Part shown: positions 1 through 64,000 of the stretch, piece after piece | Position numbering within the stretch: position 1 is the first letter of the stretch | Layout of the letters: each line of letters starts with the position of its first letter | Assembly: GCA_964519305.1 (NCBI GenBank) | Contig: CAZFHY010000001.1 | Location: forward strand, 378,132-442,131 | Reading direction: 5' to 3' | Source: Candidatus Undinarchaeota archaeon | GTDB lineage: Archaea > SpSt-1190 > JASMDC01 | DNA: 64,000 nt | Notes under the pieces: generated by a model | The model's input: the letters and a program-made list of their open reading frames with translations, nothing else | Told to the model about the DNA's origin: nothing | The model's database searches: none | Translations under genes and position numbers: made by a program

Positions 1-246
1 TCCTCGGTCCCCGGTGGCTACACCACCTGGACGGGCACTTCCATGTCCACGCCCATGGTGACCGGCGCCGTGGCAGCCATCAAGTCAAGGTACAACGACA
101 TTTCAAACGATGATATCAAAGAGACGCTCCTGACCTCGGGCACCGAGGCCACGAGCAGCGTCCTCCGCCCCTGGCATAGCCTTACCGTCGAGTACAACGT
201 GCTCGACCTCGAGTCCGCCGCCGACCTGCTCGATGAACGTGCATGA
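1..246 (+). CDS. S8 (subtilisin-like) serine protease, C-terminal part (5' truncated by window)
   Basis: Frame 1 is open from base 1: SSVPGGYTTWTGTSMSTPMVTGAVAAIKS contains the S8 catalytic-Ser motif GTSMxxP. Confidence 0.85.
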   Translation, partial: SSVPGGYTTWTGTSMSTPMVTGAVAAIKSRYNDISNDDIKETLLTSGTEATSSVLRPWHSLTVEYNVLDLESAADLLDERA

Positions 247-265
247 TTCACGGCCTTGTTGGACC

Positions 266-375
266 GAGAAAGTTCGGGGGGCGGTGGTGGCAGCGAGGAA
301 GCGTAAACAGGAATAGGCGGCGCTTCCCCTTCCCGCCCCCCAGGAGGGTGCGAGAACGGAGTTCCCGTTCCCCCC
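266..375 (-). ncRNA. Putative structured ncRNA, copy 1 of 3
   Basis: TATATAT preceded by GAAAGG on the minus strand (400-412), G at 375. 5' hairpin, stem GGGGGCGG/CCGCCCCC, inner stem GGGGAAGCG/CGCUUCCUC, conserved GCUGCCACCACCGC (281-294), UUUCUC tail. Confidence 0.65.
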
Positions 376-399
376 GTCCATTAATCAGTCGTGGGCGGG

Positions 400-412
400 A
401 TATATACCTTTC
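400..412 (-). promoter_or_regulatory. BRE/TATA promoter for ncRNA copy 1
   Basis: Minus strand reads GAAAGG-TATATAT; no plausible CDS downstream. Confidence 0.65.
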
Positions 413-428
413 TAATCGATAGAATCGT

Positions 429-540
429 GAGAAGGGGCCGGGGGGCGGTGGTGGCAGCCAAAGGGAAGGCCAAGCAGCACTATTGATTAGGTGAACCTTC
501 CATCCCGTCCCCCGGGGGGAGAAAAGCACTCACTCTCCCC
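429..540 (-). ncRNA. Putative structured ncRNA, copy 2 of 3
   Basis: GGAAGG-TATAAAT (563-575), G at 540. 5' hairpin GGGGAGA/UCUCCCC, stem CCGGGGG..CGG/CCG..CCCCCGG, inner stem GGAAGGUU/GGCCUUCC, conserved motif at 445-458, CUUCUC tail. Confidence 0.65.
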
Positions 541-562
541 ATTATATCTAGTCATGCATGCC

Positions 563-575
563 ATTTATACCTTCC
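563..575 (-). promoter_or_regulatory. BRE/TATA promoter for ncRNA copy 2
   Basis: Minus strand reads GGAAGG-TATAAAT, 29 nt before G540. Confidence 0.65.
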
Positions 576-604
576 GTAGACGAGGTCCGGGCAGAAAGGA
601 TGTG

Positions 605-710
605 GAGAAAGAGGCCCGGGGGAGCGGTGGTGGCAGCCAAGGATGGTCAGAAAAAAACAGGGAACCCATCCTATGTCGTCCCCCCGGGAGGCGTGTTTGC
701 CGTTTTCCTC
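605..710 (-). ncRNA. Putative structured ncRNA, copy 3 of 3
   Basis: TATATAT (734-740), G at 710. GAGG/CCUC 5' hairpin, stem CCCGGGGG/CCCCCGGG, inner stem AGGAUGG/CCAUCCU, conserved motif at 624-637, UUUCUC tail. Confidence 0.65.
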
Positions 711-733
711 AAATTGGTCATGGCGTGGATGGC

Positions 734-746
734 ATATATACGTGCC
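734..746 (-). promoter_or_regulatory. TATA promoter for ncRNA copy 3
   Basis: Minus strand reads GGCACG-TATATAT, 30 nt before G710 and ~20 nt past the polB2 stop. Confidence 0.6.
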
Positions 747-761
747 GGACGTGAACTGCGC

Positions 762-2876
762 TCACCGTGCCCGTCCTCTGCGCGCGACGCACGCGGCCAG
801 AGTGAGCTGGTGACCACCGGGTGCCAGGCGCCTGGCGAGCTCCTCGGCAGGGATCCCGAAGGGGGCCAGGAGAGTCCCCGCGCTCCGGAGGAGTAGGTCA
901 GTGTACCGGTCGGGAGCGTATCCGTCGGCCTCGCCCGCGGGCACGGGCCGGCCCTCGGCACCCCACACGTACCGCACCTTCTGACCAGGAAGGAGCTCGA
1001 CGCCCTCGTCGCGCAATGCCGTTGCCACCACCGCCGTGGGCGAGCGGCCGCGGTAGTCTGAGCGGGACACCACCGTGCATACCTCCAGTTCATCGGACCG
1101 GACGTCACCGGACCGCACCCCTTCCACTGCCTGACGCAGCACCTCCACGGCACCGGGCAGGGCTTCGTGCACCGCGGCGAGATCGGGGCAGCCGGCGAGG
1201 ATGCCCAGGATGCGTGCCTGGAGCCGGCGCACCACCCCCGGCGCGTCCCTGCGTCGCGACTCGAGCCCACGCACCTTGAGCTCGCCGGTGACGTACCGAC
1301 CGAAGTAGCGGTTCGCCGCCGCGACCTCGGGGTGGAGACGCGAGGGGGAGAAGGCCAGCCATCCGTACACCCCCTCCAGCTCCAGTTCCACGTCCACGGC
1401 TCTACCGATGGCCGATGCCAGGCCGGCGAGCTCGTCATCCCGCCCCGCGAGAGTGCTCCCGTCCTCGTGCCGCAACCACAGGCAATCCACTATACCGTGC
1501 ACCACCGAGAACCCTGCCTCCTCGGCCATGCGAGCCGCGCGAACGAGCTTGTCACGACCGAAGGCGGTCACCGACTCGTGTGCCTCGATCCGGCCGAACC
1601 GGGCGTTGCGGTAGCCCAGGTACCCGAAGCATGTTACCAGCATCCATTTGAGCGACTGCTGGCGCCGCTCGTACCCCACGCGCTCCGCACCGCGCGTTGC
1701 CCGGGCCCGTCGCTTGTAGTGCCGCCGCCGCGCAAGCAGCGGAGCGATGGTCTCGGGCACCAGCCCGCGGCGCCTGCTGCAGAGATGATAGCCCAGCACG
1801 GGCACTGTCGCTACGCCATCGTCCCCGCAGCACGGGCACTGGACGGTCTCGGGCGAGATGTTGTGGTGGTCCATGATGGTGGGGTACATGGACGCGAAGT
1901 CCATCTCGGCCACCTGCTCCACGGCGCCCGGCACCGGCTCCAGCACCAGACCGCCCCGGTCCGCCTGTACCAGCTGCCAGGCGGTCTTGAACGCCTCGGG
2001 CTCGCCCTTGCGCCAGGGCACCAGCATATCGTGGCGCAGCGCCGTCGCCACCTCCATGGCGCTGATGGCAGTGCCCGGTGAGGTATGCGCCATGCGCTGA
2101 GGGGTGATACAGGATAGCCGGGACAGCTCGATGAGCCCCTCAAGCCCGCACCTGCGCACGAAGAAGGAATGGTCGCCGTCCACGTGCCATCGGCCGTGCA
2201 GTGTCTGGAACGGGGGCTTGTACACCACCCGCCCGTAGGATACGTAGGAACGCGCGCGCCGCCGCACGGCCTCCACAGGCTCACGGGATACCATATGGAT
2301 GTCAGCGCAGGGGCCGTGGGTTATCACCACGTCCGGGTCCCGTCCGATGCAGGCCGCGCGTGCGCTCCTTCCCCGGGACACCTCCACGACCTCGAGACGG
2401 GGCACCGAGTAGTCCATGGCATCGGCAGCGTCGCCGTCGAGCGTCACGTCACGCAACCGCCCGTCGTCGTCGGCAGTGAACCGCACCCGTGCCAGGGGGA
2501 ACAGCCCACGCTCGATGAGGAAACGCGTCTCGAGCGCCACGTCGCAGGTGCACACCTCGCCCGCCGTCCCCACGTCATCGCGGACCCGGGCCGCCGTCGC
2601 CTCCATCCGTGCCGGATCGGCGGGATGGACCTCTGCCACTGTGGCCTCATACCCGGACCACACGTCCGCGCGCCGTGCTGTCGCCACCCGGTCCACCCCG
2701 GGAAGCCGGCGCAGGCGGGGGAGGAGCCGGGCCAGGGGCTGTGTCCGCGGGAGCACGTAGAAGGGAGGACGGTAGGATGCTGCGAGGCGGACGGTACCTC
2801 CCTGCTCGCGCTTCACCCAGAGGGCGACCTCGCTCCCGTCGGCATGGACGTCAAGGACCCAACCCGTCCCCTGCAT
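762..2876 (-). CDS. polB2: Family B DNA polymerase, PolB2 group
   Basis: Motif A DFASMYP, motif B region KWMLVTCFGYLG, PolB2-type motif C HGIVD instead of YGDTD, degenerate exonuclease region, CPCC..C insert; typical PolB2 neighbours. Confidence 0.9.
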   Translation of the reverse strand: MQGTGWVLDVHADGSEVALWVKREQGGTVRLAASYRPPFYVLPRTQPLARLLPRLRRLPGVDRVATARRADVWSGYEATVAEVHPADPARMEATAARVRDDVGTAGEVCTCDVALETRFLIERGLFPLARVRFTADDDGRLRDVTLDGDAADAMDYSVPRLEVVEVSRGRSARAACIGRDPDVVITHGPCADIHMVSREPVEAVRRRARSYVSYGRVVYKPPFQTLHGRWHVDGDHSFFVRRCGLEGLIELSRLSCITPQRMAHTSPGTAISAMEVATALRHDMLVPWRKGEPEAFKTAWQLVQADRGGLVLEPVPGAVEQVAEMDFASMYPTIMDHHNISPETVQCPCCGDDGVATVPVLGYHLCSRRRGLVPETIAPLLARRRHYKRRARATRGAERVGYERRQQSLKWMLVTCFGYLGYRNARFGRIEAHESVTAFGRDKLVRAARMAEEAGFSVVHGIVDCLWLRHEDGSTLAGRDDELAGLASAIGRAVDVELELEGVYGWLAFSPSRLHPEVAAANRYFGRYVTGELKVRGLESRRRDAPGVVRRLQARILGILAGCPDLAAVHEALPGAVEVLRQAVEGVRSGDVRSDELEVCTVVSRSDYRGRSPTAVVATALRDEGVELLPGQKVRYVWGAEGRPVPAGEADGYAPDRYTDLLLRSAGTLLAPFGIPAEELARRLAPGGHQLTLAACVARRGRAR

Positions 2877-3129
2877 CCTCGTCCACCTCCGCCAGACGCG
2901 CGGTCAGCCGCTCGAGCGCCTTCTGGTGCTCCAGGAGCACCGCAAGCATCACCGGCTCCATGGCGAGCGGGCTGGCCGCCATGGTGGCGGCAGCGGCGTG
3001 GCCCCGGGCCAGGTCGAACAGCCGGTCGAAGGCATCCCGGTCCGGTCGCCGCAGCCCGTCACGGAAGGGCCGCCAGCGCGCCTCCTCGGCGGCCAGCAGG
3101 TGGCGGAACGTGGCCACGGTCCGGCCCAT
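2851..3129 (-). CDS. Small helical protein typical of polB2 operons (arCOG07300-like)
   Basis: MGRTVATFR..W.PFR..LRR.DR.AFDRLF pattern; overlaps the polB2 start. Confidence 0.8.
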   Translation of the reverse strand: MGRTVATFRHLLAAEEARWRPFRDGLRRPDRDAFDRLFDLARGHAAAATMAASPLAMEPVMLAVLLEHQKALERLTARLAEVDEDAGDGLGP

Positions 3130-3130
3130 G

Positions 3131-3796
3131 TCAGGCACCACACACAGCCCAGGGAAAGGGATCAGGCGTCGCCGCCAGCGGCACCACCGGCCCCCCCTCC
3201 AGCTGGAGCCGCAGCCCTGGGAGCAGCTCAGCGCACGCTACGGCCCGCCGCCGGGCCAGACGCTCCAGATACCCCTCATGCTCCCGGTCCAGGGTGACCA
3301 GGCACGCGGCGTTCGCGTATCGCACCGCGCGGGCGAGGGCGTCCAGGGTACGGCGGAAGAGCGCAACGCCCTCCCGTGCGGGCACGTCTGTGAACGAACT
3401 GGTCAGCGACAGCACCGCTACCAGCCGCGCCCCGGTGATCGCCAGCTGCCGGGGCAGCCTCTCTGTCACGAGCCGGGCCAGCTGGTGACAGGTGAACGCC
3501 CGGGAGACGGTCACGGCCTCCAGCACCCTCCGCGGCGGCGCGCCCAGGTGCTGTGCCCATCGCGACAGGGCCGAGGGGTCGAAGCGGTTGCCGCCGTCGA
3601 CCACAACGGCCCGCACCTCCCCCCCGGGCGCGAGCGCCGCCCTGGCCAGTGCCAGGGACACGGGGAAGGAGGTGGGTCGGAGCACGGTGACCCGGCCGGG
3701 CGCCAGGGGAAGCGCCACTGCCTCTCGACGGACATCGGAGGGATCGGTCCGGTCCAGGAACGGCTGCCGGGCCCCGTGCTCCCATGGAAGCGCCAT
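3131..3796 (-). CDS. Inactivated RadA/RecA-like protein of the polB2 operon
   Basis: VVDGGNRFDP and V.VSRAFT.HQL motifs with no Walker A. ATG 3796 lies ~31 nt below a TTTATTG box (leaderless). Confidence 0.8.
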   Translation of the reverse strand: MALPWEHGARQPFLDRTDPSDVRREAVALPLAPGRVTVLRPTSFPVSLALARAALAPGGEVRAVVVDGGNRFDPSALSRWAQHLGAPPRRVLEAVTVSRAFTCHQLARLVTERLPRQLAITGARLVAVLSLTSSFTDVPAREGVALFRRTLDALARAVRYANAACLVTLDREHEGYLERLARRRAVACAELLPGLRLQLEGGPVVPLAATPDPFPWAVCGA

Positions 3797-3855
3797 GGTA
3801 GAGATGAGCCGTTCATGGGTCAATAAAGCCGGCAGGCCGGCGTGCCGGTACTCGC

Positions 3856-3883
3856 GGTGTGTGAGCACACTCACTACCACACC
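3856..3883. promoter_or_regulatory. Nested inverted repeat upstream of the polB2 operon promoter (candidate operator)
   Basis: GGTGT-GTGAG-CACA-CTCAC-TACC-ACACC in the divergent intergenic region. Confidence 0.35.
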
Positions 3884-3972
3884 TAACACGGTCTTTTTCA
3901 ACCGTCCCGGCGTCGTCCTCTCTGGTGGGATGGACGGTACGAAAGCGCTCGCTGCTCAAGGGGGTCACATCC

Positions 3973-4713
3973 ATGGACATCATCATGCTGGTGTGCGTCC
4001 CCCTGATACTGGTGGTCGTTTGGGTGGACGCCGCCGTGTCCGAGGAGCGCCCGGTGAGACCATCGAGACCGCCGCCGCCCACGGGATATACCAGGAACGA
4101 GAAGGTCATGCTCTCGATCCCGACGTCCATCAAGATGACCCGCCAGAACCGGCAGCGCGACATCACCATCGCGATCAACAACATCAATCCCGACGACACG
4201 TGCTTCTGCGTCTACCCACACCTGCTACACGTGGATGGTCCCGGCTCGCGGAACTACACCATCGACCGTAACTTCACGACGCTGGAGGCCCGGCGCGGGC
4301 CGCTCGACGAGAAGACGAGGAAAAGATTGAAGCGCTACCTTCCATCGGAATGCTGGGAGGGGGTAGCCTCCTGCAGCCCGAACACGTGGTTCACGGGCCC
4401 CGGCCATATCGAGATCAACTTGGAGGAGGCTAACGCGCTGAAGACGAGGTTCAGCATCCCCGCCGATCCGCTCAGGGCGCCCAACGGCAGGTACGCGTTC
4501 ACCGTCGACGTGTGCGAGTACCGTCCCCCCTGCCTGACGTGGGATATAGCGGACCCTACGTGGTGCATCGAGCCTGCGGCGTGGTGCGAGGCATGCGAGC
4601 CGGAGAGCTGCCGTCAGAAACCGGCGCGGGAGTGTAACGGGAAGGTAAAGGACGACTGCTACGAGTGGTACGACTCGGAGTCGTTCCACGTGCAGCTGAC
4701 CGCACCGGACTGA
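3973..4713 (+). CDS. Secreted or membrane-anchored Cys-rich hypothetical protein
   Basis: N-terminal hydrophobic stretch, many Cys, NxT sequons; start uncertain. Confidence 0.65.
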   Translation: MDIIMLVCVPLILVVVWVDAAVSEERPVRPSRPPPPTGYTRNEKVMLSIPTSIKMTRQNRQRDITIAINNINPDDTCFCVYPHLLHVDGPGSRNYTIDRNFTTLEARRGPLDEKTRKRLKRYLPSECWEGVASCSPNTWFTGPGHIEINLEEANALKTRFSIPADPLRAPNGRYAFTVDVCEYRPPCLTWDIADPTWCIEPAAWCEACEPESCRQKPARECNGKVKDDCYEWYDSESFHVQLTAPD

Positions 4714-4777
4714 GGGGCCCGCCTTCCGCTCAGTTTAAATCGGTGAACCCTGTCGTGACCGCTATGGAGGGTCGAGG

Positions 4778-5689
4778 ATGAGGCTCAAAGTAGACAAGCT
4801 GTGCAAGTCGTACGGCGGCAGGGAGGTGCTCCACGAAGTGGACCTCACCGCGAGGGAGGGGGCGCTGACCGTCCTCCTGGGCCCCAACGGCGCCGGTAAG
4901 ACCACCACCCTCCGGTGCATCTGCGGCATCCTCATCCCTGACAACGGAACGGTGCTCCTGGACGGCACCGACGTGCGCGCGGACCGCCAGCGTGCACGCA
5001 AGGCCATGGGCTACCTCCCGGAGGAGAGCCACGTGTACGACGACATGGCGCCACTGGAGTACCTGCGGTTCTTCGGCCGGCTGCTCGGGATGGACGGGAC
5101 CGACCTAGAGGCGCGTGCCGAGGACCTGGTCAAGGAGTACGGCCTGCAGGGTCACGCAGAGCTTCCCGCGCGGGCGCTCTCCAAGGGTCTGCGTCGGCGG
5201 CTGGAGCTTGCGCGCACACTGCTCCCTGATCCGCCGGTGCTCATTCTGGACGAACCGGCCTCGGGCCTGGACCCTGCCAGCTCGGCAGCGCTCAACCAGG
5301 AGCTGCTGTCGCTCAAGCGCGAGCGCACGGTGCTGGTGTCCACCCACCTCCTCCTCGACGCCGACCGGCTCTGTGACGACGTGGTCATCATGAAGGAAGG
5401 CCGTGTGGTGACCGCCGGGCCCAAGGACGTGCTCAAGGAGGCGCTTGCCGCCGAGCGTCGGTACGTGCTGGAGGTGCTCGGAAAGGAGCCAGCGGGGAAG
5501 GGTCTGGAGATAGAGGGTCTGCCCGGGGACCGATGGAAGGTCGTGTACCGGGGGACGCCGGCCGGTTTTGCCGCGCTCACCGGCCGCCTGTCCAGGTCGG
5601 GCGAGGTGGTCCGTGTGTCCGTCGATGAGCCGGGGCTCGACGACGTGTTCTTCCACGAGATCGGGGAGGTGGACGCGCCATCGTCCTGA
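4778..5689 (+). CDS. ABC transporter ATP-binding protein (ABC-2 exporter type)
   Basis: Walker A GPNGAGKT, signature LSKG, Walker B ILDEP, H-loop STH. Confidence 0.95.
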   Translation: MRLKVDKLCKSYGGREVLHEVDLTAREGALTVLLGPNGAGKTTTLRCICGILIPDNGTVLLDGTDVRADRQRARKAMGYLPEESHVYDDMAPLEYLRFFGRLLGMDGTDLEARAEDLVKEYGLQGHAELPARALSKGLRRRLELARTLLPDPPVLILDEPASGLDPASSAALNQELLSLKRERTVLVSTHLLLDADRLCDDVVIMKEGRVVTAGPKDVLKEALAAERRYVLEVLGKEPAGKGLEIEGLPGDRWKVVYRGTPAGFAALTGRLSRSGEVVRVSVDEPGLDDVFFHEIGEVDAPSS

Positions 5690-5724
5690 GGGGCGCCCTG
5701 GAGCTGTCCCGTCAGGAAGCGCGC

Positions 5725-7494
5725 GTGCTGGCCGGCTCCCGTCGGCTCTCCCTGGCACTGCTGGCGGTGCCGCTGCTCTCCCTGGTGGTGCTCTCCGCCA
5801 TGCGGACGAGCATGGAGCGCGAGCCTCCGTCGCTCAGGGACGTGTACCGGCTGGGCCGGTCGGGCGATCCCCGGGCCGATGAGCTGTTCGCCTCGCCGCT
5901 GATCGAGATGATCGCGTTCGCCGATCGCGACTCTGCCCACGAGGCCCTGCTCACAGAACGTATCGACGGCTACCTCTGGACCGATGAGATGGACGTGCAT
6001 GCACAGTACGGCATGTCACGCCGTTCCCGTGCCCTCCGTCGGCTGATGACCGATGTGCTCGAGGTCACAAACCTCCGTCTGTTCGAGCAGGAGGCCGCCA
6101 AGCGACCGCTCCCCGACGTGCTCCTGGCACCCCTCCTCATCGACTCAGACGCGCTGGACCGAGGGACCGGTTTCCGTCCGGTACCACGGGAGGAGACGCC
6201 CAGCGGCAACGTACGTCCCGGCCCCGGCAGCGTGCCCGCACCGCCGTCCATCGATCCCTCGCTACTGGTGGCCCGGCCTCCGGGCGAGGCCTACGCGGCC
6301 GACGACCTTGGCGAGCGCCTGGCACGGCCGGACACCGTGGAGGAGGGTGAGGAGCTGGCCGTCCCACAACCGGGCGGTACCAATCCAATCGCGGGCCTCA
6401 TGGCGCCTCTGGGCATGCTCATCCCCATCCTGTTCTTCGCCTCGTCCTTCGGCGTGTCGCTCACCGGCTCGCGCCTGGGTGGCGGGTACGAGGTGCTCTC
6501 TGCCTATGTCCCCCAACACGCGATCATGGCCGGGAAGGCCGCACCCCACGCACTGCTGGCTGTGGCGGTACCCGTGATCCTCTCGCTGGTCCTTGCACCC
6601 CCTGCCCGCGCGTCGCTCCCGCTCCTCGTACTGGCCACGACAGCGGTGGTGGCGACGTTCTTCGCCCTGACGGCGGCTGTATGCGTCACGACCTCTTCCT
6701 ACGCCTCCATGTCGGCCAGCCTCTCGGTGGCCTACTTCCTGGGGACCGTGGGCCTGCTGCTCCCCACCCTGCTGTCCGGTGTGCACGACGTTGCGTTCTA
6801 CTCGCCGCTGACCACCGTGCTCCATGTTCTCCGCGGCGAGCCACCGGGCGCTGAGCAGGTGGGCCTGTCGCTGTTCTTCCCCGGCGCGTTCTCGCTGGCC
6901 ATGCTGCTGGGCGTGCTTGGCGCCGCCCGCGGTACGGTGACCGGAGGCCACACCCTGTGGGAGGCCCTTGTGCTCGCTACCCGGGAATCGCTCCCAGCCG
7001 GTCGCCCATCGCTCCTGGTGGGCATGCTCACGGGCGCCGGTACCGTGTTCCTGGGGCTTGCGGGCGAGGTGGCGGTGGTGGCCCTGGCCACCCTGGTCCG
7101 CGTCCCGTTCATACTCCTGCTAACGGTCCTGATGGGCGTAGAGGAGGCCGTGAAGGGCGCTGCGTTCCTACTGCTCCACCGCGCCGGCCGCCTGCGCTCG
7201 GACGCGGGCGACGTGGTCCCCTTGGCCCTTGCCGTGGGTGTTGGGTTCCTTACCTTCGAGAAACTGTACAACATCGCGTTCATCACACCGTTCGTCGGTC
7301 TCGAAGGCGTCGCCCAGACCCTCGAGACACTGCTCATGCTCCCCATCCTCCCCGTCTCGCTGGTCGTCCACGGCGTGTGCACTACTGTGTTCGCGCTCGT
7401 GTACCTGCGTAGCCACCGCGTATCCCTCGCGCTGGCGGTGGCCACCCTCCTGCACGCCGCATACAATCTCGCGGTGGTGATGATGTGGATGTAG
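5725..7494 (+). CDS. ABC permease fused to a C-terminal PrsW-family intramembrane metalloprotease domain
   Basis: Multi-TM protein; C-terminal EEAVK, GF..FEK, H, H..YN motifs of PrsW. True start may lie upstream (5680/5686). Confidence 0.75.
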   Translation: MLAGSRRLSLALLAVPLLSLVVLSAMRTSMEREPPSLRDVYRLGRSGDPRADELFASPLIEMIAFADRDSAHEALLTERIDGYLWTDEMDVHAQYGMSRRSRALRRLMTDVLEVTNLRLFEQEAAKRPLPDVLLAPLLIDSDALDRGTGFRPVPREETPSGNVRPGPGSVPAPPSIDPSLLVARPPGEAYAADDLGERLARPDTVEEGEELAVPQPGGTNPIAGLMAPLGMLIPILFFASSFGVSLTGSRLGGGYEVLSAYVPQHAIMAGKAAPHALLAVAVPVILSLVLAPPARASLPLLVLATTAVVATFFALTAAVCVTTSSYASMSASLSVAYFLGTVGLLLPTLLSGVHDVAFYSPLTTVLHVLRGEPPGAEQVGLSLFFPGAFSLAMLLGVLGAARGTVTGGHTLWEALVLATRESLPAGRPSLLVGMLTGAGTVFLGLAGEVAVVALATLVRVPFILLLTVLMGVEEAVKGAAFLLLHRAGRLRSDAGDVVPLALAVGVGFLTFEKLYNIAFITPFVGLEGVAQTLETLLMLPILPVSLVVHGVCTTVFALVYLRSHRVSLALAVATLLHAAYNLAVVMMWM

Positions 7495-8636
7495 GTCCAG
7501 TTGTACTCGTGGGCTGGCGCGAGCTCCAGCGCCTCCTGCGCGACCGGACGTTCTGGGTGCTGTTCTTCTTCCAGGTGCTCATGGTGGTGTTCGCCCAGGC
7601 CATCGTCCACAACTACGCCGCGCTCCTGTTCCCGTCCGAGGCCGGGGAGCCGCCGGGCGGGTGGCGCATCGGCGTGGTAACGTACGGCGAGCGTCCGTCC
7701 GTTGGCAACGCCCTGCTCGAGCGCGAGCAGCTGTACGCACGAGGGTACAATAGCCTCACCCAGGCGGAGTTCGCGTTCATGGAGGGACGTATCGAGGTAA
7801 TCCTGGTGCCCCCACCGGAGCTGGGCGATCAGCTGGGCAGGCCGGTGCACGTGGGCATGTCGCTAATCCACGACCCGCGCAGCCTGCTCTCGTCATATAC
7901 CCGGAACCGGCTCGAGGAAGCACTCGTAGAGCTGTCCCACACACTTGGCTTCGAGCGACTGCTGCAGGAGGTGCCCGCCGTACCCCAGGTGCGCGTGACG
8001 GGTGTGAACGAACCTGCGCCCGATGACGACCGCGGAGCCCCACCACTGCGCTCGGTGCGGCCCGTGCACGCGCTCTACGGCTTCTTGGTACCGTTCATCT
8101 TCCTGTTCCTGGCCATCAACGCAGGCGACGTGCTCATGGAAGCGCTGAGCCAGGACACCGAGACGCACAAGCTGGAGCCGTTGGTGCACACCCTGTCGCC
8201 AGGGATGGTGGTGCGCGGCAAGGTGGCAGGCGCCCTGATGCTGGCGTGCGCGCAGGCGGTGCTGTACATCGTCCTCCTCGAGACACAGGGCGTCCACATG
8301 GCGCATCCTGTGCTCATGATCGGGTACGCGCTGTCCCTGGCACTGCTGCTGGCGGGCGTGGGCCTGGCAGCAGCGGCGGCCGTCCCCGGGCGACAGGAGC
8401 TGCGGTTCGTGTACTTCGGTGCCATGTCGGCGGTGTTCGTCGTCAACCTCACCCCGCTTCCTCTTCCCGAGAGCGTGATAGCGCTGGTCCCGTCCGCCTG
8501 CCTGGCGACGCTGGCGTACTCGCCGGTGCTCGGAGCGCCTGTGATAATCTCGTTCGCCGTACTTCTTGGATCAGGGCTCATGCTCGTACGTATGGGTGAG
8601 ATATGGTTCGATGCGCACCCGGAGCGGTTCGTGTAG
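7485..8636 (+). CDS. ABC-2 type permease
   Basis: WRELQRLLRD N-terminus, LEPL..T....VVRGK loop, TM helices; operonic with the ATPase. Confidence 0.85.
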   Translation: MDVGPVVLVGWRELQRLLRDRTFWVLFFFQVLMVVFAQAIVHNYAALLFPSEAGEPPGGWRIGVVTYGERPSVGNALLEREQLYARGYNSLTQAEFAFMEGRIEVILVPPPELGDQLGRPVHVGMSLIHDPRSLLSSYTRNRLEEALVELSHTLGFERLLQEVPAVPQVRVTGVNEPAPDDDRGAPPLRSVRPVHALYGFLVPFIFLFLAINAGDVLMEALSQDTETHKLEPLVHTLSPGMVVRGKVAGALMLACAQAVLYIVLLETQGVHMAHPVLMIGYALSLALLLAGVGLAAAAAVPGRQELRFVYFGAMSAVFVVNLTPLPLPESVIALVPSACLATLAYSPVLGAPVIISFAVLLGSGLMLVRMGEIWFDAHPERFV

Positions 8637-8649
8637 GACCGGGGTGCGG

Positions 8650-8952
8650 TCAACCCAGTCCGGCGGGCTGCAGGTCACCGAGCTCTGCGACCAGGGCCTG
8701 CGCCTTCTTGGAGTACTTGGCGATGATCGCGTTGATATCGGCCTCGGTGATGTCCGGGTCCTTGTTCCGCAGCTCGGAGCACGCCTCCAGAACGAGAAGG
8801 TCGATGTGGTGGGCGGGCTGGCTCCGGAACCGCCACAGGATATTGGAGATGATGCCGCCGTCGGTGGGTTTCTCCCTCTCCAGCTTCGCCTTGTAGGGGG
8901 CGAGCGCGCCGCGGATGCGCTCACGGATCGCGGCGAAGTCCTGCTCGACCAT
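8650..8952 (-). CDS. Hypothetical protein
   Basis: Normal-composition helical ORF filling the intergenic gap. Confidence 0.65.
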   Translation of the reverse strand: MVEQDFAAIRERIRGALAPYKAKLEREKPTDGGIISNILWRFRSQPAHHIDLLVLEACSELRNKDPDITEADINAIIAKYSKKAQALVAELGDLQPAGLG

Positions 8953-9035
8953 GATGAGGGTATGTGGCGCTCGTGGTACTAAAGGTTTTTGGTCGGGAGG
9001 CCGCTATTCTGCGATTATCGTGCCGTTCTGCGACA

Positions 9036-10145
9036 TTACGGCGCTGGCGGCATCCATTCCGTGATCACGTGGGCCAGCACGTCCCGGACCACCGGCAGAC
9101 TGGCAGCGTCCACCCACTCTTCCTTTGTATGGTCCCCGCCACCAAGAGGCCCGTATACAACCGTCGGGATACCACGTGCGCCCACTACGTTCTCGTCGGC
9201 GACGGAAGGTCCCGCACGCCACACAGCGTCCTTCCCGACCACGGCCTTGATCGATGAGGACATGACATGGGCCATGGCTGAGCCGGGATCGGTCCAGTAC
9301 GGGCGCAGGAACGGCGTGGGCCTGTCGGCCAGCCTCGCTTCTACACGCACCCCCTCGGGCGGTTCCGGCAGGCCATCTCTGAGCCCTGCAAGCGCGCTCT
9401 TGGGCGTCTCGGGCGGCACCAGGTGCCGGTCCAGGGTGAGCGTGCACCGCTCGGGGACGGTGAGCCCACGCGCCTCTGCGTGGATGCCCAGCGGGGCCAT
9501 GCTCGCGGGTCCGAGGTGCTCGTGGGTGGCCAGGGGCACGTCCCCCAGGGCCTGGAGCACCGGTGCTGCGGCGGTCACGGCGTTGGCACCGTGCTGAGGT
9601 GACGCGGCGTGTGCAGGCCTGCCGTACAGGTCCACCTGGAGCACGGCCCGGCCCCGCCTGCCCAGACACGCCTCCTCGAGTCCGCCGAGCTCGGCCGACT
9701 CCACGGAAACGCACCCGGCGACGTCGTCGAGGAACCCGCTCTTATCGAGCACGTTGGCACCCTGGCTGACGTTCTCCTCGTCCACGGTGAACGCTACCTT
9801 CACCGCATGGGACGTATCGCCCCCCTCGAGCGCAGAGAGGAGACATGCGATACCGCCCTTCATGTCGTGTGACCCGAGCCCAAGAAGACGGCCACCGTCC
9901 TTGCGGAGGGTGAACGGGTCGTCCCATCCCGGCTCCGGCGCCACTGTGTCCATGTGGCCAAGGAACAGCAGCGACGGACCACCACCCTTGGTGCCCAGTA
10001 CGTTAGCGCGTCCATCGGCCACCTGCTGGCGCTCGACCGCAAAGCCACGCTCCCGCAGCAGGTCGGCGAGCAGGTCACCGATTGCCCCCTCCTCGGGGTA
10101 GGGCGAAGGTACGGCCACCAGCCGGGCGAGGAGGTCCTCGATCAT
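9036..10145 (-). CDS. M20 family metallopeptidase/deacylase (ArgE/DapE-like)
   Basis: GHMDTV, DMKGG, DEE, C-terminal H..EE motifs. Confidence 0.9.
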   Translation of the reverse strand: MIEDLLARLVAVPSPYPEEGAIGDLLADLLRERGFAVERQQVADGRANVLGTKGGGPSLLFLGHMDTVAPEPGWDDPFTLRKDGGRLLGLGSHDMKGGIACLLSALEGGDTSHAVKVAFTVDEENVSQGANVLDKSGFLDDVAGCVSVESAELGGLEEACLGRRGRAVLQVDLYGRPAHAASPQHGANAVTAAAPVLQALGDVPLATHEHLGPASMAPLGIHAEARGLTVPERCTLTLDRHLVPPETPKSALAGLRDGLPEPPEGVRVEARLADRPTPFLRPYWTDPGSAMAHVMSSSIKAVVGKDAVWRAGPSVADENVVGARGIPTVVYGPLGGGDHTKEEWVDAASLPVVRDVLAHVITEWMPPAP

Positions 10146-10232
10146 GGGTGCGTGGGGGCGGAACAGTAATAAAACACTATCGGCCGGACGGTCGAATATA
10201 ATACCAGTAGATTATAAGGTCACTTGCGGCCC

Positions 10233-11033
10233 TTACCCCGCCATTAGCACCTGGAACGCGTCACGCAGCCCCGGCCCGAACCCGAGAACGAACGCTGCCA
10301 GCTTCACGAACCGTGCCATCTGCCGGTCGTCGACGTCCTTGTCCACGACGTACACGACCAGCACCGCGAGAGCGGCCTTCACGGGCAGGAAGATGAGGGG
10401 TGTCCCGGCCATATTGAACAGGAGGTTGGGGACCACGTGCTGCTCCTTGAAACCGATGAAGGCCAGGCCGATGTAGGTCGCCGAGGCATCGAGGAGCTGG
10501 CCAGCGATCACTCCGATGTTCTCAGGGATTAGCAGTTCCTCCCGTCCCGAGAGCGCCAACACCTGGTACACGAACAAGGTGCACAAAGCCGTGAGGCCGA
10601 ATATGGCGGCGAACGCCGTGGGACGAAGCAGGACCATCAGCGGCAGGTGCATGAGCAGGAGAACCGTTCCTATGTACGCAGACGCCTTGTCCCAAGGTGT
10701 CTTGTTCACGCGCTCGATCTGGTACCCTATCGCTATGGAGATGACCGTGACGATGAACGACGTCCCGTAGATACCGGGACTGACGGTAAAGATGGACCGC
10801 GGGTACACGTGGATGTCCACCATAGCCCGCACCAGGCATGTGAGCACGATATACGGCGAGAAAGCCAGAGCGAACCGTTCTACGGTGATGCGCTTGCGCT
10901 TGAGGCCCTCGAATATTACGTAGATGAACGCTACGAAACCTATGGCGTAGGCCGTCGTGTTGACCATGTTGTAGCCGGAGCCCGTGCGGATAGGATCGAG
11001 GAAGTACGTCCGCACGAAGCCGGCAGGGTCCAT
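10233..11033 (-). CDS. DUF63-family membrane protein
   Basis: GYN.VNT..Y, Q.LDASAT, EQHVVP, LG.GPGLRD motifs; start MDPAGF. Confidence 0.8.
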   Translation of the reverse strand: MDPAGFVRTYFLDPIRTGSGYNMVNTTAYAIGFVAFIYVIFEGLKRKRITVERFALAFSPYIVLTCLVRAMVDIHVYPRSIFTVSPGIYGTSFIVTVISIAIGYQIERVNKTPWDKASAYIGTVLLLMHLPLMVLLRPTAFAAIFGLTALCTLFVYQVLALSGREELLIPENIGVIAGQLLDASATYIGLAFIGFKEQHVVPNLLFNMAGTPLIFLPVKAALAVLVVYVVDKDVDDRQMARFVKLAAFVLGFGPGLRDAFQVLMAG

Positions 11034-11034
11034 A

Positions 11035-11532
11035 TCAGCCACGCCGCCATGTCTGGAGAAGGTTCCAGATGTTCTTAAGCTGGCCGTCGATGATGTCCAG
11101 CTTCTTGTCGAGCATGTCGATGCGCTGCTCGAGCCGCTTGATGGCCTCTTCGCTGGCGGCAGGTGCCGCGGCAGGTGCGGCGCCGGCCGGAGCGGCACCC
11201 TGCATGAGGCCCAGCAGGTCGTTCATGTTACCCTGCGGTTGCGCTCCCGGTACCGAGCCGGGCGGTGCCAGCGGGCTACCCGGCGGCTGCATCGGCATCC
11301 CTCCGGGTCCAAGCGGCGGCTGCACGGGCGTCGACATCGGCGACTGGTGGTCCTTTAGGGCCGAGAAGGGATTGAGCGGCGCCAGAGGCGGCGGCGCTCC
11401 CATCCCCTGTGGATTCTCGGGACCCAGTGTGGGCTGTGTGCCCGGCGGGGGCGGCGGCGCGCTGGGCTGGGGCCCGAGCGGCGTGTGCTCCTCCTTCTTC
11501 ATGAACCGTTCGACTATGTCCTGCATGGTCAT
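11035..11532 (-). CDS. Pro/Gly-rich low-complexity protein with C-terminal coiled coil
   Basis: Operonic overlap with the upstream gene; C-terminus IKRLEQRIDMLDKKLDIIDGQLKNI. Confidence 0.7.
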   Translation of the reverse strand: MTMQDIVERFMKKEEHTPLGPQPSAPPPPPGTQPTLGPENPQGMGAPPPLAPLNPFSALKDHQSPMSTPVQPPLGPGGMPMQPPGSPLAPPGSVPGAQPQGNMNDLLGLMQGAAPAGAAPAAAPAASEEAIKRLEQRIDMLDKKLDIIDGQLKNIWNLLQTWRRG

Positions 11533-12230
11533 GGTGTACCACCTGCTGCCCAGGTAATTATGTTCTCCGCCAGCCGGGCGCTCCCGCGCATGTAGCGGCT
11601 GTCGAGCAGGGACGCGTCGCCCAGGGCGACGACACGGCCCTTGCCTTCGTTCTGGAAGGCGAGAACGGGGTAGTAGTGTGCGGCCTCTAACGCCACCAGG
11701 GACCGCTCCTCGAGGGGCTCGTCACCCACCCAGACCGGTGTGGCCCCATCGCTGCTGGTCACCGAGCACCCGAACCGTACCCGCACGGTCCCTACGCCCT
11801 CGAGCACCGGGTGGCGCAGGAGCACGACGTGGGCCGCGTGGACCATGTCCTTGCGCAGCGGTACGCTCAGGCGGTCGGGATCATGGTGTAGCAGCTCCTC
11901 GCCGAACACCATCCCGAACCGGAACGCCAGCGCGTTGAGCACGTGCGAGCTCTGGTGGAGCCCGCCGCCCATCCCAACTAGGACGAGCCCGCCGCCGTTC
12001 TTGACATATTCCTGCACGGCCGCGCTCTCGGCCGGCTGGAACACCTGCCGGGGCACGGCAACAACTAGCACATCACCAGCGAAACAGTCATCGAGCTCGC
12101 TGGCCTCCTGAACGCGCAACCCACCGGACACCAGCTGACGGGCAAGGAGCCGGTACGACGGGTCCTCGCGCTTGCTGATGGAGTAGTATTCGTCATGCGA
12201 CGCATCGAACACAACGGTGGGAGCGGTCAT
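11529..12230 (-). CDS. DUF4350/GIFT (GldG-IFT52-like) domain protein
   Basis: VVFD.SH.E, DVLVV..P...F...E...V.EYV..GG.L, G.GRVVALGD motifs. Confidence 0.7.
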   Translation of the reverse strand: MTAPTVVFDASHDEYYSISKREDPSYRLLARQLVSGGLRVQEASELDDCFAGDVLVVAVPRQVFQPAESAAVQEYVKNGGGLVLVGMGGGLHQSSHVLNALAFRFGMVFGEELLHHDPDRLSVPLRKDMVHAAHVVLLRHPVLEGVGTVRVRFGCSVTSSDGATPVWVGDEPLEERSLVALEAAHYYPVLAFQNEGKGRVVALGDASLLDSRYMRGSARLAENIITWAAGGTP

Positions 12231-12237
12231 GATAAGG

Positions 12238-12960
12238 TCACCTGAACATACTGGGCTCGTCGGGTGTGCTCTGCGACACCTCGTGGATCACCTGGTCGAG
12301 CCGGTCCTCGATGCGCTTTGCGCCGTCGAGCAGCGGCTTGGCATCGATACCCCAGTCGTACATGGCGTCCAGCGCCATGATTAGGTGCGCTGCGGCCCGG
12401 GCGTCGGAGAAGTCCTCCCGGGTTCGGATGAGAAGGCTCATCGTAGGGATCCGGCGCTTGGTGCACTCAAGCAGAAGCGTGCCCGATATACCACCGATCA
12501 TCCCGTGGTCGATGACGTTGATCTTGGCCTCCTTGGCCCGGTCGCTCAGTCCCGGATCGTTGGTCATGGCGTAGACCTTGTTGTCAGCCTCCTTCTTGGA
12601 CTTCACGCCCTCGATTGAGATCACCGTCCCTACGTCGTGGACCTTTGCCCAGTCCGAGATGGTCCGTGCCGCCGGGAACACCAGGGTGCGCGGCATCCTG
12701 AACTCGCTCGTCATGAGGTAGAGCTCGTGCGGGTGCGACTGGTAGATGCGGAACGGGTGGCTCGCGGTGTTCTCGTGGACCACGGCCACCGGCGGGAGCA
12801 CATCGGACTCGAAGTGCCCCATCCGCTCCATCTTGAGCGCTGTGGAGATGTAATGCGAGGCGATGTTGCTGACCATCCCCGAGCCCCGGAAACCCTCGAT
12901 GAGCACCGGTCTCTCGAACCGCGATTCCTTGTCAACGACTATCCGTAGTTCCATGATCAT
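12238..12960 (-). CDS. PAC2-family proteasome assembly chaperone
   Basis: LIEGF.G.GMV..IA, PFRIY, G.IGGISG.LL, DARAAA motifs. Confidence 0.88.
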   Translation of the reverse strand: MIMELRIVVDKESRFERPVLIEGFRGSGMVSNIASHYISTALKMERMGHFESDVLPPVAVVHENTASHPFRIYQSHPHELYLMTSEFRMPRTLVFPAARTISDWAKVHDVGTVISIEGVKSKKEADNKVYAMTNDPGLSDRAKEAKINVIDHGMIGGISGTLLLECTKRRIPTMSLLIRTREDFSDARAAAHLIMALDAMYDWGIDAKPLLDGAKRIEDRLDQVIHEVSQSTPDEPSMFR

Positions 12961-13859
12961 ATCTCCAGTGACATCAGGTCGAAAGCGATATCTGTGGCGG
13001 GGAATACCTCCCGCGCCTCTGCGAGCAGGGCGTCGGAATCATCGTACCGCTTACTGAAATGGGTGAGGATCAAACGCTTGACGCCCGCCTCCTTGGCAAC
13101 GGTTGCGGCCTCCACGGTGGTGGAGTGGCCGAACTCTTTTGCCCTGTCCGCGTCCTCTGCCGAGTAGGTGGCCTCATGCACCAAAACGTCGGCGCCCTGG
13201 GCGAGCTTGCGCACAGCACCGCACGGCCGGGTATCGCCCGAGTAGACGACCTTTCGCCCGGGGACGACACGGGACGCCACGTCCTTGGGCTTGATGGTCT
13301 TCCCATCATGCTCCACGGTCCTGCCCATCTGCAGGCGGGAGAGTTGCGGTGAGTTCTCCAGACCGAGCTCGGCGGCCTTGGCCCGGTCGATCTTGAACCG
13401 GTCCTCCTCGATGAACGCATAGGCCACCGCAGGTACGTTCCCGTGCTCCACGGGCGCGGCCTCCACTCGGAACCTGTCCGTCGAGTACACCACGCCGGAC
13501 CGGACCTCGCTGGATTCCACGTCGTAGTTGAGGCTCTGGTGGCCGAGGTGCGTGATGCGATCGAACTCCACCGTGGCGCCCCGGGGACCGTAGAGGGTGA
13601 CGCCCTTGGTGCGCTCTGCAAGTGACAGGGAGAACAGGAACCCGGGCAGGCCGAAGAAGTGGTCACCGTGGAAGTGGGTTATGAAAATCTCGTTGATGCG
13701 CATGAACTTGGCCCCGGCCTCCTGGAGCTTGACCTGTGCGTTCTCCCCACAGTCGAATAGGAACACGCGACCTTCGTGGGACAGGACCATGCCGGTGTGC
13801 CCCCGTTCCGGGGTCGGTGCACCGGCGGCGGTCCCGAGCATGGTGATGTTCATCGTCAT
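12957..13859 (-). CDS. rnz: Ribonuclease Z
   Basis: LGT...PT.ER, FDCGE, THFHGDH, YSGDT, HEAT, THFS.RY; exosite arm present. Confidence 0.95.
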   Translation of the reverse strand: MTMNITMLGTAAGAPTPERGHTGMVLSHEGRVFLFDCGENAQVKLQEAGAKFMRINEIFITHFHGDHFFGLPGFLFSLSLAERTKGVTLYGPRGATVEFDRITHLGHQSLNYDVESSEVRSGVVYSTDRFRVEAAPVEHGNVPAVAYAFIEEDRFKIDRAKAAELGLENSPQLSRLQMGRTVEHDGKTIKPKDVASRVVPGRKVVYSGDTRPCGAVRKLAQGADVLVHEATYSAEDADRAKEFGHSTTVEAATVAKEAGVKRLILTHFSKRYDDSDALLAEAREVFPATDIAFDLMSLEI

Positions 13860-14860
13860 GGACGCTCCGCCACGCAGATATGCCGGGTCAGGCTCCCGTG
13901 GACGCGAATGCGGACACCCTGCAAATACTTAAACCCCACGTCACGGCACAGCGACTCCAACGGCACCTGCTGCGGCGCGCCCAGGCACAGACGTCCTCCC
14001 GGCCGGAGCACGGCGAACAATGCCGGGAACACCTCGGAGAACAGGTCCTTGAGACCGACACCCCACGTGGACGCGGCCCTACCATAGGGCGGGTCCGTGG
14101 CGATGCAGTCCACATTGCCCTCGCCGAACACCTCGGTCACGTGGCGCGCGTCGCCGGTGGCCATGAACGCTTCCAGGCCCAGGTGATCGAGATTGGCCTT
14201 GGTGCCCGCTACCATCTTCCGGTCGATGTCGGACGCGAGCACCTTGCAGCCCACCATGGCGGCCTCGATCGGGATGCCCCCCGTCCCGCAGAACGGATCG
14301 AGCAGGACCTTGCCTGATCGGGCGCCCGAGAGGTTCACCATGGCACGAGCGAGCTTGGGCGCCAGACTGGACGGGTGAAAGTACGGTCTGCGGTCGGATT
14401 TGCGGTCGTCGAACGTACCGCGCTGGTGGGCTAGAGCCCCCATCACGGCGCCATCGGGCGTGGCGATCACCCGGAGCACGGTGTCCGGACCATGCAGGTC
14501 GACAGGGGCCCCGGCCCCCTCGCAGATCACGGCGCCCAGCCGCGGCTCGAGCCGTGTGGCACCGCAGTCGAACGCGTTGGGCACGGTCGTGAGCCGGACC
14601 ACGAAGCTCCCAGTGAGCTCCGGGGGGGAGTCAGCGACGGCCGTGATGAGCTCCTCGGCAGTATCTGCGGTCGTGATGAGCTCGCCGAGCTCGGGCGTCA
14701 GCCCCATGCGCGTGGGCGGTGGCCCGTCGAGGTCGAGCACGGCCACCCGACCCAGCGATCCGGCCTCCCGCCACTGCACACCGTCGGCCGCAAGGCATGC
14801 CTCGAGCTCCATCCGTGGGAGGGGTTCATGTTCGCCTGATAAAAGGAAGAACGTGCGCAC
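13856..14860 (-). CDS. trm11: tRNA (guanine10-N2)-methyltransferase (THUMP + SAM MTase)
   Basis: LSGEH, RP.FHP..L.PKLARAMVN, DPFCGTG, TDPPYG, VH.SLTR motifs. Confidence 0.9.
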   Translation of the reverse strand: MRTFFLLSGEHEPLPRMELEACLAADGVQWREAGSLGRVAVLDLDGPPPTRMGLTPELGELITTADTAEELITAVADSPPELTGSFVVRLTTVPNAFDCGATRLEPRLGAVICEGAGAPVDLHGPDTVLRVIATPDGAVMGALAHQRGTFDDRKSDRRPYFHPSSLAPKLARAMVNLSGARSGKVLLDPFCGTGGIPIEAAMVGCKVLASDIDRKMVAGTKANLDHLGLEAFMATGDARHVTEVFGEGNVDCIATDPPYGRAASTWGVGLKDLFSEVFPALFAVLRPGGRLCLGAPQQVPLESLCRDVGFKYLQGVRIRVHGSLTRHICVAERP

Positions 14861-14926
14861 ATTCCCCGCGGCCTTTCAAAAGGTATATATACATAGACCC
14901 TTGCTGAAATTGACGGGGTACGGTAC

Positions 14927-16549
14927 ATGTTTGAAGAGTTTTACACGGGTCCGATGGACGAGCTGGATCTGGGCGGATTTGACGCCAACTTCCTGTCAGT
15001 CTATCGCCAGAGCGAGAACAAGACGAAGTTCCTCTACACCACGAGCGCGGCCGGTGCCGGCATGCCCATCATGGACGAGACGGACATCACCACGCAAGCC
15101 TCGAACAAGGGCAAGATCTTTGCCGGTCGAGGCGCGTCCGAGAACTACCAGACGCTCTACTCCCACGACGCGACCGCCGTGGACAAGGGCATCGACACCG
15201 CGATCGGACGGCTGAACGGTGACAAGGACGACGCGTTCTTCGATAACATCTACGCTCGTGGCCCGGATATCGGCACTGTGTACCGCAAGGCCGAGTTCGA
15301 GAAAGACCCCCATCAGTACCAGACCCAGATCAAGGATTACATGAAGCAGGTCGCCGACGAGATCAAGGCCGCGAACCCCAACGTCAAGAACGTGAAGGTA
15401 CAGTACACCCTGACCGAGACCGTCGACGACTACCAGGACAACCTGGCCAACCACCTGTGCGAAGAGCGGATGCTCGGGCACGTGGCGGTCCAGATCGAGC
15501 TGTCCAAGACGGTCACCGATGAGGACGGTACCGAGAGCGAGACGGTCGTGACCGGGTTCGACTCCATCGGCACCACCGCCGGCGCAGAACTTGTGTTCGA
15601 CGGCCTCAAGGACACCGCGTACAGCGCCCTCAACAAGGCCCTCATCCAGTATGACGCGCGCAAGATGCCCGTGGCGGACGGCGATAAGGTGCGCGTGATG
15701 CTCGGTGGCAAGGTCTCAGGTGTGTTCATCCACGAGATGGTGGGCCACATGGCCGAGGCCGACGCCGTGCTGGAGGGCGGCAGGCTGGGCCAGAAGTTCG
15801 GCGAAAAGATCGCTCCTGACTTCGTCACGATCAAAGAGATAGCCCAGGTCCCCGGGGGTCACGGCAACATCTACTACGACAACGAGATGATGAAGGCCAA
15901 CGACCTGACCATCATGGACAAGGGGACCGTGACCGGCTTCATGACCGACAGGCACACTGCCGTCGAGCTCAAGAACCGGATGGGCATCGACATGGGCGTC
16001 ACCGGAAACGGCCGCTCCATGGACGGGTCCTACGACCCTATGCCCCGGATGCGCAACACTATCCTCGAGAACGGCGACAAGTCGCACGATGACCTCCTGG
16101 CACAGCTGGGCACCGGCCTGTACATCGTCGGTTCCAGCGGCGGGTACGTCTACACCTCCACCGGGCAGTTCGCTGTCAAGGCCTCTGAGGCCTACTGGGT
16201 GGAGAACGGCGAGATCCAGTACGCCGTGGACGCCGCTGCCGTGTCGGGCTACTCGCTCGACGTCCTGGGCAAGATCGAGGCACTGGGTGACGATGCTACC
16301 GAGGACAACTTCGTGGGCTTCTGCGGTAAGGGCGGCTGGTGGTCGTCCCAGTGGGCGCCCGTGAGCGGTATAGGCCCAGAGGTGCTGGTGAGCGAGATGA
16401 GCGTCGGTGAGGGCGGTTTCAGCCGTTCCGACCTGTCGCGCGTCTCCGAGGAGAAGATCGACCGACCCTTCGAGTTCGAGAGCTTTGGTCGCTCCGGTGA
16501 GACGTTCGGTCGGCACATCGTGACCGACAACGGCGTCCTGTGGTGGTAG
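14927..16549 (+). CDS. tldD: TldD-family metalloprotease (paralog 1, divergent N-terminus)
   Basis: HEMVGHMAEAD, TGNGR, PRMRN, GFCGK motifs. Confidence 0.88.
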   Translation: MFEEFYTGPMDELDLGGFDANFLSVYRQSENKTKFLYTTSAAGAGMPIMDETDITTQASNKGKIFAGRGASENYQTLYSHDATAVDKGIDTAIGRLNGDKDDAFFDNIYARGPDIGTVYRKAEFEKDPHQYQTQIKDYMKQVADEIKAANPNVKNVKVQYTLTETVDDYQDNLANHLCEERMLGHVAVQIELSKTVTDEDGTESETVVTGFDSIGTTAGAELVFDGLKDTAYSALNKALIQYDARKMPVADGDKVRVMLGGKVSGVFIHEMVGHMAEADAVLEGGRLGQKFGEKIAPDFVTIKEIAQVPGGHGNIYYDNEMMKANDLTIMDKGTVTGFMTDRHTAVELKNRMGIDMGVTGNGRSMDGSYDPMPRMRNTILENGDKSHDDLLAQLGTGLYIVGSSGGYVYTSTGQFAVKASEAYWVENGEIQYAVDAAAVSGYSLDVLGKIEALGDDATEDNFVGFCGKGGWWSSQWAPVSGIGPEVLVSEMSVGEGGFSRSDLSRVSEEKIDRPFEFESFGRSGETFGRHIVTDNGVLWW

Positions 16550-16566
16550 GGTAACTCCCTACCACC
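16542..16566 (+). terminator. Perfect 10-bp hairpin covering the tldD1 stop codon
   Basis: GGTGGTAGGG-TAACT-CCCTACCACC. Confidence 0.55.
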
Positions 16567-16635
16567 CGGGCCTCGCCCGGCCTGTAGAATAGCCTTTTAA
16601 GATTTTGGTAGGTCCATTGAGCGGGAGGAAGTTCC

Positions 16636-17142
16636 ATGCGCGCTGCTGTACTGCTTGATGACGGGGTCGATGCCACCGAGTTCATCTACCCATACTACCG
16701 CCTGATCGAGGCCGGTTTCGATGTCGACGTGGTCGCCGTCCGGACCGGGGAGTTCTCGTCCAAGAACAAGCTCATCCTCAGGGCCGACACCACGGTGGAG
16801 GAGGCGCTGCTCAACAAGTACCAGGTTCTCGTCGTTCCCGGCGGGTACGCCCCCGATCGCCTTCGTCGGAGCGAGAAAATACTCGAGCTGGTGGCACAGG
16901 TGTACGAGCACGGCGGCCGGATCGCGGCCATCTGCCACGGCCCTCAGGTGCTCATCTCGGCAGGCATCGTCACCAACAAGAAGATCACCGGGTTCCTCTC
17001 CATTAAGGACGACATCATCAACGCCGGCGCGGACTACACCGGGCTGGCGGTCGAGTCCGACGAGCGTATCGTCACCGCCACCGACGTCAAGGCACTGCCC
17101 GAGTTCATGAGCACGCTGCTCTCCGGGCTGGAAGACGAGTGA
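16636..17142 (+). CDS. pfpI: PfpI/DJ-1 family intracellular protease/deglycase
   Basis: E..YP, VPGG.APD.LR, AICHGPQ nucleophile motif. Confidence 0.9.
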   Translation: MRAAVLLDDGVDATEFIYPYYRLIEAGFDVDVVAVRTGEFSSKNKLILRADTTVEEALLNKYQVLVVPGGYAPDRLRRSEKILELVAQVYEHGGRIAAICHGPQVLISAGIVTNKKITGFLSIKDDIINAGADYTGLAVESDERIVTATDVKALPEFMSTLLSGLEDE

Positions 17143-18404
17143 GAGCGCTCCCGCTGCTCATTGGTGCACTGGTCCTGCTCCAGCTGCCGCATACTTTCGC
17201 GGCGATTCCAGGATGGGACTCTCTGGCGTTCCTCTCCAACGCGCAGGTGATGGCTGGCGAGGGACATTACTACGAGTGGATCCGACCGCCAGGGATGCCT
17301 GCGCTGCTCGCGGCCGTGCAGGGTGTGTGCGGGCAAAGCCTGCTGGTGCTCAGGTTATGTGCGCTGGTGCTCCTGGTGCTGCCCATGGCGGCCGCTGCCG
17401 TGCTGGCACGGCGGGAGGGGTGCGACAATAACGCAGAACTCGTCGTTCTGCTGGTGGGGCTGAGCCCTCTGGTGCTCCTCTACGGGGGACAGGTGCAGGC
17501 CGATATCGCTACAGCAGGGCTGGTCACGACCGCGCTGGCCGCGTGGGGCCGTGACGAGCGGTTAGGGGTGATACTGGGCGCGGTGGCCGTTCTGTTCCGA
17601 TACCCTGCGGGTGTAGTGCTGCTGGCGCTCTGTCGGCGGCGGACAGTTCCTGTGGTCGCGCTGGTGGTGGGGATCGTGCTCCTGCCGTGGCTCGCGGCCA
17701 ACCACGCGCGCTTCGGAGACCCTTTCCATTCCATCACTGCCAAGCTCGTGCAGCAGCAGAGGATGTCGCGGATGCCGCTCATGTTCTATATTGGGCAGCT
17801 CGCGCCCGCCCTGGGCCCTGCCGTGCTAGCTGCGATAGTCACACGGAGACGGGATGTTTTGCCAGTGGTGGTCGTGCTCGCGCTGACACTCCTGACGCTC
17901 AACGTCAACAAGGAGGCGCGCTACCTCATGGTCGTCGCTCCCGCCGCCCTCGTGCTCGCCTCGGGCGGGCTCTCCCGGCTCGGCAGGCCAGCGATCGTCA
18001 TTGCCATCCTGCTGCAGGCGTGGTACGGCCATGCAGCGCTTGGTATGGTGGGGACGGGCTTCCCGGCAAGGGTGGCAACAGCACTTGTCGTCGCCGATCT
18101 CCGGCCGGGAGTGGTCCTGTCCGATGTATGGGTGCCCCTGAGTTATTATGGGAGGTTCCCGGCGCGATGGATACCGGACGAGTCGTACGTGGACGGGATA
18201 GTCGATACATACGGAGCGACCCACGTAGCTATCTCGGACATGGCCTGGGAACCGCTGTACGCTACAGAGGCGCACCTCAATGGAAAGGGCTATACTCCCG
18301 TGGCGGCGGTATTGCGCGGCGGCGAGCGCATCGTCGTGTACGGAACGGGGCATCCCGGTGGCGAGGTTGAGATGGTGGAGAACTGGTTCAACATCAACGA
18401 GTGA
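17139..18404 (+). CDS. GT-C fold membrane glycosyltransferase (PMT/GT39-like)
   Basis: WD...F, RPP, many TM helices, KEARY motif. Confidence 0.7.
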   Translation: MRALPLLIGALVLLQLPHTFAAIPGWDSLAFLSNAQVMAGEGHYYEWIRPPGMPALLAAVQGVCGQSLLVLRLCALVLLVLPMAAAAVLARREGCDNNAELVVLLVGLSPLVLLYGGQVQADIATAGLVTTALAAWGRDERLGVILGAVAVLFRYPAGVVLLALCRRRTVPVVALVVGIVLLPWLAANHARFGDPFHSITAKLVQQQRMSRMPLMFYIGQLAPALGPAVLAAIVTRRRDVLPVVVVLALTLLTLNVNKEARYLMVVAPAALVLASGGLSRLGRPAIVIAILLQAWYGHAALGMVGTGFPARVATALVVADLRPGVVLSDVWVPLSYYGRFPARWIPDESYVDGIVDTYGATHVAISDMAWEPLYATEAHLNGKGYTPVAAVLRGGERIVVYGTGHPGGEVEMVENWFNINE

Positions 18405-18416
18405 TACTCTTCTCGC

Positions 18417-19580
18417 CTACTCGTCCCCATACTCGCCTTTCGCTTCCATCTCTAGCTGCTCGTGGAGCGCGTCGGAGATATGCATCGACTCCCGGAACAC
18501 GTGGAGCATCTCCTCCTCCTTGTCCGTCAGCTCGCCGTCCCGCCACGCGATCCTCAGCTCCTCCCGGTAGAGGTCGATGACCTTCTCGGGCGTCATGTGC
18601 GCGAGGGCGGATTCAACTATGTCAGGGAACATTCGGTCGGTTAGGTTGTCGCTCACGCGCTTGGCGGGAACGGAGATGGCGAGCACAAGGCCCGAAGTGG
18701 CGGCCTTGGCCACCTCGATACCCCCCAGCACAGTCGTTTGCAGGCCGGCCAGGAAGGTGGTTGAAACAAGGCGCTCCATGAGCCCCTCGATCCCAACGAA
18801 CGCCCCGGCGAGAATCGTTGTGAAGATGGTGTAGAGGATGCTCTTCTTCACCACGAGGTTGATGTCGAAGAGCTGCTCCTTGACGATGCCATAGGCCATG
18901 ATGATAGCGGGGAACGGTATCAGCACGGTCCCGACGTTGAAGCTGAAGGTGTAGTCGAAGATGTAGTAGGCGAACCGGGTGCTCAGGACGCTGGCAAGCG
19001 GGAAGAGGGCTGCGAGCATGAAGTAGGCCATGCGTCTCCGCAGTGCTGGGTTCTCCCCCTGCTGGAACATCCTGAAGAAGTCGTTGATCAGGAGCACCAG
19101 CATAACGATGAGATAGACCGAGCGGAGGACGTGCAGGGGTCCCGACTTGTCAGCACTGTCGAACCGACCATAGGAAGAGCCCTCCATCTCCACCACCGGG
19201 TCCAGGAACAGGTGCGGAAAGGCGAACAGTACGACGAAGTAGATGAGAGGGATGACGTACAGAAGGAGAATCTTCTTGCTCTCGCTCACGGCGCCCCCAT
19301 ATCTCAACTCACGGGTGAAGTGGAGCATGAAGGCCACACCGAACGTATCGGAGAGGACGTAGAACGAGCGCCAGAGACGCCAGGCCGCGATGGTGGTACT
19401 GCTCACCATCATCGCCGTGGAGATGGAGAACGTCGCCATGCAGTAGAACGAGGAGACGAACAGCATGGTGACCGGGTCACGGCACTTCTGGTAGCACACG
19501 AAGGACGTCACGGTGAACACGATCAGGAACGAGAGGAGGTACAACACTGTCTCGACCGTGAAGACGTACGATTCCAGCAT
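18417..19580 (-). CDS. 7TM (HisKA_7TM-like) membrane sensor with a short TerB-like C-terminal domain and no kinase
   Basis: TM array ending YGIVK.QLFDI; tail YREELRIAWRDGELT..E..ML..FRESM.IS...H..LE; start MLESY. Confidence 0.65.
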   Translation of the reverse strand: MLESYVFTVETVLYLLSFLIVFTVTSFVCYQKCRDPVTMLFVSSFYCMATFSISTAMMVSSTTIAAWRLWRSFYVLSDTFGVAFMLHFTRELRYGGAVSESKKILLLYVIPLIYFVVLFAFPHLFLDPVVEMEGSSYGRFDSADKSGPLHVLRSVYLIVMLVLLINDFFRMFQQGENPALRRRMAYFMLAALFPLASVLSTRFAYYIFDYTFSFNVGTVLIPFPAIIMAYGIVKEQLFDINLVVKKSILYTIFTTILAGAFVGIEGLMERLVSTTFLAGLQTTVLGGIEVAKAATSGLVLAISVPAKRVSDNLTDRMFPDIVESALAHMTPEKVIDLYREELRIAWRDGELTDKEEEMLHVFRESMHISDALHEQLEMEAKGEYGDE

Positions 19581-19651
19581 CCTAAATAATCCAGAGGGGG
19601 TTATAGCATAAAAAGGGGCCACCTGTTGCGTGCGAGATGCTCTAGGGTGTC

Positions 19652-20134
19652 TTATGGCCGTGCCGGGACCGTCGCATTGAACATAGGCGTACCATCGATG
19701 GAGACGGTCAGGCGCACGTGCCGGGCCGGGTCCACCGGTAGGTCGGACAGCCGTATCCCCGTCTCCTGCACTACCTTCGAGAGCGGACGGTCCTGTTCCG
19801 CCCGGGCCTGTAGCCGGTGCGGGCATTCCCTGCACTGGTGGGCCCTGCCGCTGATTAGCTCAACCCGCACATCCTGTCCGGAGACCGTGAACGTACCGTT
19901 GGTAAAGACGTCACAGATAGTCTCCCTCCGTATCAGAACGCTCATGAACACCGATGTGGAATCCTCACCCAACCATCGCGCCGTAACGCCGTCGAGAACG
20001 AGCTCAGGTGGGAGACCTCGGGGGTAGTGTCCGGTCACGAACTCCACCTCCCGCAGCTCTTGCTCTAGGACGCGGGAGGTACACCCGGTCGCAACGACCG
20101 CCACGAGGATGAGGAGGATGGCCCTCCGATCCAT
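19652..20134 (-). CDS. Putative lipoprotein
   Basis: Signal peptide with lipobox-like VATGC. Confidence 0.6.
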   Translation of the reverse strand: MDRRAILLILVAVVATGCTSRVLEQELREVEFVTGHYPRGLPPELVLDGVTARWLGEDSTSVFMSVLIRRETICDVFTNGTFTVSGQDVRVELISGRAHQCRECPHRLQARAEQDRPLSKVVQETGIRLSDLPVDPARHVRLTVSIDGTPMFNATVPARP

Positions 20135-20221
20135 AGAGCAATTTTATCCCTTATGATTAATTAAACGTAATCCTGTCGGCCCGGGCGAAGGTATTCAAAC
20201 CTTAGCCAGCGTAGAAGGAGC

Positions 20222-20419
20222 ATGGACGGACGCCACCGCAGGGATATCCGCCCGGGCATTAACGTCCGGATCGTGCTCAAGAAGGACCAGCGATCCGGGA
20301 AGCTCACCGAGGGCGTGGTCAAGGACATCCTCACCCGGTCGGCCACCCACCCTCACGGCATCAAGGTCCGCCTACGCGACGGTCAGGTGGGCAGGGTCAA
20401 AGAGATAGTCGAGGGCTAA
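20222..20419 (+). CDS. YwbE family (DUF2196) protein
   Basis: IVLKKDQRSG.LT.G.VKDILT.S..HPHGIKVRL.DGQVGRV is diagnostic. Confidence 0.9.
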   Translation: MDGRHRRDIRPGINVRIVLKKDQRSGKLTEGVVKDILTRSATHPHGIKVRLRDGQVGRVKEIVEG

Positions 20420-20868
20420 TCGCGGTCCGACCGGTCGAACTCCACGGGGATGCTGATGCCCCTCCCGTCCTCGATCTCGAAGGCGTTGAAGTGTAGGTGT
20501 GGATGCGACATGCACCCCGAGAGCCCGGTGTAGCCAAGGATATCGCCCGTACTAACGTACTGGCCTTTCTCCACCTCCACCGCGTCCTTACCGAGGTGGA
20601 TGTACTCGGCGTAAGTGCCATCGCCGTGATCAACGACCACGTAGTTCGCCTCGTGAGCAAGGGCCACGTCCAGCCCCCAGCGGTCCGAGTCGTCCTTGGT
20701 CATGATGACCGTTCCCTCTCGGGCGCAAAGGACCGGCGTGTCCACGTCGAGTAGGAAGTCCACGGCGTACCGGGACTCGGGGAAGTTCTCGTGAGCGTAC
20801 CGGCCGCCCGGGCGGCCCACCCGCTCCTCCACCGATTCGGGGAATGGGAGCTGGTACTCGGCCTCCAT
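20416..20868 (-). CDS. M23 family metallopeptidase (stand-alone catalytic domain)
   Basis: H..YAVDF, NYVVVDH, Y.HL, G.SG....PHLHF motifs. Confidence 0.88.
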   Translation of the reverse strand: MEAEYQLPFPESVEERVGRPGGRYAHENFPESRYAVDFLLDVDTPVLCAREGTVIMTKDDSDRWGLDVALAHEANYVVVDHGDGTYAEYIHLGKDAVEVEKGQYVSTGDILGYTGLSGCMSHPHLHFNAFEIEDGRGISIPVEFDRSDRD

Positions 20869-20999
20869 GTGACACGTCCGTCCCGCAGCCCATACTTCAA
20901 GGTTTCGGTCCGCACACGAGGACCATGCGTTCCCGGACCCCGGGTGCCTGCCCGGGCGAGGGGACGGTCTTTTTATTATTGCAGGCGGGCTGCCCCACC

Positions 21000-21365
21000 A
21001 TGGATGACAGGAACCTACTGCATGCAGTGCTCGCCCTGTGCGCGATCTCGCTCATAGTCAACGTCATGGTCCTTCAAGAGATGAAGGGCACTCCGGTAGC
21101 CTCGGGGGATCCAGCCGCCCCGCCGGAGAACTTCGGCGAGGGGAGCGGGTGCAACGCCATATGCGATGATATGTTCCGGCAACTTCGAGAATACCACGAT
21201 CTGGACCTGACGGAAGCGAAGGGCAAGATCCGGCAAGCGTGCGTGAATGCCTGCGTTGGCAGGGCGGACCCGATCCACAGAAAGTGCCTGAGCATGGAGG
21301 AAGAAAAGAGTGATTTTCATTCCGTCGGGTGTCTCAGATTCCACGATCTGCTCATCGTGGGATGA
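21000..21365 (+). CDS. Small membrane-anchored Cys-rich protein
   Basis: N-terminal TM, CxxxC pairs; ATG ~30 nt after a TTTTTATTA box. Confidence 0.55.
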   Translation: MDDRNLLHAVLALCAISLIVNVMVLQEMKGTPVASGDPAAPPENFGEGSGCNAICDDMFRQLREYHDLDLTEAKGKIRQACVNACVGRADPIHRKCLSMEEEKSDFHSVGCLRFHDLLIVG

Positions 21366-21967
21366 TCGATACCTGCAAGGTCCTCGTAGAAGTCGTCCAC
21401 TGAGCCCGCGCCTGCAAGCGCCAGCATGGCCTCCTCGTACCGCTCGAACCTCGGCATCGCCTTGTGGAGGTTCTCGATGATGGTGTCCTTGATGTCCTGC
21501 GGGATGGGGAGGCCGTTGACCCTGTCCTCGATCTCGGCGGCGCGCTCCCGGACGGGGATCGCCCTGCCAACGCGCACGGACATGTCCGCATAGGTGAGGA
21601 GCATGCCCTCCAGGCCCACCGGCAGGTACTGCTCGACATCGCCCTCGGCCTCGCCGTACTGCTCGGCGAGCTGGCCATGCATCACCAATTTAGCAACGGT
21701 CGGATCGACACCCTCCTCTAGAAGAAGTTCGATGGAAGCTAGCTCGTGCTTCTCGGGTCCAGCGGCGTAACCGATATCGTGGACGTAGCCTAGAAAACCG
21801 ATAAGCTCAGGATCGAGCCCCAGCTCGGGGTGGCGCTCGCTGATGCGCTCGGCTACTATGTAAGCGAAATCGCCGACCCCCTGCGAGTGCTCGAGCTTCG
21901 TCGCGAGCTCGTCAGCGCCCAGGTAGGACTCCATAAGCTCGAGACCGGCATCCCGGTCGTACCCCAT
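21317..21967 (-). CDS. HD-domain phosphohydrolase
   Basis: HS..V, VHDIG, H, YAD motifs. Confidence 0.85.
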   Translation of the reverse strand: MGYDRDAGLELMESYLGADELATKLEHSQGVGDFAYIVAERISERHPELGLDPELIGFLGYVHDIGYAAGPEKHELASIELLLEEGVDPTVAKLVMHGQLAEQYGEAEGDVEQYLPVGLEGMLLTYADMSVRVGRAIPVRERAAEIEDRVNGLPIPQDIKDTIIENLHKAMPRFERYEEAMLALAGAGSVDDFYEDLAGIDHPTMSRSWNLRHPTE

Positions 21968-22036
21968 TGCTCGTTCTTACGCGTCAGGCACTAATAAGCG
22001 TTCGTCCACCGCTCGCCGGAGTGCTGGCGGGCCGGT

Positions 22037-22933
22037 TCAGAGAAAGGCCTCTAGCTCATCGGGGAGGTTCTCGATGAACCAGTCCATACCGCGCCCATCG
22101 GCCCGTGCCGTCTCAGCGATGTAGTCGAACCCGATTATGTACTGGGCGTCCTTTAGCGCGTGGGCGAACTGCGGCGATGTGCACAGCTCAGGGGCCTTGC
22201 CCGCTTCCATCTGCTGCTTGGCCACCAGAAGGCCCTGGACCATGGTCCGGTAATCCTCGCCGGGAGCGGTCTGCTCCACGTACTTCCGGGCCGCGTAGGC
22301 AGCTGCTTCGGGCAGCTCGTCCTTGTGAGTGAGCAGTGCGCCCATGGCCATGTAATCGGCCTGTCCCTCGATGATCGTGAGGACGGGGAGGGCGTTGTAC
22401 ACCAGTTGCATCCCTTCAGGCATGTGGTTGGTGCTGAATAAGCCTTTGAGCCTGCCCGTGACCGAGTCCTTCTCCTGCTGGATCGCCTTGGCGCTTGCAG
22501 CGATGAGCTCGGGCTCCGAGGGTGCCCCGTGGTTACGCTGGTAACCGTGGACCAGCTCGTGGGCGAGGATGTACACCAGCTCGCCTTGGTCCGCCATGGT
22601 CGAGGGATCCACCTCGACACCTCCGCCCAGGTCGTCCAGGACACGGGGACGGGCGGCGTTGTCCATGACCAGCACACGGTGGTTGAGACCGTCGTAGATC
22701 CCGGCCGTGGCCGAGTACACGTGCTTGGCGCGCTCGTGCACCGTCGCTGCGTCCGGTTCGGCACCGGTCAGGGCACGGTCCCTGTCGCGCACGTACGACT
22801 CGACGTCAGTGATACTTGCATGCACTACCTCGGGGACGGCGCCGTACTCGACACCAAAGCTCTCCTCGATATAGGAGACCAGGGTATGCACCAACTCATC
22901 GCATCCCATGACGTCCACGCTGGGGCCGTACAT
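22037..22933 (-). CDS. Zincin-type Zn metalloprotease
   Basis: AHELVHGYQ (HExxH) plus downstream EG.ADY; start MYGPS placed below a CTATAAA box. Confidence 0.75.
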   Translation of the reverse strand: MYGPSVDVMGCDELVHTLVSYIEESFGVEYGAVPEVVHASITDVESYVRDRDRALTGAEPDAATVHERAKHVYSATAGIYDGLNHRVLVMDNAARPRVLDDLGGGVEVDPSTMADQGELVYILAHELVHGYQRNHGAPSEPELIAASAKAIQQEKDSVTGRLKGLFSTNHMPEGMQLVYNALPVLTIIEGQADYMAMGALLTHKDELPEAAAYAARKYVEQTAPGEDYRTMVQGLLVAKQQMEAGKAPELCTSPQFAHALKDAQYIIGFDYIAETARADGRGMDWFIENLPDELEAFL

Positions 22934-23097
22934 CAGACAGTTCGGCGATAGAAGTGTCCGTTTATAGTTTCCCATGGGTGGATGATGATCGTATACCATT
23001 GAGGGGACAGGATTACCGTTTTCCGGAAGTCAGATCCACACTATCACAATGATAGCACGGTCTACGACAGTGGATCCCTGGATCTCCGGACGTCCGC

Positions 23098-24264
23098 TCA
23101 GAGCTCGAGGCCGAGGTCTGCGACCTTCCCGCTGTAGGTCTCCTTGAACTCCTTAGCGTCGACCTCGAAGTTGTAGCCCGTGGAACGCTCGGCGTACCGG
23201 ACGGCGGCCATGTCACGCTTGTCGATGTACGTCTTGGACATCACGTTGAGCGCGGTGCTCACGTCGAGGTAGAGCTTCTTGACCTCCTTCTCGTGTCCCT
23301 CGATGTCATCGATGGCAGCGTCCATGTGCTTGCGCATCCCATCCATGCCCGTCTTGAGGTAATCGATACGCGTCCTCCACCGGTGGTAGGTGCTCTCCTT
23401 CTTGCCCTGGTAGAGCACAGTGGAGAGGTCGCCGACGTTCTGGCCGATACCGGTGTAACCTGAGTCGTTGATCCCGTCAATGGTGGAGAGGAGCGCGGAG
23501 GGCGGCCGCTCGCCGACATCCGCATAGAGTTCCTTGAAGGTGTCCACGTTCTCTTCGAACGAGTAGCCCTTGGCCCTTTCTGCGAGGAGCACGTCGTTGG
23601 ACTCGGCCTTGAAGCCGAGGTAACCCTTCTCGAGGTAGTTGAGGGCCGTTGACACGTCGAGGATGAAGGACTTGCCCGTGCTCTCGTCCATACCGCCCAC
23701 CTCACCGTCGATGTTGGCGTAGAGGTTGGACATGGTCTCTTTGAGCACGTCGAGCCGGGTCTCCCAGTTGCCCTCCTTGGAGTTGAGGGTGGACCTAAGC
23801 TTTGAGAGGGTGCCGGTCACGTCGGCGTGGTCCTGCTTGTTGAGGTTGTTACAGACGACGTCGAACTCGGTGCCGCCAAGGTCCTTCTTGAGGAACTTGC
23901 CCACGTACGCACCGGCGAGCGCCCCGACCCCGAGCCCGACGACGAGCCCGCCCGGACCGAAGTGGCTGCCCACGTACGCACCGATGCCCGCGCCAACGTT
24001 GCCTGTGAGGCCTCGGACGTCACCGAACATGGTCTCACCCACGGTACCGACGAAATCCTGGACGTGCTCGTAGCGGTCCTTGATGTAGTTGCCGAACCGC
24101 TGGTACCACTTGAGGTCAGGCTCCTCGGCCGCCTCTTCCTGGTCGGCCTGCTCGTCGACAGAGTACTCAGAGGTACCGTAAGAGGGCACGGAGACGTCGT
24201 CCAGCTTCGGCTGGTCCTCCGTGTCGTTCTTATCCTTGAAATCCTCTTCGTCGAGCGCAAACAT
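23098..24264 (-). CDS. Hypothetical protein: acidic N-terminus, glycine-zipper hairpin, two tandem helical repeats
   Basis: GAGIGAYVG..G..VGLGVGALAGAYVG; LDVSTALN occurs twice and ER..GY.FE....FKE.Y occurs twice. Confidence 0.75.
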   Translation of the reverse strand: MFALDEEDFKDKNDTEDQPKLDDVSVPSYGTSEYSVDEQADQEEAAEEPDLKWYQRFGNYIKDRYEHVQDFVGTVGETMFGDVRGLTGNVGAGIGAYVGSHFGPGGLVVGLGVGALAGAYVGKFLKKDLGGTEFDVVCNNLNKQDHADVTGTLSKLRSTLNSKEGNWETRLDVLKETMSNLYANIDGEVGGMDESTGKSFILDVSTALNYLEKGYLGFKAESNDVLLAERAKGYSFEENVDTFKELYADVGERPPSALLSTIDGINDSGYTGIGQNVGDLSTVLYQGKKESTYHRWRTRIDYLKTGMDGMRKHMDAAIDDIEGHEKEVKKLYLDVSTALNVMSKTYIDKRDMAAVRYAERSTGYNFEVDAKEFKETYSGKVADLGLEL

Positions 24265-24409
24265 TCCTATCGCCTGTCACAATGTCGCACGATAGCTGGT
24301 ATTTATAGTTTCCCTGTGGATGACACGCCGTCCCTGGAGGCCGGTGACGGCGCCCGGGGGCCGCCTTTTAGCCGACACGCATAAAAACCTGTAGGAGCAC
24401 GGACCCACC

Positions 24410-25189
24410 ATGGGGAAGAAGGTCGTGCTCCTGGCATTGCTTGCCATCACCGTAGCGATCCCTTTGATCGAACAAGGCCTGCTACACCTCGCAGTCTCAT
24501 CGGGCAATCCCGACGTGTGCTCGGTGGTATCCATGGGCCCATGCACGCTGTGGCGGTACAATCAGGCCCCGACAAGGATGAACTCCACGGAAACGGCCGA
24601 CCTCTACCTCTGCGCGCTCCTCGGTTCCTGCGACCGCGGGCCGGAGGTCGACTGTCACGATGCGTGCCTGACCGACGTGTGGCGTGCATCGGCCTCAGCG
24701 TCGTTCTCCTGCGACATGTTCACCCAGACCGAGACCGGTATGGAGACCAGCCCGTTCGCGTCCCAGGCGTCCAGCGACCTGCGCACCATCTGCTATTGTC
24801 GACGCGCGGCCAACGCTGACAACGTGACCTTCCTGGACATCCTGAGCGAGCGGGACCGGGACCTATGCCTCGCCCGGTTCGCCGAGGTGAAGGAGGACGC
24901 TGCCTACTGTGCGATGATCGGTCAGAACGGTACGAAGACCACTGGCGCGTGGTCCACGGCCCAGGCCCTGTGCCTGAGCGACACCATCAAGGTCTCTCTG
25001 GACAACAACTCGACGTTCGACTGCGACACGGTAGACAAGAGCGCCAGCGCCGTCCTTGGTGATACCAAAATGCCGCTCCCGTTCTATTGCAAGTCGAGGC
25101 TGGCCCGCCACAGCGGATCGGTCTCGCACTGCGACAGCATCCCCGAGGATTATGCACGGGTGTCCTGCCTGCGCAACTGGCGCAACTGA
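24410..25189 (+). CDS. Secreted Cys-rich repeat protein
   Basis: Signal/TM segment, repeated C..I......C units, NxS/T sequons. Confidence 0.7.
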   Translation: MGKKVVLLALLAITVAIPLIEQGLLHLAVSSGNPDVCSVVSMGPCTLWRYNQAPTRMNSTETADLYLCALLGSCDRGPEVDCHDACLTDVWRASASASFSCDMFTQTETGMETSPFASQASSDLRTICYCRRAANADNVTFLDILSERDRDLCLARFAEVKEDAAYCAMIGQNGTKTTGAWSTAQALCLSDTIKVSLDNNSTFDCDTVDKSASAVLGDTKMPLPFYCKSRLARHSGSVSHCDSIPEDYARVSCLRNWRN

Positions 25190-25245
25190 ACGGCCCCTAC
25201 TGAAAATTGCGGTCTATCTGGTGATGATAATCAGACCGTTCCTCT

Positions 25246-25848
25246 TCAGTACGAGCCGTCCCCGCTTTCCTTGAATATCAAGTCGCCGCCCTCTGTCCTG
25301 ATGGTCAGCCTTCCTTCGTGCTCGTTCTGGGCCTTGTGGGCAAAGAGGGATTCTTCGAGCCCGATGACATCGCTGGCCTTCCCTTCTCCGGTTATCTGGG
25401 CGCCGTACACGTCGACGCCTCCGGTCCAGCCCGAGGTCGTCCGGTAGCTGCCTGATGCGACGGAGTACTGCATATCATCCCGTCCGGCCCCGTAGGAGTT
25501 CACTGTCCTCTCGATGGAGTCCAGAGTGTTCTTCCCGAACTCTTTCATCATCAGCTCGTAACTGGCCCCGGTCACCAGCGACGGCTCACTGGTCTTCATT
25601 CCTGAGCCTTTCAGGTAGGATGAGATCTCGTTCGCTTTCTCCTTACTCACAGTGGTGACGATCGTTGCCTTGTTCGTGCCGAACGGGTTCAGAGCGGACT
25701 TCCTGTCGTAATGGGTGAACGATGGCACCACGCTCGTCGATTCGTAGATGCTTCCTATAGCTTTCTCGAGCGTCTCCATGTCCCGGTAAGAGCCCTGGAT
25801 AAGGTACGTCCCTACCCCGCTCCCATCGATTTCAGCACAATAATTCAT
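25246..25848 (-). CDS. Hypothetical protein
   Basis: Clean ORF with upstream GGTGA SD-like sequence and TTTAATAA box. Confidence 0.7.
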   Translation of the reverse strand: MNYCAEIDGSGVGTYLIQGSYRDMETLEKAIGSIYESTSVVPSFTHYDRKSALNPFGTNKATIVTTVSKEKANEISSYLKGSGMKTSEPSLVTGASYELMMKEFGKNTLDSIERTVNSYGAGRDDMQYSVASGSYRTTSGWTGGVDVYGAQITGEGKASDVIGLEESLFAHKAQNEHEGRLTIRTEGGDLIFKESGDGSY

Positions 25849-25863
25849 CGAACATCACCAGAT

Positions 25864-25883
25864 TTACTACTATATAGTAGTAA
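25864..25883. promoter_or_regulatory. Perfect 20-bp palindrome between the TATA box and the start (operator candidate)
   Basis: TTACTACTAT|ATAGTAGTAA. Confidence 0.65.
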
Positions 25884-25952
25884 TATTATTAAAGGAATTA
25901 GAACCCCCTGAGTGGTTGTATTCATTTCCGATGCACGGAGGCGATGTCGTAC

Positions 25953-27557
25953 CTACTTGTTCACGGTCATCATCGCGCTCAACACCAGCCCGGCCAGTAG
26001 CCCGAACACAGCTCCCAGCACAGCAGTGGGGCCGCAGGAGGACGGTGTGGACGTGTCAGATCCGGCGGGCGGGCAGGAGGGGCATGCCGTGGCCTGCGGA
26101 CCGCAGCTCGGTACGGGAGGGCAGGGCGTGGTCTCGGCAGGCACGGTTACGGTAACGGTGACGTTCTTCTCCACTACCTTCTCCACGACCTCGGGGGTCA
26201 CCTCGGGGCAAATCTCCTCGGGGCACGGTGTGCATTGGGGCACGACCGAGGGACCAGGGGTGGCCGTCGGTCCAGTGGTGGCCGACTCTATGCAGTAGGA
26301 CCGCTCCGTGTCGCACGTGTTATACGGCGGGCAGTGAGCGTCCTTGGTGCAGCACACCTGGTCCTCCAGACAGCATACCTGGCTCCTGCAGTTGCCGGAA
26401 AGACAGTCGGCGTTGTTCATGCAGGCGTCGCCTGCGTCCTTTCGGGGTATGGCCACGGACGTGAGGTCGTCAAGACCCCACTGGGAAGTGTGGAGGTCCT
26501 TCTCCAACAAGGCCGAGGCGAGGCCGATCATGAGCTGGGCCTGCTCGATGGCCGTGTCGCACTCCCAAGCATTACCGTCCTCGTAGGAGCCACATGGCTG
26601 GTCTACGTCGGCGAGCTTGTCCATGTAGCCCTTGTATGTCGTGTCGTTGGTTGCCTCGTACAGAGCGGCGTAGGATACGATGAACCAGCCCTGGGTGGCC
26701 GGGTAGTCGCAGTCCCAGTCGTCCGTCCCGGGGCCGCACAGCGAGCTACCCTCGTTCCCGGACGAGACAGCGCGCTCGAGGTATTGGTCCTCACCGGTGA
26801 ACCGGTAGTACACGAGATTGTCCGCGAGGAGCTTACCGAGCCCCTCCTGCTCGCGCACCACGTCGAAGAAAAGGTCCTTGTACCGGTCGTCCCGTGAGAG
26901 GTGGTAGGCACGGATGAGGCCTGTCGTGCAGGGGTGGAGCGAGCCCTGGAACTGCACACCGTTGCAGTTATCGGCCAGCTTCTTCACAGCGTCCAGGTGG
27001 TCCTCCTCGCCGGAGTCCTCGTAGAGGCGTGCGTACGCGAGGATCATGAGGTTCTGTGAGCTGACGTCACCACACTCCCAGTCCGAGCTGCCGATGTCGA
27101 AGCTCGCGTCGGGACCGCACTCGGGCGTGGCAGTGTTCGCCAGCAGTAGGGCCCGGGAGTAGTACAGCGGCTCACCCGTGTACTCGAAGGCTGACAGCAG
27201 AGCGAGGATGAGCGTCGCTTGGTCCTTTGCCGTGCCGCAGTCGTAATCGCCCGCGTTGTCGCAGGCGCACGCGGCGCACCCGGCAGCGCCGGATATCTGG
27301 GCGTTGGCAAGGTTCTTGGCGCGGTTCTTGTACATGATCTCGCCAGTGGCCTTGTACATGGCAGCGTAGGCCATGATCATCTTACCCTGGGCCTCGGCGG
27401 TGGTGCAATCCCAGTCAGTCTCAGGACCGCACTCCTTGGAACCATTGATGGTCAGATTGGTCAGGAACTCGGTGGTGTCCAGAGATACCGCCGGGAGCAT
27501 CGTGGCGAACACCACGAGGAACATGAATAGCGATAGCCGTATGCGGGAGGGGGCCAT
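25953..27557 (-). CDS. Cell-surface protein with Cys-stapled alpha/alpha hairpin repeats, Cys/Pro-rich linker and C-terminal TM anchor
   Basis: Signal peptide; repeated CG....W(D/E)C.....Q..(M/L/F)I..Y...Y..T units; C-terminal TM; leaderless start 30 nt after TTAATAAA. Confidence 0.75.
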   Translation of the reverse strand: MAPSRIRLSLFMFLVVFATMLPAVSLDTTEFLTNLTINGSKECGPETDWDCTTAEAQGKMIMAYAAMYKATGEIMYKNRAKNLANAQISGAAGCAACACDNAGDYDCGTAKDQATLILALLSAFEYTGEPLYYSRALLLANTATPECGPDASFDIGSSDWECGDVSSQNLMILAYARLYEDSGEEDHLDAVKKLADNCNGVQFQGSLHPCTTGLIRAYHLSRDDRYKDLFFDVVREQEGLGKLLADNLVYYRFTGEDQYLERAVSSGNEGSSLCGPGTDDWDCDYPATQGWFIVSYAALYEATNDTTYKGYMDKLADVDQPCGSYEDGNAWECDTAIEQAQLMIGLASALLEKDLHTSQWGLDDLTSVAIPRKDAGDACMNNADCLSGNCRSQVCCLEDQVCCTKDAHCPPYNTCDTERSYCIESATTGPTATPGPSVVPQCTPCPEEICPEVTPEVVEKVVEKNVTVTVTVPAETTPCPPVPSCGPQATACPSCPPAGSDTSTPSSCGPTAVLGAVFGLLAGLVLSAMMTVNK

Positions 27558-27631
27558 GGGACGCGAGGACCCGCCATCATTTATTAAGATAGTCGTGGGC
27601 CGGCGGACGCTCTCACACGCCCGGACCAGGT

Positions 27632-27745
27632 GAAACCGTACTAGCGAGTCCGATGGTTCCACCGATAAGGCCCATGGTTTCACGAAATCACACCATGGTT
27701 TCGGCTTTCCGTACAACGGTTTCAGCAACTTGGTTATATGGTTTC
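27632..27745 (+). repeat. Helically phased ATGGTTTC-like repeat array (operator candidate)
   Basis: Copies start at 27653, 27674, 27695, 27716 and 27738; inverted GAAACCGT at 27632. Confidence 0.7.
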
Positions 27746-27798
27746 AACCTACGGTCCTTATGGTCGTCCCCCCGGGGGTCGACCAGGATGTGATACCG

Positions 27799-28311
27799 AT
27801 GAAGACGACAACTATCATGGTGCTCGCGGCCCTCGTCGCGACAGGGCTGCTCCTGTCCGCGGGTGTTGTGGGCGCAACGGACGTACCATCCCCCGGCTAC
27901 GGCCCTTTTCATAGTGATGAGCGACACGAGCTGATGGAGAAGGCGTTCGAAGAGAACGACTATGAAGAATGGAAGGCCCTCATGACCGAGAACGGACGCC
28001 GCCCCCGGGTGGTGGACGTGGTCACCGAGGAGAGCTTCCAGAAGTTCGCCGAGGCCCATGAGGCCATGGAGTCCGGCGACCTCGACCTTGCCGCTACCAT
28101 CCGCGCCGAGCTCGGGCTCGGCCAGGGACGCGGTCGGGGCGGGCCCGGTCGGGGTGTCGGGATGCGCGGCGCCGGTTTCGTGGACGCGGACGGCGACGGC
28201 CAGTGCGATAATCTCGCTGCAGGTGGTTGCGGTGGCTGCGGACGAGGCCGTGGCGGCGGTCAGGGACGCGGGATGGGCCGCGGGTGGCGCTTCCAACAGG
28301 AGGTACAATAG
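27799..28311 (+). CDS. Secreted protein with helical domain, DxDxDG EF-hand-like loop and Gly/Arg-rich tail
   Basis: Signal peptide MKTTTIMVLAAL; NDYEEWK..VTEE.F.KF.EAH..IRAELG; FVDADGDGQCD. Confidence 0.75.
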   Translation: MKTTTIMVLAALVATGLLLSAGVVGATDVPSPGYGPFHSDERHELMEKAFEENDYEEWKALMTENGRRPRVVDVVTEESFQKFAEAHEAMESGDLDLAATIRAELGLGQGRGRGGPGRGVGMRGAGFVDADGDGQCDNLAAGGCGGCGRGRGGGQGRGMGRGWRFQQEVQ

Positions 28312-28328
28312 TAATGTCCATCGTCCGG

Positions 28329-28361
28329 GGAGGCGGGGGCCCGAGAGGACCCCCGCCCTCC
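28329..28361 (+). terminator. GC-rich intergenic hairpin
   Basis: GGAGGCGGGGG...CCCCCGCCCTCC. Confidence 0.45.
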
Positions 28362-28389
28362 AGAGGACGGAAGTAACGATGTGATCATC

Positions 28390-28599
28390 ATGTATTTCGG
28401 CTATGGTTACGGTATGTACGTGATGGGATTCAACGTCCTTTTCTTCGTCGTGACGCTAGGTCTCATCATATGGGTGTTCCGGGACCACGAGCGGACGCGA
28501 TCGGTGTCCTCGTCCCCCGAGGACATCCTGAAGCGACGTCTCGCCTGGGGCGAGATCGACGAGGAGGAGTACAAGAGGTTGCTCAAGGTCATCAGGTGA
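28390..28599 (+). CDS. SHOCT-domain membrane protein
   Basis: TM helix followed by ILKRRLA.GEIDEEEY. Confidence 0.85.
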   Translation: MYFGYGYGMYVMGFNVLFFVVTLGLIIWVFRDHERTRSVSSSPEDILKRRLAWGEIDEEEYKRLLKVIR

Positions 28600-28644
28600 A
28601 CTGCGACCTGATCATACTATACGAGAGACTATGGACGTGATACG

Positions 28645-29853
28645 ATGGACAAGGACAAGCGAGAGGATAACGAAGAGAAACAAGTGAAAAGAAAGGGATC
28701 AGGCATCCCGCTCAGGACCATCATACAGCTTCTAGCGCTGGTGCTCGTCACCTACCTCGCCTGGCAGCACCAGGCACTGGGCATCGAGAAGGCAGCGCCG
28801 ATCGACGGTTATTGCCCCTTCGGTGGTGTAGAGAACTTCCTGACGCTGCTCGCCACCGGCGAGTTCATCAAGCGCATCTACTGGGCGTCCATCTCCCTGA
28901 TGGTCATCACGGCCATCATGATTGTGGTGTTCGGGCGCGCGTTCTGTGGCTATATCTGCCCCCTGGGGACGCTGCAGGAATGGATACGCGCCCTAGGTCG
29001 CAGGCTGGGGATAAAGAAGGACTACGAGCTTCCCGTCGAGGTCGACCGTTACGCACGCAACGTCAAGTACGTCATACTGGTCGTAGTGCTCTACCTGACC
29101 TTCACCACGGGCGAACTGGTGTTCCGCGATTATGACCCGTACGTGTCGCTGATGCACTTCGGCGAGGAGTTCGAGGAGAAGATCCTGGGCTACTCCGTGC
29201 TCGGCCTGGTGCTGGTCGCCGCGCTGTTCGTCAAGAACGCATGGTGCCGGTATCTCTGCCCACTGGGCGCGTTCTACGCGGTGCTCAGTAAGCTGAAGGT
29301 GTTTAGTATCGAGCGCGACGCGGACACGTGCACCGACTGTGGGGCGTGCGACAAGGCCTGTATCGCTGGCCTCGATGTACAGCACAGCGACAGTGTCACT
29401 GACGTGGACTGCACCAGCTGCATGAAGTGCGTGGAGAGCTGCCCGGTCAAGGCACTGAGACCCGAGGTTAACCATAAGGAGGTCACCTCGACCACCACGT
29501 TCGCTGCGGCCGTAGGCGGTAGTTTCGCCGTGCTCGTCCTCATCGCCATGGTGACGGGCTCGTTCCAGGCCATGCCTGCGTCGAACATAATGGCGGAGGG
29601 TGGTTCCATCGATGTGGCCAACATCCGCGGGAGCAACACGCTGGAGTACGTGATCGCGACGACCGGTGTCCCGCTAGAGGTGTTCATGCGCGATCTCAAG
29701 CTCCCCCTGGACGTCGATACGAGCATGAAGCTGAAGTCCATAGGCCCGACCTACGACCTCAAGGACGCTCAGGGCAACGTCATCGCGACATACCACTTCC
29801 GCGAGGTCATCGCAAGGGAGCTGGGCATCGAGTACACGAGCGAGGGGCATTAG
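28645..29853 (+). CDS. Membrane 4Fe-4S binding protein (NapH/NosR-like polyferredoxin)
   Basis: CPFG, GR.FCG.ICP.G, WCRYLCP and two CxxCxxCxxxC motifs. Confidence 0.88.
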   Translation: MDKDKREDNEEKQVKRKGSGIPLRTIIQLLALVLVTYLAWQHQALGIEKAAPIDGYCPFGGVENFLTLLATGEFIKRIYWASISLMVITAIMIVVFGRAFCGYICPLGTLQEWIRALGRRLGIKKDYELPVEVDRYARNVKYVILVVVLYLTFTTGELVFRDYDPYVSLMHFGEEFEEKILGYSVLGLVLVAALFVKNAWCRYLCPLGAFYAVLSKLKVFSIERDADTCTDCGACDKACIAGLDVQHSDSVTDVDCTSCMKCVESCPVKALRPEVNHKEVTSTTTFAAAVGGSFAVLVLIAMVTGSFQAMPASNIMAEGGSIDVANIRGSNTLEYVIATTGVPLEVFMRDLKLPLDVDTSMKLKSIGPTYDLKDAQGNVIATYHFREVIARELGIEYTSEGH

Positions 29854-29925
29854 CCCCAGGAACGGCCGGACCGGTCCGTCGGTCCGGTCCCAACCCTTAA
29901 AACATCTACCCGCGTACAGCGGTCC

Positions 29926-31965
29926 ATGCTCCCGATAAAGAAGGTCGTCCTGTACAAGCACGGCGTGGGCTACTTCGAGCGTGCCGGTAAGGTCAAGGGC
30001 TCGCAGCAGCTCTCGTTCACGTTCCGCCAGTCAGAGATCAACGACGTTCTCAAGTCGTTCACCTTCATGGACGCCGGGAAGGGTGCCGTAACCAGCATCT
30101 CCTACGACGCCTTCAAGCCCGTGGCCAAGGCACTGGAGGACGTCTCGTTCCGACTCGACGGCGACGAGAACCTCACCGAACTGGTGGGCCAGCTCAAGGG
30201 CGCAGAGGTGGAGGTGTCCACCGGTGGCAAGACCATCAAGGCCACCGTGACAGGGATCCAGACACGCACCATCGTGGAGAACGACAGGGAGCACGAGCAG
30301 CGCCAGCTGGTGCTGCTGGACGACGCGGGCAAGGTCAGGACCATCCCTTTGGAAGAAATCGCCTGGTTGCGGCCTACCGACGAGACGCTGGCCCGGGAGC
30401 TTCGGTTCTATCTGGATACGGTGTTCGCCGCCACCCGACGCGACAAGAAGACCGTCACGGTGTACACCAAGGGCAAGGACTCGCGTGACGTGGCCTGCGC
30501 CTACGTCGTGGAGTGCCCGGTATGGAAGACATCTTACCGGCTCCTGGTGGATGACAAAGGAAAGCTCACACTGCAGGGCTGGGCCATCGTGGACAACGTC
30601 ATGGACGACGACTGGAAGGACGTGGAGCTGTCGCTGGTCGCCGGCCTGCCGGTGTCCTTCCGCAACGACCTCTACTCGCCCCGGTACGCCTTCCGCCCCG
30701 AGATCGCCGTGAAGCTTGACATGGGCGTTCGGCCGGTGGACATCGAGGACGCCATGGAGGACGACGAGGAGTACGAGGAAGCGGGGGTGCCCTCCGAGAT
30801 CATGATGGAGAAGTGCGCGGACATGGAGATGCCCATGGCCAAGAAGGCATTGGCGTCCACCATGATGATGCGCTCACGAGCGCCTCCGGCACCATCCCGG
30901 GCCGCGATGGCCAAGGAGAGCTTCAAGGCCTCGGCCGTGGGTCGCGACATGGGCGAGGTGTTCGCCTACGACGTGGCCGAGCCGGTGACGGTGCTGCGCA
31001 ACCAGTCGGCCCTGGTCCCCATCCTCCAGCAGGGAGTGTCCGGAAAGAAGATCCTGGTCTACAATGAGACAGGGCGCGCAGACAATCCCATGGCATGCCT
31101 CAAGGTTACCAACGACACCGGGCTAGCCCTCGAGGAGGGGCCGGCCACGGTGCTCGACCAGGGTACCTACGTGGGCGAGACCATGCTCCCGTTCCTCAAG
31201 AAGGACGGCGACCGCACCCTGTCCTACGCCGTCGAGCTGCGGGTGAAGGTCACTAAAGAAGAACGGCACGTCGGCGAGTCCATCCAGGAGGTCCATGTAG
31301 AGAACGGAGCGCTCGTAGGCCTCAGCTACCGGAAGAAGGAGACCATCTACTACGTCAAGGGCGCGGTGGACAAGGAGGTCCCGCTGTTCATCGAGCACCC
31401 CAAGGAGACCGGCTACGATGTCATCAGCGAGGTGCAGCCTACCGAGGAGACCGAAAACTTCCGCAGGTTCAAGCTCCCCGTCAAGCCCAAGACCAAGGCC
31501 ATCAAGCTCATCATCCTGGAACGCAAGCTCGAGCGGACCCGCATCTACGTGCGCAACATGTCCACGAAGGACGTGAAGTGGTACTACGATAACAGTCTCA
31601 TCACCCAGACCGTGGCCGACGAAATCAGGGCCATCCTCGAGCTCTACCGGGACATCGCAAGGCTCGACGAGGAGCGGAAGAAGCTCGACGTGGAGCGAAA
31701 GCGGATCTTCGATCACCAGACACGTTACAAGGAGAACCTCACCTCCCTGGGCACGTCGTCCGGAGAGAACGAAGTGCGACAGATGTACGTGAGCAAGCTC
31801 AAGGTCCAGGAGACGCGTATCGAGGAGATCGAGGCGCGGTTCGAGGCGCTGGAGAAGGATAAACAGAAGATACAAGCCACCATCAACGAGCGGAGCGCGG
31901 GACTGGTCCCCCTGTCACGGAAGGACGCGGGCGCGCTGGCAAAGCTCAGGCGTCTTGTTGCGTAG
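29926..31965 (+). CDS. DUF4139-domain protein
   Basis: LPI..V.LYK.GVGYF, WK.SYRL, QGWAIVDN...DW..V.LSLV.G motifs; C-terminal coiled coil. Confidence 0.8.
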   Translation: MLPIKKVVLYKHGVGYFERAGKVKGSQQLSFTFRQSEINDVLKSFTFMDAGKGAVTSISYDAFKPVAKALEDVSFRLDGDENLTELVGQLKGAEVEVSTGGKTIKATVTGIQTRTIVENDREHEQRQLVLLDDAGKVRTIPLEEIAWLRPTDETLARELRFYLDTVFAATRRDKKTVTVYTKGKDSRDVACAYVVECPVWKTSYRLLVDDKGKLTLQGWAIVDNVMDDDWKDVELSLVAGLPVSFRNDLYSPRYAFRPEIAVKLDMGVRPVDIEDAMEDDEEYEEAGVPSEIMMEKCADMEMPMAKKALASTMMMRSRAPPAPSRAAMAKESFKASAVGRDMGEVFAYDVAEPVTVLRNQSALVPILQQGVSGKKILVYNETGRADNPMACLKVTNDTGLALEEGPATVLDQGTYVGETMLPFLKKDGDRTLSYAVELRVKVTKEERHVGESIQEVHVENGALVGLSYRKKETIYYVKGAVDKEVPLFIEHPKETGYDVISEVQPTEETENFRRFKLPVKPKTKAIKLIILERKLERTRIYVRNMSTKDVKWYYDNSLITQTVADEIRAILELYRDIARLDEERKKLDVERKRIFDHQTRYKENLTSLGTSSGENEVRQMYVSKLKVQETRIEEIEARFEALEKDKQKIQATINERSAGLVPLSRKDAGALAKLRRLVA

Positions 31966-33190
31966 GCGGGACGGGCCCAGATCCGCTCGCGGCGGACCGC
32001 TGGTCTCGCACGTGCTGGAGGAACGTCCCGGCCTGCTCATTGCCCGGCTCCAGCTCGACCACTAGGGCGAACTCACGCTCCGCCTCATCGAGACGGTCGA
32101 GCATCCAGTAGCAGCTGGCCAGCTTGAACGCGACGAGCGGATCCCGCGTATGATGCTCCTTCATCCGCTCGAGCACTGTCAGCGCCTCGGGGACCTTGTC
32201 GAGGAGCATGTTCGATGACGCGACTGTCTCGGCGGCGGCATACCAGTCCCTGTCGTCGGGATCTAGCCCGAGCGCTGGTGTCGTGAACCTGATAGACTCC
32301 TCGTAGCGCTGGGTGTGTCTGTACAGCTGACCGAGGAGCACCTTCGCACGGAGGTTGTCCGGGTCCAGCTTAACGGCCCGCAGGAGCGCCAGCTCAGCAC
32401 GCTCGACGACCTCCTTGGCCTCTGGCGCCTCGTCAGCGCTGCGTATCTTCTCCGGATGGGCATGCACTAGGGCCCAGCCCAGGTTGTATTGGAGATCGGC
32501 GTTCTCCGGCTCCGCCTCGCTCTTCTTCGTCCAATGGGCTACCTCGGCATCCCAGTCCTCGATGTCCTCGGCCCGCGGGTCCTCACGGGCTGCGGCCCGC
32601 TCGGCCGCCAACCGCTCCTGCTCGATCTGCTCGCGCACCTGCCCAAGGAAGGTATGCCCCTCCTCGCTCTCGGGATCGCACTGCACCAGTGTGACGAACA
32701 CACGCTCAGCGTCGTGGATGCGACCGATGTGCCAGTAGCAGCTGCCAAGCTTGAGCAGCACCATGGGATGCTCGGAGTAGTGCTTTTCCATCCTCTCCAG
32801 CACCATGATGGCCCCATCTATGTCGTTGAGCAGCATGAACGAGGACGCGACTGTCTCGGCGGCGTTGAACCAGTCCTGGGTGTCGGGGGATAGTGTCATG
32901 CCACGACGGGCGAAGGTGATGGCCTCGCCATATCGCTTGACGTGCCGGTAGAGCTGACCGAGGAGGATAGTGGCCCTGTGGTGGTCAGGATCGAGCTCGA
33001 GCACTCGCTTGAGCGTATGCTCCGCCTCGTCCACCGCCCCGCGCGAAGCATCGTCGAGCTCGTAGTTCAGGAGCGCGCCCTCGTGGGCGTTGACCAGCGC
33101 CCAAGCGAGGTTGTAGACAATATGTGGATCGTCCGGGGCGGCCTGTGCGGCCTTGCGCCATGAAGCGATCTCAGTGTCCCAGTCGGTCAT
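31946..33190 (-). CDS. TPR-repeat protein made of two duplicated halves
   Basis: DWD.E...W, YNL.WALV.AH, LLGQLYRH, AAETVASS.MLL and KL.SCYW each occur twice. Confidence 0.85.
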   Translation of the reverse strand: MTDWDTEIASWRKAAQAAPDDPHIVYNLAWALVNAHEGALLNYELDDASRGAVDEAEHTLKRVLELDPDHHRATILLGQLYRHVKRYGEAITFARRGMTLSPDTQDWFNAAETVASSFMLLNDIDGAIMVLERMEKHYSEHPMVLLKLGSCYWHIGRIHDAERVFVTLVQCDPESEEGHTFLGQVREQIEQERLAAERAAAREDPRAEDIEDWDAEVAHWTKKSEAEPENADLQYNLGWALVHAHPEKIRSADEAPEAKEVVERAELALLRAVKLDPDNLRAKVLLGQLYRHTQRYEESIRFTTPALGLDPDDRDWYAAAETVASSNMLLDKVPEALTVLERMKEHHTRDPLVAFKLASCYWMLDRLDEAEREFALVVELEPGNEQAGTFLQHVRDQRSAASGSGPVPPTQQDA

Positions 33191-33258
33191 AGGGCCTCCC
33201 GTGGTCGAGAAGTCGGGCAAGCATTATATGCATATGGGGGGCGGGCGCGCCAACCCGC

Positions 33259-33468
33259 TCATCCCTCCAGTTCGCCCTCTTCGAACAGGAACAGCTCCTC
33301 CACGCCGATCTCGAGCGCCCGGGCGACCTTCATGGCCAGCACCAGTGACGGATTGTACTTCCCCTTCTCTAGGAACACGATCGTTTCACGTCGAACGCCC
33401 ACTTTCTTGGCAAGGTCCTCCTGAGTTAGGTCGTGTCGGGCGCGCAGCTCCTTGATCCGGGTCCTCAT
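33259..33468 (-). CDS. XRE/Cro family HTH transcriptional regulator
   Basis: [32 protein letters not shown]. Confidence 0.92.
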
Positions 33469-33911
33469 TCGACCTCCCCCGTACGGTTGTGATACCAGTA
33501 CCAGAACGCGAATAGGGCCGCCAAACAGATGACTGCGATCCCCAGCGCCTGCGAGGCGTCCCTGAACGCGGCAGTACCGGTTGAGTCCAGCACATAATCG
33601 TCGTACCAGCTCATGGCGAGCATCAGGTAGATCCCCGAGTAGAACGTCCACGCTCCCGCCTTGTCCTTCACGCGCTGCGAGCGCTCGTCATCGAGAGGGA
33701 TGCCGTTCTGGACGTTCCCCCATTCACCTTTGAGGAACATCGCGCCGAGCGCGGCGATGGACAGAGCGATGATTCCAGGGATGAGGGCACCCTGGGAGTT
33801 CCCGTTCTTCACCATGGTGGCCGCGAAGATTATCCATGTCATCACGACGAGCGCCACTACGGTAGCTATCCCGTAGAACCTCATCCGGTCCTTTCCATTT
33901 TCCTTCGTCAT
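33465..33911 (-). CDS. DUF2178-like membrane protein
   Basis: TM helices with DER....KA motif; adjacent to XRE regulator. Confidence 0.75.
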
Positions 33912-34273
33912 TCGTCAGACCCCCTTGTAGACACTTCATCTGTTCCGTCCTCTCCACCCGCCTTGTCATAGTAGAACAAGGAGATAAGACACACAAGCAG
34001 CGAGCCCCCGAGCAGCACCACGAACGCTGGAGCGAACAGTGCCTCGCTACCTGTCAGGTAGATGTACATAAGGGCAGCCACTCCAGCAAGGACCGTGAAC
34101 ATGAAGGAGTTGGTGGTAGCCCTGCCAAGGTTCTGGTCCAGCCGCTCGTCACTCACGTTATAGAGAGCGAAGTAGGGGATGAACGCAAGGAACCACAGGA
34201 AAGCGGTCTTTCCTTCGACGAAGTACAGCACGCTCACCAGCGAAAGGAATCCCAGATACCAGAGCTTGTTCAT
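33908..34273 (-). CDS. DUF3796-like membrane protein
   Basis: NKL.YLGFL, DER...N...A motifs. Confidence 0.7.
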   Translation of the reverse strand: MNKLWYLGFLSLVSVLYFVEGKTAFLWFLAFIPYFALYNVSDERLDQNLGRATTNSFMFTVLAGVAALMYIYLTGSEALFAPAFVVLLGGSLLVCLISLFYYDKAGGEDGTDEVSTRGSDE

Positions 34274-34719
34274 TCCTCACACCCCCCTGTGAGCCGGTCA
34301 TATTCCGATTCCAGCTCGCCCATCTCGTTCTGATCGTTCACCTGATGATAGATCACGACACACTCGGCGACCAGGAGCATGACGTACGCCGTCGACGCAA
34401 GGGCCTCCAGCGCGGTCAGCTGCATCCTGCCCATCACGTCCAGCCCCATGAGCACCCCCACCAAAAGTAGCGTGGCGACCCACGAGTAGGACAAGGCCAA
34501 GAATCCTATCCTCTCGGTCCGCTCATCCCTCTTCATCTCCCCGTACCTCATGTGCTTGACCACTCCGGCCGCGGCCAGCATCACGAGGACGATCAGCGCC
34601 CGAACGATCCAGGGGTTAAATCCCTGGGTCACCAGCGCAATGGCCAAGAACAGGACCGGGACCGCAACGAGCCCCCTGTAGAAGAGCTCCCATGGTATCG
34701 AGATCACCCTTTCCATCAT
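34270..34719 (-). CDS. DUF2178-like membrane protein
   Basis: DERT.RI...A..YSW motif and TM helices. Confidence 0.7.
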   Translation of the reverse strand: MMERVISIPWELFYRGLVAVPVLFLAIALVTQGFNPWIVRALIVLVMLAAAGVVKHMRYGEMKRDERTERIGFLALSYSWVATLLLVGVLMGLDVMGRMQLTALEALASTAYVMLLVAECVVIYHQVNDQNEMGELESEYDRLTGGCEE

Positions 34720-34750
34720 AAGCTACCTCCGTTAATTATCTCGCACATTT

Positions 34751-34790
34751 TGTTGGCTTTTTCAAACATTATGTTAGAAGTATATAACAT
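34751..34790. promoter_or_regulatory. Two tandem TGTT-N10-AACA palindromes over the predicted TSS (XRE operator candidate)
   Basis: TGTT-GGCTTTTTCA-AACA (34751-34768) and ATGTTA-N8-TAACAT (34771-34790), 21 bp apart; minus-strand TATAAAT at 34798-34804. Confidence 0.65.
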
Positions 34791-34875
34791 TCCTGCTATT
34801 TATAGTTATCGATGGGGTGGAGAAGGACAAATCCGCTCTGAGTGGAGGAAAAAGATTGGAAGAGAGACTTGTTGC

Positions 34876-35205
34876 TTACTCGGCGATGCCGTCGAGCACC
34901 TGCTTAATGCGGGCGCGATATTCCTTGAAGGCCGTGCGACCCTGTGCCGTGAGCTTCGCCATGGTATGCGGCTTGCGGTCCACGAACTCCTTGACTATCT
35001 CGATGTACCCTGCCTTCTCCAGCTTGGTCATGTGGCTGGAGAGGTTCCCCCAGGTGAGCCCGGTCTGGCGCATAAGGAACACGTAGTCGGCGCTCTCCAC
35101 CACGTAGAGAAGGGAGAGGATGAGCAGCCTGGCCGGGGCGTGGATGACCCGGTCGATGTCCATGATAGGGGCCGTCACGCCCTTGTCGGGCTCACTCTGC
35201 GGCAT
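34876..35205 (-). CDS. Winged-helix (HTH_34/MarR-like) transcriptional regulator
   Basis: IH.PARL.IL..L, LT.GNLSSH..KLE.AGYI...KEF..RKP.T. Confidence 0.9.
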   Translation of the reverse strand: MPQSEPDKGVTAPIMDIDRVIHAPARLLILSLLYVVESADYVFLMRQTGLTWGNLSSHMTKLEKAGYIEIVKEFVDRKPHTMAKLTAQGRTAFKEYRARIKQVLDGIAE

Positions 35206-35839
35206 CGACGGCCTCCTCTCCCGGCAGGGCGTCGGTCAGCACAGGATTGTCGCGCACGAAGCGCGCAAGGACGTACTGGCCAATCGCGAGCATCACCGCT
35301 CCGGTCACCATGAATGCGATCGGATCGTTGTTCAGGAGCACGTGGGTGAAGCTCCCGGCCCAGAGCAGGGCATAGAGATAGAGGCGTGCAAGGTCGTGGG
35401 CACGGGCCAAGAGACTGAACGCCACCAGGAGGAGCGCGCCCGGGACATACCGGAGCCAGTGTGCACCAAGCCAAGGCTCAAGCTGCTGCAGGCGCCCGGC
35501 GCCCATGGCCAGGAGCACCCCGAACAGCAGTATCCCCACCGTGACCACGATGGCGAACACCCCCTCGGAACGCTCGATCCGCTCGGAGCGTTCAGGGGCA
35601 TCCTTCACCACCCCGATGCGCGGCTCAGTTATGGTACGCTTGGCCACAGGGAGCCCGAACACAATCCCCATCATCAGGAATATGAGCAGGGGCTCTAGCT
35701 GGGTGGACGCACTCGTGTAAGGCAGGAAACCCCCCGCCACCAAGAGAACGAGGCCGGAGCCGATCTCCAGCAGTCCGTCGGCGAACAATCCTCGATGGAC
35801 GTCCCGCTCCAATGCTGGAAGGTCGATGTCCTCGGCCAT
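35192..35839 (-). CDS. Membrane protein (paralog of next gene)
   Basis: LER......DGL..I..G, IT.PR.G.V, F...NP shared with 35843-36496. Confidence 0.75.
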   Translation of the reverse strand: MAEDIDLPALERDVHRGLFADGLLEIGSGLVLLVAGGFLPYTSASTQLEPLLIFLMMGIVFGLPVAKRTITEPRIGVVKDAPERSERIERSEGVFAIVVTVGILLFGVLLAMGAGRLQQLEPWLGAHWLRYVPGALLLVAFSLLARAHDLARLYLYALLWAGSFTHVLLNNDPIAFMVTGAVMLAIGQYVLARFVRDNPVLTDALPGEEAVDAAE

Positions 35840-35842
35840 GGC

Positions 35843-36496
35843 TCACGCCTCCTCGACGGCGTTCATCTCCGGCAGCGGATTATCCTCAAGGAAGGTGTTG
35901 AGCATCGTCCAGCCGTTGGCCAGAATGAAGGCACCCGGGATCAACATGGCCAGGGGAGGAGGGGGGCGGGTGAGCTGCCCCACGACAAGGACCGCCGTGA
36001 GCATGAGCGAATAGCCAAGGAGTCGCTGGATCTGGAGCACGGCCCCTGTTATGCAAAGAAGGAATACCACGGGGACCAGGAGCGGGGCCGCGGCAAAGAC
36101 GTTGGCCCGGATCCAGGTCTTCGAGGCCGGGTCCGTCACAATGATGAAGACCAGATAGATCGAGAGGATGCCATAGGTGAGCCCCAGGATGCCGAGCGAG
36201 CTCTTGAGCATCTCCATCTTGGCCTTCCGCTCGGGGGAGAACCGCACCTCGCCCATGCGCGGGACGGTGATGGCCTTGCGCAGGCCCACCCACATGGTCA
36301 AGAGCGAGAAACCGGCGACGCCCACGATCCAGGCGAAGTCCCCGGCCATCCCCCATCCCGCTATGATGAACCACACTCCGAGCATGATGTCGGCAAGACC
36401 ATCGTCGTGATAGCGAGTGAAGACCGAGCGCTCGAGGCGTGTAAGGTCTAGCTTGGCAATCCTCTTCTCGACATCGGTTTCCGCATCGGCTACCAT
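35843..36496 (-). CDS. Membrane protein (paralog of previous gene)
   Basis: Same DGL / IT.PR.G / F..DNP motifs. Confidence 0.75.
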   Translation of the reverse strand: MVADAETDVEKRIAKLDLTRLERSVFTRYHDDGLADIMLGVWFIIAGWGMAGDFAWIVGVAGFSLLTMWVGLRKAITVPRMGEVRFSPERKAKMEMLKSSLGILGLTYGILSIYLVFIIVTDPASKTWIRANVFAAAPLLVPVVFLLCITGAVLQIQRLLGYSLMLTAVLVVGQLTRPPPPLAMLIPGAFILANGWTMLNTFLEDNPLPEMNAVEEA

Positions 36497-36569
36497 CTCA
36501 CATCACTCCTGGGCGATCACCCGTCTCGCTCGCGCCCATGATGTACTCTATTGCGTTCCTGCAATTTAT

Positions 36570-36586
36570 ACTTTGCGTTACAAAGT
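36570..36586. promoter_or_regulatory. ACTTTG-N5-CAAAGT palindrome overlapping the BRE of the leftward promoter
   Basis: ACTTTG-CGTTA-CAAAGT abuts the minus-strand TATAAAT (36564-36570). Confidence 0.65.
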
Positions 36587-36598
36587 TCTTTGCCTTTT

Positions 36599-36668
36599 TT
36601 GTTGTAATTCGATTAACAACAAACTATAAAAAGCTGCACTGACTAATGTTGTTAGATATTTTACAACA
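36599..36668. promoter_or_regulatory. Two TGTTG-N12-CAACA palindromes flanking the TATA box of the TrmB-family gene
   Basis: TTGTTG-TAATTCGATTAA-CAACAA, then CTATAAAAA, then TGTTG-TTAGATATTTTA-CAACA. Confidence 0.7.
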
Positions 36669-36681
36669 AGTGGTGCTCATT

Positions 36682-37491
36682 ATGACCGACCTTGCCGAAC
36701 GCCTCACGGACCTTGGCCTATCCCGCAACGAGGCAGATCTCTACCTAGCCCTCCTCAAGAGCGGCGAGGGTACTGCGTCGGAGGTTGCCAAGGACGCAGG
36801 TATCGCCCGTCCCGCAGTGTACGCTCTGCTGGACTCCCTTGTCGACATAGGCCTGGTGGAGGTGTTCCCGGTACGACCGCAGCGGTACCGGGCAAAGGGG
36901 CCTAGGGCCGCGCTCGCCGCACTGGTGGAGGGACGCAAGGGCAGGCTCGAGGAGGCACGGGAGTCGGTGTGCGATGAGCTCGAACAGCTCTATTCGGCCC
37001 CTGTCGCCACCCGGACACAGGTGTGGATCAACCGCGATCTCATGACGTGCGCAGGCAAGTACGCCGAGGTCCTCGGCAAGGCGAAGGAGGAGGTCATCAC
37101 CCTCGTGGGCTGGTGCTCCCGGAATGAGGTGTCCATCATCCTAGGAGCCCTCCGGGACGCGGCCGAGCGCGGGGTGGCCGTCCACGCCTACGTCATCGAT
37201 AACACCATCTACGACGACCAGGTGCCTACGGACGAGGTGTGTGAGCTTGCCAGGGACATCCCAGGGGTGCGTGTGCTCTCACCACCGTTCTCCCTCCCAT
37301 TCTCCCCGCCGATGAAGGTCCTCACCGTGGACGAGACCGACGCGGTGATAGTCGCCGGGGAGTTCGAGGGATCTGCGCTGGAGGATGTTGTCTCCATCCA
37401 CTACCAGCACCTGGGCACCCTAAACCGTGTGATCAGGAGCGTGCACACCAACATCCACAAGCTCCCCTTCGCAAAGATCTGGGGGCTGTGA
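36682..37491 (+). CDS. TrmB family transcriptional regulator
   Basis: LGLS..EA..Y.ALL..G..TA..VA...GI.R..VY..L..L...GLV....RP.RY; C-terminal effector domain. Confidence 0.9.
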   Translation: MTDLAERLTDLGLSRNEADLYLALLKSGEGTASEVAKDAGIARPAVYALLDSLVDIGLVEVFPVRPQRYRAKGPRAALAALVEGRKGRLEEARESVCDELEQLYSAPVATRTQVWINRDLMTCAGKYAEVLGKAKEEVITLVGWCSRNEVSIILGALRDAAERGVAVHAYVIDNTIYDDQVPTDEVCELARDIPGVRVLSPPFSLPFSPPMKVLTVDETDAVIVAGEFEGSALEDVVSIHYQHLGTLNRVIRSVHTNIHKLPFAKIWGL

Positions 37492-37495
37492 GGCC

Positions 37496-38431
37496 ATGGA
37501 CGCCATGATCGAGACCAAGGGGCTCCGCAAGGAGTTCGGCGAACTTGTCGCTGTCAACGACGTCTCGATCACAGTGAAGAAGGGAGAGGTGTTCGGATTC
37601 CTTGGCCCCAACGGCGCCGGAAAGTCGACGACCATCAACATGCTCATCACCATGCTCCCGATCACCGCGGGCTCGGGATCCGTGGCGGGGTGGGACGTGG
37701 CGAAGGACCCTGCTAAGGTCCGCGCCTCCATCGGCGTCATCATGCAGTCCAACTCCCTGGAGCCCGAGCTCACCACCCAGGAGAACCTTGAGTACTATGG
37801 CAGGCTCAACCACATGGACCCTACCGAGATGCCGGATGCCGTGCGCGAGGTGCTTGCCGTCGTCGGATTGGCCAAGAAAGCGGACGAGCTCGTCAAGAAC
37901 CTCTCCGGCGGGATGAAACGAAGGCTCGAGATCGCCCGCTCGTTCCTCCACCGGCCTGGCCTCATCTTCATGGACGAGCCCACCACGGGCCTGGACCCGC
38001 AGACCAAGCAGGCGATCTGGCGTTACATCCGCCATCTCAATCGCGACCAGGGGCTCACCATCTTTCTGACCACACATTACATGGAGGAGGCCGACGCCCT
38101 GTGCGACCGACTGGCCATCATCGACCACGGCCGCATCATCGCCGAGGGGACGCCCGTCGAGCTCAAGGACATGATCGGAGAGGGCGACATCATCGACGTT
38201 GCGGTGGACAGCGGCGAGGAAGAGCGCTTCGCTGTCATAGCCAAGGAGCTCGGGATGACAACGCGCTCCCACGAGGGCCGGCTGCGGCTTTACACCGACC
38301 GGGGCGAGGAGCGCATCCCGGATCTCATGGCGGCGTGTGCCGGGAAGGTCCACATACGCTCGATAGCTCTCCACGAGCCGACTCTCGAGGATGTGTTCAT
38401 CCATTTCACCGGGAGGTCCATGCGGGAATGA
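37496..38431 (+). CDS. ABC transporter ATP-binding protein (DrrA-like)
   Basis: GPNGAGKS, LSGGM.RR, MDEPT.GLDP, TTHYMEEA, PTLEDVF. Confidence 0.95.
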   Translation: MDAMIETKGLRKEFGELVAVNDVSITVKKGEVFGFLGPNGAGKSTTINMLITMLPITAGSGSVAGWDVAKDPAKVRASIGVIMQSNSLEPELTTQENLEYYGRLNHMDPTEMPDAVREVLAVVGLAKKADELVKNLSGGMKRRLEIARSFLHRPGLIFMDEPTTGLDPQTKQAIWRYIRHLNRDQGLTIFLTTHYMEEADALCDRLAIIDHGRIIAEGTPVELKDMIGEGDIIDVAVDSGEEERFAVIAKELGMTTRSHEGRLRLYTDRGEERIPDLMAACAGKVHIRSIALHEPTLEDVFIHFTGRSMRE

Positions 38432-39495
38432 GCATCGCCGACGACCTCGGGGACGTGTACACAATCTGGCATAAGGAGATGTTGGTCTGGCTCAGGAACC
38501 CGATCATCGGTATCGCCCGCTCGGCTATCTTCGGGATCATCTTTCTGCTGGTGTTCGCCCGGGCCATCGGTGGCGACGTGTCGAACCTGCCCGTCGCAGT
38601 TGTACGTCTGGGAGCGAGCCCCGCCGGTGACGCGTTCATCGCCGACGTCTTCGAGGGACCTGCTCTCCATATGGCCACGGACACGTCCTATGCCGAAGCG
38701 CTGGCCTTATTCCGGGCCCAGAAGGTCAAGGCCGTCGTGGTCGTTACCGCTGATTTCCCGCGGGGAGTACGGCTGCTGGTGGACGGGACCTCGCCGACGG
38801 TACGCAGCGCCATCGCCGGACGGATCAAGCAGGCCCTCCTTGCCCGCAACGACGCTGGGCTGCAGGAAGAGGTGCTCTACGGCTACGGCCTCGACTACGT
38901 GGACTTCCTCGTCCCGACCGCCATCATGATGGTCGTAGCGTTCACCGGCATCTTCGCCGGAGGGATAGGTCTCCTGCAGGACAGGGAAAAGGGAAGCCTC
39001 GCCGCCACACTGCTAGCTCCCGTACGGATGGAGTCAATCCTCGTGGGCAAGCTCCTGTCGGGCGTCACCCAGGCGGTCACCGGAGGGACCATCGCACTAC
39101 TGGTCGCCATCTTCATCGGGACGGGGCTCAGGACGGGTCCTGCCGAGATCCTCATGCTCATGGTCGTCATGACCCTGCTCGGGTTCGCCATCATCGGTGC
39201 CTCCATCGCAATCGCCTCCTCCGTATCGGAGCTGCAGGTGTTCCTGCTGGTGTTCCAGCTCTTCCTAATGCCGCTGTGGATTCTGTCCGGCGGCATCTAC
39301 CCGGTGGAGTCACAGCCCGCGTATCTGAGCTGGATAGTGCCTTTCAATCCCCTCCACTACGCCATCGATGCCATGCGCGCTGTGATGGCCCGCGGCGTCA
39401 TCTTCGAGTCCATCGCGGTGGACATCGCCTATCTCACGTTCTTCTCCTCGCTCATGGTGGCCTTCGCCACCCGAAGGTTCAAGCGACAGGTATGA
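38428..39495 (+). CDS. ABC-2 type permease
   Basis: ATGA overlap with the ATPase; DRE.G.L...L.AP, SG..YP, NPL.YA.DA.R. Confidence 0.9.
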   Translation: MSIADDLGDVYTIWHKEMLVWLRNPIIGIARSAIFGIIFLLVFARAIGGDVSNLPVAVVRLGASPAGDAFIADVFEGPALHMATDTSYAEALALFRAQKVKAVVVVTADFPRGVRLLVDGTSPTVRSAIAGRIKQALLARNDAGLQEEVLYGYGLDYVDFLVPTAIMMVVAFTGIFAGGIGLLQDREKGSLAATLLAPVRMESILVGKLLSGVTQAVTGGTIALLVAIFIGTGLRTGPAEILMLMVVMTLLGFAIIGASIAIASSVSELQVFLLVFQLFLMPLWILSGGIYPVESQPAYLSWIVPFNPLHYAIDAMRAVMARGVIFESIAVDIAYLTFFSSLMVAFATRRFKRQV

Positions 39496-39502
39496 GGTGA
39501 GC

Positions 39503-41545
39503 ATGATGTACGAGAGCTATACACAAGGACAAAGTGGACGACGGGGGGCGCAAGCCCTCATCCTTGCCGCCCTTCTGGTGGCGTCCCTTGCCAGCGGCCA
39601 GGCCCAAGGAACACAAACCGTGTGGGCACAGTTCGATGACCTGCGGTTCTCTCCCGCGCAGGTCCGCCCGGGCGAGCCGTTCACCCTCTCCTTCGAGGTG
39701 CGTAACATCCTCGATGTGGAGATGGAGGACATGCACCTAGAGCTCTCGCTAGCCGGACCCTTCGAGGACCTGGACGCCAGCTACGTCTACATCGGCGACA
39801 TGAGGCCTAACGCCACCGCGCCCGTCTCGTTCCACCTCCAGGTGGACGAGGACACACCAGCCGGTGTGTACCCGCTCACGGTCATCGTTTCCATGGAGGC
39901 CACGGCCCAGGCGGTCCAGGGTACGCGGTTCCTAGAGATGAAGACTACCGGCTACTCCTTTACTAAGCTCGTCAACGTCCGTGTCCACGGCGAGCCCCAT
40001 GTAGTGGGTGCCGTGGCGGCCGGCGACATTCGTGACATCCACCCGGGCGACCGGTTCACAGCCACACTCCGCCTTGTGAACAACGGGACAGACATCGCCG
40101 AGGACCTGCGGATCACGGCCGTACCGACGGACAAGCTCACAGCCGAATGGGGATTCGCTGACCAGTTCGTGGGCGATCTGCCACCAGGAGCTGCTGCCGC
40201 TATCACCCTTGTCGGTACCGTCGAGGAGGGTGCGGGGACCGGGGAGCACGCCCTTCCGCTCACCCTATTGTGGATAGGTGACGGCGGCGCGTACACTGGT
40301 TCGTTGGAGGTTATGGTCGACGTCCGTCCCGCAATGCCCGCTCTCGATGTCGCCACCGTGGCATCGGAGCCGGCCATCGTCGTCCCTGGCGATCCCTTCG
40401 CACTCACTGTCAGGATGGTGAACGCAGCCACAGATCCCGGGGATGCTGCCGAGGAGGTCACCGTGTCCCTGAGCTCCACCGGATCGCTGCTCATCGGTGC
40501 CGCGGGCCGCACACAGGTGCTGGGTACGCTCCCCGGCGGGGCCGCCGCACCGGTCGTTTTCGTTGGCGAAGCGCTCCTGAGCGCCGTCCCGGGGGATCAC
40601 GAGATTCCCATTACCATCACCTGGACACAGGACGGCAGGTCCGAGCAACTGGCGTCGACAGTGCTCCTGAGCGTGGCAACGTCCTCGCCCTCGCTCGCCG
40701 TCTCTTCGGTGATCTCCCAGCCGACATCGCTACGTCCCGGTGAGCCGTTCTCGGTCACACTCCGCGTCGTCAATACTGGCGCGGCCCCTCACCACAAAGG
40801 CCAGGACGTGGTAGCGTCCGTCGCCTCGACGGCCGTGTTCAGCTTCCACGCCGCCGGTCGTGAGCAGATGCTCGGCACCATCCCGCCGGGCGGCTTTGCC
40901 ACGGCCACCATCGCTGGCGAGGTGGACGATAACGCGACGGCAGGGGATCATACCGTACCCATCAAGCTCGTCCACAGGTCAGGAACGGTCGAGGGCGTTA
41001 TAACCCTCACGGTCGCGGAAGCCGCCGACTTCGCCATCAGGGGAAGGAATCCCCCGCTCCTGCGGGACGAGACCCGCCAGCCTGTCAGCTTCGTGGTCCG
41101 GAACACCGGCACCACTACCGCCGAACAGGTGAGCCTCACCCTCATGGCGTCCTATCCGATCACCCCGGCGGGGCGTACGGCCTACATCCCACTGCTCCCA
41201 CCCGGCGAGAGGGAAGAGGTAGTGTTCCATGTGGACGTGGACGCAGAAGCCACGCCCCAGGGTTACCCGTTGGAGGTCGTTATCGCGTGGCAGGAGGGCA
41301 GCGAGCGCATGCGACGCCAGCAGACGGACATGGTGGCCCTCGAGGTGTCCCAATCCAAGCCCCGCTTCAGGTGGGAGATACCGCTCGCGATTGTGCTGGT
41401 CGTCCTGCTCATCGTTCGGATGCAGATGCGCAAGGGACATGGCAAGGCACGTAAGGGTCCGTCCGCCACTGAGGAAGGTCCCGCTCCGGAGGATGAGAGC
41501 GACAAATCTGAGAGGAAGAAGAAAGGGAAGAAGGGGCGCAAGTAG
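39503..41545 (+). CDS. S-layer-domain (COG1361-like) protein with tandem Ig/CARDB-like repeats
   Basis: Repeated PG(D/E).F......N...A.......G.L.PG units; C-terminal TM plus Lys-rich tail. Confidence 0.8.
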   Translation: MMYESYTQGQSGRRGAQALILAALLVASLASGQAQGTQTVWAQFDDLRFSPAQVRPGEPFTLSFEVRNILDVEMEDMHLELSLAGPFEDLDASYVYIGDMRPNATAPVSFHLQVDEDTPAGVYPLTVIVSMEATAQAVQGTRFLEMKTTGYSFTKLVNVRVHGEPHVVGAVAAGDIRDIHPGDRFTATLRLVNNGTDIAEDLRITAVPTDKLTAEWGFADQFVGDLPPGAAAAITLVGTVEEGAGTGEHALPLTLLWIGDGGAYTGSLEVMVDVRPAMPALDVATVASEPAIVVPGDPFALTVRMVNAATDPGDAAEEVTVSLSSTGSLLIGAAGRTQVLGTLPGGAAAPVVFVGEALLSAVPGDHEIPITITWTQDGRSEQLASTVLLSVATSSPSLAVSSVISQPTSLRPGEPFSVTLRVVNTGAAPHHKGQDVVASVASTAVFSFHAAGREQMLGTIPPGGFATATIAGEVDDNATAGDHTVPIKLVHRSGTVEGVITLTVAEAADFAIRGRNPPLLRDETRQPVSFVVRNTGTTTAEQVSLTLMASYPITPAGRTAYIPLLPPGEREEVVFHVDVDAEATPQGYPLEVVIAWQEGSERMRRQQTDMVALEVSQSKPRFRWEIPLAIVLVVLLIVRMQMRKGHGKARKGPSATEEGPAPEDESDKSERKKKGKKGRK

Positions 41546-41572
41546 CGCCCCTCTCCGCGTTGCGTCTAGCGC

Positions 41573-42091
41573 CTATTCCTCGTGGCCGAACATCACCTTG
41601 ACGGCGGTGGCTTCGCGGTTGTACTCGTCGGTGTAGGTGGAGCTCACGGTGCTGGTGAGAACGCTGTCCTCGACATCGTGGGCCGCCTTCAAGCCTGCCC
41701 TGTAGCCTTTGAAGCTCTGGATCGGGTGCTTCCAGTCTGCCAGTGGCGACATGGTCTCCGGAACGCCTAGGTCAGCCTCGGCGACCCTGCTCACAAGCTC
41801 CTCAAGACCTTCCTTGGATCCTACGTAGGTGACCTTCGTACCGGACTCCTCACCCATGGTCATGAGCGCGCGGGAGTAGCTGTTCAGGCTCTTCTCGTAG
41901 GGCTCGACGGTCACGTCCATCTGGTATCCGTCTGCGGCCATGGCGTCCATGACGTCCGTGATGGGCGATCCGAACTCATCGGCCCGCTGCGGATAGGCTG
42001 TGACCACGTGGGTAGGGAAGTCGATGCATGAGTAGGTCCTGATGTCCCTGTCAATAGCATAGTTCAGTTCAGCTCGGACGAGTTCTTCCAT
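41573..42091 (-). CDS. Hypothetical acidic protein
   Basis: ORF starting MEELVRAE after a CAGGTG SD-like sequence and TATATAA box. Confidence 0.65.
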   Translation of the reverse strand: MEELVRAELNYAIDRDIRTYSCIDFPTHVVTAYPQRADEFGSPITDVMDAMAADGYQMDVTVEPYEKSLNSYSRALMTMGEESGTKVTYVGSKEGLEELVSRVAEADLGVPETMSPLADWKHPIQSFKGYRAGLKAAHDVEDSVLTSTVSSTYTDEYNREATAVKVMFGHEE

Positions 42092-42190
42092 GAGCAAACA
42101 CCTGAGGCCCCCGGCTCCCGTAAGGCCCTTATATAGCTTGTGTTTGGGTGTAAGTATGGGAAAAAAGGTCACGAACTACCGACATCGGTC

Positions 42191-43177
42191 CTATTCGCTC
42201 TTGCCAGAGAGCTCATCGAGGATCTCGCGGAACTCGCCGACCTCGGTTGCGATAGATTCGTAGGTGCCCTTAATCATCTGGGCGTCCTTCATGATCTCCT
42301 TCCGATCGTTCCCGCTCTCCGCTGCGTAACGTTCCATGTCGTCGGCCTCTTCCTTCGAGAGAGGCTGAGAGTACTCCGGTCTGAGAAGGATCTCGAGGTT
42401 ATAGGTGACCTTGTCGGCGCTCAGGTTCCGGTAGGCAGGCTCGATAATGTCCTTGATACCCTCGAGCCCCAGCTCACCGTCGCCCAGAGGGAGGTGGTCG
42501 GGGACACCGTACCAGGGGTGGCCCTGTGTCATGTCGCAGTCGTGTACGTGGAAATGGACAGGTTTCCCGATATTGGACACACGCTCCACCACTTCCCGGC
42601 TCCTCTCCACAGCAGCGTCACGGTCGAGCCCTTCCTGCGCCCTGAAGTGCTGGTAGAGATGGCCTATGTCGACACATGCGGACACGCTGTCCGATGTCAC
42701 CCTAGAGACCACGTCGATCCAGTCATCAGGATCGCTCGAACAGTATTCTAGGAAAATGGTACCTTTACCGTCGATCTTGCTGAGTGCCGCGGCATAGTTC
42801 TTCTTCTCGGCCTCGGTCATTCGCCCTTCCCCACCGCGCTCCTCATGGAGGATGAAGCCACGGGCCTTGTCCCCGTAGGTATCCAATAGCTCCGAGATGC
42901 GGTAGGCACTGTCCCGGGCTACCTGCTGGTCCGGGGTGTTGAAGTTGTACATGAACGGCTCGCCCGGATCGGCACGGAGGTGGATCGTGCGCAGGGGCAT
43001 GCCCTCGGTCGCTTGCAGCTGTGTGTCGAGCGCTTCGTAGGTATGTGCGTTGATCTCTGCACCGATGTTGATCCGGTCCATGATATCCGTCTGTAGAGGT
43101 AAGTACTGCTCCCGTCCGCGATACAAGTGCAACTTGCAGACGATACCCTCTTCAGGACCGACCTCGGTCGAGTACAT
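42191..43177 (-). CDS. Xylose isomerase-like TIM-barrel protein (AP endonuclease 2 superfamily)
   Basis: LE, CVDIGH, HVHD, DHLPLGDG, LE metal-binding motifs. Confidence 0.75.
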   Translation of the reverse strand: MYSTEVGPEEGIVCKLHLYRGREQYLPLQTDIMDRINIGAEINAHTYEALDTQLQATEGMPLRTIHLRADPGEPFMYNFNTPDQQVARDSAYRISELLDTYGDKARGFILHEERGGEGRMTEAEKKNYAAALSKIDGKGTIFLEYCSSDPDDWIDVVSRVTSDSVSACVDIGHLYQHFRAQEGLDRDAAVERSREVVERVSNIGKPVHFHVHDCDMTQGHPWYGVPDHLPLGDGELGLEGIKDIIEPAYRNLSADKVTYNLEILLRPEYSQPLSKEEADDMERYAAESGNDRKEIMKDAQMIKGTYESIATEVGEFREILDELSGKSE

Positions 43178-43181
43178 TGTC

Positions 43182-43197
43182 ACTACTAATGAGTAGT
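43182..43197. promoter_or_regulatory. ACTACT-N4-AGTAGT palindrome between the TATA box and the start
   Basis: ACTACT-AATG-AGTAGT; same core as 25866-25881. Confidence 0.6.
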
Positions 43198-43202
43198 TAA
43201 TT

Positions 43203-44456
43203 CTATTTAAGGGTTTCGGTTTGGACGTCCACCGCCAAACGGACGATGTTCACCAGCACTTCACAGGCTTTGACCATGCTCTTGACCGGGACGAACTCGG
43301 TACGGGAGTGGAAGTTGTGTCCACCGTCAAAGAGGTTCGGTGTCGGCAGCCCCATGAAGGATAACCGGGCACCATCGGTCCCTCCTCGCACAGGGACTAT
43401 GTGCGGTTCCATGCCCGCCTCACGCATGGCGCGTTCAGCGAGCGAGGCCGCCTGCGGATGCTCGTCGAGCACTTCGCGCATGTTCCGATAACTGTCCTCG
43501 ATCACCAGAGCGACGGTGCCGTCGCCGTAACGCTCGTTCATTCCATCGGCGAACCCGGTCAGCAATCCCTTCCGTTCCTCGAACCTTCCTACGTCGAAGT
43601 CGCGGACGATGAGCTTGACGGTAGCCTTCTCGACCTTCCCCTCGATCCGCGTGACATGGAAGAACCCCTCGCGTCCCTCGGTCGTTGAAGGACGCTCACT
43701 GGAAGGGAACAGGGCGATTAGCTCAGCTGCGATGAGAAGGGCGTTCTTCATCCTTCCTTTGGCGTAGCCCGGGTGAAGATTGAATCCCGTGATGATGAAC
43801 GTTGCTTCGGCCGCGTTGAAGGTCTCCAGTTCGAGCTGTCCGAGCGGTCCGCCGTCAACGGTGTACGCCAGGTCTGCGGCGAAAGCATCGACATCGAAAT
43901 CATCTGCCCCCTCACCGATCTCCTCGTCGGTCGTGAAGGCCACGCGAATGGTACCGTGGGGGATGTCCGGATGAAGGACTAGATGCTCGAGAGCAGTTAC
44001 CACTTCTGCGATGCCCGCCTTGTCATCGGCGCCCAGAAGGGTGCTGCCGTCGCTGGTGATTATATCGTCACCCTCGAACTCGGCGAGGTGCGGCGTGTCG
44101 GCGACGGTGATGGACCCGCCGGCCGGGAGCTGGATGTCGCCGCCCGTGTAATGGTGCACAAGGGGTGTGACGTCCTTACCCGACACTTCAGGAGATGTGT
44201 CCAAGTGGGTGATCAGGCCGATGACCGGCGCTGTCCGTCCCTCCGGTAGGTTGGACGACAGCGTGGCGAACACACGTCCCCGGTTGTCCCGGCCCACATC
44301 GGTGCAGCCCAGGTCCCGCAGTTCGTCCATGAGGTGCAAAGCCAGCGCCATCTGCCCTGGGGAAGAGGGACGGTGACGGGAACCCTCGTCAGAGGACGTG
44401 TCCACCCTCACGTAGGCTAGGAACCGCTCTACAACTCGCTGACGCATTACATCCAT
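43203..44456 (-). CDS. pepT: Peptidase T
   Basis: ERF..YV..DT.S, HLDT, LLGADDKAG, DEEIG, HPG.AK, RGGTDG, HNFH. Confidence 0.95.
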   Translation of the reverse strand: MDVMRQRVVERFLAYVRVDTSSDEGSRHRPSSPGQMALALHLMDELRDLGCTDVGRDNRGRVFATLSSNLPEGRTAPVIGLITHLDTSPEVSGKDVTPLVHHYTGGDIQLPAGGSITVADTPHLAEFEGDDIITSDGSTLLGADDKAGIAEVVTALEHLVLHPDIPHGTIRVAFTTDEEIGEGADDFDVDAFAADLAYTVDGGPLGQLELETFNAAEATFIITGFNLHPGYAKGRMKNALLIAAELIALFPSSERPSTTEGREGFFHVTRIEGKVEKATVKLIVRDFDVGRFEERKGLLTGFADGMNERYGDGTVALVIEDSYRNMREVLDEHPQAASLAERAMREAGMEPHIVPVRGGTDGARLSFMGLPTPNLFDGGHNFHSRTEFVPVKSMVKACEVLVNIVRLAVDVQTETLK

Positions 44457-44543
44457 AGGCTCATCAACTCCCGTTCACGGCGGGCAAGCACCACCCCCGA
44501 GATATATTTAAATGATAGATTGCTCGGCCGCCCGGAATTCGCC

Positions 44544-45788
44544 ATGGGTCATGATTATTTCAAAGAAGTCGTACAGGACATGGAGCGGGCCGCCAAGGTC
44601 ATAGACCTGCCCAAGGACCATGTCGAACGACTTGCCTACCCTCGCGCAGTGATCAGGGTCGCAGTTCCTCTGGTACGTGACGACGGCTCCATCGAGGTGT
44701 TCACGGGCTACCGCATCCAGCACGATAACGCCCGCGGTCCCTTCAAGGGAGGCATCAGGCTGGACCCCGATGTCGAGCCTGATATGCTCAAGGCAATCGC
44801 CGCCATCATGAGCCTGAAGTGCGCGGCCATGGACATCCCGTGGGGCGGGTCCCATGGCGCCGTCTCGTGCGATCCTGAGAAGCTCTCCAGGGGCGAGCTG
44901 GAGCGGGTCGCCCGGCGCTACACATACATGCTCCTCCCATTTATCGGTCCCAAGAAGGACATCCCCGCTCCCGGCCGTGGCACGGACGCCCAGGTCATGA
45001 GCTGGATCATGGACACCTTCAGCACTATGCAAGGTCACACCATCACGGGCGTCGTCACCGGCAAGCCCGTGGAGGTCGGGGGGACCAGGGGGCGTAAGGA
45101 CGCCACCGGTCGCGGCGTCATGTTCATCACACGACGGGCGCTCGATGATGCGGACATCCCTCTCCAGGGAGCAAGGATCGCCTGTATCGGGTTCGGTAAC
45201 GTCGGGAGCTTCGCGGCCTACCATCTGGCCCGCAAGGGATGCAAGGTACTGGCCGCTTCGGACCGCCACGGCGGAGTACACAACCCTTCCGGTCTCGACA
45301 TCCACGCACTCAGGGAATGGGTGGAGGAGAAGGGAACGGTAAAAGGATTCCCGGGGGCCGAGCCCATCACGGACGACGACATCCTGGCCATGGACACCGA
45401 CGTGCTCGTCTCTGCGGCACGCGAGTTGACGGTCACCAGCAAGAACCAGGCCAAGATCAATGCCCGTATCATCGTGGAGGCGGCCAACGCATCCGTCACG
45501 TCCAAGGCAGCGAGCGCCCTCCACAAGCGGGGGATCGTCGTGCTCCCGGACATCCTTGTCAGCGCGGGCGGAGTGACCGCCTCCTACTTCGAGTGGGTCC
45601 AGGACACATCGTCCTTCTTCTGGGGCGAGCACGAGATCGCCGTACGGCTCCGCGACCTCATGCTCCAGGCCTACGACGATGCCAACGCGATAGCTAGAGA
45701 GCATAATGTGGACCTGCGGACCGCGGCCTATGTCCTTGGAGTAGGCCGACTGGTCGAGGCACAGGTCCAACGTGGCATCTGGCCCTGA
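44544..45788 (+). CDS. Glu/Leu/Phe/Val dehydrogenase homolog, probably non-catalytic (regulatory type)
   Basis: GP.KGGIR, GR..ATGRG, GFGNVG and GGVT.SYFEW are present, but GGxKGG reads GGSHGA and PAPD reads PAPG. Confidence 0.85.
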   Translation: MGHDYFKEVVQDMERAAKVIDLPKDHVERLAYPRAVIRVAVPLVRDDGSIEVFTGYRIQHDNARGPFKGGIRLDPDVEPDMLKAIAAIMSLKCAAMDIPWGGSHGAVSCDPEKLSRGELERVARRYTYMLLPFIGPKKDIPAPGRGTDAQVMSWIMDTFSTMQGHTITGVVTGKPVEVGGTRGRKDATGRGVMFITRRALDDADIPLQGARIACIGFGNVGSFAAYHLARKGCKVLAASDRHGGVHNPSGLDIHALREWVEEKGTVKGFPGAEPITDDDILAMDTDVLVSAARELTVTSKNQAKINARIIVEAANASVTSKAASALHKRGIVVLPDILVSAGGVTASYFEWVQDTSSFFWGEHEIAVRLRDLMLQAYDDANAIAREHNVDLRTAAYVLGVGRLVEAQVQRGIWP

Positions 45789-45792
45789 ACCA

Positions 45793-46983
45793 TCACCGTC
45801 GTCGGCGGAGAGCGAGCCAGGACACCGCGAGCACACCACCGGCCACGAGGTATAGCACGAGCGTCCGCCCCCGTCGCCGAGATGCGCATGAACCCTTCAG
45901 GCACTCACGGCCCATGGGACAACCGCAGTCCTGACAGCAGGAGCCCATGTCCTCACCACCCCAGCATACACCGTCACCGCAACGGGCGGGGAAGCGGATG
46001 GGCGTGGCGTTGGGTCCATCCACCTCGGAAGGCCCCATGATACCCACGAGCTTGAACACCTCTGCCATCGTGTCCTCGTTCTCTGAGCTGTCGATCACGG
46101 TACACCATAGCTCGTAGCTGCCCTCAGACCAGCCGCCAACGTCCTCGCTCGTGAACCGTACGTTGAGCACGGTCCCGTTAGGGCCGGTCGGTTTGAGCGG
46201 GGGGCATAGGTCGATACCGATCTCACCTGTGAGGCAGGTCTCAAAAGCATCAGGCGCACCCACACGTCTGAGAGTGCACCTACCAGTCCAGGCCGAGCCC
46301 TGCTCCAGGACCTCGATGTGAGCCTCGACCGCCCGGATGGCCTCGAGCGCCCAGGAGGGGTCCGGAGAAAAGGGCGCATGGAGCCGCACCATAGGTCGGG
46401 TGTCTTCCGGGCCGGGAGAAGGGCCGGATGGCGGTATATCGACCTCGACCGGACGTTCGACGCATGCAGCGCACTCCTGTTGCCACCCGTCGCAGGCGGT
46501 GGTGTTAAGGCATAGGCGGACCAGGGCACCCGCCGGACCGAACAGTAGGTTATGGGTTGAGATCTCCACGCGTTCCGTCCCGGCGGGGAATGTGAGCACG
46601 ATCGCAGGAGCGGACCCCGTTCCGATGAACAGCGCCGCATCGAACGCGGTGTCCGCGGTGACGCCCCCCACCGATATACTGACAGGTACCTTTTCGACCG
46701 GTCGTGGAGGATTGTCCTTGAACCACTGGTCGAGCCCGGCGTGGACACAGTACAAGTCCTCTTTCCAGATGCAGATGGGTTGACGTGCGCATGCGCTCTG
46801 GGTGACGCGACGGGCACAGTCCAAGGAGCCTGGCGGGAGTGATGGCCCATCTCCCGCCGATGGCGGTACAATTGGCGGATCGATGACCAAATCCCCCGTC
46901 ACGATGGGCATGGTCACTGCCCCCACTATCGGGATGGCGATAAGTAGCCACGTCAGGAGGATGACGGGAGCGGAGCGCGTCAT
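45793..46983 (-). CDS. Cys-rich cell-surface protein with C-terminal TM
   Basis: Signal peptide; CGDGVC...E....CC.DCGC motif; TM followed by RRRR. Confidence 0.7.
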   Translation of the reverse strand: MTRSAPVILLTWLLIAIPIVGAVTMPIVTGDLVIDPPIVPPSAGDGPSLPPGSLDCARRVTQSACARQPICIWKEDLYCVHAGLDQWFKDNPPRPVEKVPVSISVGGVTADTAFDAALFIGTGSAPAIVLTFPAGTERVEISTHNLLFGPAGALVRLCLNTTACDGWQQECAACVERPVEVDIPPSGPSPGPEDTRPMVRLHAPFSPDPSWALEAIRAVEAHIEVLEQGSAWTGRCTLRRVGAPDAFETCLTGEIGIDLCPPLKPTGPNGTVLNVRFTSEDVGGWSEGSYELWCTVIDSSENEDTMAEVFKLVGIMGPSEVDGPNATPIRFPARCGDGVCWGGEDMGSCCQDCGCPMGRECLKGSCASRRRGRTLVLYLVAGGVLAVSWLALRRRR

Positions 46984-47049
46984 GGTGCCATCGAGATGAT
47001 AGCGACGCTCGTTTATAATCCTGTGCCCGGTGCGGAAGGTCCGCACGGC

Positions 47050-48330
47050 CTATTCCGCGTCCTTCTTTTCGTTCCCGGGGACCAACGACTGGTACAGCTC
47101 GACTGTGTCCTTTGCTGCCTGCTCCCAAGTAAAGTACTGGAGCACGCGTTTGCGGCCGTTCTTCCCCAGCTCCCGGGCGCGTTCAGGATCACGAAGGCAC
47201 TCGCCCACTCCCCAAGCGATATCCGAGGGATCGTGCGGGTTAATGTGGAAACCGCAATGGTTCGGTCCCGAGGGCATGATCTGCTCCCGCAATCCGGACG
47301 TTCCGGTACCGCCGACGACCACCGGACGCTCCATGGCCATCGCTTCGGTGCACACTATGCCGAAAGGTTCGTATTTCGATGGGAACACTACCACGTCCGC
47401 TGCGAGGTACCGCAGGATGCGCTCGTTCTCAGGTATGAACTTGTACTCTAGGATGATGTGATCATCGAGCCCTTGGCGCTTAACCAGCATCTCAAGGTCC
47501 CGCTGTTGCTCACCCAGACCCACAATATTGAGCTTGGCCTGAGGGAACTCCCGGAGCAGTGTCGGCATGGCTCGGACGAGTGCGTCCGGCCCCTTCACGG
47601 TGGACAACCGTCCAATGAAGAATATTAGCTGCTCGTCGTCCTCTACGCCAAGTCTTCGCCTGACCTCGGCGCGTTCGCCATCAGAGAAGCGTGCCGGATT
47701 GTACTTTGAAGCGTCCACGGCATTCCAGATCACACGTACCTTGTCACCAGGGAAGTCGAGCCCGGCAAGCTCATCGCGCATGGCGTAGGACACGGTGACG
47801 ATGAGGTCCGACTCCTCAGCGGCAGCCATCTCGATGTCCTGGATCACCCCGGACGGCTTCCCCTGGCTCCGACCATGCTCGGTCGAGTGGATATGTAGCA
47901 CGTATGGCAGCCCCAACTCCCGTTTAGCGATCATCCCCCCAATCGCCGACAACCAGTCGTGCGCGATGATGACATCGAACTTGTTCTTCTCTGCAACGCT
48001 GTGCACTAGTTTCGTTGCAGTAATGACATTGTAGCACAGGAGGTCGGAGAAGAACCGGATCGCTCCAGCCCCCCACTTACGTATGCCCTCCCCGAAGAAG
48101 AGCGGTGTGACCGTGGAGCAGTCGGTGATCTTCGGGCGATGTACCTCCACTCCATTGGGGAACACTTCCCGCGTCTTGAACTCGCCCTCGTAGTTGAGCG
48201 TGAACACGACCACGTCATGTCCCATACGTTGCAGCTGGTCGGTCATCTCCATCGCATAGGTCCCAAGACCCCCGAGTATCTTTGGAGGGAATTCCCAGAC
48301 GAAATATGCGATACGCATGATACCGTCCAC
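47050..48330 (-). CDS. GT4 family glycosyltransferase (glycogen/starch synthase-like)
   Basis: WEFPP...GGLG, HDW, HSTE.GR, GRL...KG, YEPFGIV..EAM; start may be MRIAYF. Confidence 0.9.
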   Translation of the reverse strand: MDGIMRIAYFVWEFPPKILGGLGTYAMEMTDQLQRMGHDVVVFTLNYEGEFKTREVFPNGVEVHRPKITDCSTVTPLFFGEGIRKWGAGAIRFFSDLLCYNVITATKLVHSVAEKNKFDVIIAHDWLSAIGGMIAKRELGLPYVLHIHSTEHGRSQGKPSGVIQDIEMAAAEESDLIVTVSYAMRDELAGLDFPGDKVRVIWNAVDASKYNPARFSDGERAEVRRRLGVEDDEQLIFFIGRLSTVKGPDALVRAMPTLLREFPQAKLNIVGLGEQQRDLEMLVKRQGLDDHIILEYKFIPENERILRYLAADVVVFPSKYEPFGIVCTEAMAMERPVVVGGTGTSGLREQIMPSGPNHCGFHINPHDPSDIAWGVGECLRDPERARELGKNGRKRVLQYFTWEQAAKDTVELYQSLVPGNEKKDAE

Positions 48331-48383
48331 TCAGTAGAGTATCTTTTTAAAAATGAGGTGCGGAGGGCATGTTCGGTGTGTCA

Positions 48384-48566
48384 ATGCCAAAACCTGTAAT
48401 AGGCCTTGAGAATTGTGAGGGGTGTGGCACCTGTGCCGAAGTGTGCCCCAACGAGGTCATCGAGATGCAGGACGATGTCCCCAAGGTAGTGAAGGGAGAG
48501 GAGTGCATCGGTTGTCGCTCCTGTGAGGTCCAGTGCCCCACAGAGGCTATCGATATCGAGGAATAG
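48384..48566 (+). CDS. 2x[4Fe-4S] ferredoxin
   Basis: CEGCGTCAEVCP and CIGCRSCEVQCP. Confidence 0.92.
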   Translation: MPKPVIGLENCEGCGTCAEVCPNEVIEMQDDVPKVVKGEECIGCRSCEVQCPTEAIDIEE

Positions 48567-48629
48567 GGGAGTTCTCCCATCACCATTCTACGATTTCTAT
48601 AGAGGGAAAAACCGCGAAATGCACCTTAG

Positions 48630-48649
48630 TTACTACTCTAAAATGGTAA
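48630..48649. promoter_or_regulatory. Degenerate TTACTACT-N4-AGTAGTAA site next to the tldD2 TATA box
   Basis: TTACTACT-CTAA-AATGGTAA (2 mismatches), followed by TTTATATA at 48652. Confidence 0.45.
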
Positions 48650-48725
48650 CATTTATATAGTTCCAATGCCATATATTATCAAGCTTGTTGGGCAGCACGA
48701 CTGCTCGACATGCGATGGAGTGAAC

Positions 48726-50756
48726 ATGATGGTGTACGAGATTCATGCTGATATGGCACCCAAGATGGAGATCGCCGACAAGATCGTCGGTCAGTACTCC
48801 GAGGCGGGTGTGTACGTGTCACTTACCATCGAGGAGAACGCCGCGTCCACCTATGCTGCGACGGATGGTGAGCTCAACGGGAAGAGCGACTCCCTGAGCA
48901 AGGGTGCTCGCGTCCACGTTGTCGGTCACGACCAGGAAGGCATGGCCTGGGAAGTGTACGGTATCACCCAGGACACCACCAAGGACGGCCTCGAGAAACT
49001 GGCCGATTACGCTGTGAAGACACTCCAGTCCGGCGACTCGATACAGAACATCACCAAGAACTTCGTCTCCGCCGGTGCTTCCAAGGTCTACCTCTCCGTG
49101 CCCCACAAGATCCTCGCTTACGAGAACGAGACAAAGGTCGAGGACCACTACGAGGCCTCGGCCAAGCGCTCCTTCGACAGCGTGTCCGCCAAGGAGAAGC
49201 AGGAGCTCGTGGAGGAGCTCTCCAAGTCCGCCATGAAGGACGGCATCGTCCACTCCCGCGGCATCTACGCGGAGACCGAGCGCAAGAGCTGGTTCGCGGA
49301 CACCAACGGTTCGCGCATCAGCCAGATCATCCCCCGTCCCTACGCGGGCGTCTCCGCAACGGCCCAGAAAAAGGAACCGGGGTACGAGGCCCCCGTTGAT
49401 TTCACCAACTTCGACAGCTTCGGTCTTGGAGAGGGCGGCTACGAGCTCGTGGCCAAGGCTCTCAAGGAAAAGGGCCCCGCCGCGCGCGGTGCCGAGGTGG
49501 CCGACTCTGCTATCAAGGTCATCAACGGCGAGCGGTACAACTCCGGGGCCACTACCGTGGTCATGGACGGTCAGATGGCCGGTGTGTTCATCCACGAGGC
49601 GCTCGGCCACATGGCCGAGGCCGACCATATGGTGAACTACGATGCTCGCATCCTCAAGGACAAGATCGGGGAGAAGATCGGCGTCGACGGCCTCAACGTG
49701 GTCGACGATGGTCGCGCGCTCAAGGGCGGGAAGCTCTCCAGCAGGGCCCGAGGTTCGTTCAAGTACGATGATGAGGGTACACCCAGTCAGCGCACCGAGA
49801 TCATCAAGGACGGAGTGCTCACCAACTTCCTCGCTGGCAACAAGGAGGCGTCCATCTTCAACAAGAAGGAGTTCTCCAAGTTCGCTGAGAAGGAGGGCTA
49901 CGGGGACGCTACCTTCGACCTCGCAAAGGAGATCACGAACGAGATCACGAAGGCCACCAAGGACCTCACCAGGACCTACATGCAGGACCACGACAAGATC
50001 AAGGACGCCACCGATGAACAGGTGATGGCCTACATCAAGGAGCACGGCACTACCGACGAGGACTACCAGACGGTCCTCACCCAGGGGCTCCAGACGGTCC
50101 AGATGGAGGCAATGACCAAGGTCATGGCCAAGCAGCAGGAGATGCAGGCCGCCTGGGAGAAGGCCGATAAGCACGAGTACACCTCTACGGGCAACGCCCG
50201 CGCCGAGGGCTGGTACGCCGTGCCCCAGGTCCGCATGACCAACACCATGATCCTCCCCAACGAGAAGGGCCCCAACACCGAAGAGATGGTCAAGGACGTC
50301 AACGACGGAATCTACATGACCGGTTCCTGGGGTGGCTACGTCGAGATGAACGGCAACTTCGCCTTCTGGCCGAAGGAGGCCTACAAGATCGAGGACGGCA
50401 AGGTCAACTACGACAAGCCGATAAAGGGCACAATCCTCATGGACAACACCCTCAAGGCGCTCAAGAACATCAGCGCCATCGGTAACGGTGAGTCGTACGA
50501 GCGCTTCGGAGGTACCTGCGGCAAGGGAGGCCAGGGTGTCCCCAACGAGTGCTCCGGCCCGGCAATCCGCATCGACGACATAGTCGTCCAGGGCACACCG
50601 GGCGACAAGGTGGGCCACCAGACCATCCGTGAGGAGATCGAAAAGAACAACGGCATGTACCTCGGCCTTGACTCAGAGGGCGAACACGGCCCCGTCACGA
50701 GGACGTTCGACAGGGACGGGCTCCAGACGCCCTGGAAGGAGTCCAAGGTCAAGTAG
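48726..50756 (+). CDS. tldD: TldD-family metalloprotease (paralog 2, ~100-aa helical insertion)
   Basis: HEALGHMAEAD, DDEGT, TGNAR, RMTNT, GTCGK; start after GGAGTGA. Confidence 0.88.
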   Translation: MMVYEIHADMAPKMEIADKIVGQYSEAGVYVSLTIEENAASTYAATDGELNGKSDSLSKGARVHVVGHDQEGMAWEVYGITQDTTKDGLEKLADYAVKTLQSGDSIQNITKNFVSAGASKVYLSVPHKILAYENETKVEDHYEASAKRSFDSVSAKEKQELVEELSKSAMKDGIVHSRGIYAETERKSWFADTNGSRISQIIPRPYAGVSATAQKKEPGYEAPVDFTNFDSFGLGEGGYELVAKALKEKGPAARGAEVADSAIKVINGERYNSGATTVVMDGQMAGVFIHEALGHMAEADHMVNYDARILKDKIGEKIGVDGLNVVDDGRALKGGKLSSRARGSFKYDDEGTPSQRTEIIKDGVLTNFLAGNKEASIFNKKEFSKFAEKEGYGDATFDLAKEITNEITKATKDLTRTYMQDHDKIKDATDEQVMAYIKEHGTTDEDYQTVLTQGLQTVQMEAMTKVMAKQQEMQAAWEKADKHEYTSTGNARAEGWYAVPQVRMTNTMILPNEKGPNTEEMVKDVNDGIYMTGSWGGYVEMNGNFAFWPKEAYKIEDGKVNYDKPIKGTILMDNTLKALKNISAIGNGESYERFGGTCGKGGQGVPNECSGPAIRIDDIVVQGTPGDKVGHQTIREEIEKNNGMYLGLDSEGEHGPVTRTFDRDGLQTPWKESKVK

Positions 50757-50767
50757 GTCTACGTGAA

Positions 50768-50798
50768 GCTCCGGGAGCGGTACTCACCCTCCCGGAGC
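50768..50798 (+). terminator. Hairpin after tldD2
   Basis: GCTCCGGGAG...CTCCCGGAGC, perfect 10-bp stem. Confidence 0.55.
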
Positions 50799-50914
50799 AC
50801 CTCGATTTCGAGCAGGATTTCACTGTGTTTTTTCCGGCCGGGCCCGGACTGACACTATGTGTCACAGTCGCAGTCTCCCGATTCTTGGGCTCGGACATCG
50901 CCGTATGGTCACGA

Positions 50915-50933
50915 TTACGTCATGACGACGTAA
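50915..50933. promoter_or_regulatory. TTACGTC-N5-GACGTAA palindrome immediately upstream of the tldD3 BRE/TATA
   Basis: Perfect 7-bp arms; TATATA at 50942, ATG at 50974. Confidence 0.5.
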
Positions 50934-50973
50934 AGGAAAACTATATATTCCGCGCCTCGGGCCGCTGCTCCTC

Positions 50974-52983
50974 ATGATGGGGTATGAGATACACGGCGAG
51001 ATGGCCCCCAAGATGGAGATGGCGTCCGAGATCGTGAACCAGTACGCGGAGGCAGGGATCTACCTGTCCCTCACGGTCGAGGAGAACGCCTCGTCCACAT
51101 ATGTTGCGACGGACGGCGAGCTCAACGGAAAGGGCGAGTCGATGATGAAGGGTGCCCGGGCCCACGTAGTGGGCTTCGATCAGGAGGGCATGGCCTGGGA
51201 GGTCTATGGCATCACCCAGGATACCACCAAGGACGGGCTCGAGAAGCTCGCTACCTATGCGGTACAGACCCTCCAGTCTGGTGACTCTATCCAGAGCATC
51301 AGCAAGGCATTCGTATCTGCCGGAGCATCGGGCGTCTATCTATCCGTACCCCATAAAATCTACGCCTTCAAGAACGAGAACAAGGTCCAGGACCACTACG
51401 AGGTGCCGACGAACCAGCCCTTCGACAGCGTTTCCGCAAAAGAGAAGCAGGATCTCGTCGAGGAGCTCTCGACGGCTGCCATGAAGGACGGTATCGTCAA
51501 CGCCCGTGGTATCTATAAAGAGACCGAACGCAAGAGCTGGTTCGCGGACACCAACGGTTCTAACATCACCCAGGTCATCCCGCGCCCGTACGCCGGTATC
51601 TCGGCCACGGCACAAAAGCAGGACCCTGCGTACGAGGCACCCATCGATTTCACAAACTTCGACAGCTTCGGCCTTGGCGAGGGTGGTTACGAGCTCGTGA
51701 CCTCGGCCCTCAAGGAGAAGGACACCACAGCACGTGGTAATGACGTCGCTGACGCGGCCATCAAGGTCCTCGGCGGTAAGAGGTTCAACTCCGGGACCAC
51801 GACAGTGGTCATGGACGGCGAGATGGCAGGTGTGTTCATCCACGAAGCGCTCGGCCACATGACCGAGGCCGACATGTATACCCACCACGACGCCCGCATC
51901 CTCAAGGGCAAGCTCGGGGAGAAGATCGGTGTCGACGGCCTCAACGTGGTCGACGACGCACGCGCTCTCCAGACGGGCATGCTCTCCGGCAAGGGCCGCG
52001 GTTCGTACAAGTTCGATGACGAGGGTACAGCCAGCCAGCGCACCGAGATAATCAAGGACGGTGTGCTCACCAACTATCTGATGGGTAACAACGACGCTTC
52101 CCTCTACGGCCACAACCAGAAGGGCGAGTTCATGCGCGAGCAGGGCTTCGACTCTTCCACCTTCGACCTTGCTAAGGAGATCGAGAAGCAGGTCCAGGAG
52201 TCCGTGATGGACTTCACCAAGACCTACATGAAGGACCACGATAACATCGACGATCCCTCCGAGCAGGAAGTGGCCATGTACATGATGACAAAGCAGCAGG
52301 ACCAGGGCTTCCAGGAATCCCTCGGTCAGGAGCTCCAGAAGATCCAGACAGGGGCCATGACAAAGATCATGGCCAAGCAGCAGGAGATGCAGGCGGCATG
52401 GGAGAAGGCCGACAAGCGCGAGTTCGTGTCCACCGGGAACGCCCGCGCCGAGGCCTGGTATGCTGTTCCTCAGGTCCGCATGACCAACACCATGATCCTG
52501 CCCAACGAGAACGGTACTGACACCGAGGACATGGTCAAGGACGTCAAGGACGGCATCTACATGACCGGCTCCTGGGGCGGCTATGTCGAGCTCAACGGTA
52601 ACTTTGCCTTCTGGCCTAAGGAAGCCTACAAGATCGAGGACGGCGAGATCAAGTACGACCAGCCCATCAAGGGCACAATCCTCATGGACAACACCCTCAA
52701 GGCGCTCAACAACATCAGCGCCATCGGTAACGCCGATACCTACGAACGCTTCGGCGGCACATGCGGAAAGGGCGGCCAGGGCGTGCCCAACGAGTGCGCA
52801 GGGCCTGCCATCCGCCTCGACGACATAGTCGTCCAGGGTACCCCGCACGACAGGGTGGGCCACCAATCCATAAAGAAGGAGATCGAGGACCACGACGGTA
52901 TGTACACAGGCCCTGAGTCCGAGGTGGACGCCGGCCAGCACCGCCAGGTCGAGAATCTCGATACTCCCTGGAAGGAAAAATAG
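50974..52983 (+). CDS. tldD: TldD-family metalloprotease (paralog 3, tandem duplicate of paralog 2)
   Basis: HEALGHMTEAD, TGNAR, GTCGK; colinear with 48726-50756. Confidence 0.88.
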   Translation: MMGYEIHGEMAPKMEMASEIVNQYAEAGIYLSLTVEENASSTYVATDGELNGKGESMMKGARAHVVGFDQEGMAWEVYGITQDTTKDGLEKLATYAVQTLQSGDSIQSISKAFVSAGASGVYLSVPHKIYAFKNENKVQDHYEVPTNQPFDSVSAKEKQDLVEELSTAAMKDGIVNARGIYKETERKSWFADTNGSNITQVIPRPYAGISATAQKQDPAYEAPIDFTNFDSFGLGEGGYELVTSALKEKDTTARGNDVADAAIKVLGGKRFNSGTTTVVMDGEMAGVFIHEALGHMTEADMYTHHDARILKGKLGEKIGVDGLNVVDDARALQTGMLSGKGRGSYKFDDEGTASQRTEIIKDGVLTNYLMGNNDASLYGHNQKGEFMREQGFDSSTFDLAKEIEKQVQESVMDFTKTYMKDHDNIDDPSEQEVAMYMMTKQQDQGFQESLGQELQKIQTGAMTKIMAKQQEMQAAWEKADKREFVSTGNARAEAWYAVPQVRMTNTMILPNENGTDTEDMVKDVKDGIYMTGSWGGYVELNGNFAFWPKEAYKIEDGEIKYDQPIKGTILMDNTLKALNNISAIGNADTYERFGGTCGKGGQGVPNECAGPAIRLDDIVVQGTPHDRVGHQSIKKEIEDHDGMYTGPESEVDAGQHRQVENLDTPWKEK

Positions 52984-52999
52984 CTCGAGTATAGTGAAC

Positions 53000-53027
53000 A
53001 CCGGGAGGGATCAATCCCCCTCCCGGT
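53000..53027 (+). terminator. Hairpin after tldD3
   Basis: ACCGGGAGGGA-TCAA-TCCCCCTCCCGGT followed by a pyrimidine-rich tract. Confidence 0.55.
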
Positions 53028-53134
53028 CCACTTCAATCCTATCACTTTCTATTTAGAGCGCGTATCTGAAAGTTGGAAATTGTGATACATTTCTAGGTAA
53101 AATCAATGAAAGGTGATGAAACGGGTATCTGAAC

Positions 53135-53425
53135 ATGATCGAGGGAAAGCTCGTCGGTGTCGACCATCTAAAAGATGATTGTAAGTTGCACATGCACGTG
53201 GAGATCGATAGCGATCGGCTAAGCGAACAGTTCCAGCTCGGTAACAAGATCATCCTCATCGGCGACCAAGGCTACCACACCACGTCCAAGCTCGTTGACC
53301 GCGGTTCCCAGTACCTTCTTGTACCATCGCGCCTGCGTGTGGACGGGGAGCGGACGGCACTTGCTAAGAAGGTCGAGCTCTCCCGTCCGGACCGCACGAT
53401 CTTCGTGTTCAAGTGCGACGGGTGA
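53135..53425 (+). CDS. Small beta-rich protein, possibly AbrB-like
   Basis: RG..YLLVP..LR resembles the AbrB/SpoVT core; recollection only. Confidence 0.55.
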   Translation: MIEGKLVGVDHLKDDCKLHMHVEIDSDRLSEQFQLGNKIILIGDQGYHTTSKLVDRGSQYLLVPSRLRVDGERTALAKKVELSRPDRTIFVFKCDG

Positions 53426-53434
53426 CGTCGGCTA

Positions 53435-53605
53435 CTAAGCCGCCTTCTCCAGTTCCTTCCAGAGCTTGTACGGAACAAGGCTCAGCGCCAGGGCGATCTC
53501 GGAGGGATTGAGCTCCGCGACCTCACCGGTATAGTCCTTGACTACCTTCAGGAGGCGGTTTGAGAGTTCCTCTACCTCTTCGTTGTCAACCTGCATAGTC
53601 GGCAT
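53435..53605 (-). CDS. 56-aa helical protein (paralog of next gene)
   Basis: MPTMQVDNEE.EELS.R.LKV...Y..EV.ELNPSEIALALSL...KLW is shared; own TATA-like box ~30 nt upstream. Confidence 0.75.
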   Translation of the reverse strand: MPTMQVDNEEVEELSNRLLKVVKDYTGEVAELNPSEIALALSLVPYKLWKELEKAA

Positions 53606-53714
53606 GGTCTTGCTGAGCGGACCAAGAAATAAAAACATGGCCCTAGGGCGCACCCGGAGCAGAGTTCACGCTCAAGAGCGGTCCTGCGTTCCTTCCCCGT
53701 TCTGAGCGCGTATC

Positions 53715-54005
53715 CTATTCATCCAGGAACGAATCTATGGCATCGTCATCGCTGGATGACTCTTCCGCAGGTGCGGGAGGTGTCGGAGCAGGGGTTGGAT
53801 CGGGCTCCGGTCCTTTCGCAGGAGCATCACCACTCCCGTCTGTTGGCCCCTCTCCCTCCCACAGTTTGTGTGAAGCCAGGCTCAGCGCAAGGGCGATCTC
53901 GGAGGGATTGAGCTCCACTACCTCGGTCATGTACTCACCGATGACCTTCAGGATGCGTTCGGAGAGCTCCTCGATCTCCTCGTTGTCCACCTGCATCGTT
54001 GGCAT
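53715..54005 (-). CDS. 96-aa protein: same helical domain plus Pro/acidic tail
   Basis: Paralog of 53435-53605; tail ends DDDAIDSFLDE; TTATAT box ~29 nt upstream. Confidence 0.75.
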   Translation of the reverse strand: MPTMQVDNEEIEELSERILKVIGEYMTEVVELNPSEIALALSLASHKLWEGEGPTDGSGDAPAKGPEPDPTPAPTPPAPAEESSSDDDAIDSFLDE

Positions 54006-54057
54006 GGAAAAGGCAAGTGACCTAAACAATATAAGCGCTCCCGTGGGAGCCGGAGGT

Positions 54058-54330
54058 CTAATCTACAGGGCCGCCGGGTGTGTCGTCGTCCATCTCATCC
54101 CAGTCATCTCCGCCCTCGTCCACGATCCCCACGGCACAGCCGATCCACATCCATCCACCCAACATCACAAGAGCGAGCGACAGCATCACAGCACCCCACA
54201 TGTCCGATGACTCGGGGGAAAGGGCACCTGACTCGATGGAGTTCATGACGCCGGTCAGCACGACGAACGACGCCAGGATGCACGCCGAGCCGATGAACCA
54301 GAAAAGGATATTGCCTGTATTCACACTCAT
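54058..54330 (-). CDS. Small 2-TM membrane protein
   Basis: ATGA overlap with sepS, GGAGGT SD, two hydrophobic helices. Confidence 0.7.
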   Translation of the reverse strand: MSVNTGNILFWFIGSACILASFVVLTGVMNSIESGALSPESSDMWGAVMLSLALVMLGGWMWIGCAVGIVDEGGDDWDEMDDDTPGGPVD

Positions 54331-55910
54331 ACCTCCTTGTCGGTCCTACGTACGTGCACACACACGAACACAGGACCACGAACGTCGATGCGCCGTTTTT
54401 TCCCGCGGATGAAGTCACGGGCCAATGGATCGATGGTGACATTCACATCGGACGCGCCCTTGGCCATCCGCACCTGAACCATGACCTCCCCCTCATCCTT
54501 CAAATCCCTTTCGGCCCGGACCGCGGCCAGGGCGGTCACTGCGTCAAGGACGGTTATCCCCGTTTCCACGGCGTCGGCGGTGTCGTTCCCTTCAGGCACC
54601 GCGCGTACGCTGCCATCACGGACAACGAGGCGGTTGCGGGCAGCTGGCCCGAGCAGACGGGCGCCCTCTTCGGTCTCTGTGAGCGATACCTCGACGGGTA
54701 CGCCGGCCAGTTCGCCCTTCCAGGCCTTCACCGTGACGGGGCCGGGATCGTCGGCGTGCTCCCGTGCCGTGGTGGCCACGGCCTCTGCCATAGCCTTGCC
54801 GCTCTCTGTGGCAGGCGCCTCGGTCAGGTTGACCATGCCCGCCAGTTCCTCGTCACTGAACGATAGCTCACTGTGGAACTGCGGGTACATCAGCGCGCGC
54901 ACGTCGGAGGCCCCGGTGGCGAGCATTACTATGCGCTCGATACCGAATCCAATATTGAGCACGGGGTACTCGATACCGTAGTGGGCGAGAGCTACCGGGG
55001 AGTACATCCCGAGGTCCGCGATCTCCACCCACCCGACCTCGCGGCTGAATCCGAAAACCTCTACTTCCATGTCGGGGGCGTAGTACTTGGAGGTTGCGGC
55101 CTTCACATCGAACCGGAGCTTCTTGAATCCCAAGGGCTTGAGCACCTGGCGGGCCAGTAGCTCGCCGTCCTTCATGCCGATGCCCTCGGCCATGATCGCG
55201 CACGAGGCACCGTAATGGGCCCTGAGGTGAGTGGCGTCCTCCCGTTGTTCACGGCGGAAGCGTAGGCCAGTAGTGAAGAGCTTCAGCGGGGGTGGCCGCT
55301 TCTGTGCGAGCTCTGCGAGTGTGAGGAACCACGGCGTGGTCATATGGGAGCGCAGGGTCTGTCGTGAGGGGACGGGAGCGAGCTCACGGAAGGATGGGAA
55401 GAGCGTGTCGATGATACGCGTAGCGTCCTCGTTCCGAAGGCCCATACGCGAGACCATCTCTTCGACGAAGTCGTCACCCTCCACGAGACCTTTCTTGTAG
55501 TCGCGGAGCAGGGTCTGGAGGCCAGCAACGTCGTTGAAGTCCGGCACCAGTTCCTTCAGGCGCGCCACGGTGGCATCAGGGAGGCCGATGTCGGGCCGTG
55601 GAAGACCTGCTAGGTAGAAGCAGCGGTCGAGGATTACCGATGCCTCAGGACCATATTGAGCGAACACGTCGCCTTCGTCGACGATGACGGGATTGACAAT
55701 CTCCTCGAAGCCCAGTTTCAGGAAGATCTCCCTAGCCTGCTGAATGGCCGCCATCACAGGATGTTCGTTCCCGGGGCCCTTCATACCCAATGCCTTGAGG
55801 CCAATGCCTTCCTCAGCACCGCACTCCTTCAGGACCCGGGCACCCTCCAGCCAGGCGTCCTCGAAGTCGTCCTTTGCACGTGCCCGTAACCGCTCCACAT
55901 CGAAGAGCAT
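54327..55910 (-). CDS. sepS: O-phosphoserine--tRNA(Cys) ligase
   Basis: QYGPEA..ILDRCFYLAGLPRPD.G, LRSHMT, FRREQREDA.HL, SKYY, G.YSPVAL.HY, IDVRGPVF. Confidence 0.95.
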   Translation of the reverse strand: MLFDVERLRARAKDDFEDAWLEGARVLKECGAEEGIGLKALGMKGPGNEHPVMAAIQQAREIFLKLGFEEIVNPVIVDEGDVFAQYGPEASVILDRCFYLAGLPRPDIGLPDATVARLKELVPDFNDVAGLQTLLRDYKKGLVEGDDFVEEMVSRMGLRNEDATRIIDTLFPSFRELAPVPSRQTLRSHMTTPWFLTLAELAQKRPPPLKLFTTGLRFRREQREDATHLRAHYGASCAIMAEGIGMKDGELLARQVLKPLGFKKLRFDVKAATSKYYAPDMEVEVFGFSREVGWVEIADLGMYSPVALAHYGIEYPVLNIGFGIERIVMLATGASDVRALMYPQFHSELSFSDEELAGMVNLTEAPATESGKAMAEAVATTAREHADDPGPVTVKAWKGELAGVPVEVSLTETEEGARLLGPAARNRLVVRDGSVRAVPEGNDTADAVETGITVLDAVTALAAVRAERDLKDEGEVMVQVRMAKGASDVNVTIDPLARDFIRGKKRRIDVRGPVFVCVHVRRTDKEV

Positions 55911-55963
55911 CGGTGGAACGGGGCACGATAAAGGATATAAAAGGATGGATGGACCCCTCGGTC

Positions 55964-58003
55964 ATGGGTGTTCTCGCATCCCGTGCGGCACCTGCGCTCC
56001 TCCTCCTGCTACTTCTATTCAATCCGGTATCGGCCGCAGAAGCTGTGCTGGAGGTACCAGCCGTGGGCGACGGTGGTGCGGGCGTGCTCGTACGGATGCA
56101 GGTAACGGCAGGCCCCGGATCGGGCCAGGTGTCCATCGAGGGTATCGATTCGCCCGACAACACGACTCTCGTTGCTGCCGAGGACGCGGTCGCAGCGCTC
56201 CGGACAATTCCCGGGCTGGACCCTGACGTTCTGAACGTCATTATTGCCTTTGATCCGCGAGGACCACTTGTAGCCGGACCTAGCGCAGGGCTGGCCATAG
56301 CGGCAGGAGTGGTCGCTGCCGTCCAGGGATGGGAGCCCGCGCAGGGAGTACACGTCACAGGCAGGATAGAACGCGACGGTTCTGTGCGACCTGCTGGTGG
56401 GATCCTCGCAAAGGCGCGGGCCGTGGCCCTCGCCGGCGGACATACTCTCCTCATCCCCCCGGACCAAGGACATGAACGTGTGACGGTACCTACCGGCGCA
56501 GGAGATGCATCCGTGGTCGTCGACCTCGCAGCACACGCTGCCGGTAAGTGGGGTCTTACCATGGTCGAAGTGATAGACCTTGCCACCGCTATTACCTATC
56601 TGAACGGCACGCGTGGACCGGAACGTGTCGCGCGGCCAGCACCCCCTGACATATCCCTGGTATCGGCCGATCCCCTGAAGGACATGGCGTTCCATCTAAT
56701 CGATGTCGCTAGCGTCCGTGCGGACGAGGTGGCTGGGCTCGTACCCGCGCAGCTCGGTGACGAGCCGACGGGGCCACGACTCAAGTCGGGCCGGGACATG
56801 GTCGACCAAGCCCGGAACAAGGTCGCCATGAACGCGACCTACCTAGGTGCCAACGATGCGTTCCAAGCGCTCGTCGATGTAGAGCTGCTGAGCATGCTCG
56901 CCACCTACTCAGCGACGGCCTACCCTGAGAGCATGGTGCTGTCGTGGCACGAGCGTGCAGAGGCGGAGATAGCCCTTGCCAACAGCACGGTCCCCCACCA
57001 TCTGCTCGCGGATACCGGTGCCTTGGAATGGGTGCTCGCAGCACAGTTGCGCATCGCGTGGGCACGGGCCCATCTGCGCGCTGCGGGCGACGATCCTCTG
57101 GACGTCGCGTACGCGACAGCAGGCGTCCATGCTTGGTCAATAGTCATCACGGACCTTGCACAGATCGCAGTTGACCGGGCCACGGGCGACATCCTGCCAC
57201 TCGAACAGGACCGGCTGGTCGAGCGTGCACGACAGCTTCAGGGATTGCTCGTGTCCCACGTTGCCCTTGGCCATGCTCTCGGGACCGACCTTCATGGAGC
57301 GGAAGCACACCTGCTGTCCTCACCTTTGCTCACCGAGCAGGGTCTCCATCTGGCAGCATTGGTCGACGCTTCCCTGGGTCTAGCACGGATAGAGGCAGGG
57401 GCCGTGAACAGCACCATTGCTCAGCGCGAGGCGTCGTTACTGGTCGAAGCGCTAGACGGTCTGGGAACGGATGATCCGACCGCCTACTGGGCACGCGCAA
57501 TGCTCCATGCTTCTCAGGACAGCTCTGCTCCCGTGGACAGCTTCCTTCATGCACGGACTGCCAGGGCGTTCATCGTGCTCCCACGGACAGCGATCACCAA
57601 TGCGACGTATCCTGCTGACCTTCTTCCGCCAGAGCCCTCCCTCCCCCCTGACTTCCACCGACGTGCCTGGGACCGCCTCGAGCAGAGGTTCGGGAACCGT
57701 ACACGTCTCCCCAAGATGGGCATGGGCACACGCAGTGACCAGGGCCGAGGCCTGGCCCTCGTGGGGGGCGTTGCAGCACTGCTCTTCCTGATCACTCGCA
57801 CTTCAGGGACCACTGATAAGAAGAAACCGACACCACACGAGGTACGGGAGGCCCGTAGGCGGGCTCGCGCAGCAGGTCTCGCTGCGCTCAAACGGAGCCG
57901 GCAGGACGGCCTCATCGATGACCGGACCTTTAAACGTTTGCAGCGAGAGCTCGAGACCGATGTGCGGCAGGACCAGGAGGTGAAGAGCAATGGGGACAGA
58001 TGA
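55964..58003 (+). CDS. Secreted/membrane-anchored Lon-like S16 serine protease (archaeal COG1750 type)
   Basis: GPSAG catalytic Ser, GG...K dyad Lys, signal peptide, C-terminal TM; ATG ~28 nt after TATAAAA. Confidence 0.82.
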   Translation: MGVLASRAAPALLLLLLLFNPVSAAEAVLEVPAVGDGGAGVLVRMQVTAGPGSGQVSIEGIDSPDNTTLVAAEDAVAALRTIPGLDPDVLNVIIAFDPRGPLVAGPSAGLAIAAGVVAAVQGWEPAQGVHVTGRIERDGSVRPAGGILAKARAVALAGGHTLLIPPDQGHERVTVPTGAGDASVVVDLAAHAAGKWGLTMVEVIDLATAITYLNGTRGPERVARPAPPDISLVSADPLKDMAFHLIDVASVRADEVAGLVPAQLGDEPTGPRLKSGRDMVDQARNKVAMNATYLGANDAFQALVDVELLSMLATYSATAYPESMVLSWHERAEAEIALANSTVPHHLLADTGALEWVLAAQLRIAWARAHLRAAGDDPLDVAYATAGVHAWSIVITDLAQIAVDRATGDILPLEQDRLVERARQLQGLLVSHVALGHALGTDLHGAEAHLLSSPLLTEQGLHLAALVDASLGLARIEAGAVNSTIAQREASLLVEALDGLGTDDPTAYWARAMLHASQDSSAPVDSFLHARTARAFIVLPRTAITNATYPADLLPPEPSLPPDFHRRAWDRLEQRFGNRTRLPKMGMGTRSDQGRGLALVGGVAALLFLITRTSGTTDKKKPTPHEVREARRRARAAGLAALKRSRQDGLIDDRTFKRLQRELETDVRQDQEVKSNGDR

Positions 58004-59675
58004 TCACACTCCCCTGAATCGCGATGCTGTAGCCCTGCTCATCCTCATAGTAGGGATAGTCGCTTTCGACCAGCTCTACGCTACCACTTCCTGGGGCACC
58101 CCCGTGTTCGCCGACGTGGCAGTGGCCGACCTCCGAGGCGTGTGCAGCGAAGGCGTCCTCAGAACGCTCGAGCTACGGCCCCTCCCGCCACTACCCGGCC
58201 TCACCTACCGTATCAGAGTCAAGGACAACGATTTCCTAGAACGTGAGCTCAGCACCACACCCGGAATGCCCGGAGGCACGGTCCGGCTCATGCTACCCGA
58301 TCCCGTCCTAGCGGGTCAGGGCTTCATCCTCACGATGCTCGACCAGGGCGGTGCCATCGTGGGCGAGACGTCCGTACGGCTCCCCGCATCCCTTCCGGAC
58401 GGTAACGTGGACCTGGAACCATGGCGGATGGGAGGAGTAATCAGGGCCGAGCCCGGGCCTCCCGCCACAATGGACCACCCAGGCCAGGTGGAACCGAGCA
58501 CTCTCTCCCGGCTCGAGGGGGCCATCATCGCACTCCTGCTCCTGACGTTCCCCGCCCTCCTGATCGCTGCACGTCGCGAACTCCTGGCCGAGACGATGGG
58601 CGAGCACCGCCATCACCTCGTGCTCCTGCTCCTGCTCGCCGTGTTCGCCACCGCCGCCCATGCTGCGTCGGACCACTACCAGGGCACTCAGCTCCTGAAC
58701 GCGAACCAGCACCTGGGGATCATCAAAGGGCTCTTGGCAGGTGAGCCCGTGGCGCTCGTGTACGAGACGGGCTATTACGCGATAGGGACCATCTGGTTCG
58801 CTATCAATGGGATAGGCTCACCCGTCGAGATGGAGGCGTCAGGCATGGTACTAGGCCTGTGCCTCTCCTTGGCGGCCCTGGCCGCCGTGTACGGCGCGAC
58901 CGCGGCCATTGCCCGTGATCCCGATGCAGGCCTTTGTGCTGCTGTGCTCTTGGCGTGCACTCCCCTCTTCCTGAAGTACGCCATGACGGTCCAGCGGGAC
59001 ATCGCGTCCACCGCCTTCGCTGCGATGGCCGTATGGGCGGGTGTGGTCCACCTCCGCCGGGGCACGGACCTGAGCCGCTGCCTGACCGCTGTTTCCCTGG
59101 CGCTAGCGGTGTATACCGTTGCCATCAATATCCTTCTCGTCCCAATCGTGTTCTTAGCTATTGCGACCTTGAGCGCCTCTCCGCGTCGTGATGCCCCATG
59201 CGCGCTCCTATTCTTCGTGGTGTGCGTGGGCCCCATCTGGCTGAAAGTGGGAGGGTCCATCGCTGCGGTCGGCGCTCCGTACTCACTGGACACGGCCTAC
59301 ATCGCCCGCAACACGGGCTGGCTCGCGGCCTTCTGGCTGGGACTGTGGCACCACTCCCTGCTCCTGTCCGTGCTCGCTCTGAGGGGGACCACCGTGCTGT
59401 GGCAACGTGACCGCCGCTCGACGCTCGCCCTCGTTGCCTGCTTCGCGGTGTTCTTCGTGTTCCTGGCCGCGAACCGCGTGAGCATAACCTTCTGTGACCA
59501 GGACAGGCACCTGCTCTACTCCTATCCGTTCATGGCAATGGCCGCGGGCGTGGGATTACGCAGCCTCGTCCGTGGACGGCCTCGAGACCTCGTGGTATGG
59601 ATAGTCCTTCTCTACATCCTGCTGGTGCACTGGAACGTTGCCCTAGGGCCGCTGGACGTCCGGCGGTGCATCTAA
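57990..59675 (+). CDS. GT-C fold membrane glycosyltransferase-like protein
   Basis: Multi-TM, P....Y.....D loop, DRHLL..YP; adjacent to GT2 and radical SAM genes. Confidence 0.6.
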   Translation: MGTDDHTPLNRDAVALLILIVGIVAFDQLYATTSWGTPVFADVAVADLRGVCSEGVLRTLELRPLPPLPGLTYRIRVKDNDFLERELSTTPGMPGGTVRLMLPDPVLAGQGFILTMLDQGGAIVGETSVRLPASLPDGNVDLEPWRMGGVIRAEPGPPATMDHPGQVEPSTLSRLEGAIIALLLLTFPALLIAARRELLAETMGEHRHHLVLLLLLAVFATAAHAASDHYQGTQLLNANQHLGIIKGLLAGEPVALVYETGYYAIGTIWFAINGIGSPVEMEASGMVLGLCLSLAALAAVYGATAAIARDPDAGLCAAVLLACTPLFLKYAMTVQRDIASTAFAAMAVWAGVVHLRRGTDLSRCLTAVSLALAVYTVAINILLVPIVFLAIATLSASPRRDAPCALLFFVVCVGPIWLKVGGSIAAVGAPYSLDTAYIARNTGWLAAFWLGLWHHSLLLSVLALRGTTVLWQRDRRSTLALVACFAVFFVFLAANRVSITFCDQDRHLLYSYPFMAMAAGVGLRSLVRGRPRDLVVWIVLLYILLVHWNVALGPLDVRRCI

Positions 59676-59677
59676 GA

Positions 59678-60775
59678 CTATCGTCCGCTAACAAGGTCGC
59701 GAAGCACGCTGGCCGCGACACGCGGGTACTCTCTTGGCGAGAACACGAGGCTCGAAAGGATAGCGCATTCCCATGTGCACGTGCACTCGCCGACACGGAT
59801 CGATCTGAGCACCTCCGTCGCTTTTTCCGAACCCAGCACACGCATGACATCGTAGCCATTGTCCCGGAGATTACCGAGGGATACGTTCAACGGTTCACAC
59901 GGCAGGACATCACCGATGTCGGTGATGACGATCCCCCGCTGCCCGGCCACACAGGGCTCGCAGCGGTCATCCTGATCAAGCCTGGCGAGCGTCCTCTCCG
60001 AGGTCAGCCTGTAGAGCGAGCGGAACGCCCATGACTCGGGTTCGCTGTTCAAGTCCCGAGCCAGCTCCGCTATCCGGGGCAGGAGCTCCCGATATCGGTC
60101 CCTGGAGAACGAGAGGGTGGCTGGATCGCGTACGTTCCCTCGCACCAGGGTTATCCCGTTCGCATCCAGGTCCATGCGACGCGCCTTGTACGCCAGCACC
60201 TCCTCGATCACGTCCTGGTTCAGGGCGGAGAAGGTCGTACAGCTGGAGAGCGTTATGTTCGGGTACTCGTGCCTCAGCTCGTCAAGGAGGTCATAGGTGT
60301 GTAAGGCCTTCTCGAAGCTGCCTGGAACACCCCGTATCTCGTCGTGGAGCTCGCCGATGCCATCGATACTGACAGACATCTTGAACACGGTACGCGGGCA
60401 CGATTCGCACAGTTCCCTGACCTGACGCTGGATGCGCTCAGGCATGAGGCCGTTGGTCGGGTAGGTAACCTGCGGGATACGGTTCCGCCGGTAGAAGGCA
60501 CGTACGATATCCACAAGGTCGTCGCGGAGCGATGGTTCCCCACCAGATAGGGTCAGCTGCTGTATGTGGCCCAAGCTCTTGGCGATCCGCTCGTACTCCT
60601 CGATCGCGAGCTCGTCACGCGTCCCAGTGTCCTCGGCGAGCTGCCAATTGAAGCACATCCGGCAACGGGAGTTGCATCGTCCGGTCACGAACAGGACTAT
60701 GTAGGTGGGCTTGCGAGCGGTAAAGGTCCGAACGGCGTTCGTCATTCGCGTAGCAATGCCGTAGGGCAGCGTCAC
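59678..60775 (-). CDS. Radical SAM protein with SPASM/twitch domain
   Basis: CNSRCRMC, GGEP, SIDG, C.AG...G.V.PC, C.C...C. Confidence 0.92.
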   Translation of the reverse strand: MTLPYGIATRMTNAVRTFTARKPTYIVLFVTGRCNSRCRMCFNWQLAEDTGTRDELAIEEYERIAKSLGHIQQLTLSGGEPSLRDDLVDIVRAFYRRNRIPQVTYPTNGLMPERIQRQVRELCESCPRTVFKMSVSIDGIGELHDEIRGVPGSFEKALHTYDLLDELRHEYPNITLSSCTTFSALNQDVIEEVLAYKARRMDLDANGITLVRGNVRDPATLSFSRDRYRELLPRIAELARDLNSEPESWAFRSLYRLTSERTLARLDQDDRCEPCVAGQRGIVITDIGDVLPCEPLNVSLGNLRDNGYDVMRVLGSEKATEVLRSIRVGECTCTWECAILSSLVFSPREYPRVAASVLRDLVSGR

Positions 60776-61758
60776 GATGGTTCACACCGCCCTTTGGACC
60801 GCGTGATTACTTCGGGTAGTGCAGCGACCGCACCGATAACTCCACCCACACCTGCAGTGGTCGTAAGAAGGTAATCTAGTGGGATTGTAGCTAAAAGGAA
60901 GGGAGCCCCCCGTTCCCGTTTGATGAACGCGAAGACCTCTGCCCTGCTCGCACCATACACGGTAAGAAGGGTGAGAATGCCTAGAGGGGAACGGGCGATG
61001 ACTGCGAGAGGTGCGGTTGCGGCTGCTAGGGCCCCGACGCTGTGGACGATCGTGAGCTCGCTCTTGTCGAAAATTAAATCGTGAGAGACGATGAGCCGGG
61101 CTGAGCCGTAGCTGCGGGAGAGGTACTTGCTCAGAGAAGCGAGTAATCCGGGCTCCCTGTGTCGACCCCGGATAGCACGCCGAACCCTTACGCGATATTT
61201 CTGGTTGACACGCCTACCAAACTCTTCATCCTCCACGATTGCATCGGAGTACGAGGTATCGAATCCGCCGAGTTCCTCGAACACGCTCCGCCGGATGGCA
61301 CCGCATCGCGTGTGGAACGTTATATGGAAGTCGTGCTCCGCCATTTTCTCCGTAAAGTGCGCATTGCACAGGGCACGGTACGTCGGAACGAATCCCTCAT
61401 TGAACGGCTCCTTCTCAGTGACGCCCTGGCACGCCATCATCTCGGGATCGGAGAAGGCACCCTGGACACCTCTGAGAGCTCCGGGGGCCAGGATCATGTC
61501 GGCATCGATGAAAAGGAGCAGGTCACCTTTAGCCCGTTCCGCACCATCGTTCCGGGCCGCTGCCGGCCCTTCGCGTTCATCCTTCCGGACGTATTCACAG
61601 GGGAAATCACGGGCGATCTCGGCCGTTTCATCCGTGCTCGCGTCATCGATGACGATTACCTCGTACTCCCCTTCGGAGGTGTTGGATGAGAACACGGCCT
61701 CAAGACAAGCGCGAAGTGTCGCCCCGCCATTGTGGACGGGGATGATGACGGAAATCAT
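60772..61758 (-). CDS. GT2 family glycosyltransferase
   Basis: ISVIIP..N, DD.STD, GPAAARN, DAD, GGFD, ED.E; C-terminal TM. Confidence 0.92.
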   Translation of the reverse strand: MISVIIPVHNGGATLRACLEAVFSSNTSEGEYEVIVIDDASTDETAEIARDFPCEYVRKDEREGPAAARNDGAERAKGDLLLFIDADMILAPGALRGVQGAFSDPEMMACQGVTEKEPFNEGFVPTYRALCNAHFTEKMAEHDFHITFHTRCGAIRRSVFEELGGFDTSYSDAIVEDEEFGRRVNQKYRVRVRRAIRGRHREPGLLASLSKYLSRSYGSARLIVSHDLIFDKSELTIVHSVGALAAATAPLAVIARSPLGILTLLTVYGASRAEVFAFIKRERGAPFLLATIPLDYLLTTTAGVGGVIGAVAALPEVITRSKGRCEPS

Positions 61759-61829
61759 ACCCCTCAAGCTTGCTTGCACGAAAGTAACAATTTAAATGAT
61801 GTCCGCTACCGACGGCATCGGGAAGAGCT

Positions 61830-62495
61830 ATGAAGTACAAGACCGTCGCCATCCTAATCGCCCTGGTCCTCGTGGCCGGCTGCGTTGACACCAGCGAGCT
61901 CGAGGCCAAGATCGATAGCCTTGAAAAGGAAAAGGAAACCCTGACAAAGTCCAAGGACGACCTCACGAAGGAGGTCGCGACCCTTCGCACCGATAAGGAC
62001 ACGCTGAAGGCCGACCTGGACGACTACAAGGCCAAGTACGACGATGCGGCGGCGAAACTGGAGAGCTACCAGTCGGCCGTGCTCAAGGTGACCCGGTCCG
62101 CTACCAAGGACATAGAGAACGGTAGGAAGATCGGGGAGGAGTACGAATGCAAGGACCACGCCATCGAAGGTAAGTTCGTGCTCAACAACACCGGAAAGGC
62201 CATGGCCAAGGACATTAATATCGTGTTCGGCGCCAAGGTCGGAGAGGTCGTTCTCTGGTCCGAGGAGAAGGAGCTCGAGGACATCGACCTTGACTCCGGC
62301 CAAGAGATCCGTATCGAGACCAAGCCCGATGAGAACCTGTGCGACGCTTTCGCCGTGGATATCGACGAGGCCTATCTCGTGGTCAAGTTCAAGGATGAGC
62401 GCGCGACCCCCGCCAACTACTACAAGTTCCAAGTGGACAAGGCCGGGGAAGAGTCCGAGCTCACCGGCGAAGAGGCTGCCGAGGGCGTGTTCTGA
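61830..62495 (+). CDS. Putative lipoprotein with N-terminal coiled coil
   Basis: Lipobox LVAGC followed by heptad repeats. Confidence 0.75.
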   Translation: MKYKTVAILIALVLVAGCVDTSELEAKIDSLEKEKETLTKSKDDLTKEVATLRTDKDTLKADLDDYKAKYDDAAAKLESYQSAVLKVTRSATKDIENGRKIGEEYECKDHAIEGKFVLNNTGKAMAKDINIVFGAKVGEVVLWSEEKELEDIDLDSGQEIRIETKPDENLCDAFAVDIDEAYLVVKFKDERATPANYYKFQVDKAGEESELTGEEAAEGVF

Positions 62496-62561
62496 ACACG
62501 TCCTCGCCGTCCCCTTTGATCGAGGGTAGTTATTTATTCCGTGAGGTCCACCTGTAACAGC

Positions 62562-64000
62562 GTGAAAGCAGCCCGGGCACTATTGGTAGTAATCTGCCTG
62601 CTGCTGCTCTGTACAGCGTTCAATGATGCGCTGGCCCTTGATGAGGGAGGTGACGCGTTCAAGCTCAAGGTCGTCACCAAGGACCCCTGGGAGGGAATGA
62701 TCGACGTTGACATGGCCAGCCTTGCGTCCGACGGTTTCATCATCGATGTCCCAGAGGATTACACATTGGACGCGGTATACCTCGATGCCACTGAAGTGAT
62801 CACGCTCCTTCATGGTGAAAAGGAGTTCACCACAGGTGAGATACCGGTCACCATCCCCGATCCGGTCCCCGGGAAGCGTATCTTACTGAAGCCGATCCCG
62901 GGCTCACTTGATGAGGGTATTCTCTTCCTGCTCATGCCCGAGGGCTCTGAGAACAATCCCGCGTTCATTACCGAGATGACCTTCCCGGTTTGTACAGGTG
63001 CTACGGGAGCGTTCACGCCCGACTATACAATTCGCTCCATTCCGATAGGTATAATCTCCAACATTTCTGACACAGAGGACAAGTTCGCGGTCCATATCAC
63101 ACCTGAAGGTCTGAAGGAGGTGCTGGCCGCCTTCGACCATGACACGATATCAATAGATGCTTCTGTATTCTCGTTCGAGCTCACTCGTAACTACTTCACG
63201 CCCGAGGCGCCATGTAAGATGTGCTTTCTCCGCTGCCTGGCAGAGTGCGCCCCATGCGAGGAACCATGCAACAAGGAATGCGATCCATGGGCGTTTGGAT
63301 GCAATAGAAGAGGTGCGGTGTTCATACCTGAGGAAGAGGCGTGCCAGGACTGCATCTTCGGAGAGAATGAGGAGTGCCGCATGTGCTTAGGCCAGGCATG
63401 TAAGAACGAGTGCTTTGGAAAAGAGAAGCGGCCACTCACGGCCACGATCGAGCGTCATGACTGCCTTCAGGACAAGGGCGTCACCTGTCCGGGGTGCGCG
63501 GGGCAGAGCTTGGTGAACGACACCCTTTCCGTAACAGGGGACGGGACCGAACAGGAGATTATCATCAACGCGGTCGAGGATGTCGATGGCACCCTTGAGT
63601 GCGAGCTCACATACAAACCACCGCCAATCTCTCATCTGAATCCCAAGGGATATGTGAACTGTGACAGTGAGACATGCACGAACTCCTCAAAGTACACGGC
63701 GACCATGAAGGCCATCAAAGGTGATATACGCTTCTCATTCCTTTTCGGTCTCCCCGAGGCTACAGAGAACCTTGTCGCCCAGATGCCGTTCTCTTATACG
63801 TGCATGGACCCCTCCGTCCAGAAACCATGCCTGAGCACGGTGAAGGCCGCCATCCCGTGCCCACCCGAGCCGCCGTTCAACGCACCTCCGGATGTAAAGA
63901 AGATGTATGGAGATTGTATCAACAGGGTGGACCGGCTCTCTGAGCTATGCTCCCACTCCATCCTCTCCCAAGAGATCTGGTTCGAGTTGTTCGTCACAAG
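62562..64000 (+). CDS. Large secreted Cys-rich protein (3' truncated; absent from the supplied ORF track)
   Basis: GTG 62562 ~30 nt after TTATTTATT; signal peptide VKAARALLVVICLLLLCTAFNDALA; frame reads open to the window end by manual translation; CxxC/CxxxC cluster. Confidence 0.75.
   Translation, partial: MKAARALLVVICLLLLCTAFNDALALDEGGDAFKLKVVTKDPWEGMIDVDMASLASDGFIIDVPEDYTLDAVYLDATEVITLLHGEKEFTTGEIPVTIPDPVPGKRILLKPIPGSLDEGILFLLMPEGSENNPAFITEMTFPVCTGATGAFTPDYTIRSIPIGIISNISDTEDKFAVHITPEGLKEVLAAFDHDTISIDASVFSFELTRNYFTPEAPCKMCFLRCLAECAPCEEPCNKECDPWAFGCNRRGAVFIPEEEACQDCIFGENEECRMCLGQACKNECFGKEKRPLTATIERHDCLQDKGVTCPGCAGQSLVNDTLSVTGDGTEQEIIINAVEDVDGTLECELTYKPPPISHLNPKGYVNCDSETCTNSSKYTATMKAIKGDIRFSFLFGLPEATENLVAQMPFSYTCMDPSVQKPCLSTVKAAIPCPPEPPFNAPPDVKKMYGDCINRVDRLSELCSHSILSQEIWFELFVT

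Follow-up and report, generated by a model that had tools for sequence, protein, structure and literature searches.

Bacterial genomes encode several groups of tandem sibling small RNAs, each of which is transcribed from its own promoter; Listeria LhrC1-4, Pseudomonas PrrF1/2, and E. coli OmrA/B are examples. Bacterial multicopy sRNAs with C-rich loops act redundantly or additively. Other multi-paralog RNAs, namely the Y RNAs with Ro and the decoys of the CsrB/RsmZ type, sequester proteins or serve as scaffolds. H/ACA guide sRNAs are recognized by an ACA/ANA box located 3′ of the lower stem, by a K-turn or K-loop above it, and by a two-sided variable guide pocket. To our knowledge, the small RNAs of uncultured archaea are almost unknown.

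The locus described here belongs to an Undinarchaeota genome and was analysed within a window of 64,000 nucleotides, that is, the whole stretch of DNA under study. It resembles the bacterial siblings in that it contains adjacent paralogs of about 100 nt which share a short C-rich segment and vary elsewhere; judged from the DNA alone, they are short paralogous genes without an ORF, and every one has a promoter and a terminator of its own. It differs from them in its archaeal BRE/TATA promoters, in the absence of any sequence or Rfam relation, in the conserved sequence of the helix flanking the motif, and in the predicted pairing of this motif in one subfamily (E); moreover, the searches for a target found none. 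The three units, called A, B, and C, are very probably real RNA genes.

The intergenic gap, its units, and their promoters

The gap spans 515 bp, from the end of a subtilase (S8) gene on the plus strand (1..246, Pfam Peptidase_S8), which is convergent with the units, to a family-B DNA polymerase gene (polB) on the minus strand (762-2876), which is their upstream neighbour on the same strand. The polymerase has 704 aa and matches Pfam DNA_pol_B with E = 1.7e-25; its ORF scores 389 bits against the NCBIfam model "type B DNA-directed DNA polymerase", under the cut-off of 516. A second subtilase-like ORF lies just outside the window on the upstream side. The gap holds three minus-strand units, each composed of a TATA box, a 5′ hairpin, and a GC-clamped hairpin with GCUGCCACCA.

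The motif GCGGTGGTGGCAGC, which an earlier note on this DNA had located at 281, 445, and 624, is present there exactly on the plus strand. When up to two mismatches are allowed, it has 6 matches in the window against 1.30 expected, a number reached by none of 100 shuffles. With at most one mismatch it is found at five places in the whole 3.63-Mb genome, which are the three units, one site inside polB, and one on contig C18. A repeat search yields two families of direct repeats in three copies, one in the motif region with spacings of 164 and 179 nt and one in the TATA region with spacings of 163 and 171 nt.

The minus-strand TATA boxes are GTATATATC (407-399), GTATAAATG (570-562), and GTATATATG (741-733). 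Their starts precede G375, G540, and G710 by 31, 29, and 30 nt, in agreement with the earlier claim that each unit has its own minus-strand TATA box 29-31 nt before a G. In units A and B the box is seen together with a BRE, as AGAAAGG TATATATC at 399..413 and as ACGGAAGG TATAAATG at 562..577, and the TATA box of unit C (733..741) is 100% conserved in a second genome of the genus, G001. The pattern GTATAWATS, derived post hoc from the three boxes themselves, occurs three times in 64 kb, in the three units only, against 0.20 expected. The TATA box starts at -31/-29/-30/-30 in A, B, C, and the diverged copy E, as compared with -29 in the SRP RNA gene and -30 in the 5S rRNA gene of this genome. 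The SRP gene and several tRNA genes also carry the RAAAGG upstream element, and in unit A the arrangement of RAAAGG and TATA box is the same as in the SRP RNA gene. At the level of sequence, a match between the unit promoters and the type used by the SRP, 5S, and tRNA genes of this genome is supported.

All three predicted RNA bodies lie on the minus strand. That of unit A covers 262..375 (79.7 bits with the covariance model R1) and is divided into a 5′ hairpin (343-375) and a main hairpin (275-342), in which stem P1 pairs 342-333 with 284-275, stem P2 pairs 329-321 with 303-295, and the motif occupies 294-288; here, the MFE fold is the model fold. Unit B extends over 425..540 (75.4 bits), with the 5′ hairpin at 516-540 and the main hairpin at 438-515. 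An automatic stem search recovers its P1 (515-505 with 448-438, including one A.C mismatch) and P2 (501-494 with 471-464); its motif occupies 458-452. The same search gives for unit C (603..710, 81.8 bits) a P1 of 687-677 with 626-616 and a P2 of 672-666 with 646-640; the GCUGCCA motif is found at 637-631, the 5′ hairpin at about 688-710, and the main hairpin at 616-687. Units A and B end in weak oligo-U tracts (CUUUCUC and CUUCUC, respectively), and unit C in a pyrimidine/U-rich tract at 615-603.

Conservation, fold, and distribution

By blastn, the whole array is found in 2 of 41 genomes, lying at the same position in G001. The RNA bodies of C, B, and A are 92, 79, and 85% identical between the two species (with a 7-nt loop indel in B), as against 48 and 36% for the spacers; the TATA-to-start segments reach 67-77% and the stretch between the polB stop codon and the first TATA box 67%. 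The apical loops are the fastest-evolving part between orthologs. The indels separating the two arrays measure 1, 1, 1, 7, 1, and 1 nt. Because those of 1 and 7 nt break the reading frame, a conserved ORF is excluded, as had been stated before.

Copies A, B, C, and E together have 111 predicted pairs, of which 87 are unchanged relative to G001. Of the 22 changed ones, 16 can still pair on the RNA-sense strand and the other six lose pairing, in three cases at an alignment gap. The single changes from Watson-Crick pairs include nine that keep pairing only on the sense (minus) strand, as G-U, and one that does so only on the opposite strand; the one-sided binomial probability of this 9-to-1 bias is 0.011 by our own arithmetic. 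Only one double compensatory change is observed between orthologs. In the alignment of nine members, 89.2% of the cells pair, versus 50.9-64.5% with slid partners, and 3 of 500 shuffles reach the same value. Three pairs in this alignment are changed on both sides, which is matched by 400 of the 500 shuffles, and P1 is never changed on both sides. Covariation is thin because the family is known from only two species, the metagenome copies being no different from those of G001. The identity of stem sequence among paralogs could be explained equally by recent duplication or by gene conversion.

The inner stems named in the earlier note (GGGGAAGCG/CGCUUCCUC, GGAAGGUU/GGCCUUCC, and AGGAUGG/CCAUCCU) are all recovered by the automatic stem search. 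The closing stem, which had been given as G5/C5, is actually 10-11 bp long with a GGGGGRCGG core, and an A.C mismatch lies inside it in units B and C. A common fold for all units is obtained by plain MFE prediction for A and C but not for B, and the folding z-scores of the three units are unremarkable (-2.37, -0.41, and -1.61), being ordinary for most units of the family. An invariant loop motif exists in the form of GCUGCCA, which is kept in all nine members, but the last three bases of the longer string vary (CCA, CCU, CCC, or GUU). The CUGYUU element ascribed to the apical loop is present in A, B, C, and A′ and is absent from B′, C′, and D. Nor is the motif generally exposed: its mean unpaired probability in the ensemble ranges from 0.31 to 0.94 (0.94 in A, 0.64-0.69 in C and C′, and 0.31-0.48 in B, B′, D, and A′) and is 0.01 in E′, the motif being predicted to pair in cis in E/E′. 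An alternative UGG/CCA pairing, potentially engaging GCUGCCACC, is present in the MFE structures of B and D. The MFE structures of C, C′, B′, and F contain a three-way junction closed by pairing of the 5′ end with the 3′ tail; this closing helix was dropped because it was not found by eye in A or B.

The R1 model has four matches in this genome, namely A, B, C, and the diverged E on contig C4, and five in G001 (A′, B′, C′, D, and E′). A further locus, F on C18, is possibly a fifth relative in this genome. Copies E and D are solitary and lie at unrelated loci with the same promoter geometry. At locus E the promoter is conserved in G001, the TATA-to-start segment poorly so, and the body is conserved up to GUUUUUC, beyond which conservation is lost. 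E and E′ share little with A-D except that the clamp sequence itself (not pairing alone) and GCUGCCA are kept. The array, E, and F are syntenic in both species and better conserved than their flanks.

R1 matches are found in 2 of 17 genomes of the class. In a wider sample of relatives, in which stricter filters were applied above 40 genomes, 2 of 151 genomes match and the 149 other archaeal genomes give none. A pattern scan of genome contigs returns 47 stretches, and scores above 30 bits (R1) are confined to the contigs of one MAG, with the bit scores of the G001 copies; the next best stretch has 27 bits. Among 69 stretches from metagenomes, only L096, L075, L088, L129, and L101 exceed 30 bits, again with the same scores as G001. 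The viral collection gives one chance match of 16.6 bits, and the plasmid and phage collections contain no match to the family. A generic scan for GCTGCCA with a flanking helix finds 39 of 655 sites, within the 13-54 obtained with seven control words, and only A, C, and E are real. With four to five copies per genome and restriction to one genus, the covariance search bears out the multicopy nature proposed earlier and shows no sign of hundreds of dispersed copies devoid of promoters. As a separate observation, the host class otherwise has genomes of 0.6-1.2 Mb, whereas this genome and G001 measure 3.6-3.8 Mb.

From synteny, conserved bodies, the G-U bias, the covariance search, and the collection scans, it therefore follows that the units most likely form a new genus-restricted small-RNA family with four to five copies per genome. 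By these comparisons, the family is previously undescribed and is found only in one genus of uncultured marine archaea.

Described RNA classes and the search for targets

The 64-kb window has no match at gathering score in Rfam 15, in accordance with the earlier reading that no known family is present. At E ≤10, positions 200-800 give seven matches, all to eukaryotic or viral miRNA/lncRNA models, the best having 22.1 bits where the threshold is 70. No Rfam match is obtained for loci E, F, and D; the sole match is a tRNA on an extra locus, L135. ARAGORN finds no tRNA in the window nor in loci L008, L005, L015, L016, L088, and L129. The canonical 5S, SRP, and RNase P RNA genes are located elsewhere in the genome at 84.5, 146.5, and 135 bits, above the cut-offs, so that a diverged copy of one of these RNAs was rejected. 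The tRNA, C/D, H/ACA, SRP, and CRISPR layouts, whose absence had been noted from the letters, are likewise not found by Rfam, ARAGORN, and reading by eye. For C/D box sRNAs, RUGAUGA is in no unit, CUGA is in the loop of unit C only, and no Rfam C/D family matches. A CRISPR array, with its short identical repeats every 60-80 bp, or solitary repeats do not agree with a unit spacing of 164-179 bp, with one promoter per unit, or with a motif whose only array in the genome is this one. A full-text literature search with the motif strings produced nothing relevant among the matches listed, judged by titles and abstract beginnings, and the matches listed by a keyword search for archaeal tandem small RNAs held nothing relevant in the parts displayed.

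Archaeal H/ACA sRNAs are similar in size and are built alike, an internal loop separating a GC-rich lower stem of about 9-11 bp from an upper stem that ends in an apical loop; several hairpins per RNA are possible among them. Unlike theirs, the 5′ loop strand here has 2-4 nt (A-D) and the loop is the constant part, not a variable guide. In the nine sequences, read by eye, no ACA/ANA box follows the lower stem directly on its 3′ side, since the tails begin with GAAC, GGCC, GGGCC, UUUC, or GUUU, and no K-turn or K-loop (GA/AG) is found above the upper stem. The Y RNAs and CsrB/RsmZ resemble the family in having a constant structured module over several paralogs with other parts variable. Conversely, the repeated GGA motifs of CsrB/RsmZ are lacking here, and this genome (99.8% complete) has no TROVE/Ro gene (PF05731, 0 matches; control genomes 2 of 14), for which reason a Y RNA was rejected.

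As for RNA targets, the polB coding strand at 1035-1020 is complementary to the unit A motif at 15 of 16 positions, with 13 contiguous pairs. Two synonymous changes remove this complementarity in G001, so the site is taken as a coincidence and polB mRNA was rejected as a target. Elsewhere in the genome, complements of the motif match over 10-12 nt, never more, and are dispersed through coding sequence. Pairing with tRNAs, rRNA, SRP RNA, or RNase P RNA was also discarded; the best duplex has -20.5 kcal/mol against a shuffled median of -20.9, and 113 of 200 shuffles are as good. Words shared with the rRNA operon do not exceed 12 nt, and mimicry of an rRNA site was set aside.

The apical loops had been regarded as variable guides, decoys, or sponges. 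With up to three mismatches, loops B and C find in their own genome only the locus itself, and loop A finds 7 complements versus 4-29 for shuffles. Loop B alone was scanned in the collections, where its exact 22-nt form, an insensitive test, has no match in viral contigs. Fast drift of the loops and the negative search for complements argue against guides for conserved targets. The likeness of ACCA to a tRNA 3′ end does not extend to the acceptor stem: the 5′ strand that would be complementary to GGCUGCC-ACCA is present in 0 of the 38 predicted tRNAs of this genome, and mimicry of a specific tRNA acceptor was rejected. The resemblance to an anti-SD sequence is borne out in part, in that B′ and E carry exactly CACCUCC, a string that also occurs at the 3′ end of this genome's 16S rRNA (GGAUCACCUCCU), but the other members do not carry it exactly. 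A crude set of 694 ORFs shows a 2.4-3.6-fold enrichment of SD-like words ahead of the first ATG, and a 1.9-fold enrichment of GGTGG.

Proposed mode of action and rival explanations

Judging by sequence and comparison, archaeal RNA polymerase would start at the G about 30 nt downstream of each BRE/TATA element, and transcription would end in the pyrimidine/U-rich tract directly after the GC clamp. The resulting RNA of about 100-110 nt is predicted to fold into a variable 5′ hairpin and a main hairpin. The latter would consist of a nearly invariant 9-11-bp clamp (GGGGGRCGG / CCGYYYCCY) and a purine-rich inner stem of the GGAWGG / CCWUCC type, which flank an asymmetric internal loop whose 3′ side carries (UU)GGCUGCCACC. 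With low confidence, the clamp and GCUGCCA are proposed to be a constant module through which one shared partner, most probably a protein, recognizes the RNA; several strongly promoted copies may provide dosage, either as an RNP component or as a sequestering decoy, and the apical loop and 5′ hairpin may be left free to drift. The idea of protein binding draws on the conservation pattern, and we regard it as tentative, though plausible. The gene family together with a shared-partner mode of some kind is, as a joint reading, rather probable. The earlier proposal of a new multicopy small-RNA family with a protein-binding scaffold is thus strengthened as to the family, by synteny, bodies better conserved than spacers, promoters, the G-U bias, and the absence of a known class, and in part weakened as to the function.

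It is also conceivable, although unlikely, that the units are sibling antisense riboregulators, the C-rich strand GGCUGCCACC[A/U/C]CC serving as a seed for a G-rich RNA such as SD-like GGUGG/GGAGGUG and the copies having redundant or additive effects on translation or stability. Such a regulator agrees with the presence of several gene copies, each under a promoter of its own, and with the location of the motif on the 3′ side of the internal loop between P1 and P2, where it is largely unpaired in A, C, and C′; the 16S 3′ end, the CACCUCC of B′ and E, and the SD-like words upstream of ATG codons point in the same direction. A seed would hardly be expected, however, to vary in its central base (A, U, or C), to read GCUGCCAGUU and be paired, by prediction, in E′, or to be free only in part in B, B′, D, and A′. 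Moreover, the complements in coding sequence are short and scattered, the 13-pair polB site is gone in G001, and duplexes with stable RNAs are no better than those of shuffled motifs. A shared partner-binding module is preferred, with low confidence, because the clamp and GCUGCCA are kept in E/E′, the motif is predicted to pair in cis there, and no enriched, extended, or conserved complement was found.

The remaining explanations dispense with a family of functional RNA genes. A selfish or decaying repeat without host function, REP/MITE-like or the remnant of a mobile element, would account for an imperfect palindromic unit repeated in intergenic DNA, for its confinement to one genus, and for the setting of copy D, which lies on a 1.6-kb contig of lower GC (47%) whose ends overlap by 77 nt, this overlap belonging to a repeat family also found on contig C8 of this genome near a tRNA gene. 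It is nevertheless very improbable, as REP/MITE elements number tens to hundreds rather than four to five, and the units have a promoter per copy and are syntenic under purifying selection between species, with array, E, and F more conserved than their flanks. In addition, the neighbouring genes are of housekeeping type, coding for tRNase Z-like, PAC2, methyltransferase, and ABC transporter proteins; the units lack terminal inverted repeats and target duplications; and the plasmid, phage, and viral collections contain no match. Hardly any weight is given to a DNA-level element, in which the units would be repeated protein sites or cruciform repeats (ORB/iteron origin-like or regulator sites) and the TATA-like tracts AT-rich unwinding regions. 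Three direct repeats about 165-180 bp apart, in an intergenic region near DNA polymerase and Rad51-like genes, would fit it, and they contain a G-run; archaeal origin boxes contain a G-run too. But the 9-to-1 G-U asymmetry is expected for RNA and not for DNA, and E and D, each solitary at an unrelated locus, show the same promoter geometry. A replication origin in particular was rejected: the single Orc1/Cdc6 match (Cdc6_C) is on another contig (C2), neither a GC-skew turning point nor a cumulative-skew extremum lies near 378 kb of C1, and the repeats are all direct, none being inverted around an AT-rich core. Equally scant is the probability of cis-acting 3′ structures that are not separate genes and that would terminate or stabilise the polB mRNA or serve as antisense cover over the convergent subtilase mRNA. 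The units do follow the polB stop directly on the same strand and run toward the subtilase 3′ end; against this reading, each has a near-consensus BRE/TATA at the distance typical of stable-RNA genes, conservation between the polB stop codon and the first TATA box is only 67%, and E and D occur at unrelated loci.

Because they are conserved, multicopy, and driven by promoters like those of stable-RNA genes, the unit RNAs are likely abundant and should be an easy target for metatranscriptomes; the nine sequencing runs listed for positions 1-3000 of the window are all of DNA. Their predicted boundaries, strand, and structure suffice for the design of an Rfam-style model, a probe, or a pull-down. 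If the module truly binds a protein or mimics the end of a tRNA or rRNA, the family would represent a new archaeal RNP or decoy; if not, it would be one more lineage-specific sRNA family. As one specific form of this idea, the GC-clamped hairpin, strongly expressed from several genes, might present a strand resembling a tRNA 3′ end or the 16S anti-SD tail (GCC-ACC-A / CACCUCC) and act as an undescribed archaeal decoy or RNP, titrating a translation-related or tRNA-end-binding factor, which we consider improbable. As part of the same improbable reading, locus F, which is highly conserved, would, if transcribed from the other strand, bear at its 5′ end a complement of the unit A motif over 17 of 18 nt and could be a dedicated antagonist.

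Locus, neighbours and promoters

The 515 bp that separate a subtilase gene (Peptidase_S8, plus strand, ending at 246 in the window, C1:378132-442131 of the source genome G000) from a family-B DNA polymerase gene (minus strand, ending at 762) contain three minus-strand units, A, B and C, with predicted starts at G375, G540 and G710. The earlier note's observation of three tandem, structurally conserved units, each with its own promoter elements, is confirmed with minor corrections; very probably these units encode small structured RNAs of a new multicopy family restricted to one genus. Multicopy small RNA genes are a known kind of thing; what is new is this putative family. The polymerase ORF (704 aa) matches DNA_pol_B (E = 1.7e-25), and its 389-bit match to the NCBIfam model 'type B DNA-directed DNA polymerase' is under that model's cut-off. 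Housekeeping genes surround the array (ABC transporter, M20 peptidase, DUF63, PAC2, tRNase-Z-like and methyltransferase genes). Two tandem subtilase-like ORFs (~400 aa each, plus strand), which run on C1 from ~2.2 kb before the window start to 246, converge on it. A weak Rad51/RadA-like ORF (Pfam E = 4.3e-05) adjoins polB in an ORF pair at 3131-3901 (minus) and 3925-4713 (plus), and the 262-aa ORF beside it is without a Pfam or NCBIfam match.

The motif GCGGTGGTGGCAGC was found at 281, 445 and 624, as the earlier note had it. When two mismatches are allowed, the window holds 6 matches against 1.30 expected (0/100 shuffles have as many), and with at most one mismatch the whole 3.63-Mb genome has only two places beyond the three units. 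A repeat search returned two families of three copies each, spaced 163-179 nt apart, of which one covers the motif region and the other the TATA region.

Archaeal TATA boxes lie ~25-30 nt upstream of the start and are preceded by a purine-rich BRE. A minus-strand TATA box 29-31 nt upstream of a G had been claimed for each unit, and the boxes indeed start 31, 29 and 30 nt before G375, G540 and G710. The pattern GTATAWATS, derived post hoc from these three boxes themselves, fits all of them and is absent from the rest of the 64 kb. In the SRP RNA, 5S rRNA and many tRNA genes of G000, RAAAGG and then TTTAWAWA start 29-31 nt before the mature 5' end; the promoters of unit A (AGAAAGG TATATAT at -31) and unit B (ACGGAAGG TATAAAT at -29) have the same arrangement, and the TATA box is at -30 in unit C and in the relative E.

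Structure and conservation of the units

Units A-C and copy D, from the same-genus sister species G001, share one architecture. A variable 5' hairpin (lacking in D) is followed by a GC clamp stem (P1), which is 9-11 bp long and contains an A.C mismatch in B and C. A 5' joint of 2-4 nt (GAA, GAU, ACAU or AU) then leads into the inner stem (P2; 5-9 bp, GGAWGG/CCWUCC type), whose apical loop measures 17-33 nt; on the 3' side come a joint of 10-15 nt with (UU)GGCUGCCACC and a pyrimidine/U-rich tail. In a model-based alignment of nine sequences, pairing cells reach 89.2%, versus 51-65% with slid partners, and 3/500 shuffles are as high. Covariation is weak, as P1 has no two-sided change and the 3 two-sided changed pairs found overall are equalled by 400/500 shuffles. 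Thermodynamic support for the predicted fold is modest, with z-scores of -0.4 to -2.5 and an exception at -5.9 in E' (primes denote G001 orthologs); a competing UGG/CCA pairing is favoured in the minimum free energy structures of B, B' and D.

The motif had been described as an exposed, invariant internal loop. This is only partly right. In a comparison that leaves out E, exposure is predicted for A (mean unpaired probability 0.94), C (0.64) and C' (0.69), only in part for B, A', B' and D (0.31-0.48), and not for E' (0.01). Invariance holds for the core GCUGCCA, present in 9/9 members, whereas the rest of the motif varies. The apical-loop word CUGYUU is not a constant feature, being missing in B', C' and D.

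Among 41 related genomes, blastn finds the locus in G000 and G001 only. The G001 array stands between the same two genes and is 80% identical; the RNA bodies are 92%, 79% and 85% identical, the inter-unit spacers 48% and 36%, the TATA-to-start stretches 67-77% and the unit C TATA box 100%. Because six indels (1, 1, 1, 7, 1 and 1 nt) fall within or between the units, no reading frame is conserved, in agreement with the earlier reading.

An automatic search placed P1, P2 and the 5' hairpin in A, B, C and E; of the 111 predicted pairs traced into G001, 87 are the same. Pairing on the RNA-sense strand is kept by 16 of the 22 changed pairs, one through a double G-C to A-U change; the other six are broken, three of them at alignment gaps. 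Nine single substitutions turn a Watson-Crick pair into G-U on the sense strand (and into C.A on its complement), and one has the opposite effect. Since the two classes should be equal under neutrality (9/10, one-sided binomial p ~0.011 by our arithmetic), this asymmetry is the chief argument for selection on an RNA, and on one encoded by the minus strand.

Family size and spread

The covariance model R1, built from seven strong copies, scores A, B and C at 75-82 bits, A', B' and C' at 71-87 bits, and D, on a ~1.56-1.6-kb contig of G001 (L008/L041, 1636 nt), at 66 bits. A diverged fourth member is the weaker-scoring orthologous pair E (29 bits; G000:C4, match 158032-158112, element 158004-158100, or L015:1473-1570, plus strand in L015) and E' (31 bits; G001, L016:1500-1608, minus strand in L016). 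E has the family clamp GGGGGGCGG / CCGYCYCCY, the GCUGCCA core, the 5' hairpin, its TATA box and a GUUUUUC end, and its conservation profile between the two genomes is of RNA-gene type. It sits downstream of a porB-like 2-oxoacid:ferredoxin oxidoreductase beta gene, with three conserved TATA-like boxes upstream, and UGCCACC also occurs in its 5' hairpin loop.

R1 found no match in the remaining 15 genomes from the class or in a further 149 archaeal genomes, nor was a family match found in plasmid and phage collections. The pattern GGGGGRCG-N30-60-GCTGCCANNNCCGYYYCC retrieved 47 stretches from species-representative genomes, 69 from metagenomes and 1 from viral contigs; after rescoring with R1, every contig above 30 bits had a bit score identical to that of a G001 copy. 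A generic scan for the core word with any flanking helix gave matches at control-word level. Within the reach of these searches, the family is restricted to a single genus, each genome having 4-5 copies, and it is not a dispersed repeat. The G000 and G001 genomes are unusually large for their class, at 3.6-3.8 Mb (G000 ~60% GC) versus 0.6-1.2 Mb in the 15 others.

The D contig has 47% GC, and its two ends share an overlap of 77 nt (80 nt in L129), which suggests a circle or a repeat-bounded unit. The D element is also found in two further metagenome contigs, L129 (1680 nt) and L088 (1805 nt). No Pfam domain was found in the contig's two longest ORFs, and a second hairpin (L008:920-970) resembles that of element F, a possible fifth relative. 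The overlapping ends are a ~60-75-nt repeat (AACAACCGGCCTTCTAGCTCCGG...) with four copies on G000:C8, at ~660, 2374, 129327 and 129885 (L134, L135), two of them 1-1.6 kb downstream of a tRNA-Cys gene (L135:773-843); on C8 it may be an integration hotspot or an att-like repeat.

Known RNA classes and possible partners

The units had been said to fit no recognised tRNA, C/D, H/ACA, SRP or CRISPR layout, and this stands. Rfam gives 0 matches at gathering score in the window (the best sub-threshold score, 22 bits vs 70, is noise), and ARAGORN finds no tRNA there. C/D boxes, ACA boxes and K-turns mark known sRNA families; on reading, the units lack C/D boxes and a K-turn, and no ACA box follows their lower stem. 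Diverged 5S, SRP or RNase P RNAs are rejected because the genome's own copies of all three were found elsewhere, a Y RNA because the genome has no Ro/TROVE gene, and a replication origin because the genome's one Orc1/Cdc6 match falls on a different contig and the locus has no skew extremum. ARAGORN also calls, at 30529-30623 in G000, a tRNA of 95 nt whose anticodon has four bases (ccag; Trp or Leu), possibly a misread intron-containing tRNA.

The reading ranked first, though held tentatively, is that of a scaffold or decoy, because the clamp sequence, the first P2 pairs and GCUGCCA persist even in E, whose motif is predicted to be base-paired, while the apical loops drift. This pattern fits a partner that all copies share and that recognises structure, in the simplest case a protein, better than it fits an antisense seed. 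Stem identity among the paralogs could also stem from recent duplication or gene conversion. That the units are sibling riboregulators acting through an antisense seed comes second and is rather unlikely, given the predicted pairing of the motif in E, the drifting loops and a search for an RNA partner that found none. The polB mRNA has a near-perfect complementary site, which is not conserved in G001, and it was rejected as a target; motif-complement matches of 10-12 nt are dispersed through coding DNA. Shuffled motifs pair at least as well as the real one with tRNAs and with 16S, 5S, SRP and RNase P RNAs, no rRNA segments resembling the units were found, apical-loop complements in the genome do not exceed chance, and viral contigs contain no exact match to loop B. 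The suggested likeness to a tRNA 3' end fails as mimicry of a specific tRNA, as no tRNA of the genome has the acceptor strand that GGCUGCC-ACCA would mimic. The anti-SD likeness is upheld by CACCUCC in B' and E but not by CACCACC or CACCCCC in A-D; the 16S 3' end of G000 is GGAUCACCUCCU, and SD-like words are moderately enriched before ORF starts.

Element F (G000:C18:~85846-85960, L005:1420-1535; G001 L136:1590-1705) lies between convergent ATP-grasp and PAS/DUF835/HTH genes and is ~97% identical between the two genomes, with flanks at ~80%. Read from the other strand, it contains a 17/18-nt complement of the unit A motif, has a TATA-like box upstream and a hairpin and U6 downstream, and, if transcribed in that direction, would yield an RNA antisense to the family motif. 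On the family-collinear strand, F follows unit A (hairpin, then GGGGGG, then CCUCGCUGCCACCCCCGC) and contains G-U pairs, one in a 7-bp outer helix and another arising from the only substitution in the G-run/C-run helix; we lean towards transcription from this strand.
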